From the NCBI GenBank assembly GCA_045863395.1, contig BTVJ01000026.1, forward strand, positions 31,288 through 95,287: a stretch of DNA of 64,000 nt, written 5' to 3'. The translations under genes and the position numbers were made by a program. Each line of letters starts with the position of its first letter. The first letter of the stretch is position 1. This DNA is from Myxococcales bacterium (GTDB lineage Bacteria; Myxococcota_A; UBA9042; JABWCM01; BTVJ01). Of the stretch, positions 1 through 64,000 are shown in pieces. Below the pieces are notes generated by a model. That model did no database searches and was not told the DNA's origin. It saw only the letters and a list, made by a program, of their open reading frames with translations.

Positions 1-1
1 C

Positions 2-328
2 GAGGAGATCACCGACGAAGAGAAGTCCATGCAGCTCCCGTGGAGGGTGAAGATCCGACTCGTGCTGGTCGACGACGACAAGGATGAGCACACCTTCGAG
101 ACGCAGACCGCGCTCATGCTGCGGGAGCCTCTGGACTTCACGCTCGGTGGGGTGGTCACCAACCTTCGCGGGGCCCTCGGTGGCCGCGACGGAGGCGCGC
201 AGCCTGCCGGCGCCGGGTTTGGGATCCCCGGGCAGCCCGGAGTGCCCGGGCAGCCCGTCCAACCGGCTGGCGGTCATGGCGGAGGCGCTCAGCCCCTGGC
301 GGCGCCCAACCCGGGTGGGGGGCGGTGA
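2..328 (+). CDS. gspJ: Type II secretion pseudopilin GspJ-like protein, C-terminal part (runs off the left edge)
   Basis: Frame is open from position 2 (EEITDEEKSMQLPWRVKIRLVLVDDDKDEHTFETQTALML). The LPxxVxIxL...F.T segment resembles GspJ C-termini, and the stop overlaps the gspK start. Confidence 0.55.
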   Translation, partial: EEITDEEKSMQLPWRVKIRLVLVDDDKDEHTFETQTALMLREPLDFTLGGVVTNLRGALGGRDGGAQPAGAGFGIPGQPGVPGQPVQPAGGHGGGAQPLAAPNPGGGR

Positions 329-1575
329 TGGGTGGGCGCACCAGGGACGAGCGTCCCCTGCGCGACGGGTGGGACCGGATCCGACCGCTGCTCGCCGCGG
401 ACGTGGCGCGCCGCGGGCGAGGCGTGGCGCTGCTCATCGTCATGGTCATGGTGGCGGTGCTCGCGGCCTTCAGCGCGGAGTTCAGCTACAACACCCGGGT
501 CAACCTGCGCATGGCGTCGAACCTGGAGCGCGACGTCCAGGCCTACTACCACGCTCGCAGCGCCATCGAGGTGGCGCGCATGGTCATCCGCGGGCAGGCG
601 ATGCTCAACCAGGTGCTCAGCCTGATGGCCGCCGGGGGCGGCGGCGCGCAGAACATCGAGCTGTGGAGCTACGCCTGCAAGTTCGCAGAGATCTACAACA
701 CCGGCAAGGTGGACCTCTTCGGCAAGGAGATGTTCGACCTGTCGGGTCAGGCGGGCATCGGCGTGAAGAACGGGAGCTTCACGTGCACGGCCGACGCGGA
801 GGACGGTCGGGTCAACGTGAACTTTGGCGAGACGGTCGAGGCGAAGAAGGCCATGTTCGCGGAGCTGTTCGGGTTCCTGCGGGGCCCGCGCATCGAGGGC
901 CATGGCCTGACGGACGACGACGAGGAGATCATCGACACCCTGCTCAACATCATGGACTGGGTCGACCCGGACGAGGTGAGGACGGACTTCAACCCCCTCG
1001 ATGGATCGTTCCAGGAGGGTGGCGGCTCGGGGGAGGACTTCGACTACTCGAAGTACGACTATGGGGCCAAGAACGCCAAGTTCGATTCGGTGGAGGAGCT
1101 GCGCCTCGTGGAGGGCATGGACGACGAGATGTTCTGCAAGCTGCGGGACAAGGTGACCGTCTACTCCACGGAGAAGCTCAACGTGAACACGGCGGACATG
1201 GGGCTGATCAATGCGGTGCTGTGCCAGTCGCTGCCGACGGACCAGCAGCTCACCATGTGCCTGCCGAACGCGGCGCTCGGGGGCATCACGCCCATGGACG
1301 CCGTGGGCGCCGTCGTGGACCAGTGCCGCGAGATCAAGAAGATGCTGATGATGACGCCCTTCAACAACACGCAGAAGTTCCAGCAGGTGGTCAATGGGGT
1401 GTCCGCGTACCTGCAGGCGCCCATCCAGGTGCCGGCGACGGCGCTCCAGCACTTCGGGACCAAGAGCCGCGTCATCCGCATCTCTGCGTCGGGCACCGTC
1501 GGGCACACCACCAAGACCTTGACCGGCGTGATCGACACTGGGAGCGGCAAGTATGTATATTGGCGCGAAGACTGA
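325..1575 (+). CDS. gspK: Type II secretion minor pseudopilin GspK
   Basis: Prepilin-like RRGRGVALLIVMVMVAVL, EDGRVNVN, IMDWVDPD, KNAKFDSVEELRLVEGM and KLNVNTA motifs typical of GspK. Confidence 0.9.
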   Translation: MMGGRTRDERPLRDGWDRIRPLLAADVARRGRGVALLIVMVMVAVLAAFSAEFSYNTRVNLRMASNLERDVQAYYHARSAIEVARMVIRGQAMLNQVLSLMAAGGGGAQNIELWSYACKFAEIYNTGKVDLFGKEMFDLSGQAGIGVKNGSFTCTADAEDGRVNVNFGETVEAKKAMFAELFGFLRGPRIEGHGLTDDDEEIIDTLLNIMDWVDPDEVRTDFNPLDGSFQEGGGSGEDFDYSKYDYGAKNAKFDSVEELRLVEGMDDEMFCKLRDKVTVYSTEKLNVNTADMGLINAVLCQSLPTDQQLTMCLPNAALGGITPMDAVGAVVDQCREIKKMLMMTPFNNTQKFQQVVNGVSAYLQAPIQVPATALQHFGTKSRVIRISASGTVGHTTKTLTGVIDTGSGKYVYWRED

Positions 1576-1629
1576 CGGTCAGGCATGCTCGGGCGGGTGC
1601 GTGGCCACGGGCAGCAGGCAGGGCAGGGC

Positions 1630-3807
1630 ATGAGTCAGAGGATCCTCGGGCTGGACATCGGTTCCTCCTCGGTCAAGGCCGTGGTGCTGGAGACGTCGTT
1701 CCGGTCGTTCCAGCTCGTCAGCTTCGCCGAGCGGAGCGTCCGCGACGTCCCGGACGAATCGGAGCGGGACGCACGCAAGGAGGTGCTGCGGCAGATGGTC
1801 GCCACGGGCGAGGCGCGGGCCGAGGTGGTCATGTGCGCGCTCCCCGGCGACAAGGTCATGAGCCGCATCCTGACGTTGCCGTTCGGTGAGCCCAAGCGCA
1901 TCGAGGCGGTGCTCGGCTTCGAGCTGGAGTCCTTCCTGCCCATGGGCGTGGACCAGATGGTCTACGATTACCAGATCCTTCATCGGGGGGAGGACAAGAC
2001 CACGGTTCTGGCTGCGGCGGTCCAGCGGACCTTCCTGTCCGAGTTCTTGGAAGACCTGAAGGAGATCGGCCTCGATCCGAAGATCGTCAGCCTGGACTCA
2101 CTGAGCTACCTGAACCTCTGGGAGCACCTCAAGCGGACCGCTCCGGGCCCCGTTGCCATCGTCGACGTCGGGGCTCGCACGACGCAGGTGTGCGTCTTGG
2201 AGGACGGCCGCGCCCAGCTCGTGCGCACCATGCGCGTCGCGGGGGACGCCGTCACGGCGGCGCTCGCGCGGAGCCTGGAGGTGGAGTGGGCCGAGGCGGA
2301 GCGCATCAAGTGCGACCGGGGGCTGCTGCCGGCGAGCGGCATGGCCCTGTCCCCCGACGACCGGCGCATCGCCGACGCCTGTGCGGAGGGGGTGAAGCCG
2401 CTGCTCCGCGATCTGCGCCAGACGTTCCAGGCGTACCTTGCCCAGTCGGGGCGAGAGGGCATCGGGCGGGTCCTGCTGTGCGGCGGGAGCTCGCGCCTGT
2501 TGGGGGTCCAGGAGCACCTGGAGGAGCAGCTCGGCGTCGACGTGGAGCTGCTCGACGTAGCCTCCACGGACTTCAACAAGCTCGCCGACCCCACGGCGGG
2601 CGCCGGTATCATCCAGAAGGCGTTGGCGCTGTCACTGCGGGCCGTGGGCGGGCGCTCGCACTCGGATCTCAACTTCCGGCAGGGGCCCTACGCCTACCAG
2701 GGCGACTTCCAGTTCCTGCGGGACAAGACCTTCTACCTGATCGCCCTCGCCTTGATGCTGATGGGCGTCGCGGGCTTCAAGGCATACGCGCGCTATCGCG
2801 TCCTCGATGACCGCCGCCAGGCGCAGGTGGTGGAGCTGGCGAAGTTCTCGAAGGAGGTGCTCGGCAAGGAGCGCGACGACTACGACGCGGTCTTGCGGAC
2901 CCTCGGTGACGTGCCGGACGTGGAGGACCTGCGCATCTTCCCCGAGGTGTCTGCGACGCAGGTGTTCTACGACATCACGTCGGCGCTCCAGAGCGTCAAC
3001 TATACGTCGAAGGCGGACCTGGCGCAGGCGGTGGTCGGCGGGAAGGCTGCCTCGCGCCCGGCTGCTGGCGCGCTCCCGGGCGCCGAGGGAGACGAAGGGA
3101 GGGCGCCTGCCCCCATTCGGCCTCCCGGTCCAGCCCAGGCGGACCTGCCGATCAGCGTGGAGGACCGCGCGGCGCGCCTGGAGCGGCTGCGGGAGGCCCG
3201 GGATGCGGCCGAGGCGACGGGGCGCCTCCACACGACGCGTGGGCCGGACCTGGAGCGGCTGCGCGCCGAGCGTCTCCAGCAGCTCCGCGGTGGTCAGGTC
3301 GGGACCGGGGTCGGCGGCATGGCGGCGCCCGCGCGGGGCGTGGTGCTCCCCCCGACGCCGACGGTGCTTCCGCCCGCTCCGGCGATCCCTGGGGCGAGCG
3401 TCCGAGCCAACCGCGACGCGGTCCGCGTAGCGGAGGAGCCCCGGGGTGCCCTTGCCGCGCCGGGCGCCATGCCGCGCGATGGTGAGGTGCGTCCCGAGGG
3501 GGAGGCGCCGCCGGCAGAGGGCGGCGCGCCTGCGAATGACAACCTCCAGGTGGAGCTGGAGGAGGTCCGCATCGAGGAGTCCTCCGCCTACGTCAAGGGC
3601 CAGGCCAACACCATCGAGGCGCTGGAGCTCTTTGCGCAGCGGCTCGAGGCGCACCGGTGCTTGCGGGACGTGGTGACGGCGGACACGGACAAGGTGACCT
3701 TCGCGCGGCACCAGGGCTGGCTGATGTTCAAGCTGGAGATGGCGCTCGACTGCCGAGACCCGAAGAAGGCAGCGAAGAAGGACAAGAAGACCGGGGAGGC
3801 GGAGTGA
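1630..3807 (+). CDS. gspL: Type II secretion GspL / PilM-like actin-fold protein with a TM segment and a long low-complexity insert
   Basis: ILGLDIGSSSVKAV, VDVGARTT and LCGGSSRL actin-like motifs, then LNFRQG plus a TM helix; lies between gspK and gspM. Confidence 0.8.
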   Translation: MSQRILGLDIGSSSVKAVVLETSFRSFQLVSFAERSVRDVPDESERDARKEVLRQMVATGEARAEVVMCALPGDKVMSRILTLPFGEPKRIEAVLGFELESFLPMGVDQMVYDYQILHRGEDKTTVLAAAVQRTFLSEFLEDLKEIGLDPKIVSLDSLSYLNLWEHLKRTAPGPVAIVDVGARTTQVCVLEDGRAQLVRTMRVAGDAVTAALARSLEVEWAEAERIKCDRGLLPASGMALSPDDRRIADACAEGVKPLLRDLRQTFQAYLAQSGREGIGRVLLCGGSSRLLGVQEHLEEQLGVDVELLDVASTDFNKLADPTAGAGIIQKALALSLRAVGGRSHSDLNFRQGPYAYQGDFQFLRDKTFYLIALALMLMGVAGFKAYARYRVLDDRRQAQVVELAKFSKEVLGKERDDYDAVLRTLGDVPDVEDLRIFPEVSATQVFYDITSALQSVNYTSKADLAQAVVGGKAASRPAAGALPGAEGDEGRAPAPIRPPGPAQADLPISVEDRAARLERLREARDAAEATGRLHTTRGPDLERLRAERLQQLRGGQVGTGVGGMAAPARGVVLPPTPTVLPPAPAIPGASVRANRDAVRVAEEPRGALAAPGAMPRDGEVRPEGEAPPAEGGAPANDNLQVELEEVRIEESSAYVKGQANTIEALELFAQRLEAHRCLRDVVTADTDKVTFARHQGWLMFKLEMALDCRDPKKAAKKDKKTGEAE

Positions 3808-4451
3808 TGGCGTCCGAGGGAAGGTTCGCCGCATTTGATCGCCTGTCGACCCGCGAGAAGCTGATGGTCGGCGGACTCGGGGCCTTCTTCCTGGTCGGGG
3901 TCGTCCTCGTCGTCGTGTTGGTAGTGAGCAGCTACCTGTCGGGGATCGAGGAGGAGATTGCGGACGCCGAGGAGAAATCCAAGAAGCTCCAGGCGGCGGC
4001 CTCGACCTACCTGGAGGTGAAGTCCAAGGAGGAGGCCCTGCTCGACCTGCTGCAGAACAACCCCATCGTCAGCCTCCGGATCCCCATCAACAACCTGGCC
4101 AAGAGCGTCACGCTGCCGGACAACACGACCCTGAGCGACGTCATCCGCTTCGAGGGCAAGACGGTGGAGACGCCCATCGCCGCGTTCGGAGACAAGAAGG
4201 GCAAGAAGAAGCCCAAGAAGAAGGGCAAGGGCGAGGAGGACACGGGGCCCCAGACCTTGAAGATCGAGCAGGACTTCGAGTTCCGGGACGTCCCGATCGC
4301 GTCGCTGTTCGACTTTCTGGAGAACATCGAGAAGAGCCCCGACCTGCTGTTCGTGACGAAGCTGGAGATCCGCCGGAAGTTCGGCGACTACGACAAGGCC
4401 CAGTCCGCCTTCGTAACGGTCTCCACGTACAAGCGGACGGGGACGCCATGA
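3807..4451 (+). CDS. gspM: GspM-like T2SS inner-membrane platform protein
   Basis: ATG overlaps the gspL stop (TGATG). LSTREKLMV followed by a TM helix and coiled coil; C-terminal LFDFLENIE..LFVTKLEI. Confidence 0.65.
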   Translation: MASEGRFAAFDRLSTREKLMVGGLGAFFLVGVVLVVVLVVSSYLSGIEEEIADAEEKSKKLQAAASTYLEVKSKEEALLDLLQNNPIVSLRIPINNLAKSVTLPDNTTLSDVIRFEGKTVETPIAAFGDKKGKKKPKKKGKGEEDTGPQTLKIEQDFEFRDVPIASLFDFLENIEKSPDLLFVTKLEIRRKFGDYDKAQSAFVTVSTYKRTGTP

Positions 4452-6184
4452 GCAGCATCTGGAAGACCATCGCCAGGGGCTTCGGCTACCTGATCTTCTT
4501 CGTCGTGGCGCTGGTCTTCTTCGTCTACGTCACCTTCCCCATGGAGCAGGTGCGCGGCTACGTGGAGTACCAGGCGCAGAAGCGCCTGAAGATGGACGTC
4601 CGAATCGGCGAGCTGGCGCTGAAGGGCCTCGGTGGGGTGGAGCTCTGGGACGTCGTCGTCGTGCTCCCCGAGAAGCCGAAGGAGCCGTCGGCGGCGGAGG
4701 AGGCGGGTGTGACGCGCCCCGGCGGCCCGGCGACCGAGGCGCCGCCAGCCGCTCCGAGGGCGCCGGCCGCGGCGAAGCCGGTCGATGCCGCCAAGGCGGG
4801 CGCTACGCCCAAGGCGCCCCCCAAGGCGCTCCCCAAGGATGCCGCCGCTTCCGAGGGAGACGCCAAGACGGACAAGAAGCCCAAGGGCCTGCGGGTGAAG
4901 ATCGACCACGTGGACGTCAGCGTCAGTCTCCTCGACGTGCTCTTCGGCAAGGAGCCGGACGTGCGCATCGACGCGGAGCTGCTGGGCGGGTCCATCTCGG
5001 ACGCTCACGTCAGGAAGGATGGAAAGAAGATCCGCATCGAGGCCAAGGAGGTGAGCGGCCTCGATCTCACCGCGACGCCGCTGCTCGGCTACGTCGGTCC
5101 CTTCGACGTGCGGGGCAAGCTGTCCGGGAGCATCGACTTCACCTGGGGCGGGAGCCTGTGGGACAGCGCAGGCACCATCGAGCTGGCCCTGGCCCAGTCG
5201 TCCATCCGCCAGCCGGAGCTCAAGTCCAAGGCGTACGGGGACTTCAAGCTCACGGACGTCAAGACCGGCGCCCTCGCCGTGAAGGTGGCGGTCGGGAAGA
5301 AGGCGGACATCGCGACGCTGCGCGCGGCCCCCGGCCCCAAGGACGCCACGGTCGTTCACCTGGAGAAGGTGGAGTCGAGCGGCGAAGACGCGGAGCTGGT
5401 CACCGAGGAGCGGAGCGTGTTCGTGCTGCGCAAGGGCAAGCCGTTTGGAGACGCGTCCATGACCGTGGAGATCGCCTTCGCCCTGTCGGAGCCCTTCTTC
5501 GAGCGGGAGGTGGTGCGCCAGGGGGAGAAGGAGAAGCCCAACAAGTTCCTGAAGTACCTCCTCGAGCACGACGCCAAGTGGAAGAAGGCAGAGAAGAACG
5601 GGTTCTATGGCCTCCGGTGCACCGGCGTGGTCAAGCGGCCCGAGTGCCTCCCGGTGCGGCCCACGATGCGCGTGGGCTTTGCGAAGGCGCGCACCGATGG
5701 CGGAGAGGAGCCCGCCAAGGACGCCCCCGAGAAGGGCGACGCGTTGGACACGAAGCGTCCCGAGACGCCGGCGCCGAGCGCCCGCGGGGACCAGCGGGAG
5801 CCGGGGGCGCGACCGACGCTGGGGACGGTGCAGGACCTGCCGCGGGAGCGCCCGACCCAGGTCGAGGCGGAGCCCGTGGATGAAGGGCCGCAGCCGAAGG
5901 TGCCGCGCATCCGCACGCCGGCGACCGGCGTCGACCCCAAGGTGCGCATCGAGCAGCTCAAGGCGGAGCGGGAGCAGCGGCTGCAGGAGATGCGCGCCGC
6001 CCGGGGGCTGCCCCCGGAGCCCGTAGCCGAGCCTCTGCCCGAGGACGCGCCGCTGCCTCTGGACGAGGAGCTGGTCGACGAGGTGCCACTGGACGAAGTG
6101 CCTCTGGATGACGCTCCCCACGTGGAGGGAGCCATCGACGAGCTGCCCTTGGACGAAGACCCCAACTTCGACCCGGACCGCTGA
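4448..6184 (+). CDS. gspN: GspN-like T2SS protein (deltaproteobacterial type) with Pro/Ala/Lys-rich and acidic extensions
   Basis: N-terminal TM followed by YVTFP, a beta-rich body, and last position in the operon. Confidence 0.65.
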   Translation: MSSIWKTIARGFGYLIFFVVALVFFVYVTFPMEQVRGYVEYQAQKRLKMDVRIGELALKGLGGVELWDVVVVLPEKPKEPSAAEEAGVTRPGGPATEAPPAAPRAPAAAKPVDAAKAGATPKAPPKALPKDAAASEGDAKTDKKPKGLRVKIDHVDVSVSLLDVLFGKEPDVRIDAELLGGSISDAHVRKDGKKIRIEAKEVSGLDLTATPLLGYVGPFDVRGKLSGSIDFTWGGSLWDSAGTIELALAQSSIRQPELKSKAYGDFKLTDVKTGALAVKVAVGKKADIATLRAAPGPKDATVVHLEKVESSGEDAELVTEERSVFVLRKGKPFGDASMTVEIAFALSEPFFEREVVRQGEKEKPNKFLKYLLEHDAKWKKAEKNGFYGLRCTGVVKRPECLPVRPTMRVGFAKARTDGGEEPAKDAPEKGDALDTKRPETPAPSARGDQREPGARPTLGTVQDLPRERPTQVEAEPVDEGPQPKVPRIRTPATGVDPKVRIEQLKAEREQRLQEMRAARGLPPEPVAEPLPEDAPLPLDEELVDEVPLDEVPLDDAPHVEGAIDELPLDEDPNFDPDR

Positions 6185-6193
6185 TCAGGGTCC

Positions 6194-6958
6194 TCAGGGC
6201 TTGCGGTCGTGCCGCACTGTCCCGTCTGTCTCCGTCGCGCCTTGACCCGAGCGGGCGAACTCCCGGCGGTGCACTGCCTCCACCTCCACCGTCCCCGTCT
6301 CCAGATCGAAGTGGAGCTGACGCACCGCGTGTGACGCGATGGCGAGCAGCGGGGTGCCGTCCAGCGCCTCGGTGCGCGTCGTCGAGCGCACGTCGGCCTC
6401 GATGACGCCCAGCGTGCGCTCGCCTGCGTTGAGCGTGCCCAGGAAGGTGACCGTCTCCGACTGCTTGCCGGTCGTCTTCGTGCCGTCTCCGCCCAGCCGG
6501 ACGACGGGGTTCTCGCTCGACCAGCTCTCGCCCGGAGCGAGCGCCCGCTTGGGCGCGTCGAGGGCCGTCTTGTCCAGGCGGTAGTCCTGGAGCAGGGCCC
6601 GCTTCGCGTCGTCGGCGAGAGGCTGAGGCTTGCCGTCGAGGGTGGCCTTCGCATCCATGGACACGACCTTCCAGGACAGCGAGCCGTCGGGCCCCTTGGC
6701 GATCTCGGAGGTGGCGTTCGCCGTGACCGCCCACACCTGGTGGGACGGCTGGAGGCGCGTGACCGTGCCCGTGAGCTGTGTCGCGTAGCTGCCGTGCAGT
6801 GGGAACCGAGGGGACGGGACCACGAGCGGGGAGCCGGAGGTGACCAGGCCGGCGGGGGGCGGGAGCGACGCGTCCAGCTCGGAAGGGGAGGGCACCTTCA
6901 GGGTCGCGCAGGCGCCCAGAAGCGCGCACGCGACGAGCGCCGGGAGTGCGCGAAGCAT
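6194..6958 (-). CDS. Hypothetical lipoprotein
   Basis: Signal peptide with lipobox LGAC; RBS-like GGAG upstream. Confidence 0.6.
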   Translation of the reverse strand: MLRALPALVACALLGACATLKVPSPSELDASLPPPAGLVTSGSPLVVPSPRFPLHGSYATQLTGTVTRLQPSHQVWAVTANATSEIAKGPDGSLSWKVVSMDAKATLDGKPQPLADDAKRALLQDYRLDKTALDAPKRALAPGESWSSENPVVRLGGDGTKTTGKQSETVTFLGTLNAGERTLGVIEADVRSTTRTEALDGTPLLAIASHAVRQLHFDLETGTVEVEAVHRREFARSGQGATETDGTVRHDRKP

Positions 6959-6979
6959 CGGGGGCTCCTTGGTGGCGAC

Positions 6980-7930
6980 CTACTGGCCGCCGCAGTACTT
7001 CTTGCCGGCGTTGTTTTCGTTGCAGCTCGTGTAGTCGGGCGAGATGGTCTTGCAGCCGTCCAGGCCGCCAAGTCCGGTGGAGCTGTCGCAGCGGATTGCG
7101 CAGTGGTCGATCTGGCCCTTGCTGCCCTCCGGCTTCACGCACGTGAAGTACAGCTTGGCGGCCGGGTCGTCGTCCTTGGAGCACTCGGGCGTGAATCCCG
7201 GACAGCCTCCGCACCGCTTCGCGCACACCTTGAACTTGCCACCGGTGACGTTGGGGTTGGTGTCCGTGCACAGCCCGTGGATGCAGTCACCGTTCTCCTG
7301 GCAAGGCTCGCCCGGGAGCAGGCCGTCAGGGTTCGGCGCGTCTTCGGTGTTGTAGCAGCCCGCGCCCGGGTTCACGGGCGTGACGCCGCCGTCGCCCCCG
7401 GACGCATCGGACCCACCCCCGCCCGACCCGTCCCCTCCTCCGCTGCCGCTGCCGTCCGCGCCGCCCCCGTTGAGCGCGCTGTTCACGCAGATCTTGCTGG
7501 CTCCGATCCCGACGTTCTTGCACGCGTCGTAGCCGAGCTGCGCCTTGGTGCAATCTGAATCGGAGGTGCAGGAGATGACGCACCGCCGGAGCTGCTGCCC
7601 CAGGTCGTTCTTGTAGGGCAGGCACGTGTAGAACACCCCCTCCGCCTCGAGATCCAGGGTCTTGCACTCGATGGGCAGGGGGCACACGCCGGAGCACGAG
7701 CGGATGCAGATCTTCTTCGTCGGAGACGCGAACTTGTCGGTGCCGCAGACATTGCTCTGGCACTCCTCGTTCTTCTCGCACGGCACGCCGGCGACCTTGC
7801 CCGACTCCTGGGGGGCGGGTGAGTCGCAGTAGTCGGCCGTCCCCCCGCCCGACGAGCTGTCACACGCAGCGCTCGGCCCGAGCAGCGCGAAGGCGGCCAC
7901 GGCGAGGGCCCAGGTGCAGGTTGGCTTCAT
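6980..7930 (-). CDS. Cys-rich lipoprotein with two disulfide-rich modules and a Gly/Ser linker
   Basis: MKPTCTWALAVAAFALLGPSAAC lipobox, GAGGAG RBS; modules begin CEKNEECQSNVC and CQENGDCIHGLC. Confidence 0.75.
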   Translation of the reverse strand: MKPTCTWALAVAAFALLGPSAACDSSSGGGTADYCDSPAPQESGKVAGVPCEKNEECQSNVCGTDKFASPTKKICIRSCSGVCPLPIECKTLDLEAEGVFYTCLPYKNDLGQQLRRCVISCTSDSDCTKAQLGYDACKNVGIGASKICVNSALNGGGADGSGSGGGDGSGGGGSDASGGDGGVTPVNPGAGCYNTEDAPNPDGLLPGEPCQENGDCIHGLCTDTNPNVTGGKFKVCAKRCGGCPGFTPECSKDDDPAAKLYFTCVKPEGSKGQIDHCAIRCDSSTGLGGLDGCKTISPDYTSCNENNAGKKYCGGQ

Positions 7931-8128
7931 GATGATCTCCTCTTCGTTCGGGGGTGCCACGGCGTCGTGGTGCGGGAGTATAGCCCACGGGTCCGCTCCA
8001 CGACAATCGCCGCGTAGGCCCACGCCGCGGAACGCTCCCGCCGGCCCCCATTTTCCTTTGTGCGAGCGAACGACCTGCGCTATCATCGCGGCTCGCGTGC
8101 CTCGAAGGTCCTCAGGAGTGCATCGGGC

Positions 8129-9445
8129 TTGGAGCCTCCCAACGAAGCCATACTGATCGCCATTCTGATCGTCCTCTCGTCCCTCTTCTCCGGCTCGGAG
8201 ACGGCGCTCACCTCGTTTGGGGAGACGCGCATCGCCCGCATGTTGGAGACGCTCAAGGCGAAGGGACGCCGGCACCGCATCCTGGAGCTGTGGCACACGA
8301 ACCCGAACCGCGTGCTCACCGCCGTCCTCGTCGGCAACAACCTCGTGAACATCGCCGCGTCCGCCCTCGCGACGGACCTCAGCTACCAGCTCGTGACCGG
8401 GGGCGACCCGGGGCACGGGGGGGAGGCCGCCCTCGCCCTCGCCGTGGGCGTCATGACCTTTGTCACGCTGGTGTTCGGCGAGATCGTCCCCAAGACCTTC
8501 GCCAAGCACAACCCGGAGCGCTTCGTGGGGCTCCTGCACGTCCTGACCTTCTTCTACTGGCTCCTCTACGTGCCGACCGTGATCCTGGAGCGCCTCTCGC
8601 GCTTCATGGTGCACATGGTCGGCGGGTCGGTGGCGAAGGAGGGGCCGTCCGTCACCGACGAGGACATCGAGGACCTGATCAAGCTCGGCGGGCGCGAGGG
8701 CGCCTTCGACGAGCACAAGGGGGAGCTGCTCAACAGCGTGCTCGACTTCGCGGACACCCTCGTCCGGGAGGTGCTCGTCCCGCGCACCGACGTCATCGGC
8801 TTCGAGGTCAACGACCCCTTCGAGAAGGTGGTCGCCGTCACCAAGGAGCAGCAGTTCTCGCGCTACCCCGTCTACGAGGAGACCGTGGATCACATCGTCG
8901 GGGTGTTCCACGTCAAGGACATGCTGGACAAGCTCGAGGGCGACCAGATTACGCAGTTCAACCTGCGGGACCTGATGCGGGCCCCCATCTACGTGCCGGA
9001 GACGAAGCGCATCAGCGAGCTGATGCGGGAGCTCCAGCGTAACAAGGTCCACCTGGCGGTCGTGGTGGACGAGTTTGGAGGGACCGCGGGCATCGTGACC
9101 ATCGAGGACATCATCGAGGAGATCTTCGGAGAGATCTACGATGAGACCGACGACGAGGAGGAGCCCGAGATCCAGGAGATGCCCGACGGGACGTGGGTCG
9201 CGGACGCGCGCATGAGCATCAAGGACCTGGAAGACATGATGGGCCTCGACTTCCCGGACGAGTCGGACTACGAGACACTCGGTGGCTTCATCATCATGCA
9301 CGCGGGCAAGGTGCCGGAGGTCAGCGAGGTGGTGCGCTGGAATGGGCTCCTCTTCACCGTGGCCGATGGTGACAGCACCAGGGTGTCCCGCGTCGTGATC
9401 TCTCGCTACGAGGGCGAGGGCAGCGGAGCCGATCCTACCGTTTGA
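8129..9445 (+). CDS. Hemolysin-family / CNNM-CBS-CorC (HlyC) Mg2+/Co2+ transporter-associated protein
   Basis: FSGSETAL, LVGNNLVNI, FGEIVPK, FSRYPVY, VVDEFGGTAGIVTIEDIIEEIFGEI and YETLGGFI motifs; TTG start after AGGAG inferred. Confidence 0.92.
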   Translation: MEPPNEAILIAILIVLSSLFSGSETALTSFGETRIARMLETLKAKGRRHRILELWHTNPNRVLTAVLVGNNLVNIAASALATDLSYQLVTGGDPGHGGEAALALAVGVMTFVTLVFGEIVPKTFAKHNPERFVGLLHVLTFFYWLLYVPTVILERLSRFMVHMVGGSVAKEGPSVTDEDIEDLIKLGGREGAFDEHKGELLNSVLDFADTLVREVLVPRTDVIGFEVNDPFEKVVAVTKEQQFSRYPVYEETVDHIVGVFHVKDMLDKLEGDQITQFNLRDLMRAPIYVPETKRISELMRELQRNKVHLAVVVDEFGGTAGIVTIEDIIEEIFGEIYDETDDEEEPEIQEMPDGTWVADARMSIKDLEDMMGLDFPDESDYETLGGFIIMHAGKVPEVSEVVRWNGLLFTVADGDSTRVSRVVISRYEGEGSGADPTV

Positions 9446-9470
9446 CAGGTCCACGGCTCAAGGGTAACAT
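9442..9470 (+). promoter_or_regulatory. Sigma70-like promoter for the downstream lipoprotein
   Basis: TTGACA (9442-9447), 17 bp spacer, TAACAT (9465-9470). Confidence 0.55.
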
Positions 9471-9582
9471 CGCGCGCCGGCTTTCCGGAAGGGCCCGATC
9501 CGTCAAGAGCAGCGCCGGTCTTCGGCGCGCGGAGCGGCACGGGACAGCAAGGCCGGAAAGCACACCCGAGATGGAGGCTCTC

Positions 9583-11523
9583 ATGAAGGCGATGACGAAA
9601 AGGAGCGTGGTGCGTTGGTGCCTCGCGGCCCTTCTGACCGCGGCATTGGCGGTCGGTGGATGCAAGAAGGACCCGCCCGCCGCGCCTGCCGAGGCGCCCA
9701 AGGCGGGGGAGACCAAGGCGCCTGAGAAGGGCGGTGAGGCCAAGGCCCCCGAGAAGGGCGGCGAGGCCAAGGCCCCCGAGAAGGGCGGCGAGGCCAAGGC
9801 CCCCGAGAAGGCCCCTGACAAGGCCGGCGACGAGCGCCCCGCGGTGCCCGCCACGGTGTCGGTCCCCGATGGAGTGATCCTCTACGGTGGCATCAAGAGC
9901 CTCGACGATCTGACCGCCCGCATCTCATCCGTCGTCGACAAGGTCAAGCCCATGCCCGGTCTGGGCATGGTGATCACCGGCGCCCTGAGCAAGGAGCTCG
10001 GCCTGTCGAGCATGGACTGGCTCGACACGTCCAAGCCCGCGCGCTTCGCGGTGTGGAACCCGAAGGAGGGCGGCCAGCCGCTGGTGATGGCCTTCCCCAT
10101 GAAGTCACGGGAGGCTTTCGAGAAGGCGCTCCCGGAGGCGCGCGAGTCGGGAGCCGAGGGCAACGCGTTCAAGTACCAGGCTGGCATGAAGGACGCCTTC
10201 GTGAACTTCGCCGGGGACTACGCGCTCCTGGCCCGGGACGCCAAGGCGTATGACCGCCTCAAGGGCTTCGCCGAGGGTGGCCTTGCGGCCTACAAGCCCA
10301 ACGACGCCTTCGAGATCACCATCGCGGTGGGCAACCTGACCCGCATCTTCAGCGACGAGCTCAAGCAGGCTCGCGGCGAGATGGCGAAGCTGATGGCCAG
10401 CGACATGGCCATGTCACCCTTCGCCGGCTCGGCGGCGAGCATGAACACGCAGATCGATCTGATGTTCGACCTGCTCGACCAGCTCGACCAGGCGACCATC
10501 TCTGCCCGCATCGACGGTGACCACGTCAAGATGCCGTTCGCGCTGAAGGCGAAGGACGGCTCCTCCATGGCGAAGTTCTTCGACGCGACCCGCGACCGCA
10601 AGCTGACGCTGCTCGACTACGTGCCTGCCGGCTCCTACCTGGTGGTCGGGGCGAGCATGGACCCCGCGGGCTTCGGCGAGTGGAACGAGCTCGGCATGAA
10701 GATGATCGCGGAGATGTTCAAGCTGACCGGCGAGGAGAAGGCCAAGCTCGACACGCTCATGAAGGGCGCCATGGCGGCGCAGACGGGCGAGTCGGTCTTC
10801 GCGCTCTACAAGGACGGCGCCCTGGCCCTGTCCATGCTCGCGGTCGGCGGTGCGACGGACGGCAAGAAGCTCCGTGACCTGTCCTACGAGATGTATGGCA
10901 TGCTCTGGACCAAGGTCGTCGACCTGATCAAGGCCGAGGCCGGCGCCGAGCTGCCCCCGGAGTTCGACCTGTCGAGCTTCAGCAAGGCCATCGAGAGCCT
11001 GGCCGCCGTCGCGGAGCCCCTCGGCGTCACCGTGAAGGTGGCGACCGAGGAGTACAACGGCGCCACCATCGACAGCATCGCGATCACTATCGACTATGCG
11101 CGGTTCCCCCTGGCTCAGGAGGACGCCGAGGCTGCCGCGGTCATGAAGGCCATCGTCGGCGACAAGATCGTGCTTGCGGCAGGCTACGGCAAGGAGCGCT
11201 ACGGCATGGCCATGGGCCCCGACGCGGTCGCGCGGGTCAAGGACGTCGTCGACGGCAAGAAGGGCGCCACGCCGGTCGCCATCAAAACCGCCGTGGAGCA
11301 CGGGGTGCCCGGGGCGTCCATGCTGTTCTACCTGTCCGCGGTGGACGGCCTCAAGGCGTTCGCGGCCCTGCCCCAGCTCCAGCCCATGAGCGACACCATC
11401 CGCGGCATGTCTGCGGCGAGCGGCGCGGCGTTCAGCTTCGGCTCGGCGAGCGGCGGTGGCCTGTCCGCGGTCATCGACGTGCCGATGAGCCACGTGCAAG
11501 AGGTCCTGAAGCTCCAGCGCTAG
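9583..11523 (+). CDS. Large hypothetical lipoprotein with N-terminal KAPEKGGEA repeats
   Basis: GGAGG RBS, lipobox VGGC, strong high-GC codon pattern. Confidence 0.8.
   Translation: MKAMTKRSVVRWCLAALLTAALAVGGCKKDPPAAPAEAPKAGETKAPEKGGEAKAPEKGGEAKAPEKGGEAKAPEKAPDKAGDERPAVPATVSVPDGVILYGGIKSLDDLTARISSVVDKVKPMPGLGMVITGALSKELGLSSMDWLDTSKPARFAVWNPKEGGQPLVMAFPMKSREAFEKALPEARESGAEGNAFKYQAGMKDAFVNFAGDYALLARDAKAYDRLKGFAEGGLAAYKPNDAFEITIAVGNLTRIFSDELKQARGEMAKLMASDMAMSPFAGSAASMNTQIDLMFDLLDQLDQATISARIDGDHVKMPFALKAKDGSSMAKFFDATRDRKLTLLDYVPAGSYLVVGASMDPAGFGEWNELGMKMIAEMFKLTGEEKAKLDTLMKGAMAAQTGESVFALYKDGALALSMLAVGGATDGKKLRDLSYEMYGMLWTKVVDLIKAEAGAELPPEFDLSSFSKAIESLAAVAEPLGVTVKVATEEYNGATIDSIAITIDYARFPLAQEDAEAAAVMKAIVGDKIVLAAGYGKERYGMAMGPDAVARVKDVVDGKKGATPVAIKTAVEHGVPGASMLFYLSAVDGLKAFAALPQLQPMSDTIRGMSAASGAAFSFGSASGGGLSAVIDVPMSHVQEVLKLQR
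9715..9810 (+). repeat. 27-bp coding tandem repeat (KAPEKGGEA, about 3.5 copies)
   Basis: aaggcccccgagaagggcggcgaggcc repeated in frame. Confidence 0.9.
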
Positions 11524-12379
11524 CCCGCCCCGCCCACCAGACGACCCCCGCCCCGACCAGGGCGGCCAGCGCCACCCACTGGGAGGTCGAGAGCGGCCCC
11601 CAGTGACCCCGCTGGGCATCCCCCCGAAGCAGCTCGATGAGAAACCGGGCCGTCGCGTACAGGGCGACCCACGCCGCGAGCACCTCGCCGTGGAAGCGCT
11701 TGTTCGCGCGCACGCGCAGGAGCAGGCCGAACAGCAGCAGCTCCACGGCCGCCTCGTAGAGCTGTGTCGGGTGGATCGGGCCTCCGAGGAGCCAGGCCTC
11801 CGAGCCAGGCGGGAACGTCACGCCCCAGGGGAGGTCGGTCCTACAGCCGTAGCAGCAGCCCGCCAGGTAGCACCCGATGCGTCCGAAGACGTGGGCGAGG
11901 GCGACGCTCGGGACGAGGGTGTCCGAGAGCAGCCCGAAGCCTGCCCGGTGCCGCAGTGAGAAGCGCCACAGGACCAGGGCAGCCGCCGCGACCCCGCCGT
12001 AGAACACGAAGCCGCCTCGCCACAGCTCCAGGGCAGCAGTGCAGTTCCGGACGGTCGCGCAGGTGCCGGCGTCGCAGACCTGCAGGTCGGGGCATGCCCC
12101 GAGCGGCGTGCATGGGATTGAGGGCAGCGCATCTTGCGGGTCGAAGCACAGGTCGTAGAAGAACTCCCATCGAACGGCCAGGAACGCGAGGCGCGAGCCG
12201 ACGATGGCGGCCATCATCAGCCAGAACATCAGGTCGATGACCGCCCCGCGGTCGAGGCCGACGCGCGGCGCCTCCCGGCCCGCCACGGAGAGGGCCGCCA
12301 GGTAGCCGAGAGCGATCATCACGCCGTAGGCGGGGAGGACGATCCCGATGCCCGTACCCGCAAGCAGGTCAGGGTGCAT
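11471..12379 (-). CDS. lgt: Prolipoprotein diacylglyceryl transferase with a Cys-rich insert
   Basis: YGVMIALG, VGSRL, GGFVFYGG, GRIGCYLAGCCYG, HPTQLYE and RFLIELLRGD motifs. Confidence 0.92.
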   Translation of the reverse strand: MHPDLLAGTGIGIVLPAYGVMIALGYLAALSVAGREAPRVGLDRGAVIDLMFWLMMAAIVGSRLAFLAVRWEFFYDLCFDPQDALPSIPCTPLGACPDLQVCDAGTCATVRNCTAALELWRGGFVFYGGVAAAALVLWRFSLRHRAGFGLLSDTLVPSVALAHVFGRIGCYLAGCCYGCRTDLPWGVTFPPGSEAWLLGGPIHPTQLYEAAVELLLFGLLLRVRANKRFHGEVLAAWVALYATARFLIELLRGDAQRGHWGPLSTSQWVALAALVGAGVVWWAGRASAGASGPLARGSSARR

Positions 12380-12498
12380 GGGGGCGACCGGGGGGCCCGG
12401 ACACGTCGGGGTGGGAGACGGGGCGGACACTCCGGGCCAGGCGCATGTGCCATGGGTTGGGCAGGTGTCTCACGCCGGGAGAGGACAGCATCTGCGGC

Positions 12499-13536
12499 TC
12501 ACACGCCCGTGCGCGCCACCTCGGGCTTCTCGGCCTCGCGGAACAAGGTGCTGTTCTTCTTCAAGAGCATCTCGTAGAGGAGGAAGCCGACCCCGACGGT
12601 GATGCCGATGTCCGCGATGTTGTAGGTGGGCCAGTGGGTGTTGCCCACGTAGTTGTCGATGAAGTCGATGACGTAGTTGAAGCGCATGCGGTCGATGAAG
12701 TTGCCGATGGCTCCCCCGAGGATCGCCGAGAAGGCGACGGTCGCCAGGCGCTGGTTGGGCTCCAGCCGCACCACGACGACGAGGATCACGACCGCCGCAA
12801 TGAGGGAGACCAGGCCGAAGAACGTCTGGCGGAAGGTCCCATGGGCCTGGGCGAGGAAGCTCCATGCTGCGCCCGGATTCTCCGCGTAGATGAGCTGGAA
12901 GAAGCCGGGGATCACGGTGAGCTTCCGCTGCGCGAGCAGGTACAGGTCGCCCTCGTTCACCTGACGATCCGCGGTGAGGCCCTGGTTGCGCGGCGGGACG
13001 GGGTACGTGAACTCGGCCGCCACTCGCCCGGCGTCCGATGCGGAGAGGTAGGGGACCCGATCCACTAGGAAGTCCGCCAGCTTCACGTCGGACAGCACCG
13101 CCGCCACCGCCGCCTGGCGGTCGGAGTCTGCCACGTCCGGCCGGGCAAAGGCGAGCCAGCGCTCGGCGAGGACGTGGTCCTGTCGCAGCACGCGGCGTGG
13201 CGGCAGCTCCAGGGACGAGCGAGCGAAGACGTAGTAGCCGGGCGCCCGCGCCGCGGGGTCGGTGAACACCTTGGTCTCCCCGGTCAGGCCCTTCGGGGCT
13301 GTCAGGAGCAGGACGTCCTCTGCGATGGCGGCAGACAGCGCCTCGCCGGTCAGCTCCGGGAACCGCGCCGACAGGACCGCGCCGAGCGTGCTGCCTGCCT
13401 CGCCGCTCGAGATGACGATGGGAAGAGGGTGCTCGCCGTTGGCCAGGCTCGTCTCGGCCCAGACCTTCGTCCATTGATCCAGGCCGACGGTCACTGCGAC
13501 GACGAGGACCAGGGTGACGTACTTCTTTGTGTTCAT
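12499..13536 (-). CDS. lspA: Signal peptidase II with a large extracytoplasmic insertion
   Basis: LDQWTK, NPGAAWS, GGAIGNFIDR, VIDFI and WPTYNIAD motifs; adjacent to lgt. Confidence 0.9.
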   Translation of the reverse strand: MNTKKYVTLVLVVAVTVGLDQWTKVWAETSLANGEHPLPIVISSGEAGSTLGAVLSARFPELTGEALSAAIAEDVLLLTAPKGLTGETKVFTDPAARAPGYYVFARSSLELPPRRVLRQDHVLAERWLAFARPDVADSDRQAAVAAVLSDVKLADFLVDRVPYLSASDAGRVAAEFTYPVPPRNQGLTADRQVNEGDLYLLAQRKLTVIPGFFQLIYAENPGAAWSFLAQAHGTFRQTFFGLVSLIAAVVILVVVVRLEPNQRLATVAFSAILGGAIGNFIDRMRFNYVIDFIDNYVGNTHWPTYNIADIGITVGVGFLLYEMLLKKNSTLFREAEKPEVARTGV

Positions 13537-13617
13537 CGCGGGTGCGTCCTCGCGGCGTCGGGAGGGCGGTACGTTACCCGGTGAGGGCGCGGATGTCCAA
13601 CGGCGGTAGGCCCCAGC

Positions 13618-14232
13618 TCACCGCGGCGGCGAGGTCTCGGCGCGGATCCTCTCCATGAGCTCCGAGTAGGACGTGTTCTCGACGATGGTGGCGATCTGGA
13701 TCTGGTAGCGCTCCAGCAGGTCGGACCGCCCGCGGCGCCGGGCGTCGTCGAGCGCCTTGTGGAGCGTGATGAAGGCGCGCTCCGTGTTCACGAAGTACTC
13801 CACTCCCATCAGGGTCACGATCATGGCGCTGCCCGTGATGCTGCGCGACGAGTGGCTGAACTCGAAGGTCCGGCCCCGGGAGTTCTGCAGGCCCAGCACG
13901 ACGGCGCCCACGGCATCGCTGCCCGCCCTCTCACGACGGGTGTCCAGCCGCGCCTCCACACGGAAGGTCGAGAACTGGATGCTGTTCAGCGAAGGGTACC
14001 GCTTGCCCAGCTCCTTCTGGAGGGCGTGGAAGACGGCATCGACGAAGCCCACGCCTTCTCCCCTGATCTCCAGCTGCGTCTTGGTCGGGTGCTTGTGCAG
14101 GGAGCAGGAGACGGTGCACTTGCCCGTGTCCACGTCCTCCTCCAGCACGAAGCGGTCGACGCGCAGGTCGAGGTACTGGTCTCCCAGCACCTCGCGGACG
14201 AGCTGCACTGTGGCCTCCATGGCTTGGTTCAT
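13618..14232 (-). CDS. Hypothetical protein resembling a stand-alone LeuA/CimA regulatory domain
   Basis: GEGVGFVDAVFHAL resembles the GxGxGPVDA motif; GSDAVGAV; GGAGGA RBS. Confidence 0.5.
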   Translation of the reverse strand: MNQAMEATVQLVREVLGDQYLDLRVDRFVLEEDVDTGKCTVSCSLHKHPTKTQLEIRGEGVGFVDAVFHALQKELGKRYPSLNSIQFSTFRVEARLDTRRERAGSDAVGAVVLGLQNSRGRTFEFSHSSRSITGSAMIVTLMGVEYFVNTERAFITLHKALDDARRRGRSDLLERYQIQIATIVENTSYSELMERIRAETSPPR

Positions 14233-14584
14233 GGGGTGTTCCTCCTGGCTGTCAGGGATGCGAGAGCGAGCTGGGTGGCACCCGCCGTGGGGGGTGCCTG
14301 GTGCCCGTCGCGGAGTCGGCACAGTCACGCGGGCACGAGCCCGCACCGATCAACAGTAGCACAACGGTGGAGCGCCGGCTGTGAATTCCTGGTTCGTAAA
14401 TGAGGCCACGCGCTGGCCGCCCAGACGTGGGGGAGGGCGCTCCCGACCAGCAACCACGGCGTTTTGTTGACGATTCTGGGGGATTCTGCTAGAGCGAGGG
14501 GCGCACGTCGTGTTCCGTGCAGTTCCCGGCAATGCCTGCGCGAGCCCTCGGGTACCGGTTGCGGCAGGCGCCACAGGAGATCGC

Positions 14585-14932
14585 ATGCTGAGGTCCACGC
14601 CGATCCGTCTTCTCCGCGCTGCCCTGGTGGGTTGCCTGCTGGCCTTGGCGGCCTGCGGCCCCATCCAGTCGGCGCAGGCGATCCGGGAGGGGCAGAAGTC
14701 GCTCGAGACGGCGCGCCTCGCCGAGGCGGAGCAGCTTGCTCCCTACCACTTCCATCGGGCACTCGCGTACCTGGAGATGGCCAAGCGGAAGTCGGGCTTC
14801 TCGGAGTTCGAGGTCTCACAGGAGTACGCCAAGGTCGCCAAGGTGGCGGCTGACCAGGCGGTGGTCAACGCCAGGAAGCGCCAGGCGCTCAAGCTCATCC
14901 TGGAGCAGCGTCGCCTCAAGGGGGCCCCATGA
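14585..14932 (+). CDS. Small helical lipoprotein (DUF4398-like)
   Basis: Lipobox LAAC; AEQLAPYHF..A..YLEMAK helical pattern; stop overlaps the OmpA gene start. Confidence 0.7.
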   Translation: MLRSTPIRLLRAALVGCLLALAACGPIQSAQAIREGQKSLETARLAEAEQLAPYHFHRALAYLEMAKRKSGFSEFEVSQEYAKVAKVAADQAVVNARKRQALKLILEQRRLKGAP

Positions 14933-15984
14933 GCCGCAAGCTCATTGCCTGCGCAGTGGTGTGCGTCGTTGGCGCGCTCTCCCTCGCCGGCTGTGCGACG
15001 ACCGGTGACGTCCGGGCCCGCACCGACGAGATCGAGACCTTGCTGCACAAGATCCACGGGCCTGCCTCGGTGTGCATGCCCAAGCAGCTCGCCTGGTCCG
15101 AGCTGATGGTCGACGTCTCGCGCTACGAGTCGGATCGGGGCGAGACCGTGCTGGCTGACATCCACATGCGCGAGGCATCGGACCTCGCCGCCGAGGCATG
15201 GAAGGGGTCGCGTGGCCCCGAGTGCGAGGTGGACACGGACTTCGACGGCATCGTGGACTCGAAGGACGAGTGCATCAACGACCCAGAAGACTATGACGGC
15301 ATGGAGGACGAGGACGGCTGCCCGGAGGAGGACCGCGACGGCGACGGCATCTCGGATCGGCGCGACCGCTGCCCCGATCAGCCCGAGGACCGGGACGGCT
15401 GGCAGGACGAGGACGGCTGCCCCGACCCGGACAACGACGGCGACGGCATCCTCGACGGGAAGGACCAGTGCCCCAACGAGCCCGAGGACAAGGACGGCTG
15501 GCAGGACGAGGACGGCTGCCCCGACCCGGACAACGATGGGGACGGGATCCCGGACCTCCAGGACCAGTGCCCGAATGAGGCGGGCGACAAGGCCAACAAC
15601 GGGTGCCCGAACCGGTACAAGGACATCGAGATCGAGGGCGACCAGATCAAGCTGAAGAAGAAGGTCTTCTTCGCGACGAACAAGGCGACCATCATGCCCC
15701 AGTCCTTTGACATGCTGGGCGAGATCGCCGACGTCCTGATCAAGAACCCCAAGTGGGTCGTGCGGGTCGAGGGGCACACGGACAGCCGAGGCAATGACTC
15801 GTACAACAAGAAGCTGTCGCAGAAGCGCTCCGAGTCCGTGCGCGCGCACCTCATCGGGCGCGGGGTCAACCCGCAGGCCATGATCGCCATCGGCTACGGC
15901 GAGGAGCAGCCCATCGGTGACAACAACACCGAGGAGGGCCGCGACATCAACCGCCGCGTCGAGTTCCACATCATCGCGAAGTAA
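14929..15984 (+). CDS. OmpA-family peptidoglycan-binding lipoprotein with thrombospondin type-3 Ca-binding repeats
   Basis: Lipobox LAGC; repeated DxDxDGIxDxxDxCP; VEGHTDSRG..N..LSQKRSESV and NRRVEF. Confidence 0.92.
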   Translation: MSRKLIACAVVCVVGALSLAGCATTGDVRARTDEIETLLHKIHGPASVCMPKQLAWSELMVDVSRYESDRGETVLADIHMREASDLAAEAWKGSRGPECEVDTDFDGIVDSKDECINDPEDYDGMEDEDGCPEEDRDGDGISDRRDRCPDQPEDRDGWQDEDGCPDPDNDGDGILDGKDQCPNEPEDKDGWQDEDGCPDPDNDGDGIPDLQDQCPNEAGDKANNGCPNRYKDIEIEGDQIKLKKKVFFATNKATIMPQSFDMLGEIADVLIKNPKWVVRVEGHTDSRGNDSYNKKLSQKRSESVRAHLIGRGVNPQAMIAIGYGEEQPIGDNNTEEGRDINRRVEFHIIAK

Positions 15985-16052
15985 GACCGCGCGCCTCTTC
16001 GGGGCCTCCCGGCTCGAAGCAGTCCCCGGCGGAGTGGCCCCGAGGTGAGTCC

Positions 16053-17165
16053 ATGGAGACCGTCGGTCTCGGCAACATCTATCCCGTGATCATGGCTGGC
16101 GGCGCTGGGACGCGCTTCTGGCCCGTCAGCCGCCAGCTCCGGCCCAAGCAGCTCCTGCGGTTGTTTGGGGAGCGCACGCTGCTGGAGGATACGGTCGAGC
16201 GGGTGCTCCCCCTGGCCGTGCCTGAGCGTGTCGTCGTCGTTACCAGTGAGGGGATCGGGGACGAGGTGCGGCGGCTGCTGCCCGCCATCCCCGCGCAGAA
16301 CGTGCTCTGTGAGCCCGCCGCGCGCAACACGGCGGCTGCGATCGGGTTCGCCGCGAGCTTCGTCGCGCGCCAGGACCCCGCGGGACTCCTCGCGGTCATG
16401 CCCAGCGACCACTTCGTGGTGGATATCCCGGCCTTCCTTCACGTCGCGCGGTCTGCGGCGATCTACGCTCAGGACGGGGCCATCGTGACCCTCGGGATCA
16501 CTCCTACGCGCCCGGAGACCGGGTACGGCTATATCCGCTTCGGAGACTATGTGCCGCCGCCCGAGGGCGATTTGCCCGAGGGGCCGGTGCAGGTGGCGCG
16601 GAGCATCGGCGCGTTCGTGGAGAAGCCGACCCAGGCCGTGGCCCTCGGTTACCTGAAGGAGGGGCGCTATCTGTGGAACGCGGGGGTGTTCTTCTTCAGG
16701 GCCGACGTGATCCTGGGCGAGATCGCCCGGTTTCTGCCTGAGCTGGACGAGGGCCTGAAGGCCGTGCGTGCGGCGTTGGACGCCCCAGACCCGACCGAGG
16801 CGCTCCGCGGCGTCTACCCGCGCCTGTTGTCGACGTCCATCGACTATGGGGTGATGGAGCACACGGACCGCATCGTGGTCATCCCCTCGAGCTTCGGCTG
16901 GAGCGACGTGGGGAGCTGGCAGAGCCTGGACGACTTCCGGGAGCCGGGCGCGCCCAACGCGGTGCAGGGAGAGGTCATCGCCATCGACGCCACGGACAAC
17001 GTCCTCTACGGGCACGACGGGATGGTGGTCTCAGCCGTCGGCATCGAGGGCCTGGTGGTCGCTGCTTCGAGGGACGCGGTGCTCGTGTGCCCGAAGGAGC
17101 GCTCCCAGGACGTGCGCCGCGTCGTCGAGGAGCTGCGACGCCGCGGGCTCGACAGGCTGCTGTGA
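16053..17165 (+). CDS. manC: Mannose-1-phosphate guanylyltransferase
   Basis: MAGGAGTRFWPVSR..PKQ, EPAARNTA, PSDH, ETGYGYI, FVEKP, WNAG, SIDYGVME and WSDVGSW motifs. Confidence 0.93.
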   Translation: METVGLGNIYPVIMAGGAGTRFWPVSRQLRPKQLLRLFGERTLLEDTVERVLPLAVPERVVVVTSEGIGDEVRRLLPAIPAQNVLCEPAARNTAAAIGFAASFVARQDPAGLLAVMPSDHFVVDIPAFLHVARSAAIYAQDGAIVTLGITPTRPETGYGYIRFGDYVPPPEGDLPEGPVQVARSIGAFVEKPTQAVALGYLKEGRYLWNAGVFFFRADVILGEIARFLPELDEGLKAVRAALDAPDPTEALRGVYPRLLSTSIDYGVMEHTDRIVVIPSSFGWSDVGSWQSLDDFREPGAPNAVQGEVIAIDATDNVLYGHDGMVVSAVGIEGLVVAASRDAVLVCPKERSQDVRRVVEELRRRGLDRLL

Positions 17166-17173
17166 GGGACACC

Positions 17174-19360
17174 TCAGGCGAAGGCGGCGTGGATGGCGTC
17201 CAGGGCCGGGGACGCTGAGCCCGCGGCCCTCTGCTCCTGCACCCAGGCGCGCATGGCTGGCGCGATGAGGCCGCGGGGGTCCTTTCCATACGGGGCGAGG
17301 CGTGCCTCGATCCACTCGACGAGGGCTGGCCCCGAGTGGTCCTGTGCCGCCGCGACCAGCTCCGGCACGAAGGCGTCGACCAGGTCCTGCTTGTGGGCGA
17401 GGCCGAGCAGCGGGCTCGTGCGCAGGGCCCAGGCCGGCATGGTGACCCCGAGGAAGGCGTAGGCCTGGGTCGCCACCGCGTCGGCGATGCGCTGCACCTC
17501 GGTGGCCGCTCGAGCTCGGGACGCGTCCAGCGCCTCGTCCGTCGCGCCCAGGCCGAGGGGCGGCTCGGTGACCTCCACGTACAGCTTGATCTTCGGCTCC
17601 GTGCCCGACGGGCGCACGCTGAACCGGGCCCCGCCAACAAGGCGGAACGTCAGGAAGTTGCGCGCCGAGCGGTCCGTGCCGCTCTTGTAGGCGCCGTGGG
17701 TGGACTCGTCGAGGAAGTCGTCCTTGTGCGTGACGCCCAGGCCGGCGAACAGCCCCCCGACCTCCTGCGCTCGGAAGCCGCGCTGGATGCGAGCGATGCT
17801 CTCCATGCCCGCGGTGCCTTCGATGACGATGGAGACCTGCGCCGTCTGGTGGACGCCTGCCTTGCGGTGGGCGTCGTCGAGGGCGTGATACAGGGTGCGA
17901 CCGCGCGCCTTCTCTCTTGACGCCAACTCTGCCAGGGTCAGCGCCGCCCCCGCGGCGTCCTTGTCCCGGATGTTCGGGGTGATCAGGACGCCGTGGCTCT
18001 CCTCCATGCCGGCGACGTAGTCGGCGAGGGTCGCTTGGAGGGGGCCGAAGTGGCCGCGCTCCTCCACGTTCGCCATTACGTCCGCGATGTACTTGCAGCC
18101 CACCAGGAGGCCATCGACGACCCGTGCGCCGTGGTACGTTGCGATGGCTGCGGGGAGCATGCTCGTGACCTCGGTCTTGACGACGAAGGCGCCGGCGGGC
18201 ATGCGGCCGTCCTCCGCGAGGCACGTCAGGCGGTGGTCGAAGACCAGGGAGCCCAGCTCGTTGCCCGTGATGAAGCGCCACGTCCCTTGACGATCCGGGG
18301 CCATCATGCCCAGGCGGTCTGCATCGGGGTCCGTCGCCATCACCAGGTCCGCGCCGACGCGCTTCGCCAGGTCGACGGCCATGCCCATGGACTCGGGCAC
18401 CTCCGGGTTTGCGATGCGGAAGGGGACGTGCGTGAACTGGCCGTCGTGGGGGCGCTGCTCGGGGACGTAGTCCACGCGGAAGCCCGCGCGCTCCAGCACC
18501 TCGCCCACGTTGGTGTCGCCTGTGCCGTGGAGGTTGCTCAGGACGATGTGCGCGCCGCGTGCCGCCGGACGCAGGGTCAGGCTCAGGTTCTCCTGGACGT
18601 ATGCCTCGTGAATGACCGCCGCGTCGAGGAGAGTGATCAGGCCCTGCGCGCGCCCCTCGTCCCACGGCATTCGCCCGAAGCCCTCGACCTGCTCCACGAG
18701 CTCGCTGAACAGCTCGTCGTTCGGGGGGACCTCCTGGCCGCCCCGCTCCTCATAGAACTTGCCGCCGTTGTCGTCCGGGTGGTTGTGGCTCGCGCTCACG
18801 TTCAGGCCGCCGTTGGCGCGGAGCGTCCTGATTGCGAAAGAGAGCTCCGGCGTGGACACGAACCAGTCGCCCGCCGGGTCGGGCAGGTGCACCGCGACCC
18901 CGTTGGCTGCGTAGACCTCGGCGGCCATGCGGGCGAAGTCCCGCGACGTGATGCCGTGGAGCGGACTCTGGACCCCGACGTAGCGGCCCTTCATGTCCTT
19001 GAAGACGCGGACGTCGAAGGCGATGACCACGGACAGCGGCGCGCCCTGGCCGAACTTCTTGCGCATCCACGCGACGTGCCCCTGCACGCTGGTCGCCAGC
19101 GTCCACGGGTTCATGGTGTTGGGGCCGACGCCGACGGGGCCCCGGCGACCACCGGTCCCGAAGGGGATGGTCTGGAAGAAGTTGTAGGCGAGGAGATCCC
19201 ACGCCCCCCGCTCTGCGAGGGCGTCGATGGAGGGCCGGTAATCGGCGAACGTCTCCTCCGTGAGCCAGCGTCGAAGGTTGGCGAGGGCGCGCTCCTTCTT
19301 GTCGGGGTCGATGTCGAGGCTGGCGAAGCCGCCCTCGATGCGGCGGTAGGTCTGGTCCAT
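17174..19360 (-). CDS. Phosphoglucomutase/phosphomannomutase family protein
   Basis: FGTGGRRG, catalytic SASHN, TDPDADR, EESHG and VRPSGTEPKIKLY motifs. Confidence 0.92.
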   Translation of the reverse strand: MDQTYRRIEGGFASLDIDPDKKERALANLRRWLTEETFADYRPSIDALAERGAWDLLAYNFFQTIPFGTGGRRGPVGVGPNTMNPWTLATSVQGHVAWMRKKFGQGAPLSVVIAFDVRVFKDMKGRYVGVQSPLHGITSRDFARMAAEVYAANGVAVHLPDPAGDWFVSTPELSFAIRTLRANGGLNVSASHNHPDDNGGKFYEERGGQEVPPNDELFSELVEQVEGFGRMPWDEGRAQGLITLLDAAVIHEAYVQENLSLTLRPAARGAHIVLSNLHGTGDTNVGEVLERAGFRVDYVPEQRPHDGQFTHVPFRIANPEVPESMGMAVDLAKRVGADLVMATDPDADRLGMMAPDRQGTWRFITGNELGSLVFDHRLTCLAEDGRMPAGAFVVKTEVTSMLPAAIATYHGARVVDGLLVGCKYIADVMANVEERGHFGPLQATLADYVAGMEESHGVLITPNIRDKDAAGAALTLAELASREKARGRTLYHALDDAHRKAGVHQTAQVSIVIEGTAGMESIARIQRGFRAQEVGGLFAGLGVTHKDDFLDESTHGAYKSGTDRSARNFLTFRLVGGARFSVRPSGTEPKIKLYVEVTEPPLGLGATDEALDASRARAATEVQRIADAVATQAYAFLGVTMPAWALRTSPLLGLAHKQDLVDAFVPELVAAAQDHSGPALVEWIEARLAPYGKDPRGLIAPAMRAWVQEQRAAGSASPALDAIHAAFA

Positions 19361-19470
19361 GTGCGTCTCCAAGGTCAGGGGGCCACGTCCGGGCGAGCAT
19401 AGCCGCTCGGGCGCCTGGCTGGAAGTGCAGTCGGGCGTCCTCGGTGCTACCATCCGCACCGGAGGTACGC

Positions 19471-20697
19471 ATGGCTGGTCTGAAGGTGGTGGCCATCGGC
19501 GGCGGGACAGGGCTGCCGGTCATCTTGCGGGGGCTGCGGGAGCTGATCCGGCGGGGCGAGCCGGAGGCGGCGCGCCTGAGCCCGGACGACATCACCGCCA
19601 TCGTCAGCGTGGCAGATGACGGCGGCTCCAGCGGGCGGCTCGTCGACACCTTCGAGACCCTCCCGCCGGGGGACCTGCGCAACTGCCTGCTGGCCCTCGC
19701 GGATGAAGACGCAGCGCCCGTGCTGCACAAGTTCTTCGGGTATCGCTTCTCCGAGGGAGAGGACGGCGAGCTGGCGGGCCACTCCGTCGGCAACCTGATC
19801 ATCACGGCGCTCACGCGGCTGAACGGGAACGACTTCCGCCAGGCGATCCTGGACGTGGCGCGCATGTTGAGCCTGCGGGGGCGCATCCTGTTCCCGACCC
19901 TCGCCCGGGTCGTGCTGTGTGCCCGCCTCCTGGACGGGCAGGTGGTGTGCGGCGAGTCGCGCATCGGCCGCCGGAACAGCGCGGCGCGCATCGAGAGCGT
20001 GTACCTCGGTGCTCGGATGGCCGGTGACTTTCGGTGTGTACCACCGCCGTTCCTGCCGCCCGCGTTCCCGGAGGCGGTCGAGGCGGTCCGCGCGGCGGAC
20101 GTGATCATCCTCGGGCCGGGGAGCCTGTTCTCCAGCGTCGTGCCGAACCTGCTCGTGCCGGAGCTGGCGCAGGCGGTCGCCGAGCGCGCCGCAGAGCGCC
20201 CGCTGTTCTATGTGTGCAACATCATGACCGAGCCTGGGGAGACGGACGGCTTCAGCGTCGGAGACCACGTGCGGGCCATCCGGCGCCACGCCAACATCCC
20301 GATCCCCTGGTGCATCGCCAACCGGCAGCGGATCCCGGACGAGCTGGTGCAGCGGTACGCGCGGGCGAGCCTCCTGGCGGGCTACAGGGCGGTACGCCAG
20401 TCGCTGGACGACGTCGCCGTCAGCGCCGAGGCGGGGAGCCTGGAGCCCGGGGCACTCATCGAGCACGCGGAGTCTCAGGGGGTCCGCCTCCAGCGCCTGG
20501 CGCAGCTCATGCGTGAGGCCATGAACCTGCAGATCCAGGTGCTGCCGAGCCCCGAGCGGGACGCCAACCTCAACGGGACGGAGGTCGTCGAGGTGGACGC
20601 CGTGCAGGAGGCCGAGGTCAGCGACCAGGGGCGGCTGAAGCGGGTGATCCGGCATGATGCGCTCGCGGTGTTGCGCGCGGTGCTTGCGCGCGTCTGA
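19471..20697 (+). CDS. yvcK: YvcK/GlmR (CofD-like) gluconeogenesis factor
   Basis: VAIGGGTG, VADDGGSSG, PPGDLRNCL, GHSVGNL, GPGSLFSSVVPNLL and NIMTEPGET motifs. Confidence 0.9.
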   Translation: MAGLKVVAIGGGTGLPVILRGLRELIRRGEPEAARLSPDDITAIVSVADDGGSSGRLVDTFETLPPGDLRNCLLALADEDAAPVLHKFFGYRFSEGEDGELAGHSVGNLIITALTRLNGNDFRQAILDVARMLSLRGRILFPTLARVVLCARLLDGQVVCGESRIGRRNSAARIESVYLGARMAGDFRCVPPPFLPPAFPEAVEAVRAADVIILGPGSLFSSVVPNLLVPELAQAVAERAAERPLFYVCNIMTEPGETDGFSVGDHVRAIRRHANIPIPWCIANRQRIPDELVQRYARASLLAGYRAVRQSLDDVAVSAEAGSLEPGALIEHAESQGVRLQRLAQLMREAMNLQIQVLPSPERDANLNGTEVVEVDAVQEAEVSDQGRLKRVIRHDALAVLRAVLARV

Positions 20698-20983
20698 GCG
20701 GTGGCTGGCTCACGAGGAGTCGCGCGCCCGCAGGAGCAACCCTGCTTCAGGTCGACGCAGCCGTCCGGGCAGCGGTGCGCCCACCGTTGCAGAAACGGAG
20801 GAGATCGCGCCCTCGTCAGGCTCGCGTCGCTCCTCGCGCACAGCTACATCGCCCGTAACGCCAACGTACCTCGGGGTCCGATTGCTGTTGACGGCCTGAC
20901 GAGGGGCTTGGTAGCTTTTGCCGCGCACGTGGCGGTCTTGCCGCGTCGCGTCATGGCCGGAGAAGCCAGCCCCGGAGGACATC

Positions 20984-22141
20984 ATGGACGACGTCATTTT
21001 CCAGGTCACCCAGAAGCATCTCAACACCGGGCTCCGCGGCTACCCCGTCGGCACGTGCCGGACGAGCTCCGTGGATCCGTACAAGGGCCTCCACTATGTG
21101 GGGTACCCCATCCGGGAGCTGGCGTTCCTCGACCCGGAGGCCGTCATCTACCTCCTCTTGAACAAGAGCCTGCCCACGGCCGCCCAGGACAAGGAGTTCC
21201 GGGCCGAGCTGGCGGAGCGGTCCGCGAAGTTCCCGAAGGGGGTCTTCGACATTCTCCGCGCGCTGCCGAAGGAGGGCCACCCCATGGAGTGGTTCATGAC
21301 GGGGCTCATCGGCCTCGGCATGCTCGGCAAGACCGAGAACTTCCTGGAGGACGGCAAGAACCTCATCGCGTGGGCTCCTCAGGTCGTGGCGGCGGTGTAC
21401 CGCCTGCGCTCTGGCTGGGGTGAGCCCATTCCGCCGGACCCGAAGCTCGGCTACGTGGAGAACTTCGTCCACATGCTGGGCGTGCCCGGCGCCGACGAGG
21501 CCAAGCTGACGAAGCTGCTGCGGGTGTTCGACATCCTCCACTTCGACCACGGCGGTGGCAACCTGTCCACCTTCACGGGCAAGGCCATCGCATCGGGCCT
21601 CGCCGACCAGTTCGCGTCGATGGCGGGCGCCATGGCGGGGCTGTACGGGCCGCGCCACGGTCGGGCCAACCAGGACTGCCTGAACTTCGTGCGCGAGGTG
21701 GGCAACCCGGACCCGACGCACATCGAGAGCTACGTTCGCAACCTGCTCGCCAACGGCGGCTTGGTGTTCGGGTTCGGGCACGCAGTGCTGCGCGTCGAGG
21801 ACCCGCGGGCGGACATCCAGTACGAGCTCGGCAAGCAGCTCTGCCCCGACAACCTGGAGTTCAAGACCGCCCTCGCCATGCGCGACGTGATCCCCCGCGT
21901 GCTCAAGGAGAACGAGAAGATCTCCGACCCGTACCCCAACGTGGACGCGGTCAGCGGCTCGCTGCTCAACGCCCTCGGGCTCACGGACTCCAACTTCTAC
22001 ACGGTGCTGTTCGGGTGGTCCCGGTGCGTGGGCATCGCCGCCCAGATCATCGACGAGCGGCTCAACCTGCGGGACGGCAAGGGCGTCGCCATCTACCGCT
22101 GCAAGTACGTGCCCGAGAACCAGCCGGAGCGCCACCTGTAG
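20984..22141 (+). CDS. gltA: Citrate synthase, eukaryote-like motif set
   Basis: HFDHGGGNLST, GPRHGRANQ, GFGHAVLRVEDPR and PYPNVDAVSG motifs. Confidence 0.9.
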   Translation: MDDVIFQVTQKHLNTGLRGYPVGTCRTSSVDPYKGLHYVGYPIRELAFLDPEAVIYLLLNKSLPTAAQDKEFRAELAERSAKFPKGVFDILRALPKEGHPMEWFMTGLIGLGMLGKTENFLEDGKNLIAWAPQVVAAVYRLRSGWGEPIPPDPKLGYVENFVHMLGVPGADEAKLTKLLRVFDILHFDHGGGNLSTFTGKAIASGLADQFASMAGAMAGLYGPRHGRANQDCLNFVREVGNPDPTHIESYVRNLLANGGLVFGFGHAVLRVEDPRADIQYELGKQLCPDNLEFKTALAMRDVIPRVLKENEKISDPYPNVDAVSGSLLNALGLTDSNFYTVLFGWSRCVGIAAQIIDERLNLRDGKGVAIYRCKYVPENQPERHL

Positions 22142-22142
22142 G

Positions 22143-22510
22143 GTGCGCCGCGCCGTCGTTGCCCTCCTCGTCGCCACCGTGTCCCTCGGCGCCGGCTGCT
22201 CAGCCGCGCGCCGAGGCGCAGATCCCTGGTGGGGCCCAGACAAAGCGCAGCACCTTGCGTTGAGCACGTTCGCGGGAGCCGCGGGTGTCGGAGCGGCGAC
22301 CGCCGCTTGGGGCGAGGAGCCGCTCTGGGCGCGAGGTCTGGGCGGCGCGGGCCTTGGGCTTGGCGTCGGCCTGCTCAAGGAGGCCGCCGACGCGGCGGGG
22401 CTCGGCACGCCGTCGATGCGGGACGTGGTCTGGGATCTGGTGGGCGCTGTCACCGGGGCTGCGGTCACCGCCGCGGTGCTGTGGGCGCTGGAGCCCGTGT
22501 CACTGGGGGG
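22143..22510 (+). CDS. YfiM/DUF2279-like lipoprotein (end approximate; the frame has no stop until 23552)
   Basis: Lipobox GAGC; WWGPDKAQH, GLLKE and S.RDVVWDLVG motifs. Confidence 0.6.
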
Positions 22511-23531
22511 CGGCGCCGAGGCTCTGGCCCACGATGGGCAGGATGGCCCGCAGCTCGCCCATCATCTGGCTGAACATCTCGGGCGTGAGGGACTGGGCGC
22601 CGTCGCTCAGGGCGCGATCCGGATCGGGGTGGACCTCGACGATCAGGCCGTCGCAGCCGACCGCCGCAGCGGCGCGGGCCATGGCGGGCACGTGCCGCCG
22701 GATGCCGATGCCGTGGCTCGGGTCCACGATGACCGGCAGGTGGCTCAGGTGGCGCAGCACGGCGACCGCGTTGAGGTCGAGGGTGTTGCGGGTCATGGTC
22801 TCGAAGGTGCGGATGCCGCGCTCGCAGAGCATGATCGCCTGGTTTCCCGCGCTGAAGATGTACTCGGCCGCCATCAGCAGCTCCTTGATGGTGGCGGCCA
22901 GGCCGCGCTTGAGCAGGACTGGCACGCGCCGCTGTCCGATGGCCTCCAGAAGCGAGTAGTTCTGCATGTTTCGCGCGCCGACCTGGAGGACGTCGGTGTA
23001 CTCGCAGACCATGTCCAGGGTCTCGGTGTCCTTGACCTCGGTCACGATGCGCAGGCCGGTCTCCGCCCGCGCCTTTGCGAGCAGCTCCAGGCCCTCCTTG
23101 CGGAGCCCCTGGAACTCGTAGGGGCTCGTGCGAGGCTTGAACGCGCCGCCGCGGAGGAAGGTGGCGCCGGCGGCCTTGACCGCGTGGGCGGCCGCGAGGA
23201 TCTGGGCCTGGCTCTCGACGGAGCACGGGCCCGCCATGACGTGGAAGGTGCCGCCGCCGATGATGACGCCGTCGCCGAAGTCGATGCGCGTCGGCTCGGG
23301 CTGCATCTCGCGGCTGACGAGCTTGAAGGGCTGCGACACGGGGACGCACTGGGCGATGCCGTCGAGGGAGGCGAAGACCTCCTCGGGGACCGGGCCCTTG
23401 TTGCCGGTGATGCCGATGGCGGTGCGCTGGCTGCCGGGCATGGGGTGGGCGCGGTAGCCCAGGAGCTCGATGCGCTCGACGACCTGCTGGACCTGCGCCT
23501 CGGTGGCGGATGGCTTCATGACGATGAGCAT
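22500..23531 (-). CDS. aroF: DAHP synthase class I-beta with an N-terminal regulatory domain
   Basis: MLIVMK start, AGPCSVES, RGGAFKPRTSPY, GARNMQN, LCERGIRTFE, DPSHG, EVHPDP and SDGAQSL motifs. Confidence 0.95.
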   Translation of the reverse strand: MLIVMKPSATEAQVQQVVERIELLGYRAHPMPGSQRTAIGITGNKGPVPEEVFASLDGIAQCVPVSQPFKLVSREMQPEPTRIDFGDGVIIGGGTFHVMAGPCSVESQAQILAAAHAVKAAGATFLRGGAFKPRTSPYEFQGLRKEGLELLAKARAETGLRIVTEVKDTETLDMVCEYTDVLQVGARNMQNYSLLEAIGQRRVPVLLKRGLAATIKELLMAAEYIFSAGNQAIMLCERGIRTFETMTRNTLDLNAVAVLRHLSHLPVIVDPSHGIGIRRHVPAMARAAAAVGCDGLIVEVHPDPDRALSDGAQSLTPEMFSQMMGELRAILPIVGQSLGAAPQ

Positions 23532-23620
23532 GGGCGACTCTGCTCCTGGTGAGGGGCACGCCATTGTAGGCGCGGCCATCCGACCTTTCAATGGCGAGGG
23601 GGGCATGGTAGAACGCGCGG

Positions 23621-24148
23621 GTGGGACGCCTCCTCCTCGCACTCGGCCTCGTGTGTTGTCAGGAGGCGCCCGATCCGGCGGGGTGTCGCAGCGACGGTAC
23701 CCTGGGCGCGTGCTGCGATGTGGCGCCGTGTCTGGCCCCCCTTGTGTGCCGGCCGGTGGGTGACCGCGAAGCCTGCACCGTCGCTTGCGACGCGGAGAGC
23801 GGGGCGGGCTGCCCGGGCGGTAGCGTGTGCGTCGCCCAAGCGGAGGGGGCGGCCTGTGTCCCCGCTGGGGGTGTCGTCGGCCAGGGCTGCTCGTTCACGG
23901 ACGACTGCCGGCCGGGTCTGATCTGTGAGAACCGCTTCCCCGGAGGCTACTGCACCGCGCCCTGCGAGAAGGGGACGCCGTGCCCGTCCGGAGTGGGGGA
24001 CGCTCGCTGCGTGCGCCTCTCGGGCGACTTCGGGGCCTTCTGCCTGGCGCCGTGCACCACGAGTGCGGACTGTGCGCCCGGCGCGGAGTGCACGGCCGTC
24101 GGGGGCTCCGGCGTCTCCGTGTGCTTTCCGAACTTCGAGGACGGCTGA
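23621..24148 (+). CDS. Small Cys-rich secreted protein or lipoprotein
   Basis: Hydrophobic N-terminus then many Cys; PGGYCT motif; stop overlaps the next ATG. Confidence 0.6.
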   Translation: MGRLLLALGLVCCQEAPDPAGCRSDGTLGACCDVAPCLAPLVCRPVGDREACTVACDAESGAGCPGGSVCVAQAEGAACVPAGGVVGQGCSFTDDCRPGLICENRFPGGYCTAPCEKGTPCPSGVGDARCVRLSGDFGAFCLAPCTTSADCAPGAECTAVGGSGVSVCFPNFEDG

Positions 24149-24774
24149 TGGACGGACAGAAGGACCAAGGCGCGGCGAGGACCCGCAAGCTGTTCGCGCT
24201 GGGCGTGTTCATGGTGCTCGTCGTGTTTGCGCTGTGGCGCATCCGCGCGTCCCTGGAGGAGCGCGGAGTCGACTCCAAGCTGCGGGCCCTGGCACCCCAG
24301 GTCGGCGCGGATCTGGTGCTCACGGACTTCGAGCCCGCGAAGCATGATCGCGCTCTGGAGCCTGCTCCCTGGGTCGAGGGTGGGCCGGTGCGGCTCTCGG
24401 ACCACGCGGGGAAGGTGCTCTTCCTCAACTTCTGGGCCTCCTACTGCGAGCCGTGCAAGCGGGAGCTGCCGTCCATGGCGCGCCTCGCCAAGGAGCTGGC
24501 CGGTGACCGCTTCGTCATGGTGGCGGTGAGCTACGACGAGTCCTGGGACGCGGTGTCGAAGTTCCTCGAGCAGATCGGCGGTGTGCCCCAGAACATCGTG
24601 TTCGTGCGGGACCCCGCGGCGCAGGCGGACCCGCTTGGGACCCACTATGGCACCCAGAAGATCCCGGAGACCTACGTGATCCGGGACGGGCGCATCCTGT
24701 TTCGCTTCGTGAACGAGCGCAACTGGATCGACATGGCCATGGTCCGCTTCTTCCGCGCCCTGATCGATGGCTGA
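24148..24774 (+). CDS. TlpA/ResA-family membrane-anchored thiol-disulfide oxidoreductase
   Basis: FLNFWASYCEPCKRELP (CxxC) and IPETYVI; N-terminal TM helix. Confidence 0.9.
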   Translation: MDGQKDQGAARTRKLFALGVFMVLVVFALWRIRASLEERGVDSKLRALAPQVGADLVLTDFEPAKHDRALEPAPWVEGGPVRLSDHAGKVLFLNFWASYCEPCKRELPSMARLAKELAGDRFVMVAVSYDESWDAVSKFLEQIGGVPQNIVFVRDPAAQADPLGTHYGTQKIPETYVIRDGRILFRFVNERNWIDMAMVRFFRALIDG

Positions 24775-25672
24775 GTCTCCGCGGTGGCCGGTGCTTCTGG
24801 CCGGCGTCGTGTTTCTGGCGCTTGGCGGCGTCGCCGTCTGGGCGCTGTTCGACCGGCCACTGCCCGCCCCGGACTTCTCGACGACAGGGTGGCGGCCGGC
24901 GAGCGATGAGGTCGCTGCGCAGGCTGCGGCGGACCGGGCGCTGCTCGCCCAGGGCGCCGAGGACCCGGAGCTGGATCGGGCCGTCGAGGAGTGGAACGTG
25001 GAGGAGCTGCGCACGGGGGGGCGCGGCATCGACGAGGGGATTCGCCGGGCCCAGACGCGCGTCGAGGAGGCGGCCTTGAGGGCGCTGTCCCGGGTGGGGC
25101 GGGACGGCTACCGGGCGCTCGGGCTGGCGCACCGGGAGCGCTTTCTCGCTGCGATGGACGCGTACCTGGCGGCGGTGCGCGCGTCGGGGGAGCCGCTCAC
25201 CGGCTGGGATGTCAGACACCCAGATCTCGCAGAGACTGGTGCGATGCGTCGCCTGCTCGGGACCTTCCTGCTCGACGCCCGTCGGACCGGCGTCGTCCGG
25301 GAGTCGGGCGAGGTCACCGAGGACGCGGCGACGGTCGTGCCGCTCCTGTTCATGATGCGGTGGGGGCTCTTCGTGGCGCAGGCCATGCCGGCCGAGGAGC
25401 TGCTGAGCACGTTCGAGCGCAAGACCTTGCTTGCGTGGAAGGCCTGGGCCAACCCGACGCTGAACATCAGCCGGCGCAGGGAGGTGCTCGCCCGCCTCGC
25501 CGCCATGGACGCGCGCGCGCCGGTCCACCGCGTCCTTGCGCTGCACTACATCCGGGCGCAGGACTGGCCGTCCGCGGCGCGGGAGACGGTGCTCGCCATC
25601 CTGGACGCCCCCGAGGACCGGACCTTGGCGGCCAACCTGGCGTGGCTCAATGAGCGACTGGAGGGGCGCTGA
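24767..25672 (+). CDS. Hypothetical membrane-anchored helical protein
   Basis: N-terminal TM helix; overlaps the TlpA stop; TPR-like C-terminus. Confidence 0.6.
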   Translation: MAESPRWPVLLAGVVFLALGGVAVWALFDRPLPAPDFSTTGWRPASDEVAAQAAADRALLAQGAEDPELDRAVEEWNVEELRTGGRGIDEGIRRAQTRVEEAALRALSRVGRDGYRALGLAHRERFLAAMDAYLAAVRASGEPLTGWDVRHPDLAETGAMRRLLGTFLLDARRTGVVRESGEVTEDAATVVPLLFMMRWGLFVAQAMPAEELLSTFERKTLLAWKAWANPTLNISRRREVLARLAAMDARAPVHRVLALHYIRAQDWPSAARETVLAILDAPEDRTLAANLAWLNERLEGR

Positions 25673-25758
25673 CCTCGTGAGGCGGGGGGCATGCGGGTGC
25701 GAGGGCTGAGCGGCGGGCGAGCGGCGGGCGTACCGGGCCTGCGAGATGAGATGAGAGC

Positions 25759-25793
25759 TGAGTATACCTGACCCCTAGAACGACCCCTAGAAC
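25759..25793 (+). repeat. TGAGTATACCTGACCCC motif plus a 12-bp direct duplication (GACCCCTAGAAC x2)
   Basis: Read directly. The motif matches 15 of 17 bases of the motif at 35805-35821. Confidence 0.75.
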
Positions 25794-27364
25794 TTCACGC
25801 TCGCGAGCAGGCTCACTCCGAGACGGCTCGGATCCACGAACACGCGGGTGCCGATGCCGTTCTCGTCCTTGCGGATCTGGGCGCGGTCCGGGTCGTAGGT
25901 GTAGTCGACCTGGACCAGCGCCGCGAAGGTGCTCTCGTAGGTCCAGCGCAGGCCGCCGAGCGCGCTGATGATCGGCAGCGCGTCCTCTCCCTCCGGCAGG
26001 ATGTCCCAGTCGCCGGGCTCCGTGCCGCGCACCACGACCTTCTGGATGCCCTGGCTTACCTTGGAGTTGTTCTGGCCGGCGGGCATGACGCCCCGGTAGG
26101 TGGCGGGGAGCTGGACCCCGATGCCCACGTAGGGGGTCAGGCCCAGCTCCGTGAACAGGTGGTCGACGGCGATGGTGCCCGAGACCTCGGGGGTGACCTC
26201 CGCAGCCTCCGGGAGCGCCGAGTAGGGGAAGTAGCCGGGCACGTTCGCCGTGATCCAGGTCATGTCGCGGAAGCCGCCGTCCAGGTGGATGCGGGTCTCC
26301 TTGACCTTGACGCCCACCGACGCGAAGCTCGCCATGGCCAGCTCGGTCTTGGTCGAGCCGGTGAAGTCGAAGTCGGCGAGGGTCTGGGTCTGGAAGCCGA
26401 ACTCCGCGGCGATGCGGTAGCTGACGTCGCCATCGTAGGGCTCCGACTCCGTCAGGTCGAAGCGGACGGGGTCCTCGCGGAACAGGTTGAGGTCGAGCCG
26501 CCGCCCCACGGGCGCCCCTCGCGAGAAGGACAACATGGCGCTGGCCCCACCGGCGACAATCGGCTTGCCGAGGACCTCCGCCTTGTTGTTGGTGCCCTTC
26601 TCGAAGACCCCGCCGTTGGCCTCGAGCCACAGGCCGTCCACGCCCAGCTCCACGCCCGCCCCGAAGAGGCCGCCGTAGAAGGTGCGCTCGACGAAGAGGG
26701 TCTCGTTGCCCTCCGAGTTGGCGAGCTTCACCTCGACCGCGCTCTTGATCAGCGCGGTCTTGAGGCCCGCGAAGGCGTAGAAGCCGCCGATGTCCACGCC
26801 CACCCGCGCCGCCGGCGCCGACGTGGTGCGGAAGTTGCGGGGGAACACGTCCGTGCCGCCCCAGGACAGCTCGTAGTGGAAGCCCATGCGCAGGCGGTCC
26901 GCGTCGACGGGGAACAGCTCGATGAAGGCGCTGTCGCCGATGCCTCGCTTGACCTTCTGGCCCGAGAGCAGCTCGCCCGTGGACCCCTGGTGCCGGTCCG
27001 GGTCGCGGTTCCAGAGGAAGTTGAGGCGCATGTATGACGCGTCGTCTCGGATCGTGCCCTTGGCGATGTCGATCTTCAGGTTGATCGCGGCCTCCGGAAG
27101 GAAGGCCTCCGTCAGGTCCAGGGCTTTGTAGAGGCCGATGTGCATGAAGGTGTCGTAGCGGTCCGGCAGCAGACGGTCGATGCTCGGGTCCGGCGTGCCA
27201 CCGATGTAGATGTCCGGGCTCGACTTGCGGTCCTCGCCGGCTCCCCGCAGCACGTTGTCGTCGGAGAACGGGAAGCTGATCTTCGCGTCCAGGTACTCGC
27301 CCGCCATCGCGGGGGTGGCCATCGCGCCGAGGAGCAGGGCCAGGGTCGTCACGCTACGCTTCAT
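25787..27364 (-). CDS. Secreted protein, probably an outer-membrane beta-barrel
   Basis: Signal peptide ending AMA, amphipathic beta-strand pattern, terminal Phe (SVKF). Confidence 0.7.
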   Translation of the reverse strand: MKRSVTTLALLLGAMATPAMAGEYLDAKISFPFSDDNVLRGAGEDRKSSPDIYIGGTPDPSIDRLLPDRYDTFMHIGLYKALDLTEAFLPEAAINLKIDIAKGTIRDDASYMRLNFLWNRDPDRHQGSTGELLSGQKVKRGIGDSAFIELFPVDADRLRMGFHYELSWGGTDVFPRNFRTTSAPAARVGVDIGGFYAFAGLKTALIKSAVEVKLANSEGNETLFVERTFYGGLFGAGVELGVDGLWLEANGGVFEKGTNNKAEVLGKPIVAGGASAMLSFSRGAPVGRRLDLNLFREDPVRFDLTESEPYDGDVSYRIAAEFGFQTQTLADFDFTGSTKTELAMASFASVGVKVKETRIHLDGGFRDMTWITANVPGYFPYSALPEAAEVTPEVSGTIAVDHLFTELGLTPYVGIGVQLPATYRGVMPAGQNNSKVSQGIQKVVVRGTEPGDWDILPEGEDALPIISALGGLRWTYESTFAALVQVDYTYDPDRAQIRKDENGIGTRVFVDPSRLGVSLLASVKF

Positions 27365-28991
27365 CGGTGGTCCCGTCACAGTCGTCGTCCACGCCATTGC
27401 CCGGCTTCTCCGCCGCGCCGGGGTGGACGCCCGGGTTGTTGTCGTTGCAGTCGCCCTGGTCGCCGGTCACGCCGTCGCCGTCGTTGTCGAGGGTCGGGTC
27501 CAGCACGACGTCGCCGTCGTAGCGTGGGTCCACCACCCAGAACTGGAGGTCGCACTTGGTCTCGTCGGAGCTCTCTCCGCACAGGTAGATGTGCCGCAGC
27601 GAGCCGGTCATCGAGGAGACGCGGCGCGGGGGGCACACGTACTGGAGGAAGCCCTGCTCGGTCGTCTCCTTGGTGCACACGCCGTTCTTGTCCGGCTGCC
27701 CCAGGTAGTCCATGGACAGCGGCAGGAACTTCTCGGCGAGGCCCGTGGAGCCGTAGATCTTCTTCTTTCCGCCGGTCACGCCCGACCACTGGGAGTACTC
27801 GAAGTAGCCCTCCAGGTCGGCGCAATAGGGGTCGTCCTGGCACTCGCCCCGGCAGGTGTTCTCGTCGCCCTTGTCGATGAGGCCGTTGTTGTTGCGGTCG
27901 CAGGCGATGAACCGGGTCGCGACCTCCACGTCGCTGAACCGCACCAGGTTGGACTCCAGGGCCTCCAGATAGCGGCTGTTGGCGTACACGTTGGTCAGGT
28001 ACTCGACCTGGTTCGCCACCAGCTCGCTCTTCAGGTCGGCCGTGACGGCAATCGGGGCTGGAGGCTCCGCGTCGACGTCGATGCCCGGGGTCTTCGGGTT
28101 GCAGGTGTCGCTTCCCTCCCAGAGGTCGTCGTAGCTCGGGAAGGTGAGCTGCGTCATGCCCACGTGCTCGTCCACGGCTCCCGAGACCTGGCAGATGATG
28201 TCGCCGTACTCGATGAAGCGGGGCTTGGAGTAGGTGAACACGAACAGGCCGTTGAAGTAGCGGTCCTGTGCCTGATCGTCCAGGTCCACCACGTAGAAGC
28301 CGTTGGCCACCACGTTCACCACGACGAGGCGCCCCGCGTCCACGACGACCTGCTGGCCCTCCAGCGGGGAGGTGTGCAGCTTGCTCGTGAGCTGGATGTC
28401 GCGGATGCGCGGGTTCTGGAACCACAGGGTCTCGGTCGTCCCGGTGGCGAACGTCGCCTTGGCCTCCTGGTCGTCGTCCACCGACAGGCAGCCCGGGTCT
28501 GCGAGGTCCACGAGGCCGTTTCCGTCGTTGTCCAGCCCGTCGTTGCACTGGCCGTACTTCGCCGCCTTGGGGAAGAAGCCGTCCTGCTCGATCCAGACGT
28601 GGGACTCGCCGATGGCGCGGTTCACGAAGATCTCCAGGCCCTTGGCCTTGCCGCCCTTCACGAGGTGCCAGGACGTGGACGGCGCCACCCGCCCCGGGGT
28701 GATCCGCGCCCGCACCATGCCAGTGAACGGGAAGTGCTTGCCGTCGCGCCCCATGGCCGCCACGTCGACCACGACCCTCACGTGGCACTCGCCGTCGACA
28801 CAGACCTCGCCGTCCTCGCAGTCCGGGTCGCCGCTGCAGGGCTTGCCGCTGACGAACGGGAGGCGGTCCTTGGCGGTGCCGGCGGTGCCGGGAGTCAGGG
28901 ACACCTGAAAGGACTGGAGCCCCTGGTCCAGGGCGTACTCGCTGGTGCACCCGGCGAGCAGCGCGAGCGCGACGGTGATGGAGCGTGCCAC
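27354..28991 (-). CDS. Cys/Asp-rich lipoprotein with a C-terminal MopE-like metal-binding motif
   Basis: Lipobox LAGC; CNDGLDNDGNGLVD; C-terminal DCNDNNPGVHPGAAEKPGNGVDDDCDG. Confidence 0.8.
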   Translation of the reverse strand: MARSITVALALLAGCTSEYALDQGLQSFQVSLTPGTAGTAKDRLPFVSGKPCSGDPDCEDGEVCVDGECHVRVVVDVAAMGRDGKHFPFTGMVRARITPGRVAPSTSWHLVKGGKAKGLEIFVNRAIGESHVWIEQDGFFPKAAKYGQCNDGLDNDGNGLVDLADPGCLSVDDDQEAKATFATGTTETLWFQNPRIRDIQLTSKLHTSPLEGQQVVVDAGRLVVVNVVANGFYVVDLDDQAQDRYFNGLFVFTYSKPRFIEYGDIICQVSGAVDEHVGMTQLTFPSYDDLWEGSDTCNPKTPGIDVDAEPPAPIAVTADLKSELVANQVEYLTNVYANSRYLEALESNLVRFSDVEVATRFIACDRNNNGLIDKGDENTCRGECQDDPYCADLEGYFEYSQWSGVTGGKKKIYGSTGLAEKFLPLSMDYLGQPDKNGVCTKETTEQGFLQYVCPPRRVSSMTGSLRHIYLCGESSDETKCDLQFWVVDPRYDGDVVLDPTLDNDGDGVTGDQGDCNDNNPGVHPGAAEKPGNGVDDDCDGTTDEA

Positions 28992-28992
28992 G

Positions 28993-31623
28993 TCAGCCCT
29001 CCGGCTCGTCCGGGTCGAGGTCGGGAGGCAGGTCCTCCAGGTTGGGCGGGAGGATGCGGCTGATCCGCGCGTCCGACTCGGCGCGCGGGCAGGGGAGCGT
29101 CGTGCACTCGGTGTGCGCCTGCCACTCCACGTCCAGGTAGCACGCGGTCTCCCGGTCCGTCAGCGTGTAGCAGTCCCGGGGCATGCACCTCCCCTCGAAG
29201 CAGAGGCTGTAGGCGGGGCAGTCCTCGTTGCCGTCGCACAGCGCCCGGCAGCGCCCCTGCACGCACTGGGAGACCGGCGCGACGCAGAGGCCCCTTGCGC
29301 ACACGTCGCCGCCTCCACAGTGCGCGTCCTCGCTGCACGGAGCGCAGCGCCCCTTGGCGCCCGGCTCGGCGCACCAGCCGTGGACGCACGCCTGCCCCGC
29401 GCCGCAGCCCTTCGTGGTGGTGCACTTGGTGCGCTTCGGCTCGCAGAAGCCGTTCCTGCACAGGGCGTCGAGCCCCTTGGCCACGCAGTCGGCGTTCTGC
29501 TTGCAGGTCGGCAGCGTGCCGAAGCAGGCGCGCACGCTGTCGGTACACTCGCCGTCCGCCTCACACGGGGTGGCGGTCGCCGGCAGACAGAACCCGCTGG
29601 AGTCGGTCTCGGCGAGCTTCACGCAGGCGTTCTGGCCCTTGGCGGCCTTGCTGGCGTGGCAGTCGCCGTCGCCCTGGCAGCGGTTGCGGCACCGGCCGAG
29701 CACACAGGTGTAGGCGGGGGTCACGCAGACGCCCTGAAAACACTCCTGGCCGTCGCCGCACTCGAGGGAGTGGGTGCACGCCTTGCACTTGCCCCCGGCG
29801 CAGGCCGCGTCGAGGCGGTAGCAGTCCCCGTCGCCCTTGCACTGGCCGTCGTCCACCGCGCAGTGGTAGGGCGTCGTCAGCTCGCCGGGCGTCGTCTCGG
29901 CGATGTGCTCGCAGAACTGCCCCCGGTACTTGACCAGCGACTCCATGCAGGCGCCGTAGGTCGTACACCCCTCGAGCTGCACCTGGCCGTCCACGCGGCA
30001 GTCGTCGATGCAGCGCTGGGAGCGGATGATCTCCTCCTGCACCGCGTCGCGCAGCGGCACCCCCGAGTCCACCTGGGTGTTGTTGATCTTGAGCACCGTG
30101 AAGCCCGACCCGCCCCCGGCGATGTAGTTGTTGGTGGCCATCTCGTAGACGCCGTAGGGGTTGATGGGCGTCTCCTGGCACAGCGTCTTGTCCTTGATGT
30201 TGGAGTCACCGCAGTTGGTGATCACGACGTTCTCGGCGCGTGGCGGGCACTCGTCGCCGCAGTTGTCGCCCTCCTTCGGGAAGGTGCAGTTCATGGTGAA
30301 GCGCAGGCCCGCCACCTGGACCTGCGTGATGCAGCCGCGCCCCGCGCTGCGCCGCGTGGTGTAGTCCAGCAGGTCCTGGATGTCCTTGCCGCTCATGTAC
30401 ATGGTCGTGATCGTGTTCTCGAAGGGGAACACGTTGAAGAGGTCGTCCATGGTGATGGGGCCGGGGAAGATGTCGGTGCGGATTCCGAGCGTGTTCGTCA
30501 GCCCGAAGTCGGCCCAGGCGTGCTTGCGGATGGCCTCGGCCACGAAGTTGCCGAGGGGGGCGTCTCCGCCGTCGAAGCCGAAGCGGCGGATGTGGCGGTC
30601 CGCGAAGCCGTAGACGCTGGTCAGGTCGAAGATCTGGTTCATCTTCAGCCGGTACGGCTCCAGGAGGTCGAGCATGACCGGATCCTCGGGCACCGAGCTG
30701 TCGATGGGGAAGATGGCGTAGTCGTGGTTGACCACCTCGCCGTCCCGGACGACGACGTCCAGGCGCGCGACGAACTTGGCGAAGGCGCCCGGGTGGGTCA
30801 GGATCACGCTGCGGCCGGCCTTGTCCTTGATGACCTTCGGCGGGTTGAGGACGATGTGCAGGTGTCCGCCGAGGATGATGTCGAGGCCCTCGGTGTGCTG
30901 GATGATCTCCTCGTCCTCGCCGAGGCCCGCGTGGCTGACGGCGACGATCAGATCCACCTGGGGGCGGAGCACGTTGATCCAGTCCTGCACGGTCTGGACG
31001 ATGTCCAGCGGGACGATCTTGAGGCTGTTGCCGACTTCGGTCACCGACGAGATGGACGAAAAGTTGGCGATGCCGATGATCGCGATCTTCAGGCCGTCCT
31101 TGTTGACGATCTCGACCGGGCGCACCAGGTCGTTCAGGGGGTTCCCCTTGATGAACAAGTAGTTGGCGGCGATCACCGGGTACGTGGCCCACGCCTTGAG
31201 CTGCTTCGCGTAGTTCGTGAGCCCCTCGTCGAACTCGTGGTTGCCGATGACCACGGCGTCCGGTTGGAGCTGGCTCATGACCCGCTGCTCCACCTCGCCC
31301 TTGAAGGCATTGAAGATCGGTGCGCCCTGGAAACAGTCGCCGCTGTCGACGAGGACGACGCGGCCCCCCCGCGCGCGCTCCCGCTTGATGACGTGCGCCA
31401 TGCGCGCCGCCCCGCCGAAGGGCTCGTTGTCCTGGAGCAGGCCCATGCCCTCGTCACCAGCGCCGACCTGAGCGCGGTAGGGAATCAGGCGAGAGTGGAT
31501 GTCGGAGGTGTGCAGGAAGGTGACGCGGATATCCTGGCCCGCGAGGGTCGGGTTCTCGTGTCGCTCCGTACAGGCCGCGAGAAGGGTTGTGATGGCTATA
31601 ACCAGGCGAAACCATTGAGTCAT
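28993..31623 (-). CDS. Lipoprotein 5'-nucleotidase/metallophosphoesterase with a long Cys-rich C-terminal region
   Basis: LHTSDIHS, DSGDCFQG, GNHEFD, SHAG, GGHLH, VFPFEN and YIAGGGSG motifs; lipobox LAAC. Confidence 0.9.
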   Translation of the reverse strand: MTQWFRLVIAITTLLAACTERHENPTLAGQDIRVTFLHTSDIHSRLIPYRAQVGAGDEGMGLLQDNEPFGGAARMAHVIKRERARGGRVVLVDSGDCFQGAPIFNAFKGEVEQRVMSQLQPDAVVIGNHEFDEGLTNYAKQLKAWATYPVIAANYLFIKGNPLNDLVRPVEIVNKDGLKIAIIGIANFSSISSVTEVGNSLKIVPLDIVQTVQDWINVLRPQVDLIVAVSHAGLGEDEEIIQHTEGLDIILGGHLHIVLNPPKVIKDKAGRSVILTHPGAFAKFVARLDVVVRDGEVVNHDYAIFPIDSSVPEDPVMLDLLEPYRLKMNQIFDLTSVYGFADRHIRRFGFDGGDAPLGNFVAEAIRKHAWADFGLTNTLGIRTDIFPGPITMDDLFNVFPFENTITTMYMSGKDIQDLLDYTTRRSAGRGCITQVQVAGLRFTMNCTFPKEGDNCGDECPPRAENVVITNCGDSNIKDKTLCQETPINPYGVYEMATNNYIAGGGSGFTVLKINNTQVDSGVPLRDAVQEEIIRSQRCIDDCRVDGQVQLEGCTTYGACMESLVKYRGQFCEHIAETTPGELTTPYHCAVDDGQCKGDGDCYRLDAACAGGKCKACTHSLECGDGQECFQGVCVTPAYTCVLGRCRNRCQGDGDCHASKAAKGQNACVKLAETDSSGFCLPATATPCEADGECTDSVRACFGTLPTCKQNADCVAKGLDALCRNGFCEPKRTKCTTTKGCGAGQACVHGWCAEPGAKGRCAPCSEDAHCGGGDVCARGLCVAPVSQCVQGRCRALCDGNEDCPAYSLCFEGRCMPRDCYTLTDRETACYLDVEWQAHTECTTLPCPRAESDARISRILPPNLEDLPPDLDPDEPEG

Positions 31624-31846
31624 CGCGCACCGTCCCTCGTTGGCCCGCCGGCCCGGCGCAACAGGTATCACACGCCCACCCCCCGATCAAGCCGTGGCGC
31701 CCAAGGGGGTGAACGTAACCCGCGCGCAGATCGCGGGATGTGGGGCCGGGCGACGTGGGTTGAACCGGCGTTCGCGCTCTGGAATACTGTCGCGCGGTCC
31801 CGCGCGGGGACCTGCCGCCCACGCCCCAACTCTCCTCGGAGGCCTC

Positions 31847-32428
31847 ATGCTCCCCCGCAGAGCCATACTCTTGATGCTGCTGCTGCTTGCAGCGCCCGCG
31901 CGCGCCACCGTCGTCCTCGAGGTAGGCCTCGACGACATGAGCCGCACCTCGGACGTGATCTTCCACGGCGTCGTGACCCGGACCGACGTCGTTGCCGTCG
32001 GCGGGGACGCCACGCGACTCGTAACCGACGTCACCTTCTCGCTGACCGAGGTGCTCAAGGGGCGGGCGCTCGTGCCGGAGCCGAGCTTCACGCTCCGGCT
32101 GATCGGGGGGCAACGGGGCGGGCTCGAGCTGCGCATCCCTGGGATGCCGCGCTTCAGTGAAGGGGACGAGGTCGTCATGTTCCTGGAGCGCACCGAGGGA
32201 GGCTTCGCCATCACGGGTCTGTCCCAGGGGCGCTTCGAGGTGCGCGTCGATGCTGAGACCGGCGAGCGGGTGGTCGACCGGTCGCTCGGAAGCGTGGGGG
32301 TGGCGCGGTTCGGTGCGGGCGGCGAGTTCGAGATGACAGAGGCGCCGGCCAGCCTGGTGCGCTACCCCCTTGCGAACCTGCTCGACGAGGTGCGCCACTG
32401 GATCGCCGAGGACGGGGTGGCCCGATGA
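31847..32428 (+). CDS. Secreted hypothetical protein coupled to the matrixin gene
   Basis: Signal peptide ending ARA; GMPRFSEGDEVVMFL and GLSQGRF; GGAGG RBS. Confidence 0.75.
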   Translation: MLPRRAILLMLLLLAAPARATVVLEVGLDDMSRTSDVIFHGVVTRTDVVAVGGDATRLVTDVTFSLTEVLKGRALVPEPSFTLRLIGGQRGGLELRIPGMPRFSEGDEVVMFLERTEGGFAITGLSQGRFEVRVDAETGERVVDRSLGSVGVARFGAGGEFEMTEAPASLVRYPLANLLDEVRHWIAEDGVAR

Positions 32429-34527
32429 AGCGCGCCCTCCTGATCGTGTCGGGCCTGCTGCTCTGGGCGCCTGCTGCCTCCGCGTCCAGCATCGCCCTGT
32501 CGGACTACTACAACAAGCTCGTCCGGTGGACCATCTCGACGGTCCCGTACCACCTGAACCCCGCCGGCTCCGACGACATCGGGGACGGCAGCGACATCCA
32601 GGCCATCAAGGAGTCGTTCAACGACTGGATCACGCTCCCGTGCTCGTCGCTGAAGATCAACCACCTGGGGGCCGCCGGCAACACGAGCCTGCTGACGGGT
32701 GCTCAGGCCAACGGCAAGAACGAGCTCCACTTCGTGGAGAACTCGGCCTGGACCTATGGCAAGTACGTGCTGGGCGTGACCGCGCCGCTCTACGACTACA
32801 ACGGCAAGATCTGGGAGTCGGACATCGCGTTCAACGGCTACCTCCAGTCCTGGTCCACGACGGGCGGGTGGGGCAAGACCGACGTGAAGGCCATCGCGAT
32901 CCACGAGATCGGGCACTTCTTCGGGATCCAGCACAACCTGGGCGGCTACTCCTCCTCGTCGCCGCCGACCATGGCGCCGTCGTGGGACGGGACGCTGAAG
33001 CAGCGGACCCTGGAGCAGGACGACAAGAACTCGTTCTGCTTCCTCTACAACAACGCCAACTACACCTGCGGCACCGACGCGGACTGTCCCTACGTGGTGG
33101 GCCACAAGTCCAACGGGCAGGAGTACTACACAGGGAAGTACGTGTGCAGCGGGGGCAAGTGCCAGCTCGGGTCGGGCTCGGGGACGGCCGGCGGCACCAA
33201 GGGGCTCGGCGAGAAGTGCAGCACGAACCAGGACTGCAAGTCACCCTACTTCTGTCAGCCCGTGTGGGGGCAGGGGAGCATGTGCTCGCAGGTGTGCAAC
33301 CCGAGCTCCAGCACGAGCTGCCCGGGCGGCTTCGTGTGCGTCCCCTACGAGGGTCAGAGCTCGGGGGCGTGCATCCCCGGCGGGCCGACCACCAAGAGCG
33401 ACGGGGCCGCATGTGAGGCGTCGAGCGAGTGCAAGTCGGGTTACTGCGGGACCAACCCCGTGGACGGCTCGTTGGAGTGCCGCCAGACCTGCACCGTCGG
33501 CGAGGCGGGGCACTGCACCAAGAGCCAGGTGTGCGTACCGTCCCACGGCAGCGCGTCCTCGGCGGGAGCCTGCTGGGGTGTGGATGACGTGGGGGCGGTC
33601 AACCGCGCTGACACGGATGGCTGCGACTTCGACTGGCAGTGCAAGAGCGGGCGATGCGTGCTCGACCAGGCGAGCGGGGAGCAGTTCTGCCGCGCGGCGT
33701 GCAGCCCGGCGCACCCGAGCTGCGCCGCCGGGACGTGGTGCGTCGAGCTGTCGCCGCAGGTGGGCGCCTGCATCCCTGGTTCTCCGCCTCCGCCCCCCGA
33801 GAAGCTCGAGGACGGGGCGATCTGCGCTACGAACGAGGAGTGCAAGAGCGGCGTCTGCGCCAAGCCCGCCGGGGGCACACGCACCGTGTGCGTCACGCCT
33901 TGCGCGCTCGCGGACGACGCGTGCCCCGCAGGTCAGGTGTGCGTCGGCTCTGGCGACGCGGTCTGGGGCGCTTGCCTGCCGGCGGCGCTCCCCGCGGGCG
34001 CGTCCTGTGGGGGACCTCAGGACTGCAGCAGCGGGCTGTGTCTCGATTCGGGCAGCGGGTCCGTCTGCGTCCAGGCCTGCTCGGAAGGGGGTGTCTGCCC
34101 CTGCGGGACGAGCTGCCAGTTCGCGGTAGGTGGCGACGTCTGCGTGCCCGACGCCACGGCGCCGACCTGCGCGGCGGCGGGCGTGCAGTGCGCGAGCAAC
34201 CTGGAGTGCGGGAGCGGGCGGTGCCAGGGCGGGGAGTGCAGCGGCGAGGCTGGTGGCTCGGGTGGCTCGGGTGGGTCGGGTGGGTCGGATGCTGCGAGTG
34301 GCCCTGGCGGCGGCTCCGGCAGTGGCTCCGGTGATGCCGCGGGCGGAGCAGGCGGCGACGCAGCGGGCGGCGGAGTCGAGGCGCCAGGAGGCGTCGGCGG
34401 GGAGGCAGACCTCAGCGGCAGCGCAGCCGGCGGCGGCTGCGGGGCGACCAGCGGCCCGGGCGGCGGCCTGCTGGCGATGCTCGCGTTGCTCGGTTGGCTG
34501 ACCGTTCGCCGGCGCGTGGCCGCCTGA
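32425..34527 (+). CDS. Matrixin/metzincin metalloprotease with Cys-rich repeats and a MYXO-CTERM sorting signal
   Basis: HEIGHFFGIQH zinc motif, PTMAP Met-turn, repeated C-x5-C-x4-C modules, C-terminal GGGC..TM..RRR. Confidence 0.88.
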   Translation: MKRALLIVSGLLLWAPAASASSIALSDYYNKLVRWTISTVPYHLNPAGSDDIGDGSDIQAIKESFNDWITLPCSSLKINHLGAAGNTSLLTGAQANGKNELHFVENSAWTYGKYVLGVTAPLYDYNGKIWESDIAFNGYLQSWSTTGGWGKTDVKAIAIHEIGHFFGIQHNLGGYSSSSPPTMAPSWDGTLKQRTLEQDDKNSFCFLYNNANYTCGTDADCPYVVGHKSNGQEYYTGKYVCSGGKCQLGSGSGTAGGTKGLGEKCSTNQDCKSPYFCQPVWGQGSMCSQVCNPSSSTSCPGGFVCVPYEGQSSGACIPGGPTTKSDGAACEASSECKSGYCGTNPVDGSLECRQTCTVGEAGHCTKSQVCVPSHGSASSAGACWGVDDVGAVNRADTDGCDFDWQCKSGRCVLDQASGEQFCRAACSPAHPSCAAGTWCVELSPQVGACIPGSPPPPPEKLEDGAICATNEECKSGVCAKPAGGTRTVCVTPCALADDACPAGQVCVGSGDAVWGACLPAALPAGASCGGPQDCSSGLCLDSGSGSVCVQACSEGGVCPCGTSCQFAVGGDVCVPDATAPTCAAAGVQCASNLECGSGRCQGGECSGEAGGSGGSGGSGGSDAASGPGGGSGSGSGDAAGGAGGDAAGGGVEAPGGVGGEADLSGSAAGGGCGATSGPGGGLLAMLALLGWLTVRRRVAA

Positions 34528-34673
34528 CCTCCGTGTGAGCGCCGGGGGGGGCGCGGGGGGAGAGCTTCACCCTGGACTTGGGGCGGCATGGACTTCGACG
34601 CTCGACCGCGGTAAGACTGGGGCGCCCGCTGGCGCTCCACCCTTACCGGGGCGCGGCGCGGCGGAGGTCCTTC

Positions 34674-35687
34674 ATGCAGAGCGCGTCCGAGCGAGACAGT
34701 ATCCTCCGGTGGTCGCCAGGGTCGCCTCGTGGCCACGTGGAGTCCACCTTCCTCAAGCTGAACCTGGTGTCGCGGCGGCAGGCGCTCTGGCTCAAGTTCA
34801 CCGTCTTGGAGCCACCTCCTGGTCACGGCGACGCGCAGGCCGCCGTGTGGGCGATCTTCTTCGACGTGGACCACCCGGAGCGCCGGCGCGCCGTCAAGCG
34901 CGTGATGCCCGCGTCCGACATCTCCTGGCAGGCTGACCGATTCCTGCTGCGCTTCGGCGACTGCGAGATGGCCCGCGGTCGCAGCCATGGGAGCGTCTCT
35001 GGGGCGGGGAGCATCGCCTGGGACCTGACGTGGACCACGGGCGAGGAGAGCTTCCGGCACTTTCCTCACGACCGCATGTACGAGCTGCCCCTCCCTCGCT
35101 CCAAGGCTCTCAGCCCCACCATCGACGCGCGCTTCCAGGGCACGGTGACCGTCGACGGTGAGCGCATCGAGGTGGTCGAGGCGCCCGGGATGCACGGCCA
35201 CAACTGGGGGGAGAACCACGCGCGGGAGTGGGTCTGGGCCCACTGCAACGCGTTCGCGGAGGACGGCGTCGTCTTCGAGGGACTCAGCGCGCGCGTCGCG
35301 CTGGGTCCCATCACGACACCAGCGCTGACCATACTGCACCTCAGGACCCCAGTGGAGACGGTGACGTTCAACCGGCTGCGGGATCTCGTAGCCAGCGCGA
35401 GCCGCCAGCACGGGCTGTACTGGAGCTTCGAGGCGACCGGGGGGCCCTGGCGCCTTCGTGGCGTCGTCCACGGGAGCCCTGACCGCTTCGTGGGCGTCGA
35501 CTACCACGACCCGGACGGCACAGTGCACCACTGCCTGAACTCCAAGGTCGCCGTCGCGGAGCTGACCCTGCTGCGTCGTCACGGCGCGACATGGTCCCCT
35601 TACGGCCAGTGGCGCAGCGACGACTCCTGCGCGCTGGAGATCGGGACCTGCGGCGACACCCACGGCGTCCCCATCCTGCTCCCCTGA
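34674..35687 (+). CDS. Hypothetical protein with a tocopherol-cyclase/AttH-like beta fold
   Basis: GHVESTFLK, ALWLKFT, WDL and GMHGHNWG..HAREWVWAHC patterns. Confidence 0.55.
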   Translation: MQSASERDSILRWSPGSPRGHVESTFLKLNLVSRRQALWLKFTVLEPPPGHGDAQAAVWAIFFDVDHPERRRAVKRVMPASDISWQADRFLLRFGDCEMARGRSHGSVSGAGSIAWDLTWTTGEESFRHFPHDRMYELPLPRSKALSPTIDARFQGTVTVDGERIEVVEAPGMHGHNWGENHAREWVWAHCNAFAEDGVVFEGLSARVALGPITTPALTILHLRTPVETVTFNRLRDLVASASRQHGLYWSFEATGGPWRLRGVVHGSPDRFVGVDYHDPDGTVHHCLNSKVAVAELTLLRRHGATWSPYGQWRSDDSCALEIGTCGDTHGVPILLP

Positions 35688-35804
35688 ACGGTCGGCGCTG
35701 TGAGAACCGGTGAGCGCGGCGCACTCGGCTCCGCAGGGAGGCCGCGGAGTGCGCGGTGGTCGGGGCTTGCCCAGCGGGGTCCCTGCTCGCGAGGATAGGA
35801 AATA

Positions 35805-35903
35805 TGAGTATGCTTGACCCCCAGTTTTGACCCCCAGTTTTGACCCCCAGTTTGACCCCCAGTTTGACCCCCAGTTTGACCCCCGGTTCAGTTTTCGACC
35901 CCC
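35805..35903 (+). repeat. Non-coding tandem array of TTGACCCCCAGT(T): six copies plus one degenerate
   Basis: TGACCCCC at 35815, 35828, 35841, 35853, 35865 and 35877, CGACCCCC at 35896; preceded by TGAGTATGCT. Confidence 0.92.
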
Positions 35904-36162
35904 ATTTTGGCGTTGCGTCACATGGTAGGTGTATTCGCGAGCTCGAACTGCATGGTCAGGTGTTACCCAATGTCTGGAATATTGGTCGTATCTTCGGTTG
36001 TGCCTTCGGCGTAGTGGAAGCGCCCGGTGGGCTCGCGGACTGAATTGGTCCTTGTTTGGCCCGCGATGTGGCGGTACGCTTCGAAGAGCAGCGCCACGTC
36101 GGCGAGGACGTGAGCCGAGCGGCGCCCCGACTGTCCTCGGAAGGGACATTCAAGGAGGTTGC

Positions 36163-37062
36163 ATGAGCCGGACCTCGGTAGCGCTCGCTCTCGTCGCCTT
36201 CGTGTCGAGCACCGCGCGTGCAGACGACCCTCCGTTCGTCCCCTGGACCTCGCTTCTGCCGGGCCTCTCCGCGGGCTACGACCCGTCGAGCGAGAACCTC
36301 TGCAAGAAGGGGCACCCGCAGTGTGTCAGCTCGGTGATCCACGAGATGGACAAGCGGTTCACCAAGCTGGCGAAGGTGTGCGACCACGACGCCCTGTTCG
36401 CCCTCGTCTATCTGCGGACCACGGAGGAGTACCAGCGGGCGAGCCTGGAGCCCGGCTTCTTCTCGGACCCGGCCTTCCTCAACCACGAGGCCGCGGTCTT
36501 CGCTGCATACTACTTCGACGCGTGGGACGCCTGGCACGGCGGCTTCAAGAGCGCCGTGCCGGCAGCCTGGAGCATCGCCTTCGACGCAGCCGGCAAGAAG
36601 CAGGTGAAGGGGCTCGGGAACATCTTCCTCGGCATGAACGCGCACATCCAGCGTGACCTCCCGTTCGTGCTCGACGCCATCGGGCTCGTGAAGCCGGACG
36701 GGAGCAGCCGCAAGCCGGACCACGACAAGGTGAACGAGTTCCTCAACCGAGTCGCCGACGAGGCCCTGCCCGAGGCCGCACGCCGCTTCGACCCGAGCAT
36801 CCAAGGCACCTCCGCCCCGGGAATCCTCCTCGACGACTTCCTGAACTTTCAGGTGGTTGCCGCGTGGAGGGAGCTTGCCTGGCGACACGCCGAGCTGCTG
36901 GCCGAGGCGCCGACCCCGGCCGCCCGGGCCCTGGTGGCAGCGGAGATCGAGGCGTACGCCGCCAGCCAGGCCACCCTGCTGCGCCTGGCCTTCGGCTACG
37001 GCCTGCTGGGAGGCAGCACGTCACGGGACGCGTGGTGCGCGGTGCACAACTTTGACCCCTGA
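36163..37062 (+). CDS. Secreted DUF5995-like protein
   Basis: FALVYLRTT, FAAYYFDA and LGMNAHIQRDLP motifs; AAGGAGG RBS and a signal peptide. Confidence 0.75.
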   Translation: MSRTSVALALVAFVSSTARADDPPFVPWTSLLPGLSAGYDPSSENLCKKGHPQCVSSVIHEMDKRFTKLAKVCDHDALFALVYLRTTEEYQRASLEPGFFSDPAFLNHEAAVFAAYYFDAWDAWHGGFKSAVPAAWSIAFDAAGKKQVKGLGNIFLGMNAHIQRDLPFVLDAIGLVKPDGSSRKPDHDKVNEFLNRVADEALPEAARRFDPSIQGTSAPGILLDDFLNFQVVAAWRELAWRHAELLAEAPTPAARALVAAEIEAYAASQATLLRLAFGYGLLGGSTSRDAWCAVHNFDP

Positions 37063-37077
37063 CTCCGGGAGGTGGCG

Positions 37078-37758
37078 ATGGAGGCCGACGCAGAGGGGAG
37101 GGCAAAGGCGCTGGACGCGCTGCGTAACCGGGTGCTGCACGTCGTCGGCCACGCGCTCCGCTCCCCGGTGTGCACGGCCCGGGGACTCGCCCACGCCATC
37201 GATGGCGCATCGGATGCCCAGGTCCGCGCCGTCATCGCGCCCTCCCTCGTCCGCGCCCTCGACGGCTTGAGCGCGCTGGTCGACGACCTGCTGGTCGCCA
37301 GCGAGGTGACGACCGCGCTGCCCACGGGTGGATTGGTCCCGCGGAGCGTTGCTGCCACGGCCCGGGAGGCGTGGTCCGCCCGTCGGCTTGGTGGGGAGCT
37401 CCAGATCGAGGGGGAGTGCGACGCCTGCGCCCACGATGGGGCGCTTGAGCGCATCCTGGGTCACCTCCTGACGAACGCGGCCTTCTACTGCGGGCGGCCG
37501 GTCCGCGTCGTCGCCTGTGCAGACGATGGGGTGGCTCGGGTCGTGGTCGAGGCCCCCGGGCCAGAGCCGACGGACAGCGAGCTCGAGCACGCCTTCGAGC
37601 CCTTCTATCGAAGCGAGATGGCCGTGATGTCCTCGCCTGGGCTCGGGCTTGGGCTCACGGTCGCCCGCGCGCTGGCGGAGCACGCCGGCGGCGAGCTGCG
37701 CCTGGAGCGGGTTCCGGGGTACGGAGCCCGCGCCACCCTGACCCTGCCACACTCGTGA
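37078..37758 (+). CDS. Sensor-less histidine kinase (HisKA + HATPase)
   Basis: GHALRSP H-box, LLTNA N-box, FEPFYR and GLGLGL motifs. Confidence 0.75.
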   Translation: MEADAEGRAKALDALRNRVLHVVGHALRSPVCTARGLAHAIDGASDAQVRAVIAPSLVRALDGLSALVDDLLVASEVTTALPTGGLVPRSVAATAREAWSARRLGGELQIEGECDACAHDGALERILGHLLTNAAFYCGRPVRVVACADDGVARVVVEAPGPEPTDSELEHAFEPFYRSEMAVMSSPGLGLGLTVARALAEHAGGELRLERVPGYGARATLTLPHS

Positions 37759-37759
37759 G

Positions 37760-38146
37760 GTGCCCATGGGTGACGCACTCCGCGTCGTGATCGCCGACGA
37801 CGACAGCGACCTCCTCCTCCTGCTGGGTCTACAGCTCAGCCGGGTCGACGGGATCGAGGTCGTCGGAGAGGCACGCGACGGGCAAGCCGTCCTTCAGCTC
37901 TGCGACGAGGCGCACCCCGACGTCCTCGTCCTCGACCTGCTGATGCCGGTGATGTCCGGCGTGGAGGCCCTCCCAAAGCTCCGCGAGCGGTTCCCGGCCC
38001 TGGCCATCGTGGCCTGCTCAGCGGTCGCCGGTCAGATGGTCCGCGAGCTGACGGACAGGCTCGGCGTTCCCCTCGTGCTGAAGTCCGGGCGCATCGAGCC
38101 CATCCTTGACGCCATCCGGGCTGCGGTGGACTCGAAGGCCGCCTGA
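37760..38146 (+). CDS. Single-domain response regulator
   Basis: VVIADDD, PDVLVLDLLMPVMSG and conserved Lys. Confidence 0.85.
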   Translation: MPMGDALRVVIADDDSDLLLLLGLQLSRVDGIEVVGEARDGQAVLQLCDEAHPDVLVLDLLMPVMSGVEALPKLRERFPALAIVACSAVAGQMVRELTDRLGVPLVLKSGRIEPILDAIRAAVDSKAA

Positions 38147-38289
38147 TCACGGCACCGCCCGCATCCCCGCCCCGCGACGGTTACATCCCTGGCGCTCGCG
38201 GTGACGTTTGCGCTACAGTGGCGCTCTGCCGAACCGTTGTGTCGGGCGCCTTGGGAGCGGGGAGGCGGTGTGTCTCGTGACGAGGGAGC

Positions 38290-39843
38290 GTGATGGTCGG
38301 GCTGCGAGCGAGGGTGCTGGTCGTCGACGACGAGGCGGAGGTGCGCGATATGCTGGCCCGCTCGTTGGCTTCCGACGGGTTCGAGGTAGAGACGGCGGAT
38401 GGTGGGCGCGCCGCCCTGGAGGCCGCCCGAAGGCGCGCGTTCGATCTGGTAATCACTGATTTGATGATGCCGGGGATGGATGGCGCGGAGACCGCGGAGG
38501 CCCTCAGGGCGCACGATCCGTCCATTGAGGTCATCGTCGGGACCGGCTATGCGACGGTAGAGACCGCCGTCAGGTGTATGAAGAGCGGCGCCTACGACTA
38601 TCTGGAGAAGCCCTACGATCTGCAGCGCCTCGCTCTCACCATGCACCGGGCCCTCGAGAAGCGCCAGCTCCAGGGTGCGGTGGCGCTCTTCGGGGCCAGC
38701 CGGGCGCTCCTGTCGGCGAGGAGCCAGATCGAGGTGAAGTCGCTCGCCGTGGAGCTCGGCAGCCGGGTCCTGCGGGCAGACAAGGCTTGCCTCCTCCTCG
38801 ACGGTGCGGCCCTGTCCGATCCGCTGCCACCTGGCGCAGCCGAGGTCCTTGGCCGCGAGCTTCGAGCCGCCGCCGGCGCGTTCATCCTGCCATCCGCCGC
38901 CCGCCCGCTGCCCATCGAGTTCGCCGAGTGCGGCTTCGTCGGTGCCCTGGTCCTTCCGCTGCAGTCTGGCGAGCGATCCCTTGGGGCGCTGGTCGTGCTG
39001 CGCTCCGGCCCTCAGGGCTCATTCACCCGAGCGGAGCTGCAGCAGGGCGCCGTCCTGGCCGCGCAGGTGGCCCTCTCCCTGGAGAACGCGCGCCTCAACG
39101 AGGAGGTGGCCCAGCGAGTGGACGAGCTGGTGTCGACCCGCGAGCAGCTCGTGCGCGCAGAGAAGGTGAGCCTCGCCGCGCGTCTGGCGGGTCACGTCGC
39201 CCACGAGATCAACAACCCACTCTCGGTCGTGCTGGCGAACCTGGGCGTGCTGCAAGAGAGCCTCGGCGACCGCGGCCTGGACGGCGGCGACATCGGAGAG
39301 ATCCTCGCCGACATCCAGGACGCCGTGAAGCGCGTCGCCGGCCTGGTGACCGGCTTTCGGCGCCTCACTCAGACCGCAGACCGCTCCGCACCGCGGCCCG
39401 TGCCCGTCGAACCGCTCCTCCGACGCTGTGTGGAGTCCGTCTCGGCAGAGTCCGGGCCGTCCGTGGTGCTGGACGTGGTCGGCGAGCCGACCGTCTCAAC
39501 CGCAGAGGATGACGCGCGCACCGCGGTCGCCAGCGTGCTGTCCTACCTGTCGCGTTCGCACGACGGGAGGCCGCCCAGCCGCAGCATCACGGTCTTTGCG
39601 AGGCAGCCACCCAAGGCCGGCCACGTCCTCATCGACGTCACTGCGCCGGGGCTCCACCTGTCGCCCGAGGAGCGGCTGGAGGTCCTCGACCCGAAGGTCC
39701 ACGGCGCCGACGGGGGGACCATGCGCATGGATCTGACCATGTCGCTGGCGTGGCAGCTCATCAGGCGCAACGCGGGCGAGCTGACCCTCGTCGACTCGCC
39801 AGCCGGCGGCACGTCGCTGCGCATCGCGCTGCCGGTGGGCTGA
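38290..39843 (+). CDS. REC-GAF-HisKA hybrid with a degenerate ATPase domain
   Basis: VLVVDDE..TDLMMPGMDG..EKP; GAF-like ALSLENARL; AHEINNPL; N and G boxes not recognisable. Confidence 0.8.
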   Translation: MMVGLRARVLVVDDEAEVRDMLARSLASDGFEVETADGGRAALEAARRRAFDLVITDLMMPGMDGAETAEALRAHDPSIEVIVGTGYATVETAVRCMKSGAYDYLEKPYDLQRLALTMHRALEKRQLQGAVALFGASRALLSARSQIEVKSLAVELGSRVLRADKACLLLDGAALSDPLPPGAAEVLGRELRAAAGAFILPSAARPLPIEFAECGFVGALVLPLQSGERSLGALVVLRSGPQGSFTRAELQQGAVLAAQVALSLENARLNEEVAQRVDELVSTREQLVRAEKVSLAARLAGHVAHEINNPLSVVLANLGVLQESLGDRGLDGGDIGEILADIQDAVKRVAGLVTGFRRLTQTADRSAPRPVPVEPLLRRCVESVSAESGPSVVLDVVGEPTVSTAEDDARTAVASVLSYLSRSHDGRPPSRSITVFARQPPKAGHVLIDVTAPGLHLSPEERLEVLDPKVHGADGGTMRMDLTMSLAWQLIRRNAGELTLVDSPAGGTSLRIALPVG

Positions 39844-39846
39844 CCC

Positions 39847-41775
39847 TCATCCGATACGGGCGCTGACGGCGGACCGCAGCACCTCCGGGACATAGGGCTT
39901 GTCCACGAAGAGGTTCTTGACCTCGCTCCGAAACGTCAGGGCCCGCGGGGTGAAGGCGCCCCCGGTCAGGAAGATCATGCGGTCCGTGGCCTCCGGGTGG
40001 GTGCGGGCGAGCTCCGCGTGGAGGTCCATCCCGGTCATCTCCGGCATCATCAGGTCGCAGAGGATCACGTCGAAACGCTCGCCTCCCCGGAGCCGCTCGA
40101 GGGCCTCGGCCGCGGTGCTGACGGCGACGACCTCGTGGTGGCGTGACAGGGTGCGGGACAGCGCCCGGATCACCATGGCGTCGTCGTCCACCACGAGCAC
40201 GCGCCCCCGCCGCGGCTGCTCCACGACGGTCGGGACGGGCGCCGGGTCGGGGGTGAGCGGAGCGTGGGCCGGGCGCTCGCTGGCGGCCGGCAGCAGCACG
40301 CGGAAGGTGCTCCCGTGCCCCGGGCGGCTGTCCACCAGGATCTCCCCCCCGAAGGAGCTGACGATGCGGTGGCAGATGGAGAGCCCCAGGCCGGTCCCCA
40401 CCCCTGACGCCTTCGTGGTGAAGAAGGGCGTGAACAGGCGCTTGATGACCGCCGGCGACATGCCCGCGCCGGTGTCGCGGACGGAGATCTGCACCCGTCC
40501 GTCTTGCCACGGCCCGGTGGCCACCTCGATGAGGTGGTCGTCGAAGCGCCCCTCCGGGATTGCCTGGGCGGCGTTGATCAGCAGGTTGATCAGCACCTGC
40601 CCGAGCCGCGCCTCGGTCGCCAGCGCGGAAGGCGCATCCGCGTGGGTGACCATGAGGCGCCCCCGATGACGCAGCTCGCTGGCGCACATGCGCAGGGCCC
40701 CCTCGACGACGCGGCGGAGGTCCACGGGCCTTGGCTCTGGCTCGTCGTCGCCCCGAGACAGGAGCTTCAGGTCGCGGACGATGTGTCGCACCCGATCTGC
40801 GGCCAGGCGTGCGTCGAGGAGCTGCTCCCGGAGCCTCGACACAGGCACGCTGCCGGGGCCATCTGCTTCAAGGGTCGCCAGATCGTCGAGGCTCAACGAC
40901 AGGTTCCCGATCAGCCCGCTCAACGGGTTGTTGATCTCGTGCGCGACGCCCGCCGCCAGCGTCCCCATGGAGGCCATGCGGTCCGAGACGATGACCTGGG
41001 TCTGGAGCTGGCGATGCTCCGTGACGTCCGTGACCATGACCAGGGCGCCTGAGCCCTGCTCGTCGTCGACGACCAGGGCCGCGGAGAGGGTGGCCCAGAA
41101 CTCTGTTCCATCGCGCCGCACGAACCGGCACTCGTGCAGAGAGTGGGCGCCGTCGCCGCACATGGCCACACAGTGTCGGAGGACGCGCCTCGACTCGTCG
41201 TCGGTGAAGTCGTCCATCAGGGCGCCGAGGAGGTCGGCTGGAGACTCCAGGCCCAGCATCTCGGCCATTCGCCGATTGGCAAACGTGGTGCGGAGGTCAT
41301 GGCCCACGACCCAGATCCCCTCCTGGGTCACCTCCACGATGGTGCGATACTTGAGCTCGCTGCGACGCAGCGCGGCCTCGGCCTCCGATTTCTCACGGCG
41401 TGCGCTTGCCTCCCGCAGCTCCCGCTGGATCGCCGGGATGAGGCGGGTCAGCCGGCCCTTGACGAAGAAGTCGTGGGCCCCCGCCCGGAGGGCCTCGACG
41501 GCAGTCTCCTCCCCGATGGTCCCCGAGATGATGAGGAACGGGATGTGCAGGCCCGTGCTGTTGAGCACCCGCAGCGCCGCGAGGCCGCTGAAGTCCGGCA
41601 GGCAGTAGTCGGAGAGGATGAGGTCCCACGGTTCGGCCAGGGCCGCGCGCATCTCCAGCTCTGTCTGCACGGTGCGATGGACGATCTGGTACGGACCCCG
41701 CCGAAGCTCCAGGAGGAGCAGCTCCTCGTCGTCGGCGGAGTCCTCGACGATCAACACGCGGAGTGGAGTCTTCAT
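39847..41775 (-). CDS. Hybrid sensor kinase REC-PAS-HisKA-HATPase-REC
   Basis: LIVEDS REC; PAS; AHEINNPL, NLLINA, DTGAG, GTGLGL; C-terminal DLMMPEMTG REC. Confidence 0.92.
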   Translation of the reverse strand: MKTPLRVLIVEDSADDEELLLLELRRGPYQIVHRTVQTELEMRAALAEPWDLILSDYCLPDFSGLAALRVLNSTGLHIPFLIISGTIGEETAVEALRAGAHDFFVKGRLTRLIPAIQRELREASARREKSEAEAALRRSELKYRTIVEVTQEGIWVVGHDLRTTFANRRMAEMLGLESPADLLGALMDDFTDDESRRVLRHCVAMCGDGAHSLHECRFVRRDGTEFWATLSAALVVDDEQGSGALVMVTDVTEHRQLQTQVIVSDRMASMGTLAAGVAHEINNPLSGLIGNLSLSLDDLATLEADGPGSVPVSRLREQLLDARLAADRVRHIVRDLKLLSRGDDEPEPRPVDLRRVVEGALRMCASELRHRGRLMVTHADAPSALATEARLGQVLINLLINAAQAIPEGRFDDHLIEVATGPWQDGRVQISVRDTGAGMSPAVIKRLFTPFFTTKASGVGTGLGLSICHRIVSSFGGEILVDSRPGHGSTFRVLLPAASERPAHAPLTPDPAPVPTVVEQPRRGRVLVVDDDAMVIRALSRTLSRHHEVVAVSTAAEALERLRGGERFDVILCDLMMPEMTGMDLHAELARTHPEATDRMIFLTGGAFTPRALTFRSEVKNLFVDKPYVPEVLRSAVSARIG

Positions 41776-42227
41776 CGGGTCTCGCTCGCAGGGTTGGCAG
41801 GTGGAACCTGATTGAGCACCAGCCAGTAGAGCCCGAGCTGGCGTGCGGACTCGACGAACTCCTCGAAGGCCACGGGCTTGCGCACGAAGCTGTTCGCGCC
41901 CCGGTCGTAGGCCAGCACCAGGTCTCGTGCCTCCTGGCTGGACGTGAGGATGACCACGGGCAGGCGACGGGTCCGCTCATCGGCGCGAATCCTCCGAAGG
42001 ACCTCGTGCCCGTCGATACGCGGCAGGTTCAGATCGAGCAGGACCACCTCGGGCAGATCCGGGACGCGCTCCGCATAGGGACCCGCGCAGTGGAGATAGT
42101 CGAGCGCCTTCTCGCCGTCCTCCATGACGACGATCTGGTTCGCGACGCGGCATCTCTCGAAGGCACGGAGGGTCAGCTCCACATCGTCGGGGTTGTCGTC
42201 GATGAGCAGGATCGTGCGGCCTCTCAT
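41772..42227 (-). CDS. Single-domain response regulator (Rcp1-like)
   Basis: LLIDDNPDD, LLDLNLPRIDG, ILTSS and GANSFVRKP..YW motifs. Confidence 0.92.
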   Translation of the reverse strand: MRGRTILLIDDNPDDVELTLRAFERCRVANQIVVMEDGEKALDYLHCAGPYAERVPDLPEVVLLDLNLPRIDGHEVLRRIRADERTRRLPVVILTSSQEARDLVLAYDRGANSFVRKPVAFEEFVESARQLGLYWLVLNQVPPANPASETR

Positions 42228-44191
42228 GGGGGGCTCCATGGTGCGGTTGGTGGCAGTGTGAAGCAAACGGTGGCGCCGCGCCCGGGCTCGCCTTCGGCCC
42301 AGACGCGTCCCCCGTGCAGCTCGATGACCCGGTGGACGGTCGCGAGGCCTATGCCGGTCCCTGGGAAGTCCGCCATAGCGTGGAGTCTCTGGAACGGGCG
42401 AAACAGCTTGTCAGCATACTGCATGTTGAATCCGACGCCATTGTCACGGATCTGGTAGGTGGGGGAACCCTCGGATCTCTCAGAGACGAACTCAATCATC
42501 GCATCAGACTTGCGCTGTGTGAACTTCCACGAGTTGCCAAGCAGGTTCTCGAGGACGACGCGGAGCAGTCCGCGGTCTCCTCTTGCGGTCAGTCCGCGCT
42601 GCACGCGGCTCTCCACCGTCCGACCCGGGTCCCTGCGGCGCAGATCGTCGAAGACCGCCTCGGCGAGCCCCGTCAGGTCGACCTCGGTGATGCTCAGCTC
42701 CGTGCGGCCGACTCGCGACAGCTCGAGCAGATCGTCGATCAGCTCTCCCATGCGCTGCGCCGCCGCCCGTACCCGCTTGAGATGCCCGAGCCCCCTGGCA
42801 TCGAGCTGGTCGCCGCAGTCCTCGGCCAGGGCCTGGCTGAACCCGTCGATGGCCCGCAGCGGGGCTCGGAGGTCGTGGGACACCGTGTAGCTGAACGCCT
42901 CCAGCTCTCTGTTCTTGCGTTCGAGCTGGGCGATCAGCGCCGCGCGGGTGTCCGCCAGCGCGCGGGCCGCGCGGGCTTCGGCTGCCTGCCGCTCTCGCTG
43001 CGCGAGCTGCTGATGCACTCTCCTCGTCTCGTCCTCCAGGTGTCTGCGCCGCACCTGGGCGCGCAGTCGCGCCTTGAGCACCTCCAGGTCGCTCCCCTTG
43101 CAGACGTAGTCGTCGGCGCCCGCCGCGAGACCTGCGATCATGGAGTCTCGGTCTTCGAGCGCCGTCAGCATGATCAGCGGGATGTCTCTCACCTGCGGGG
43201 CGAGCTTGATCCGGCGGCAGGTCTCCGTGCCACCCAGGCCGGGCATCACCAGATCGAGGAGGATGCAGTCCACGGGCTGCACGGCGAGGAGCTCCAGGGC
43301 CTCCTCCCCGGACCGGGCGAGGACGACGTCGTAGCCGTCGCTTCTGAGGGCTGCGCCGAGGACGTCGAGGTAGGTAGGGCTGTCGTCGACCGCCAGGACG
43401 CGCTTCGGGCCGAGGGTGGTGCCCTCGCCGTCCCGCTCGTCCCACGGTGCCGGGCTCCGCAGCGCCGCGGAGATGCGCGCGAGGATGATGTCCGTGTCCT
43501 CCACCTTGCGCACGAAGGCGTCGGCGCCGGCATCCAGGGCCCGCAGCTCCGCTCCGTCGTCGTCCGATGCGGTCAGCAAGACGCAGCGAGTTCGCCAGAG
43601 CGCCGTGTCCAGGCGGACCCGCCGGATCACCGTCTGGCCGTCGATGCCTGGGAGCACGCCATCGACCAGGATGGCCGCCGGCCTGAGCTCCGCCGCCAGT
43701 CGCAGCCCGTCCTCGCCGGTCCCCGTCGTCACTACGCGGAAGCCCGCCCCCTCCAGCAGCTCCGCAAGCAGAGCCGTGAACGTCGGGCTGTCGTCGATGA
43801 CCAGCACGGAGGCGCCCGGCACCCTCACCGGACCCACGAGCTCTCGCGCCCGCGCCACCACGTAGCCCAGGTCGTAGGGCTTCCCCACGTACTCGTCGGC
43901 CCCGGTCGTGAGGCCGCGGATGCGGTCCCGGACCTCCGCGTCGCTGGACAACATGAGGACCGGGATGCGCTCACGGTTCGCGTCGCTCCGGAGCTCCGTG
44001 AGCAGGTCGGTGCCCTCCCCATCGGGGAGCATCTGGTCCAGCACGACGAGGCCGACAGGGCCCGCGCCGAGCGCCCGTCGCGCCTCGGCCAGGCTCGCGC
44101 ACGGGACCGCTCGGAGGCCTGCCCCGCCCAGGGCCTCGGCCAGGTCCATGCGGACGGTCAGGCTGTCGTCCACGACCAGCACCGTCTTCAT
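42224..44191 (-). CDS. Histidine kinase with three tandem REC domains
   Basis: Three VxDDS REC domains; SHDLRAPL, NLLGNSWKF, DNGVG and GTGIGL. Confidence 0.9.
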   Translation of the reverse strand: MKTVLVVDDSLTVRMDLAEALGGAGLRAVPCASLAEARRALGAGPVGLVVLDQMLPDGEGTDLLTELRSDANRERIPVLMLSSDAEVRDRIRGLTTGADEYVGKPYDLGYVVARARELVGPVRVPGASVLVIDDSPTFTALLAELLEGAGFRVVTTGTGEDGLRLAAELRPAAILVDGVLPGIDGQTVIRRVRLDTALWRTRCVLLTASDDDGAELRALDAGADAFVRKVEDTDIILARISAALRSPAPWDERDGEGTTLGPKRVLAVDDSPTYLDVLGAALRSDGYDVVLARSGEEALELLAVQPVDCILLDLVMPGLGGTETCRRIKLAPQVRDIPLIMLTALEDRDSMIAGLAAGADDYVCKGSDLEVLKARLRAQVRRRHLEDETRRVHQQLAQRERQAAEARAARALADTRAALIAQLERKNRELEAFSYTVSHDLRAPLRAIDGFSQALAEDCGDQLDARGLGHLKRVRAAAQRMGELIDDLLELSRVGRTELSITEVDLTGLAEAVFDDLRRRDPGRTVESRVQRGLTARGDRGLLRVVLENLLGNSWKFTQRKSDAMIEFVSERSEGSPTYQIRDNGVGFNMQYADKLFRPFQRLHAMADFPGTGIGLATVHRVIELHGGRVWAEGEPGRGATVCFTLPPTAPWSPP

Positions 44192-45228
44192 CGTCTGCTC
44201 CCGGCGATGCGATCCCCGACGAGGCGCCCGATGTCCGCCAGGGGGACTACGCGCCGGGCTGCCCCCAGCGCTACTGCCTCCCGCGGCATCCCGTAGACCG
44301 TAGAGCTCGCCTCGTCCTGGGCCACGGTCAATCCCCCCGCCTGCCGGATCCGCAGCAGCCCCGCGGCGCCGTCCTTGCCCATGCCGGTCAGGAGGCACGC
44401 GACCGTCCCGGTACCCACCTCGTCTGCCAGGGAGTCGAACAGCGTGTCCACGGACGGGCGGCAGAAGCTCCGAGGAGGATCGTCCGTCAGGCGGAGACGC
44501 CCGCCCCGCACGACCATGTGCCGCCCTGGGCGAGCGACGGTGACACGCCCGACTGCCGCGCCCAGGAGCTCGCCGTCCGTCGCCGCGCGGACCCGGTGCT
44601 GGGTCTGGCCATCGAGCCACTCGGCGAAGGAGTCGCCGAAGATCTCGCCGATGTGGAGGACCACCAGGATGGGAACGGGACACGGAGCGGGGATGCCGCT
44701 CAGCACCTGGCACAGGGCGCCGGGGCCCCCGGTGGACGCACCGAGCGCCACGACCTTGACGCCACCCGGCTCCGAGGCGAGGGGCGGTGTTCCGATGGCT
44801 CCGAGACGTAGCCGCGGGTGGGTGATCACGCGGATGCGCGCCGCCCTGTGGACTGCGGCCACGAAGCGCTCGCGCCAGGCGCCGTCGGTGGCGTCTCCCC
44901 GCGGCTTGTCCATGCAGTCGAGCGCGCCCGCGGCCAGTGCGTCGTAGGTTCGGAACAGCTCGCCGCGGTTGACCGACGCGGAGACGATGAGGATCGGCGT
45001 CGGGCAGTGCGCCATGACGTACTCGGTCACCGCGAGGCCGGTCATCACGGGGAGCATCATGTCGAGGGTGATCACGTCCGGCCGGAGCGAGACGCACAGC
45101 GCGATGGCCGTCTTGCCGTCGCCTGCCTCGCCCACGACCTCCAAGCCGGGCTCAGCGGACAGGATCTCGCACAGGTGGCGCCGGACCGTCAGTGAGTCTT
45201 CGACCACGAGGACGCGCACATTAGACAT
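44188..45228 (-). CDS. cheB: Chemotaxis methylesterase CheB
   Basis: REC domain plus GASTGGP, VLH, RPSVD, LTGMGKDG and VYGMP. Confidence 0.95.
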   Translation of the reverse strand: MSNVRVLVVEDSLTVRRHLCEILSAEPGLEVVGEAGDGKTAIALCVSLRPDVITLDMMLPVMTGLAVTEYVMAHCPTPILIVSASVNRGELFRTYDALAAGALDCMDKPRGDATDGAWRERFVAAVHRAARIRVITHPRLRLGAIGTPPLASEPGGVKVVALGASTGGPGALCQVLSGIPAPCPVPILVVLHIGEIFGDSFAEWLDGQTQHRVRAATDGELLGAAVGRVTVARPGRHMVVRGGRLRLTDDPPRSFCRPSVDTLFDSLADEVGTGTVACLLTGMGKDGAAGLLRIRQAGGLTVAQDEASSTVYGMPREAVALGAARRVVPLADIGRLVGDRIAGSRR

Positions 45229-47176
45229 GGGTCAGGAGCCTCCCGATGCGACCGAGCAGCTCGGCCTGGTCGAACTCACTCTTCACGATATACGCCGCCG
45301 CGCCTGCGCTGGCGCCCCGGCGGCGGTCTTCCTGGGAGCCCCGGGACGTGACGAGGATGGCGGGGACATGGCGCAGCGCCGCGTCCGCCCGGGTCTGTTC
45401 GACGAAGGTAAAGCCATCCATCCCGGGCATCTCCACGTCCACGAGGAACAGGGAGTACCCCTTGCGGCGTGCCATCGCGAGTCCTTCCTCGCCAGAGGTC
45501 GCCAGATCCACGGCGTAGCCCCCCGACTCCAGGATGCTCTGCTCCAACATGCGCGTGGTGAGGGAGTCGTCGATCACGAGGACCTTGGGGCGCTGAAGTG
45601 GCGGTGGCGCGGCCGCCCCTCGGGAGCGGCTCGCCTCCGCAACCAGCCCCTGCGGATCCAGGACGAGCTGCGGGGTACCGGTCGGGTCGATGGAGACCCC
45701 CGCGACCACTGGGCTGGACACCACGGGCGCCGGGAGCGGCTGGCTCACCACGCTGCGGATACCCACGATGCGGTCCACGCTGATGGCGACGACGCGGTCG
45801 CCGGTGCGTACCACGAGCGCTGGCGTCGTTCTGGCGACAGGGTCGCCCGTGCCGAGCAGGACGCTCATATGCACGAAGGGGACGGACTGTCCGTCGTGCA
45901 GCAGCGTATCTCCGCCGGGGCTCCGAGCAATGGCCGCAGTCGGGATCAGCGCCGTTCGGACCACCGCGTCGAGGGGGACGGCGACGGTGCTGTCCCCGGA
46001 GCCGACCACCAACACGTCGGAGCAAGCGCGGGAGGCCGGGAGCAGCAGCTCGAGCGCGGTCCCTGCACCAGGTCGTGACCTGACCACGACCTCGGCGCCC
46101 AGGCGCACGGCGGCGTCGCGGACGACATCCATCCCGATGCCGCGGCCCGCAACCCCGGTCACGGCTTCGGCGGTGCTGATCCCGCCACGCAGCAGGAGCG
46201 CCAGCACGGCGTCGGGCCCCATGGCGTGCACCTGGTCGGGAGGCAGGCCCCTGCGCAGGGCCTGTGCGCGCACTGCCGCCAGGTCGAGCCCCCGTCCGTC
46301 GTCGGTGCATGTCAAGGCGATCCGGCTGCCGCGCCGCTCGACGACCAGGGTCACCTGCCCCTCGGGCGGCTTCCCCGCGGCGCGGCGCGCGGCCTCCGGC
46401 TCGATGCCGTGGGCGACCGCGTTGCGCACCACCTGGATGAGCGCCCCCTGGAGCAGCGCGAGGACGTCGGCGTCCACCTGGACGGGGTCGCCCCGCCCCT
46501 CGAAGGTCACCATGCGGTCCAGGGTCATGGCGACGTCGCGGGCGGTGCGAGCCAGGACCGCGAACAGGGAGGCCACGGGGACCATGCGCAGACGCTGCGC
46601 GGCCTCGTGAGCCAGCCGTAGCTCCCGGTCGAGCTGTTCGACCAAGCCCGTGCCGCGCCGCTCCAGGCGAGCGAGCGACTCTCCCCCCGGATCGGAGGAC
46701 GGCGTGAGCCGGCGCGCTCGCTCCAGATCCTGGAAGGTCTCGCGCAGCCTCGCGAGGTGGACGTGCGCCTCTGTGAGTCCCACCAGCAGGGCGTCCAGAT
46801 CCTCGGCGTTTGCGACCACGGCCCGCGGCTCCTCTCGCGCGCCGGCCGCCGGAGCCGCGGGGGTCTCGGGCGAGGCCAGGGCCGCCAGGCGTCCGCCAAC
46901 TCCGTCGAGCAGCGTGAGCGCGTCGTCGATGATCTCGCGAGGAGCCGGACCGGCCTGACCCCTGAGGGGTGCAAGGACCTCCTCCAGGCGGTGGGCCAGC
47001 TCGGCGACCTCCGTCTGCTTGACGACCCGCGCCGCCCCCTTGAGCGTGTGGGCGAGGCGCAGCAGGCTCCCCACCGCCTCCATGTCCCCGCGCTCCAGGG
47101 AGAGCACCGCCTCGCCCATCTTCACGGTGAGCTCCCGCGCCTCCACGCGGAAGTATCTGTACGGGTCCCGGCTCAT
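45221..47176 (-). CDS. cheA: CheA-like hybrid kinase with a C-terminal REC domain (WspE/FrzE-like)
   Basis: HPt AHTLKGAA, RNAVAHGIE, DDGRG, GRGIGMDVV, CheW-like domain, REC. Confidence 0.93.
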   Translation of the reverse strand: MSRDPYRYFRVEARELTVKMGEAVLSLERGDMEAVGSLLRLAHTLKGAARVVKQTEVAELAHRLEEVLAPLRGQAGPAPREIIDDALTLLDGVGGRLAALASPETPAAPAAGAREEPRAVVANAEDLDALLVGLTEAHVHLARLRETFQDLERARRLTPSSDPGGESLARLERRGTGLVEQLDRELRLAHEAAQRLRMVPVASLFAVLARTARDVAMTLDRMVTFEGRGDPVQVDADVLALLQGALIQVVRNAVAHGIEPEAARRAAGKPPEGQVTLVVERRGSRIALTCTDDGRGLDLAAVRAQALRRGLPPDQVHAMGPDAVLALLLRGGISTAEAVTGVAGRGIGMDVVRDAAVRLGAEVVVRSRPGAGTALELLLPASRACSDVLVVGSGDSTVAVPLDAVVRTALIPTAAIARSPGGDTLLHDGQSVPFVHMSVLLGTGDPVARTTPALVVRTGDRVVAISVDRIVGIRSVVSQPLPAPVVSSPVVAGVSIDPTGTPQLVLDPQGLVAEASRSRGAAAPPPLQRPKVLVIDDSLTTRMLEQSILESGGYAVDLATSGEEGLAMARRKGYSLFLVDVEMPGMDGFTFVEQTRADAALRHVPAILVTSRGSQEDRRRGASAGAAAYIVKSEFDQAELLGRIGRLLTHV

Positions 47177-48654
47177 CCGTTGACGCCTGCCCCAGCGCGC
47201 ACGAGCTGCATCAGCTCCCGTGAGAGGAGTGCGAGCTGGGACGCCGTGGCTTGGGTCTGTACCGAGCTGGCCTCTGACTCCCGCGTCGCCTGCGCCATGC
47301 TCGAGATGGCGATGTTGACCTGCTCCACCGCGCTGGTCTGCTGTTTGGTCGATAGTCCGATCTCACGGGCGGCCTCGGTGGTCGTGTCTACCTGCGCCGC
47401 GATCTGGCGGAAGCTCGAGCTGACGTCGGCGAACTGGCGCTGGCCCGCCTCCACCTCCTTGGAGCCGGTCTCCGTCGTCATGACCGTCGCGTTGACTGCT
47501 CCCTGGACGTCCGTGATCAGGCCTCGAATCTCCTTGGTGGAGCCGCCGACCCGGTCGGCCAGCTTGCGGATCTCGTCGGCGACGACCCCGAAGCGCTTGC
47601 CGGCGTCCCCCGCGCCCGCCGCCTCGATGCTGGCGTTGATGGCGAGGATGTTGGTCTGGTCCGCGAGCTCGGACACAATCTCGAGCACGGCCCCAATCTG
47701 CTGGGACTTTCGACCGAGCTCCAGCATGTGCGACACGATCAGGTCGACCTGGCGCCTTATCGCCGCGACTGACGCGTCGGAGCGCGCGATGGCGCTCTCC
47801 CCTGTACCTGTGGATGCGGCAGTCTGGGCGGCGATCCCCGCGACTCTCTGCGCGCTGTCCGCGATCTGCCGCGACGATCCAAGGAGCTGCGTGATGGTCG
47901 TCGCGATCTCCGCCATGGCGGTCGCTTGCTCCCTCGCGCTGTTGGCCTGCTGGTCCGCCGCAGCTTGAAGCTCCGCCGAGGAGCTCAAGACCCTCTGCAC
48001 CACGGACCCTACCTGCCGCCCCAGGCCCCTCGTGAGGACGACGGCGATGCCCAGGGCGAGCAGCACCAGGGCCACAGTGATGCCGAGCACCGTCGACTCT
48101 GCGCGGGCGGCGCTCCCGGCGGACGCCTCCTGCGCCTCGTCGAGGAGTCTCCGTTCCAGGGCGACCAGGGCATCCACGCTGTCTCGGAAGGCCACGCGCA
48201 GCGGTTTCACACGAGTCTCCAGCTCCTTGACCACGGCCTCGAGGCTGGCGCCGGACCGTCGCTGCTCCATGACCCGGTCCAGTGCCGGCGTGAGGGCGTC
48301 GTACGAAGACCGCACCGAGGCGAGCCGGGCCCGTCCCTCATCGGACGGGATGGCGCTGGAGAGGTCTTCCATCGCGGTGAGGATCTCCCGCTGTGCGGCG
48401 TTGCGCCGCGCCAGGTACTCCTCGTCGCCCGTGAGCAGGAAGGAGCGCCCCATGGACATCATGAGCTCGCTGGACGTGTCGAGCTGCTGCGCTTTGTCGA
48501 GCAGAGGCACCTGCGTGGTCAGGAGAGCGTTGGTGTCCGCGACGACGCCTCGAAGCGCCACGACTGCCACAGCGCCGACCACGACCGACAGGGCCACGAC
48601 GGCTCCGAAGCCCAGGCCCAGTCTGCGCCCGAACGTCCACGTCCCAGGCATCAT
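47173..48654 (-). CDS. Methyl-accepting chemotaxis protein
   Basis: Two TM helices around a helical sensor domain; QTNILAINASIEAAGAGDAGKRFGVVADEIRKLA. Confidence 0.93.
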   Translation of the reverse strand: MMPGTWTFGRRLGLGFGAVVALSVVVGAVAVVALRGVVADTNALLTTQVPLLDKAQQLDTSSELMMSMGRSFLLTGDEEYLARRNAAQREILTAMEDLSSAIPSDEGRARLASVRSSYDALTPALDRVMEQRRSGASLEAVVKELETRVKPLRVAFRDSVDALVALERRLLDEAQEASAGSAARAESTVLGITVALVLLALGIAVVLTRGLGRQVGSVVQRVLSSSAELQAAADQQANSAREQATAMAEIATTITQLLGSSRQIADSAQRVAGIAAQTAASTGTGESAIARSDASVAAIRRQVDLIVSHMLELGRKSQQIGAVLEIVSELADQTNILAINASIEAAGAGDAGKRFGVVADEIRKLADRVGGSTKEIRGLITDVQGAVNATVMTTETGSKEVEAGQRQFADVSSSFRQIAAQVDTTTEAAREIGLSTKQQTSAVEQVNIAISSMAQATRESEASSVQTQATASQLALLSRELMQLVRAGAGVNG

Positions 48655-49154
48655 CTCTCCTCCCTCGTGCGCGCCGCGCTCCTGGTCAGGGTCTCGATCA
48701 CCGAGGCCAGATGGATGATGGGGCGCTGGCAGCCACCGATGGTTGCCGTCCCCCCGATGGAGCCGTGCGCGGCGCTCGCCACGGCCGCCGCGGGGAGGCG
48801 CACCGACCCCTCCATGGCCTCGAAGCAGAAGGCCAGGGGGTGAGCTGCCTCGACGAGCACTGCCCAGGGGGCGTCGACGTTGAGGCCGTGCCCGAGGAGC
48901 GCCCCCAGGTCGTAGGCTGGGTAGAGGCGCCCCCTGCGTGCGGCGATGCCCCGCAGCTCCGGCACGGGGCTCGGGACGGGGACGACGGCCAGGTCCCGGG
49001 CGAGGCCGGCGATCTCCGTGAGGCGCAGCGCGTAGGGCTCGGAAGCCACGCGGATGGCCAGGAGGTCGCAGGTCGGCACGGCGTCCGCGGGGGGGGCGGC
49101 GAAGGCCCCATCGAAGGCCGCCCGCAGCGCTGCGGCCGAGCTCCAGAGGGTCAT
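48651..49154 (-). CDS. cheW: CheW-like coupling protein
   Basis: YALRLTEI and VPVP..LRGIA..RG...YDL; operon context. Confidence 0.8.
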   Translation of the reverse strand: MTLWSSAAALRAAFDGAFAAPPADAVPTCDLLAIRVASEPYALRLTEIAGLARDLAVVPVPSPVPELRGIAARRGRLYPAYDLGALLGHGLNVDAPWAVLVEAAHPLAFCFEAMEGSVRLPAAAVASAAHGSIGGTATIGGCQRPIIHLASVIETLTRSAARTREER

Positions 49155-50575
49155 GGGTCACCTCCGCTGGCGTCCAGCTCCGCGCGGCACAGCGTGATCA
49201 AGGCGGAGCGGGAGAAGCCTCCCCCGAACAGCGCGAGGCGCGTGTCGTCCTCGCTGGCCAGCAGGGACAGCGCTCGGGTGAGCTCGGCGCGGGCGACCCC
49301 CTTGTCACCTGCGCGACGCGCGAGGATCCCGAGGTGGAGCCGTGGGATGGCGAAGGTGGGATCCGCCTCGGCAGCCAGCCGATGGTGGTGCGCGGCTGCT
49401 CCCGCCTCGCCGGCCGCGTCGTGGCAGAGGGCGAGGAGGCACCGGGCGTTGACGTTGAGCGCGTCCTGCGCCAGCGCCACGGAGCAGGCGGCGCGGGCTC
49501 CGGCCAGGTCCCCCCGGTGGAGTCGGACGGCCGCGCGCACCAGCGCACCGTCCGGCGTCGCGCCCTCTGCCGGCGTCAGGCGCCCCAGCGCCTCGTCGTA
49601 GCGCTCCTGGCGGAGCAGCTCGGTTGCCGACTCCAGCGCCCCGGGCGTTGCGGGGGGCGGCTCGGGCGGCCTGGCGAGCGGCCGCCGCGCCTTGGCCGCC
49701 AGGGCGTCCACCCGATCCGCCGAGCTGCGGATCGTGGTGTGCCACTCGGTGGTGTGAACGTCGGGCCGGAGCCCGGGCTGCCGCTGGTAGTAGAACGTCT
49801 CGTGGGTGTGGTGCAGCCCGAACACCTCCGACAGGCCGCGGAGGCTCTCGGCGTGGCCCAGGAACAAGTAGCCCCCCGGCGCGACGCAGCGTTCCAGGTT
49901 CGATACCACCCCTCGCGTGGCGCGCGGACTGAAGTACATCAGCACATTGCGGCACAGCACGATGTCGTACGCCCCCGGGACCCACAGGTCCGGGTCCGGG
50001 TCCATCAGGTTGCGCGCCTCGAAGGTCACGGAGCTCCGAATGGTCGGGTCGAGCACCAGGTGGGTGCCTGCCCGGCGAAACCACCGCGCGATGATCTCCT
50101 GCGACGTCACCCGTAGGGACCACGGGGTGTAGCGACCCAGTGCGGCGCGCTCGAGCTGCTTGCGGTTGATGTCGACGGCGCGGATCGCGACGTCCCAACC
50201 GGGTGGCGTGTGGGCGCGGGCAAGCATCGCGAGGGTGTATGGCTCCTCGCCGGAGGCGCAGCCAAGCGAGAGCAGGCGCAGGGCGCGGATGTCCGAGCGG
50301 GCGCGCAGGCGGTCTGGGAGGGCTACCTCGACCAGGGCCGTGAGCTGCCCCGCGTCGCGGAAGAAGTAGGTCTCCCCGACGGTGATGTCCGCCGCCAGGG
50401 CTTGGAGCTCCCGAGCGTCGCCGGACGCCCCGAGCAGCGCCAGCCAGCCCTCGGTGTCGAGGCCCGTCGCGCGGAGGCGCCGGTGGACCGCGTCGCGGAG
50501 CGCGTCCGTGGCCTCCACCTGGAGGCCCAGCCGCTGCTCCACTGCCGCGCACACGGCTGCGAGGTCGACGCTCAT
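49151..50575 (-). CDS. cheR: CheR methyltransferase with a TPR C-terminus (WspC/FrzF-like)
   Basis: TVGETYFFRD, GCASGEEPYTL, CRNVLMYF and GYLFLGHAE motifs; TPR-like tail. Confidence 0.93.
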   Translation of the reverse strand: MSVDLAAVCAAVEQRLGLQVEATDALRDAVHRRLRATGLDTEGWLALLGASGDARELQALAADITVGETYFFRDAGQLTALVEVALPDRLRARSDIRALRLLSLGCASGEEPYTLAMLARAHTPPGWDVAIRAVDINRKQLERAALGRYTPWSLRVTSQEIIARWFRRAGTHLVLDPTIRSSVTFEARNLMDPDPDLWVPGAYDIVLCRNVLMYFSPRATRGVVSNLERCVAPGGYLFLGHAESLRGLSEVFGLHHTHETFYYQRQPGLRPDVHTTEWHTTIRSSADRVDALAAKARRPLARPPEPPPATPGALESATELLRQERYDEALGRLTPAEGATPDGALVRAAVRLHRGDLAGARAACSVALAQDALNVNARCLLALCHDAAGEAGAAAHHHRLAAEADPTFAIPRLHLGILARRAGDKGVARAELTRALSLLASEDDTRLALFGGGFSRSALITLCRAELDASGGDP

Positions 50576-51042
50576 GGTGCCCCGCTCCGTGCCGCGTCCA
50601 GCACGTCCCAGACCGCGGCGGGGACGGCCCGCGCAGGCTGAAGGACCAGGAGCAGGTCCGCGTCGAGGGCGCCGAGCGCCGTGATGGCGCCGGGACCGAG
50701 CGGGGCGAGCAGGGGCGGCAGGGTGCGGAGGGTCTGGGGGGCGAGGAGTACGAGGCCGCGGACCTCCTCGAAGGCGAGGGCGACCACACGGGGCGGGCGC
50801 CCGACGGTCACGAGGCGCGTCGGCGCCGGTGGGCCGTCACTCCCGATGAGGCCACCCACGTCTACGACGGGCGTCGAGTCTCCACGGATCAGGGCCACGC
50901 CCGTGACGAAGGGCGGCTGCCCCAGGAGCGGCGTCGTCATGGGCGGGCGCATGGTCTCCAGCACCCCCTCCAGAGGCAGGGCGCACCAAGTCTGTCGCGC
51001 GCGACAGAGGACCATCGTCTCGTCCGACGTGACGGACATCAT
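50572..51042 (-). CDS. cheW: CheW-like coupling protein
   Basis: ALPLEGVLETMRP and PPFVTGVALIRG..PVVD. Confidence 0.82.
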   Translation of the reverse strand: MMSVTSDETMVLCRARQTWCALPLEGVLETMRPPMTTPLLGQPPFVTGVALIRGDSTPVVDVGGLIGSDGPPAPTRLVTVGRPPRVVALAFEEVRGLVLLAPQTLRTLPPLLAPLGPGAITALGALDADLLLVLQPARAVPAAVWDVLDAARSGAP

Positions 51043-51369
51043 GCCCCGCTCGTCGTCATCGGCGCTCGCAGTGGCGAGCGCCGCGGGTGCTCTGGTCGCA
51101 CCTGGCCGTCATGGTCCTGCTGGACCATGCGGACGATACCGCGGTGCCCTGGAGCTCGACGCACGCCTCTTCTCCCGCACCTACGCGGTTGGGTTGCATG
51201 AACCCCGCGACAGAGTCGCGGCAACCACACCAGCTCCGTCTGCCTTTCTGCCAGGAGGGGGCGGGTGTGCGGACCCAATCATAGGGCGTGCGCGCGATCA
51301 TGCCAACTGCTTGCGTGAAATCTCTCCAGGGAGGGAGTCCGGCGGCCCTTGGCGGAAGGGGAGGCTGCG

Positions 51370-52440
51370 CTACCGAGATCCGAGCCAGCGCCTGCGGGCT
51401 CTTACCGCGTCGGCAACCTCCCGGAGCACCATCGCCGTCGTCTCCCACCCCATGCACTCGTCGGTGACGCTCTGGCCGCGGACCATCGAGCCCGATGGGC
51501 CGAGCTCCTGGCGCCCCTCCACCAGGAAGCTCTCCAGCATCACGCCGAAGATTCCGCGCTGCCCGGCCGCCACCTGGGCGGCGATCTCCGCGGCGACCGC
51601 CGCCTGCTGCTCATGGCGCTTGCGGCTGTTGCCGTGGCTGGCGTCGATCATCAGCGGGATGGCGAGACCCGCTGCGCGCTGCGCGTCCAGGGCCGCGGCC
51701 ACGCTCGCGGGCCCGTGATTCGGCCCCGTGGCGCCACCTCGCAGGATCACGTGGCAGTGCGGGTTCCCGCGGGTCGCGACGATGCCGGCGAGCCCCTGCT
51801 CCGTCACCCCGAGGAACCAGTGGCGGTGGGCGGCCGACCGCACGGCGTCGATGGCGATCTGCACGTCCCCGCTCGTGCCGTTCTTGAACCCGACGGGCAT
51901 GGAGAGCCCCGAGGCAAGCTCCCGGTGCACCGGGCTCTCCGTCGTGCGGGCGCCGATGGCTGCCCAGGAGACCAGATCGGACGTGAACTGCGGCGAGATG
52001 GGGTCCAGGAACTCACAGCCCACCGGGAGGCCCAGGGCGGCGATGTCCAGCAACAGGCGACGCGCGAGGCGGAGCCCGTGATTGATCGCGAAGCTGCCGT
52101 CGAGGTGGGGGTCGTTGATCAGCCCCTTCCAGCCGATGGTGGTGCGTGGCTTCTCGAAGTAGACCCGCATGACGATGCACAGGTCGTCCCGCAGGTCGGC
52201 GGCGATGGTGGCGAGCCGCTCGGCATACTCCAGCGCGGCGCCCGTGTCGTGGACGCTGCAGGGCCCGACGACGACGACCAGGCGGTCATCCTCGCCGAGG
52301 AGTGCACGGGTGACCTCGTCCCGCCCCCGCCCCACCGCGGCGGCGGCCTCCTCCCCGATGGGAAGCTCCTCCAACAGGATGGCAGGCGGTAGCAGGGGCC
52401 GGATGGTCTCGACGCGCAGGTCCTTGGTGAGCCTCTTCAT
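51370..52440 (-). CDS. aroG: DAHP synthase class I-alpha (AroG/F/H type)
   Basis: GPCSVHD, MRVYFEKPRTTIGWKGLINDP, IGARTTES, GFKNGT, DASHGNS and GQSVTDEC motifs. Confidence 0.95.
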   Translation of the reverse strand: MKRLTKDLRVETIRPLLPPAILLEELPIGEEAAAAVGRGRDEVTRALLGEDDRLVVVVGPCSVHDTGAALEYAERLATIAADLRDDLCIVMRVYFEKPRTTIGWKGLINDPHLDGSFAINHGLRLARRLLLDIAALGLPVGCEFLDPISPQFTSDLVSWAAIGARTTESPVHRELASGLSMPVGFKNGTSGDVQIAIDAVRSAAHRHWFLGVTEQGLAGIVATRGNPHCHVILRGGATGPNHGPASVAAALDAQRAAGLAIPLMIDASHGNSRKRHEQQAAVAAEIAAQVAAGQRGIFGVMLESFLVEGRQELGPSGSMVRGQSVTDECMGWETTAMVLREVADAVRARRRWLGSR

Positions 52441-52447
52441 GGTGCTG

Positions 52448-52476
52448 ACGGTAGCCCGCGCGGCGCGGCGCGTCAA
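52448..52476 (-). promoter_or_regulatory. Sigma70-like promoter, probably producing a leaderless aroG mRNA
   Basis: Minus strand TTGACG, 17 bp spacer, TACCGT, then 7 nt to ATG; no RBS visible. Confidence 0.45.
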
Positions 52477-52598
52477 AGGGCGGGGTCGGTCGCGACGGCG
52501 ACGAGGTGCACATTGGCAGCCCGAGGGACCGCGGTGACCGGGAGACGCCCGCCGAACGTCACGAGGCAGTCGCCATGGGTTGCCGCGTGCCCCAAGCG

Positions 52599-53960
52599 CT
52601 ACCGCCGCCGGTACCGCACGAGACACGGCGCCTTGGGCCCGACGACCCAGCTCGCGTAGTCCGCCTGCGGCTCCTTGGTGACCAGCTCGAAGTCGTACTC
52701 CCGCAGGAGCACGCTCCAGATGGCCTTGATCTGGAGATAGGCGAAGTGGAGACCGACGCACCGGTGCTTTCCGCCTCCGAAGGCGATCAGGGTGTAGGCG
52801 TGCTTCTTGCTCTCCTCCCGGGGGGGGGCGAAGCGCTCGGGGTCGAAAGACTCGGGGCTGCGGAATACCCGCCAGAGGTGGTGGGACAGCGCCGGGGAGA
52901 CCATCGCCAGGGTGCCCGCCGGGAGCAGGTAGCCGCCTATCTCCATGTCTTTGAGCACCTTCCGCACCAACATGATCAGCGGCGGGTGCATGCGCTCGGT
53001 CTCGTTGATCGCCCGCTCCAGCGTCGTGCTCTGCTTGAGCCGGTCGAAGGTGATCTCCTGGCCCTCGCCGTACAGGCGCTCCAGCTCCGCGAGGATCGGC
53101 GGCAGGACGTGGCGGTGGCGCATCAGCTCGATGCCCACCCAGGTGGCGAGCACGGCGCTGGTGTGCTGGCCCGCGAAGAGCGCAGTCACCAGGAGACCCA
53201 CGATCTCGTGGTCCGTCAGGGCCTTCCCGTCCTTGTAGCGGGACTCGAGCAGCGTCTGCATGAAGTCCTCCTCGCGCCGGCCGCTCCGGCGGCGGTCGGC
53301 CAGGACCTTCTCGAGCAGCTTGACGATCTCGCGTCGGGCGCGGTCGCGGCGCAGGTTGGACGGCACCGGGGCGTGGGGCGCGAAGAAGCCGATGGCGTTG
53401 ATGCCCGCCTGGAGGTCGTGGTAGGCGGCGGCAAACTCGGCGGAGGCCGTGTGGCGGATCTCCTCGGCGACCAGGGTGCGGCTCGCGATGTAAGTGGTCA
53501 GCTCGTTCAGGCTGACGTGGAGGTCGAGCTGGCCCTCGGCGCCCCACCGGGCGATGTACTGCCGGGTCTCGGCCTCCATCTTCTCGATGTACGTGCGCAG
53601 CCGGTCTTCGCGGAGCGCCGGGTACAGGAAGCCGAGCTGCTCGTCCATGATCTGGGGCTCCGCGTCGTAGGCGATGCCCTTGCCGAAGATAGGCACGGTG
53701 AACTTGTAGACCTCCTTGGCGGAGAGCTGGGTCTCCGGAGCCCGGAAGTACGCATCGTGGTTCTCGGGGCCCGCGAGGACCGTGAACTCCTGGCCCACGA
53801 TGCGGAAGCGGTACACGTCGCCCAGGGACTGCTGGGCCCGCCGGAGCAGCGCCACCGGGTTGCGCACGAACTCGACGGTGTGCCCGATGACCGGCAGGCC
53901 CGGAAAGACCGGGGGCAGAGGGGCGGACGTGATCGGTGGGGCGTGGGTGGTTGCGACCAT
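52599..53960 (-). CDS. cyp51: Cytochrome P450 CYP51 (sterol 14-alpha-demethylase)
   Basis: VYKFTVPIFGKGIAYD, I-helix FAGQHTS, ETERMHPP and heme motif FGGGKHRCVG. Confidence 0.92.
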   Translation of the reverse strand: MVATTHAPPITSAPLPPVFPGLPVIGHTVEFVRNPVALLRRAQQSLGDVYRFRIVGQEFTVLAGPENHDAYFRAPETQLSAKEVYKFTVPIFGKGIAYDAEPQIMDEQLGFLYPALREDRLRTYIEKMEAETRQYIARWGAEGQLDLHVSLNELTTYIASRTLVAEEIRHTASAEFAAAYHDLQAGINAIGFFAPHAPVPSNLRRDRARREIVKLLEKVLADRRRSGRREEDFMQTLLESRYKDGKALTDHEIVGLLVTALFAGQHTSAVLATWVGIELMRHRHVLPPILAELERLYGEGQEITFDRLKQSTTLERAINETERMHPPLIMLVRKVLKDMEIGGYLLPAGTLAMVSPALSHHLWRVFRSPESFDPERFAPPREESKKHAYTLIAFGGGKHRCVGLHFAYLQIKAIWSVLLREYDFELVTKEPQADYASWVVGPKAPCLVRYRRR

Positions 53961-53996
53961 GGGTGTCTCCTCGGGGCGGCGCCCCGCAACGGGATC

Positions 53997-55097
53997 TCAG
54001 TAGACGAACGGGAACATGCGGAAGCGGGCGCGGCGGCGGTACTCCTCCCAGAGCGGGCCGTACTTGGCGGCGCACCGCTCCTCGTCGCGCCAGGCGCGGT
54101 GGATCAACAGCCCGAGCAGCCACCCGGGCAGCAGGTAGGGGACGAAGGACTGGAAGCCGGTGAGCAGGGTCCACGAGAAGTAGACCATCAACTCACCCGA
54201 GTAGTTGAGCTTGCGGCCGATGCCCCAGAAGCCGCTGACCAGGATGCGCCCCCCGAGGGTCTCCGGCGTGCGGCCCCAGATGGGGGCGCTCGGGTCGCGC
54301 TTGAAGCGGTCCTTCTGCTCGTTGGCGCCCCGGAAGATCCACATCCCGATGGCATAGGTGAGCGGGAGGACCGCTGCGGCCCAGGGGGCGATGGCGTGGG
54401 CGGGATCGAGCAGGAACCACCCGGAGATGCAGTAGAAGAAGGGCACGAGCACGTAGTCGCCCCAGACCAGCATCCAGCCGAAGTTCTCTGCGATGACGTC
54501 CCAGGTGTGGAGCATGCCGTACTCGAACTGGAAGTAGTTGAACACGTAGGCGAAGGTCATCCCCTGGTAGAGGAGCATCGGCGTCGTGAGCGTGCCGGTC
54601 TGCTCCCACTGCACCACGGCGAAGCTGGCGTTGAGCACCGCGAGGCCGATGAGGGACGGGCGGTAGGCGAACATCTTGAGGTCGAGGCCCGCCCCTCGCG
54701 GGTTCAACTCCAGGCCGAAGAAGGCGTCCTTGATGAAGCCCGCGAGGCCCGGTCGGCGCGGCGCCCCTGCCCGGGCGCCCTTCACCCAGAGGGCGAAGGT
54801 CATGGTGAAGGCGAGCACGTTGGCCATGACCAGCAGCGGCAGGAAGTGGGCGTGGACGGTGGCGAGGGAGAAGACACCCGTCACCTGGAGCGCTCCCAGG
54901 GCGAGCGCCGTCGCCAGGAAGAGGCTGAGGCCGTTCAGCGTGTAGGTGATCTGCGTGCTGTCCGCGAGCACGGCGCCCTTCATGCGGCGGCCGGGGAGCA
55001 CGCGGGAGCCGAGGCCGAGGGCGGCGAGGAAGACCGCGAGCATCAGCGCCGCTGTCGCGAGACCCTCCGGCGTCATGGTGCGCATGGCTTCCTGCAC
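53997..55097 (-). CDS. ERG24/ERG4/DHCR7-family sterol reductase (probably Delta-14)
   Basis: FFGLELNPR, ENFGWMLVWGD, GANEQKDRF, SGFWGIGRKLNYSGE and HRAWRDEERCAAKYG..W motifs; GTG start after GAAGGAGG inferred. Confidence 0.9.
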   Translation of the reverse strand: MQEAMRTMTPEGLATAALMLAVFLAALGLGSRVLPGRRMKGAVLADSTQITYTLNGLSLFLATALALGALQVTGVFSLATVHAHFLPLLVMANVLAFTMTFALWVKGARAGAPRRPGLAGFIKDAFFGLELNPRGAGLDLKMFAYRPSLIGLAVLNASFAVVQWEQTGTLTTPMLLYQGMTFAYVFNYFQFEYGMLHTWDVIAENFGWMLVWGDYVLVPFFYCISGWFLLDPAHAIAPWAAAVLPLTYAIGMWIFRGANEQKDRFKRDPSAPIWGRTPETLGGRILVSGFWGIGRKLNYSGELMVYFSWTLLTGFQSFVPYLLPGWLLGLLIHRAWRDEERCAAKYGPLWEEYRRRARFRMFPFVY

Positions 55098-55192
55098 GGC
55101 TCCTCCTTCGACTTCGAGTCGGGAATGGCGCGCACCATAGACCAACCTCCCCGCCCGGATCAACGGGTTCTCGACTTTGGGTCTGGTTTCTG

Positions 55193-55222
55193 TTGACGGC
55201 GCTCGCGCGGGGAGGGTATACC
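55193..55222 (+). promoter_or_regulatory. Possible sigma70-like promoter for osc-sdmB-sdmA
   Basis: TTGACG, 18 bp spacer, TATACC in the divergent intergenic region. Confidence 0.35.
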
Positions 55223-55260
55223 CGACGCCCGACTCCGGGTCGGTTCTGGAACAGCATCCA

Positions 55261-57270
55261 ATGGGGACGCGCATGGGCTCTGCAGCCAGGTCCTTGGTGG
55301 CCATCGACGCGCAGGCGAGGGAGGTCACCCGGGCCTTGGACCGGGCGGTCGCACATCTCCTGCGCGTGCAGGGGCCGAGCGGCGCGTGGGCCGGAGAGGT
55401 GGTGTGGAGCTCCATGCTCACGTCCCAGGTGGTGCTGGCGAGCCACGCCGTCGGGCGCCCCCTGGGCGACGAGGACCGGGACGCCATCCTGCGCACCCTG
55501 AGCGCGGCGCAGCTCCCCGACGGCAGCTTCCCGCTTCACCCGGAGTCGCAGGGCGCGGTGTTCACGACGGCCCTCGCCTACGCCGCCATGCGCCTGCTGG
55601 GCGTCGCCGCCGGTGATCCGCGGGCGCGTGGCGCGCTGGCGGCCCTCGATGCCCGCGGCGGCGTGCTCGGCATCCCCTCCTGGGGCAAGGTCTGGCTCGC
55701 GCTGGTCGGCCTCTACGGCTGGGAGGGGGTCAACCCGGTGCTCCCCGAGCTGTGGCTGCTGCCCGACGCCGCGCCCATGCACCCGCGCCGGTACTACTGC
55801 CACACGCGGCTCATCTACATGCCCATGGGCGTGCTGAGCGCGCTGCGGTACGTGGCGCCCGAGACGGCACCCATCCGCGCCATCCGCGACGAGCTCTACG
55901 GGGCAGGGGGATTCGAGCGGGTGGACTTCCGGCGCCATCGCGATCACCTGGCAGACTCCGACGTGTACGTGCGGCCCACATTGCCGCTCCGCGCCCTCTA
56001 CCGCGCCTCCTCGGTCGTGGAGACCGTGGCCCCCCGGCGGCTGCGCATGCGGGCCGTGCGGCGGTGCATCGCGCTGATCCGCGGCGAGCTGCACGCGAGC
56101 CGCTTCGCGTGCATCAGCCCGGTGAGCGGGCTGCTCAACGTGGTCGCGCTCCACGCCCACGACCCCCGCGACCCGGATCTGGACGCCGCGTGGCGGGGCA
56201 TCGAGGCGTGGCGCTGGCAGGACGACGACGGCGCCCGGTGGGTGGGCGCCCGCAGCGACACCTGGGACACCTCCTTCGCGCTCCAGGCCCTGGCGACGCG
56301 CCCGGGACCCGTGCCCGAGCTGCCCATGCGCCTCGGCGCCGACTTCCTGTTCGCCCACCAGGTGCTGGAGGAGCTGGCTGACCCCGCGTCCCTCTACCGC
56401 GACCCGCGCCGCGGGGGCTTCTGCTTCAGCGACTCCTGGCACCGGTGGCCCGTCAGCGACACGACGGCCGAGGCCGTGCTGGCCCTGCTCGCCCTGGAGC
56501 GCCGGGGGCTGCTTCGGGTAGCCGACGAGCGCCTCGCCCTGGCCGCGGAGTTCATCGCGCAGCGCCAGAACGCGGACGGTGGCTTCGGCTCCTACGAGCG
56601 GCGCCGGGGAGGCCCGCTCCTCGAGTCCCTCAACCCGAGCGAGATGTTCGGCGCTTGCATGACCGAGGCCTCCTACGTGGAGTGCACCGCGTCCTGCGTC
56701 GAGGCCTTGGCTGCCCTGGCGCGGCGTCTCCCCACGTTGGCAGCGCGGCTCAGGGGGGCCATTGCACGCGGGCGGGACAGCATCCTCGCGCAGCAGCGCC
56801 CGGACGGCTCGTGGCCCGCGGTGTGGGCTGTGGGCACGACCTACGGGACGCTCTTCGCGCTGCGGGGGCTCCTCCATGGCGGCTGCGGCGCATCTCACCC
56901 TGCCGTGCGGCGCGCGGTGGCCTGGCTCCAGCAAATCCAGAAGGCGGACGGCTCCTGGGGCGAGCACTGGTCCGGCGCCGCGTCCCAGCGGTACGTGGAG
57001 CACCCGGAGGGGCAGGTCGCGCAGACCGCGTGGGCGGTGATGGCGCTGGTGCTTGCGCGCGAGCCGGGACAGCCTGTCTCTCGCGCCGCCCTTCGGGGAG
57101 CCCGCTTCCTGGCGCAGCGCCAGGCGAGCGACGGCTCGTGGCCCCACCAGATGGCGAGCGGCGTCTTCTTTCACACGGCGGTGCTCGACTACCGCCTCTA
57201 CAAGGATCTCTTCCCCACCTGGGCCCTCGCCATGGTCGAGGCTGCCCGGGACACCAAGGAGCACCCATGA
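55261..57270 (+). CDS. osc: Oxidosqualene cyclase (sterol cyclase) with a variant SDTTAE motif
   Basis: IPSWGKVWL, PELWLLP, YCHTRLIYMPM, WPVSDTTAE, LNPSEMFG and YVECT; several QxxDGSW repeats; lacks the DxDD motif of squalene-hopene cyclase. Confidence 0.88.
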   Translation: MGTRMGSAARSLVAIDAQAREVTRALDRAVAHLLRVQGPSGAWAGEVVWSSMLTSQVVLASHAVGRPLGDEDRDAILRTLSAAQLPDGSFPLHPESQGAVFTTALAYAAMRLLGVAAGDPRARGALAALDARGGVLGIPSWGKVWLALVGLYGWEGVNPVLPELWLLPDAAPMHPRRYYCHTRLIYMPMGVLSALRYVAPETAPIRAIRDELYGAGGFERVDFRRHRDHLADSDVYVRPTLPLRALYRASSVVETVAPRRLRMRAVRRCIALIRGELHASRFACISPVSGLLNVVALHAHDPRDPDLDAAWRGIEAWRWQDDDGARWVGARSDTWDTSFALQALATRPGPVPELPMRLGADFLFAHQVLEELADPASLYRDPRRGGFCFSDSWHRWPVSDTTAEAVLALLALERRGLLRVADERLALAAEFIAQRQNADGGFGSYERRRGGPLLESLNPSEMFGACMTEASYVECTASCVEALAALARRLPTLAARLRGAIARGRDSILAQQRPDGSWPAVWAVGTTYGTLFALRGLLHGGCGASHPAVRRAVAWLQQIQKADGSWGEHWSGAASQRYVEHPEGQVAQTAWAVMALVLAREPGQPVSRAALRGARFLAQRQASDGSWPHQMASGVFFHTAVLDYRLYKDLFPTWALAMVEAARDTKEHP

Positions 57271-58373
57271 CCGTCACCCCCCTTCACGGAGCCGCCCCGC
57301 GCAAGGGCCTCGTCCTCGTCACCGGCGGGGCCGGGCACCTGGGCGCCAACCTGGTGCGGCGCCTGCTCGACGATGGCCACGCCGTGCGATGCCTTCAGCG
57401 GCCCGGCAGCAACAACGCCGCGCTGGACGGCCTGGACGTCGAGCGCGTCGACGGCGACCTGCGCGACCCCGCCAGCCTTCGGCGGGCAGTCGCCGGCTGC
57501 GCTCGGGTGTTCCACGCGGCCGCAAAGGTCTCGACCATCGACGGGGACCACCACCACAAGCGCGAGATCTTCGACTCCAACGTGCTCGGCACGCGCCACA
57601 TGCTCGCGGCGGCCCTGGAGGAGGGCGTCTCCCGCGTGGTGGTCACCGGCAGCTTCAGCGCGGTGGGCCACCACCTGGACGATCCGTCGCGCCCCGCCGA
57701 CGAGACGGTGCCCTTCTACCCCTTCGAGCGGTCGATGCCCTACGAGGTCTCCAAGGTGGGCGTGGAGCACGAGGTGCTGCGCGCCGTCGCCCGGGGGCAG
57801 GACGCGGTGGTCGCGACCTCCTGCGCGATCATCGGGCCCAACGACTTCAAGCCCTCCCGCATGGGCCGCACGCTCTGCGACTACACGCGGGGCCGCGTGC
57901 GCGCCTACATCCCCGGCGGTTTCGAGTTCGTGACGTCGCGGGACATCGTCGAGGGGCACGTCCTCGCCATGGAGAAGGGGCGCCGCGGCGAGAAGTACGT
58001 GTTCAGCACCCAGTTCATGACCCTGGACGACGTGCTCGACACCTTCCAGCGCGTGACCGGCGCGCCCAAGCCACGCCTTCGGCTGCCCGTGGCGCTGATG
58101 GAGCCCATCGCGGAGGTGATGAGCGCCATCCTGACGCGCTTCTTCCCCGACGTCCCCCAGCGCCTCACCCCCGGCGCGATGCGCATCCTGCGCATGAACC
58201 GGCACGCAGACACCACGAAGGCTCGCACGGAGCTTGGATTCAAGCCAACGTCCTTCGAGGACGCGGTCCGCGAGCAGTATGAGTTCTTTTGCGGCCTCGG
58301 GTGGGCAGAGCGCAGGGTGGCTGTCTCCATGGCGGGAGATTCTCCCGCGCAGAAGGTCCGCCGCGCCGGCTGA
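57267..58373 (+). CDS. sdmB: NAD(P)-dependent extended SDR, SdmB-like sterol C-4 decarboxylase/3-beta-HSD
   Basis: VTGGAGHLG Rossmann motif, HAAA, YEVSK catalytic motif; overlaps the osc stop and precedes a Rieske gene. Confidence 0.72.
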   Translation: MTVTPLHGAAPRKGLVLVTGGAGHLGANLVRRLLDDGHAVRCLQRPGSNNAALDGLDVERVDGDLRDPASLRRAVAGCARVFHAAAKVSTIDGDHHHKREIFDSNVLGTRHMLAAALEEGVSRVVVTGSFSAVGHHLDDPSRPADETVPFYPFERSMPYEVSKVGVEHEVLRAVARGQDAVVATSCAIIGPNDFKPSRMGRTLCDYTRGRVRAYIPGGFEFVTSRDIVEGHVLAMEKGRRGEKYVFSTQFMTLDDVLDTFQRVTGAPKPRLRLPVALMEPIAEVMSAILTRFFPDVPQRLTPGAMRILRMNRHADTTKARTELGFKPTSFEDAVREQYEFFCGLGWAERRVAVSMAGDSPAQKVRRAG

Positions 58374-58433
58374 AGTTCTGGGTCTCAAACTCCCCGCTCC
58401 GGACGGGATCAACGACACGACGAGGTGACTCAC

Positions 58434-59546
58434 ATGGCCTATACCCAAGCTGCTCCGCCGTCCTTCGAGGACTCGAAGACCCGCCGCCAGAAGGTGCGGG
58501 CCGCCGGTCTCCACCCGGACTACTGGTACCCCGTGGAGTGGGACCGGAACGTCGCGAGGGGGCAGGTGACGCAGGTGACGTTCTGGAGGCGCGCCTTCGC
58601 GCTGTTTCGCGGCGAGGACGGGCTCCTGCGCGCCATCGAGGACCGCTGCGTCCATCGCCAGCTCAAGCTGTCCATCGGCAAGGTGCAGGGCAACGAGCTG
58701 GTCTGCGCCTACCACGGCTGGGTCTACAACGGCGACGGCGCGCTGACCTGCGTCAAGCACGACCTCTTCGGGAAGCCCCTGCCCAGCTACAAGATCGAGA
58801 GTCTCCCCGTGCGGGTGCGCTACGGGCTGATCTGGATCTTCCCCGGAGACCCGGAGCTGGCCAGCAAGCGCCACATCCCCGACATCCCCGAGCTGGAGGG
58901 CCCCGACCGCTGGGGCTGCGCGCCCGCGGACTTCACGTGGAAGGCGCACCACTCGATGGTGATCGACAATGTGAGCGACTTCACCCACGCCTGGCTCCAC
59001 CGGAAGTACCGCCCCTTCGACGACGCGAAGCTCACGCGCCTGGAGACGGTCGGAGACAACGTCCACGTCTCCTACGACACCCAGGTCGGCCGGGGGCGCA
59101 TCAGCGGGCTGTTCGTAGACCGGAAGGCGGTCAACACCAACGCCATGGATCTCTGCTACGAGTATCCGTACCAGTGGTCCGACACGGACGGCAAGATCAA
59201 GCACTGGCTCTTCGTGCTGCCCATCGACGAGCGCACGACGCGCGCGTTCTTCCTGTTCTACTTCAAGGGCTTCAAGATCCCGTTCCTGCCGCTCTCCCTC
59301 CCCAAGTCCCTGATGACTCCGCTGCTGGCGGTGGCGAGCCACACCCTGGTCAAGCCGCTGCTGTCCGAGGACGGCGTCGCGGTGCAGGCGGAGCAGGAGG
59401 GCTGGGAGGCCCACTGGGACGAGACTGCCGCGGAGATCAACCCGTGCATCCGCCAGTTCCAGAACGTGACCATCCGCAAGTGGGAGGAGCACCTGGCGCA
59501 GAAGGCGGCCACCTCCCGGACGGCGCGGAGGATCGACGCGGCCTGA
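58434..59546 (+). CDS. sdmA: Rieske non-heme iron oxygenase, SdmA-like sterol C-4 methyl oxidase
   Basis: CVH...CAYH Rieske motif and DFTHAWLH mononuclear iron site; sterol-cluster context. Confidence 0.75.
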   Translation: MAYTQAAPPSFEDSKTRRQKVRAAGLHPDYWYPVEWDRNVARGQVTQVTFWRRAFALFRGEDGLLRAIEDRCVHRQLKLSIGKVQGNELVCAYHGWVYNGDGALTCVKHDLFGKPLPSYKIESLPVRVRYGLIWIFPGDPELASKRHIPDIPELEGPDRWGCAPADFTWKAHHSMVIDNVSDFTHAWLHRKYRPFDDAKLTRLETVGDNVHVSYDTQVGRGRISGLFVDRKAVNTNAMDLCYEYPYQWSDTDGKIKHWLFVLPIDERTTRAFFLFYFKGFKIPFLPLSLPKSLMTPLLAVASHTLVKPLLSEDGVAVQAEQEGWEAHWDETAAEINPCIRQFQNVTIRKWEEHLAQKAATSRTARRIDAA

Positions 59547-59564
59547 GCTGCGCCCGCGGTGCCT

Positions 59565-61169
59565 CTACAGCCAGCTCGACAGCTCCTTCCGTCGCAGCTC
59601 GATGAACTCGATCAGGTTGGACCCGCCGGCCCCGTCTGGCGCGATGGCGGCACCGTAGGCGCCCTTGTCCTGGATGTTGGGGTCGCCGCCCACGAGAGTG
59701 CCGATCAGCCCGTCGAGCTCCCCGATCCACGCAGCGTGGGCCTCGACGGTGAAGTGCTCGTCGACCGCCTCTTTCAGGTAGGCCACGTACTGTGCCTGGT
59801 AGGCGGGGACGGCCAGGATGCGCTGGACCAGCGGGCGCGCCCCGGGGCCCCAGCAGTCGGGCTTCGTCGGGTCCTGGGAGCACAGCGGCCCCTCGTAGGT
59901 CAGGTCCAGGTCCCAGGGCAGCATCATGAGCTTGCCCGTGTCAGGCCGGTGGTAGAGATAGTAGTTGTGGCCCTTGCCGAAGTAGCTGTCCCAGTTGCCG
60001 ATGATCATGGCCACCGCGGTCAGGCGAAGAAACGAGTCCACGTCGAAGATCGCCTCGATGGCCGCCGGGAAGGCCTCGTCGGGCGTGTGCGCCAGGACGT
60101 CCATGAGCGCGATGACGTCGCCGTAATCGTTGAGCGCCGGGTCGTCCTCGTTGGTCTTGAGCAGGAGCCCGCAGATCGCGTACCCGGCCGCGCAGCCCTC
60201 GGTCTGGATGTAGTCCTCCTTTGAGGGGCCCCGCCACTGCAGCGAACAGATGTCCTGGCTGTTGTGCAGGCACTTGTAGAGGTTGCCGTCGTCGGCGTGG
60301 CCCGCGGTGCCGAATCGCTCCTTGAGGTAGCGCTTGTCGATGACCTGGACCATCGTGTAGAGGCCGACGTAGCTCCCGTCGATGGTGACCCCGGCGTAGG
60401 CCGAGCGGCTCGCCGGGACCCCCATGGCCTCGTACATGCGCTCCGCGAGGCGCTCCCGCATCAGGCTCGGGTCGCTCACGTTGATGGACAGGTTCACCTC
60501 GTCCACCTCGTGGAAGCGGGGGCCGCCGAAGGTGTTGAAGTCCATCTTCAGTGGGTACTTGCCGCCGAGCGGGATCGGGCCCTCCGCGGGGACGTTCAGG
60601 GAGTTCAGGCCCTTGAGGCGCACCCCGATGACGTCCAGCGACTCGTCGTCGAAGCCGAAGGCGGCCGGGTACTCGACCTTGAGCTGCGACTGCTGCCAGG
60701 TGGTGAGCAGCTTGAGCCAGCCGCCGTCCGGGAAGTCGAGCTTCAGCGCGACGACGTGGTCCTGCGGGAAGACGTGGTCGAAGGCCTCCTTCCACGGGTC
60801 CTCGCCCGCGCCGGTGTCGCCGGGGGGCGACGCGTCGGTGGTCGCGTCCGTCGTGTCTGTCGCGTCTGCCGTGCCCGTCGTGTCGGTCGTGTCCGTCGCG
60901 TCCGTCGCGTCCGTTGCGTCCGTCGTGTCGTCGCCCTGCCCGTCGTCCTGCGTGGTGTCCTCCAGCGCGTCCCCCGCCGTTGTCCCGTCGAGCTCGCTCG
61001 CCCCGTCCGGTGCCCTGACGTCCCCCGAGTCGTCCCCGCCGGCGTCGCTCCCCCCGTCCGGCGGCCCCCCGTCCGCCGCGTCCGCTCCTTCTCCCACTGG
61101 CTCCGAGGCGGCACAACCGCCCATCCATAGGATCGCGCTCAGCAGGAGCGCGGTAGTTCTTCGCTTCAT
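59565..61169 (-). CDS. cotH: CotH-family atypical kinase lipoprotein with an Asp/Thr-rich stalk
   Basis: Lipobox MGGC; GVRLKG, K.PLKMDF, DPSLMRERLA, YVGLYT, NWDSY..HNYYLY and LPWDLD motifs. Confidence 0.88.
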   Translation of the reverse strand: MKRRTTALLLSAILWMGGCAASEPVGEGADAADGGPPDGGSDAGGDDSGDVRAPDGASELDGTTAGDALEDTTQDDGQGDDTTDATDATDATDTTDTTGTADATDTTDATTDASPPGDTGAGEDPWKEAFDHVFPQDHVVALKLDFPDGGWLKLLTTWQQSQLKVEYPAAFGFDDESLDVIGVRLKGLNSLNVPAEGPIPLGGKYPLKMDFNTFGGPRFHEVDEVNLSINVSDPSLMRERLAERMYEAMGVPASRSAYAGVTIDGSYVGLYTMVQVIDKRYLKERFGTAGHADDGNLYKCLHNSQDICSLQWRGPSKEDYIQTEGCAAGYAICGLLLKTNEDDPALNDYGDVIALMDVLAHTPDEAFPAAIEAIFDVDSFLRLTAVAMIIGNWDSYFGKGHNYYLYHRPDTGKLMMLPWDLDLTYEGPLCSQDPTKPDCWGPGARPLVQRILAVPAYQAQYVAYLKEAVDEHFTVEAHAAWIGELDGLIGTLVGGDPNIQDKGAYGAAIAPDGAGGSNLIEFIELRRKELSSWL

Positions 61170-61496
61170 CGTCTTTCCTCGTCAGGTCACTGCCGCCCCG
61201 TGCGGCCGCTCGACCGCCTGCATGGCGGATGCCAGCGCGTCGCCGCAATTCGGCGTGATCTTCAAGCGGCGATCTGTCGCGGTCGTTCCCTCGATGCGCA
61301 GAATCTTCACACACCGCGGCGTCGGGCGCTCGTGCTTGCCGCGACCCCAGAGACTCGTCCCGAGGGGACAACTCGCCCCGAAACAGTCCGGTTTCAAAGG
61401 GTCTGGGCGATCTTCAAGCACCCCGGATCCGCCCTTGTGCCCCCCCTGGGACGGCGCGACACTGCACCCGGGCCCCTCTACGCCCTGGAGGCAGAC

Positions 61497-62234
61497 ATGG
61501 CTCTCCCCCTTCGCTCCCGCGCCCTGCTTCGGACCTCCCGCGCCCTGCGCAAGCTGCGCTCCTTCCTGCTCCTCGGCATGCTCTCGCTCGCGCTGATGAT
61601 CGTCGAGCTGTTCACCGGCTGCGACACCACGGAGGAGGAGCCCTCGGTCTACTATGGCCCGCCGACGGCCGACGCCACCGACGCCACAGAGGGGGTGGAC
61701 GCCGTCTCCGATGTCCCGGAGCAATCGGACACGGGCCCCGTCGTCTACTACGGCCCCCAGCCGGTGGACGTGATCGGGGACGTTCCGCCCCAGTCGGACA
61801 CGGGCCCGGTGGTCTACTATGGTCCCCAGCCGGTGGACGCCCTCGACGACGTGCCGCAGCAGTCGGATACGGGCCCGGTGGTCTACTACGGTCCCCAGCC
61901 CGTGGACGCGCTCGACGACGTGCCGGAGCAGTCGGACACGGGCCCGGTGGTCTACTATGGTCCGCAGCCGGTGGACGCGCTCGACGACGTCCCGCAGAGC
62001 TCAGACGGTGGCCCGGTGGTCTACTACGGCCCTCAGCCGGTGGACGCCGCCGCGCCGGCCGACCTGGAGGACAAGGACTGCCCGCCCATCGCCTTCTACG
62101 GCCCGCCGCCCTGCACGTCCGACGAGGACTGCGTGGCGTGGTACGGTGCCGGCTGGTACTGCGACAAGGACAACACCTTCTCGGATGGATGCGGGGGCAC
62201 CATCAACTTCCCCATGTGTGAGCCACTACCGTGA
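61497..62234 (+). CDS. Repetitive lipoprotein with eight X-Tyr-Gly motifs, putative substrate of the adjacent radical SAM enzyme
   Basis: GGAGG RBS; signal peptide ending FTG-C42; SVYYGPP, five VVYYGPQP, AFYGPPP and AWYG; six-Cys C-terminal module. Confidence 0.85.
   Translation: MALPLRSRALLRTSRALRKLRSFLLLGMLSLALMIVELFTGCDTTEEEPSVYYGPPTADATDATEGVDAVSDVPEQSDTGPVVYYGPQPVDVIGDVPPQSDTGPVVYYGPQPVDALDDVPQQSDTGPVVYYGPQPVDALDDVPEQSDTGPVVYYGPQPVDALDDVPQSSDGGPVVYYGPQPVDAAAPADLEDKDCPPIAFYGPPPCTSDEDCVAWYGAGWYCDKDNTFSDGCGGTINFPMCEPLP
61710..62049 (+). repeat. 69-bp (23-aa) in-frame tandem repeat, five copies (DVPxQSDTGPVVYYGPQPVDALD)
   Basis: Read directly; the differences are mostly synonymous or outside the YYGP core. 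Confidence 0.93.
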
Positions 62235-63388
62235 CGACCGTCGTCGACCGCATCCGCACCCGCCTGGTCTGGGAGCGCCACGCCGCCCGCACCGACGAGC
62301 TGTGCGACACCCACCCCCTGCGCTACCTCTTCCTGGAGGTGACGCGCCGCTGCAACCTGGCGTGCCGGTACTGCGGCAGCTCCTGCACGGGCCGCTTGCC
62401 CCCCGACGAGATGGACGTCACCGAGTGGGTGGGGGTCGTCGAGCAGATCGCCCGGGACTTCGACCCCCGCCAGGTCATGATCGCCGTCACGGGCGGCGAG
62501 CCGCTCCTGAAAGAGGGCATCTTCGAGCTCTTCCGGGCGCTCCAGCGCCTCGGCTTCCGGTACGGCATGGTCAGCAACGGCCAGCTCCTCGACGCCACGA
62601 TGGCGCAGGACCTGGTCCGCTCGGGCATCCGGTCCATCTCGCTCAGCCTCGACGGGGTGCCGGAGGTAAACGACGCGCTGCGGGGCCGCGGGGCAGCAGC
62701 CAAGGTGGTCGCGGCGGTCGGGCACCTGAGAGACGCCAACTACCGGGGCAAGCTCGAGATCATCAGCACCATCACGCGCCCGGCCCTCGCCCGCCTGGAC
62801 GAGATGCGCCGCTTCGTCGCGTCGCTGCGGGTGCCGCTCTGGCGAGTGGCCCCGGTGATGCCCATCGGCCGCGCCGCGGAGAACCCGGAGCTCGTGCCGA
62901 CGGCCGACGACGTGCGGGCCCTTCTCGAATACGTGCGCGCGGCGCGCCGCGACAAGCTGATGCCGTCCCCGGAGTTCAGCGAGGAGGGCTTCCTCGGCAA
63001 CCGCTTCGAGGGCCACGTCCGCCCCTACCTGTGCCAGTGCCGCGCGGGCATCACCATCGCCGGCATCCGCCACGACGGCCGCATCGGCGCCTGCCCGGAG
63101 CTGCCCGCCGCCTTCGACCAGGGCCACGTCCGCACGGACCGCTTCAAGACAGTGTGGGACGAGCGCTACGAGGACCTGCGCGACCGCTCGTGGATGCGCA
63201 AGGGAGACTGCGACGGCTGCCCCCAGTTCAAGGTCTGCCGCGGCGGGTCGCTCCACCTCTACGAGAGCAAGGAGAGTCCATTCCTGCGCTGCCTCTACAA
63301 GCAGTGCAAGGAGTCGGAGGGGCGGCCCGTGGCGCTGGGCTGTGCCGGCGCGCAGGCCGGAAGCGTGGCACAGACTGTCGCGCGGTGA
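62231..63388 (+). CDS. Radical SAM/SPASM protein-modifying enzyme (rSAM-lipoprotein / splicease-like)
   Basis: HPLRYLFLEVTRRCNLACRYCGSSC (CxxxCxxC), TGGEPLL, SLSLDG; SPASM-like CRAG..DGRIGACP and CDGCPQFKVCRGG; GTG start overlaps the precursor stop (GTGA). Confidence 0.9.
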   Translation: MTTVVDRIRTRLVWERHAARTDELCDTHPLRYLFLEVTRRCNLACRYCGSSCTGRLPPDEMDVTEWVGVVEQIARDFDPRQVMIAVTGGEPLLKEGIFELFRALQRLGFRYGMVSNGQLLDATMAQDLVRSGIRSISLSLDGVPEVNDALRGRGAAAKVVAAVGHLRDANYRGKLEIISTITRPALARLDEMRRFVASLRVPLWRVAPVMPIGRAAENPELVPTADDVRALLEYVRAARRDKLMPSPEFSEEGFLGNRFEGHVRPYLCQCRAGITIAGIRHDGRIGACPELPAAFDQGHVRTDRFKTVWDERYEDLRDRSWMRKGDCDGCPQFKVCRGGSLHLYESKESPFLRCLYKQCKESEGRPVALGCAGAQAGSVAQTVAR

Positions 63389-63407
63389 GTCTCCCCCGGC
63401 GCGGCGC

Positions 63408-63660
63408 TCAGTCCTTCGGCCAGGCGGTCCAGCCGGTCGTCCAGTCGTCGGCGCCGACCGCCCCGACGTAGGTCGCCGTCTTGTCGAAGAAGCCGTCGTC
63501 CGGCGGGGTGGCGCCGCCGCCCCGGAGACCCGCTGGCGGGGGCGAAGGTGGGCGTCTCGTCGGATGCGCCGGTCAGCTTCGGGTCCACGAGCCGGTTCGA
63601 CGCGCTCGCGGCGGTGAAGTGAGCCTCGCTCGTCGGGTCGCAGACCACGGCGCCACTCAT
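63408..63660 (-). pseudogene. Frameshifted C-terminal remnant of a secreted or lipoprotein gene
   Basis: [36 protein letters not shown] in one frame, [18 protein letters not shown] in another; no intact 5' part. Confidence 0.55.
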
Positions 63661-63780
63661 CAGGGCCCTCAACGACCGTCCCACGGGAGTCTCGGGGGCC
63701 CCCAGTGGGACGAGACGCGGTGGCCTGGTGTGCAGGGATCCTGTTGACTCGACCAGCAACGGCGTGGTCTTGCGGCCACT

Positions 63781-64000
63781 GTGGAGGCGTGGCACGCCGC
63801 GCGCGGGGTCACGTGTCACGACGTCGTGCGGCAGGTGGTGGAGGTGCTGCACGGTTGGCTGTGCGCCCGCGCCGAGCGGCGGGTGGGGGACCGTTGCCAC
63901 CCCGGCTCCGTCGTGGTCATACCGCGAGCGGCCGACGCCGCGACGTTGATGGTTCACCTGCACATCCTCGCGCCCGACGGGGCCTACGCGGAGAGCCCGG
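63781..64000 (+). mobile_element. Degenerate IS91/ISCR-like rolling-circle transposase fragment (runs off the right edge)
   Basis: HPGSVVVIPRAADAATLMVHLHILAPDGAY resembles the IS91-family G.V..IQR.G..LN..VH.H.L..DGVY HUH region; in-frame stop at 63745-63747. Confidence 0.5.

Follow-up and report, generated by a model that had tools for sequence, protein, structure and literature searches.

Spliceases are radical SAM/SPASM enzymes whose genes adjoin that of a precursor bearing X-Tyr-Gly (XYG) sites, as in the type I systems PlpX-PlpY-PlpA and PcpXYA, the binary systems RhaX/RasX and the type II system RcsX; types III and V are named in the supplement of PMC11414181. That paper describes the excision of tyramine at XYG by PlpX-type enzymes, a leader helix acting as activator in the binary systems and the modification of internal protein sites. 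Inhibition of proteases is reported to depend on the ketoamide (PMC11626197), and the final spliceotide products of native hosts were described in 2022 as still elusive (PMC9811515). In the portions of the splicease literature covered here, the natural X is Met or Leu, Gly was introduced by engineering, and one DYG site escaped modification. MftC also acts on peptide Tyr (PMC8326336). The families TIGR04133 and TIGR04134 form a two-gene pair curated as hypothetical families only (rSAM_w_lipo and lipo_with_rSAM). A literature search on TIGR04133 or on lipoprotein-type splicease systems gave no relevant match, which does not establish absence from print; the lone mention of "TIGR04134" used the number for an unrelated T9SS domain.

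The locus analysed here lies near the end of the window, the whole 64,000-nucleotide stretch of DNA under analysis. A lipoprotein-type precursor ORF of 245 aa (P0001; 61497..62234, + strand; 84 homologues) precedes a gene coding for a 385-aa radical SAM/SPASM enzyme (62231..63388, + strand), the start of which overlaps the precursor stop (GTGA); both ORFs and their overlap are as the first-pass annotation had described them. A Shine-Dalgarno-like GGAGG (61487..61491, + strand) stands 5 nt ahead of the precursor ATG. A scan of the locus for sigma-70 promoters and intrinsic terminators gave no match, with about 0.1 and 0.5 expected, respectively.

The precursor begins with a long Arg-rich and hydrophobic signal helix (61497..61619, + strand; predicted helix 8-41 in the structure model) followed by the lipobox-like (FTG-C) Cys42 (61620..61622, + strand), which is invariant across 47 aligned homologues. 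Our own heuristic and the alignment delineate a basic n-region, a hydrophobic h-region and the lipobox Cys42, and the heuristic, which requires Gly, Ala or Ser at -1, finds a lipobox-like Cys in 83 of the 85 proteins of the precursor family. The genome encodes both Lgt and LspA. Lipidation at Cys42 is less than certain because the h-region contains Glu37 and Phe occupies position -3. No Pfam or NCBIfam family matched the precursor, its matches in the ESM Atlas all stayed under 0.9 or below the bar, and in a fold search with its model the signal helix accounted for the matches (best Z 3.6).

Eight YG dipeptides occur in the precursor (Tyr 53, 85, 108, 131, 154, 177, 201 and 216), X being Tyr six times, then Phe and Trp. 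Site 1, Y-Y53-G-P (61650..61661, + strand), has Y53 and G54 conserved in at least 90% of the alignment. It is followed by five acidic 23-aa repeats predicted to be disordered (61694..62047, + strand; period 69 nt, 5.1 copies, 84% matches), each with one YYGP (Tyr 85, 108, 131, 154 and 177), then by a six-Cys module, C195-C241 (62079..62219, + strand), which is folded in the structure model (pLDDT 91-97 over residues 201-245) and holds the last two dipeptides. Site 7, F-Y201-G-P, sits between the first and second Cys of the module, with Y201, G202 and P203 invariant in the alignment. The first-pass annotation had counted eight X-Tyr-Gly sites; the eight dipeptides are present but the credible sites number seven, since W-Y216-G lacks the Pro context and only 49 of 105 homologous modules have a Tyr there. 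It was rejected as a substrate site and is probably structural.

When the mature protein was shuffled 100,000 times, no shuffle attained eight YG; after reduction of the repeats to a single unit, the observed four were attained in 195 of 100,000 shuffles. Of the 25 top-listed six-frame ORFs in the 8.8-Mb genome, none besides the precursor exceeds three [YFW]YG. The repeat array is no evident assembly artefact, since a separate 245-aa protein, 96% identical to the precursor, also contains five units and since the depth of contigs from two DNA runs is not elevated at the array. Comparison of the five repeats shows only synonymous differences in the 12 motif codons (6 of which vary), against residue changes in 6 of 11 spacer codons, which argues for selection on the motif. 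The number of cores per protein ranges from 2 to 9 among the 85 precursor-family proteins.

The enzyme exceeds the cut-offs of PF04055 and PF13186 and possesses the CxxxCxxC (41-48) and SPASM-type Cys noticed at first pass. Its radical SAM motif is of the form CxxxCxxC-GS (residues 41-50; 62351..62380, + strand), a pre-SPASM G-F-x-G...E...R motif spans residues 253-264 (62987..63022, + strand), and the SPASM Cys lie at 270, 288, 327, 330, 336 and 354 (63038..63292, + strand). TIGR04133, the family first proposed, is by far the top match (298.7 bits over positions 2-347 of the 350-position profile), although this score is under the curated cut-off of 425. Next come AhbD (119.8 bits), MftC (117.5) and TIGR04053 (113.7); TIGR04103, the PlpX family, gives 93.9 bits with a cut-off of 725, and TIGR03913, also put forward at first pass, gives 72.2. 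Scores to the PlpX family are no higher than to AhbD, MftC and TIGR04053, which is a point against a splicease reading. Identity amounts to 34-36% with TIGR04133 members, 31% with MftC and 27% with one TIGR04103 member. The structure model (pLDDT 94) resembles the SPASM maturases anSME, SkfB and SuiB (TM 0.64-0.67); the search of solved structures gave no close match (best SkfB, E 1.8e-12), and the phage collection yielded distant radical SAM enzymes only.

In trees, the enzyme falls within the TIGR04133 clade together with members scoring over the cut-off (100/100 in both subsets), its subclade being on its own long branch. The TIGR04133 clade is the probable sister, with moderate support, of a clade that includes the TIGR04103 member and the TIGR03913 GDL-motif (DUF1843) enzymes (93/90; 73/96 with more outgroups, in which set 70% of bootstrap trees have this relation). 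These trees were built on chosen subsets of 41 and 37 rows, the 96-row set having received a quick search only; one sequence (L074) was left out of the first sets and two (L135 and L136) of the last, and the PlpX side is represented by the TIGR04103 member and GDL enzymes, experimentally characterised spliceases being outside the sampling. MftC, AhbD, NirJ and PqqE share the SPASM fold and score 85-120 bits, but they lie outside the clade of this enzyme in all trees, so the clustering with cofactor-biosynthesis enzymes that would have spoken against the first-pass reading is not seen; moreover, the locus adjoins no cofactor-pathway genes, in contrast to these enzymes. The CxxxCxxC-GS motif is present in 79 of 79 enzymes of the TIGR04133 and PlpX/GDL clades and in none of 27 others, MftC, AhbD, NirJ and PqqE included, and the pre-SPASM G-aromatic-x-G..E..R motif in 37/50 and 22/29 enzymes of the two clades and again 0/27 others, both motifs having been picked after viewing the alignment, with only 8 outgroups added later and 12 of the 27 being near-kin AhbD-like enzymes.

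Pairing with a YG-bearing neighbour was assessed by searching from the enzyme, which is not circular with respect to the YG motif. In each of the 17 homologues sharing 60-68% identity, the ORF immediately upstream contains 2-9 YG[PVI] sites, while none of five distant matches has two or more. In the TIGR04133 clade, 44 of 50 enzymes have a neighbour with a lipobox and YG, as have 17 of 20 enzymes from myxobacteria in the GDL/PlpX clade, but among AhbD-like controls only one of 12 does, the other 11 loci having no YG lipoprotein partner. The possibility that homologues would lack such neighbours, raised at first pass, is thus not borne out. Across 18 compared loci, the enzyme and the precursor are the only common genes; no Y-protein gene is conserved among them, nor is any protease, exporter or RRE, in agreement with the first reading of the surroundings. 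A CotH-family lipoprotein gene that lies upstream in divergent orientation was rejected as a member of the system, as were the flanking genes, since homologous loci do not share them.

The partners themselves differ between clades. Like the precursor, TIGR04134 proteins have a lipoprotein signal and YG, but in the curated partners seen a single YG comes right after the lipobox and is followed by a globular region, whereas the precursor displays seven XYGP sites on a disordered chain and a six-Cys module. TIGR04134 (cut-off 39.8 bits; controls at 207 and 43.7) found no match in the precursor at E up to 1 and none in the genome. In several TIGR04133 partners, X is the lipobox Cys itself. The myxobacterial TIGR03913 relatives of the sister clade have lipobox partners with acidic YG[APLVG]P repeats (17/20), but these begin with a zinc-ribbon-like CxxC..CPxC or are fused to the enzyme; enzyme and lipobox/YG tail form one ORF in 9 of 15 PlpX-side enzymes examined, one of them in the same genome. 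The residue following Gly varies by clade (P, V, A, L, I or G), and partners of different clades are wholly unlike in fold and length, the common element being YG. The multicore lipoprotein architecture, which at first pass was held to be possibly not yet known in this lineage, is not confined to this locus: members of two enzyme clades have it, in various parts of the phylum.

Compared with the described spliceases, this system resembles the binary ones in having no conserved Y gene and a predicted N-terminal helix as candidate leader, and site 7 recalls the splice sites of RasA and RcsA, which have Cys on both sides. The CGS and pre-SPASM motifs are shared with the TIGR04103 member, although the enzyme is only about 27% identical to it and belongs to a clade of its own. 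Splicease precursors carry a Nif11/NHLP-type leader where the precursor has a lipoprotein signal, and the TIGR04103 type I features looked for at the locus, a Nif11/NHLP precursor and a Y gene, were not found. Seven sites, aromatic X and the lack of a peptidase or exporter are further differences. By analogy, the system is probably a relative of the known spliceases with a presumed chemistry in which Tyr-Gly sites would be rewritten to ketoamides.

Based on the conserved pairing, the precursor is almost certainly the substrate of the enzyme. We consider it reasonably probable that the two genes form a splicease-type system that removes tyramine at multiple sites while the precursor is still cytoplasmic, ahead of its export and lipidation. 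The overlap and conserved order show the two genes to be translationally coupled. The cytoplasmic enzyme would bind the unexported precursor and target Tyr within every P-x-x-X-Tyr-Gly-Pro-x-Pro site. There, a tyramine equivalent (-135.07 Da, C8H9NO) would be removed and the chain rejoined, leaving an alpha-keto-beta-amide whose side chain is that of X (six Tyr and one Phe in this precursor). Both the XYG motif and the relatedness of the enzyme to those of the PlpX type make this excision appear likely. Sec export, lipidation of Cys42 by Lgt/LspA and formation of three disulfides in the C-terminal module would then follow, and the product quite probably stays lipid-anchored. The helix 8-41 is a candidate signal peptide doubling as an enzyme-activating leader. 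A complex prediction of the enzyme with precursor residues 8-95 gave an ipSAE of 0.47 against 0.01 for the best of three controls, but it gives no interface, the partner pLDDT is 51-54 and runs share at least 38% of contacts. In calibration, 18 of 157 solved complexes attained the mark at 0.60 or below, as did the two mismatches that passed, so that the prediction is weak support for binding. The weakest step, drawn from analogy, is the function: the membrane-tethered, acidic and flexible ketoamide chain could act as a multivalent trap for Ser/Cys proteases, a role that we regard as possible yet doubtful. Still more tentative is the wider proposal that the TIGR04133 clade consists of envelope-lipoprotein spliceases with the export helix as activating leader, and that this precursor becomes a lipid-anchored, genetically encoded, multivalent, cell-bound protease trap with up to seven aromatic ketoamides, one in a disulfide-locked loop; it would then be a natural whole protein whose backbone is spliced repeatedly.

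The same pair could instead carry out another radical chemistry at Tyr, a crosslink (Tyr-Tyr, or from the Tyr ring to a nearby C-H) or an MftC-like oxidative C-C reaction, yielding a stapled surface protein. MftC and AhbD scores that match or beat those of the PlpX family would fit this, as would a model fitting general SPASM maturases. Furthermore, the subclade of the enzyme departs from the TIGR04133 and PlpX/GDL enzymes at positions they share (Leu for Trp35; K94, G96, N147, R200 and P223), which may have brought a shift in chemistry, and of the 110 sites in this 19-member subclade, 65 have an aromatic X. A proposed link between aromatic X and the loss of Trp35 was dropped: it fits the subclade and its sister only, the f52 subclade keeps Trp35 with X being Tyr or Trp, and the TIGR04133 core contradicts it too. 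Over 466 family sites, however, X is free (Tyr 44%, Leu 28%, Trp 8%, Phe 7%, Ala 4%) while Tyr-Gly-Pro is fixed, so that a Tyr-Tyr link cannot be general and the Tyr-Tyr crosslink first offered as an alternative is weakened. The element fixed across clades is the YG dipeptide, as the splicease rule has it, and the CGS motif and tree position side with spliceases, making such other chemistry unlikely.

Multicore RiPP precursors typically consist of near-identical cores with disordered acidic spacers between them, an organisation that the precursor shares, with core number varying from 2 to 9 over the family. Splicing could accordingly be right and the product be short ketoamide peptides and a disulfide module, released after export by unlinked proteases cutting the acidic spacers; characterised spliceotides do work as small peptides. 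No protease or transporter family is common to the 18 loci, though, no conserved cleavage motif is seen in the spacer consensus, and the widespread lipobox-like Cys would be costly if the chain were merely cut up, all of which renders release improbable. A structural or binding role of the YGP repeats, with the enzyme modifying another place such as the lipobox Cys region or being paired merely for regulation, is more improbable still: acidic Cys-rich repeat lipoproteins are plentiful in Myxococcota and form the nearest Atlas clusters (lead-only scores 0.75-0.81), X can be the lipobox Cys and the complex prediction is weak, but in the genome the multi-site XYGPxP motif and the six-Cys module occur in the precursor ORF only, partners of different clades share YG alone, and enzyme-tail fusions occur.

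Interest in the locus is limited by the reaction type and gene pair being known and by an architecture widespread in the phylum; the enzyme-substrate pairing is well supported by sequence comparison, chemistry, lipidation and function being predictions. With five near-identical cores, a single enzyme and no accessory gene, the pair offers a clean test of splicing in its clade, and also of the acceptance of aromatic X and of a whole membrane protein rather than a small peptide as product. An enzyme able to install ketoamides derived from Tyr, Phe or Trp at a short P-x-x-X-Y-G-P tag would extend the protein-labelling toolbox. Expression of the locus is at most hinted at by RNA-library contigs: since those of another RNA run cover most of the 5-kb stretch compared, DNA carry-over is possible, while those of one run span 61485-63460 and little else of it.

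The precursor ORF (61497-62234, +; 245 aa) ends in a stop codon overlapping, at 62231-62234, the GTG start of the radical SAM (rSAM)/SPASM enzyme ORF (62231-63388, +; 385 aa). Its N-terminus is basic, then hydrophobic up to FTG-C42. The overlap and the lipoprotein-type N-terminus had both been read correctly in the first-pass annotation. The protein contains six cysteines besides C42 and eight YG dipeptides, and a 69-nt repeat is present in 5.1 copies in its gene. Eight YG were reached in none of 100,000 shuffles; when the repeat is collapsed four remain, a number attained in 195 of 100,000. An AlphaFold model shows a helix (8-41) and a confidently predicted module (201-245), with low confidence in between. 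Neither Pfam nor NCBIfam has a name for the six-Cys module. The precursor is the single ORF of its kind in the genome: among the top 25 frames no other exceeded three [YFW]YG, and the rest of the genome gave no match to the multi-site XYGPxP pattern or to an HMM built from 111 homologous six-Cys modules.

The enzyme matches the Radical_SAM and SPASM domains, upholding its initial class assignment, and its best family is TIGR04133 (rSAM_w_lipo; 298.7 bits, cut-off 425), ahead of AhbD (119.8), MftC (117.5), TIGR04053 (113.7), the PlpX-type TIGR04103 (93.9) and the GDL-motif TIGR03913 (72.2). Its structure model (pLDDT 94) resembles anSME, SkfB and SuiB, and contains an N-terminal helix and no RRE-sized domain. 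In trees, the enzyme falls within the TIGR04133 clade (support 100/100), which joins the clade of a TIGR04103 member (853 bits, above cut-off) and GDL-type enzymes with support of 93/90 (41 rows, mixture model) or 73/96 (37 rows, more outgroups, LG+G4). We take TIGR04103 to be IPR026482. PlpX is assigned to IPR026482 in one report (PMC11002830). Two motifs, selected after inspection of the aligned enzymes, separate both clades from the others: CxxxCxxC-GS (79/79 vs 0/27) and a pre-SPASM Gly/Glu/Arg motif (59/79 vs 0/27). Counting against kinship with the spliceases, which excise a tyramine equivalent at X-Tyr-Gly (XYG), are pairwise scores about equal for MftC (109 bits) and the TIGR04103 member (107 bits) and private changes in the query's subclade, such as Leu for Trp35. 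A different radical reaction by the enzyme is accordingly an alternative to be kept in view, albeit an unlikely one; the trees and motifs suggest a phylogenetic link to the splicease side, which we regard as moderate.

The operon structure and the pairing of enzyme and precursor are conserved. A genome scan with the enzyme returned 22 loci. Seventeen of them share 60-68% identity and come mostly from entries titled Myxococcota or Deltaproteobacteria; the other five share 22-28%. A YG[PVI]-repeat ORF lies directly upstream of the enzyme in all 17 closer loci, the outcome for which the first-pass annotation had proposed to look, whereas two YG[PVI] sites were found upstream in none of the five. 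Within the phylum, 56 of 401 genomes carry TIGR04133-like enzymes, one above cut-off; 30 such loci, among the matches listed, were examined. Counting kin that are not independent, a lipobox-plus-YG neighbour accompanies 44/50 TIGR04133-clade loci and 17/20 myxobacterial GDL/PlpX-clade enzymes, vs 1/12 AhbD-like enzymes. Annotated TIGR04134 (lipo_with_rSAM) partners contain a single YG near the lipobox. Among 15 PlpX-side enzymes, chosen by us for score range, nine are extended within one ORF by a signal segment with a Cys and a YG tail behind it; this genome encodes one of the nine. When the enzyme was modelled in complex with precursor residues 8-95, the prediction lent weak support (0.47, best control 0.01; pLDDT of the partner 51-54; contact agreement at least 38%), passes at or below 0.60 being wrong more often than right unless likely beforehand. 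Enzyme and precursor are the sole widely common genes of 18 close loci; no protease, exporter or RRE is widely common there, as the reading of the single locus had indicated, and release of small peptides appears improbable.

X-Tyr-Gly-Pro is under selection. Of 8,000 candidates scored in the precursor search, 84 proteins were returned as homologues; together with the query they form a set of 85, of which 83 carry a lipobox-like Cys (own heuristic), all contain 2-9 YG, and 63 have the six-Cys module in one to five copies. The motif derived from 466 core sites is P(59%)-x-x-X-Y-G-P(94%)-x-P(86%); X is most often Tyr (44%) or Leu (28%), less often Trp (8%), Phe (7%) or Ala (4%). This conservation is partly circular because homologues were retrieved through the motif. 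Free of this circularity is the comparison of the five repeats within the gene, in which the 12 motif codons vary synonymously only, while the encoded residue changes at 6 of the 11 spacer codons. A non-substrate role for the precursor seems very improbable. All eight YG of the originally proposed eight X-Tyr-Gly sites are present, but we credit seven, since the eighth (W-Y216-G) lacks the prolines and is poorly kept (Tyr in 49/105 modules). Site 7 (F-Y201-G-P) lies in the six-Cys module. Three homologous precursors (P0007, P0008, P0017) consist of almost nothing but three to five such modules, and in each module the loop from the first to the second Cys holds one X-Tyr-Gly-Pro.

According to one study, spliceases take out C8H9NO at XYG, leaving the alpha-keto-beta-amide of X, can act at internal protein sites and, in binary types, use a leader helix as activator and no Y protein, the accessory of type I (PlpX-PlpY-PlpA) systems (PMC11414181). 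With its rSAM/SPASM enzyme and XYG precursor, the present system would work like a binary one, and we consider a splicease-type route probable in all its steps up to anchoring. The Fe-S- and SAM-dependent enzyme would have to work in the cytoplasm ahead of export, the disordered acidic chain offering its sites one by one and the signal helix, the only helix available, serving for activation. Lgt and LspA would then tether the chain at Cys42, and the six-Cys module may close disulfides around site 7, reminiscent of RasA and RcsA, whose cores hold two Cys (PMC11626197). The same study states that protease inhibition requires the ketoamide; by analogy, a protease trap is a tentative suggestion for the product. 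Adjoining lgt and lspA matches occur at about 11471-12930 (-), about 49 kb from the locus, and two further lgt copies on other contigs.

The system is real and conserved. Membership among the spliceases cannot be claimed, because the phylogenetic link is moderate and the defining reaction putative; by cut-offs it is likewise a non-member of the TIGR04133/TIGR04134 equivalogs, despite the position of its enzyme. According to a review (PMC10849128), Scott et al. 2022 searched for YG motifs next to 3,418 rSAM-SPASM candidates; enzymes of this sort turned up in 189 genera, and 27 pairs were confirmed. The title of Scott et al. mentions proteins, and lipoprotein-type systems may therefore already be described there. 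A literature search, whose scope excluded that text, returned nothing on TIGR04133 or a lipoprotein spliceotide. The overall kind is already known; the new feature is a multicore lipoprotein with aromatic X-Tyr-Gly-Pro and a six-Cys module, in a system that is cleanly testable.

Related architectures were also observed. A second system of the same genome (L002, 1297-3147, +; G000:C31) is a PlpX/GDL-side rSAM/SPASM fusion ORF, in which the enzyme continues into a signal-like segment and a Cys, then into a tail that holds four E/D-Tyr-Gly sites together with small Cys-rich modules. In partner ORFs of six loci (L062, 2568-2957; L033, L035, L049, L053, L031), all beside TIGR04133-clade enzymes, the lipobox Cys doubles as X (Cys-Tyr-Gly), so that splicing would change the lipid-bearing residue; one L031 paralogue has Tyr-Ala instead of Tyr-Gly. 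Partner lipoproteins of L076-L095 (myxobacterial GDL/PlpX clade) open with a CxxC..CPxC zinc-ribbon-like segment before the signal region and bear acidic YG[APLVG]P repeats, often as two or three paralogues per locus. The wider enzyme family (among P0150, P0094, P0116, P0126, P0147, P0153 and P0173) includes tandem double-rSAM proteins, fusions of the enzyme to a large membrane domain, and a single enzyme that bears an LYGPPP tail at its own C-terminus.

Divergent from the locus is a CotH-kinase-family gene (59565-61169, -) that is not kept beside homologous loci. It has a lipoprotein-like signal and contains a 9-nt Thr/Asp/Ala repeat (60841-60934), which is of a different length in one run. 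The stretch 52599-59546 reads, from its translations, like a sterol or triterpene synthesis cluster, with a P450, a sterol-reductase-like membrane protein, a squalene/oxidosqualene-cyclase-like protein, an NAD-dependent epimerase/dehydrogenase and a Rieske oxygenase. At 63700-64000 begins a multi-copy element, probably IS91/transposase-like; depth increases and several variant contigs stack up at 63829-64000.
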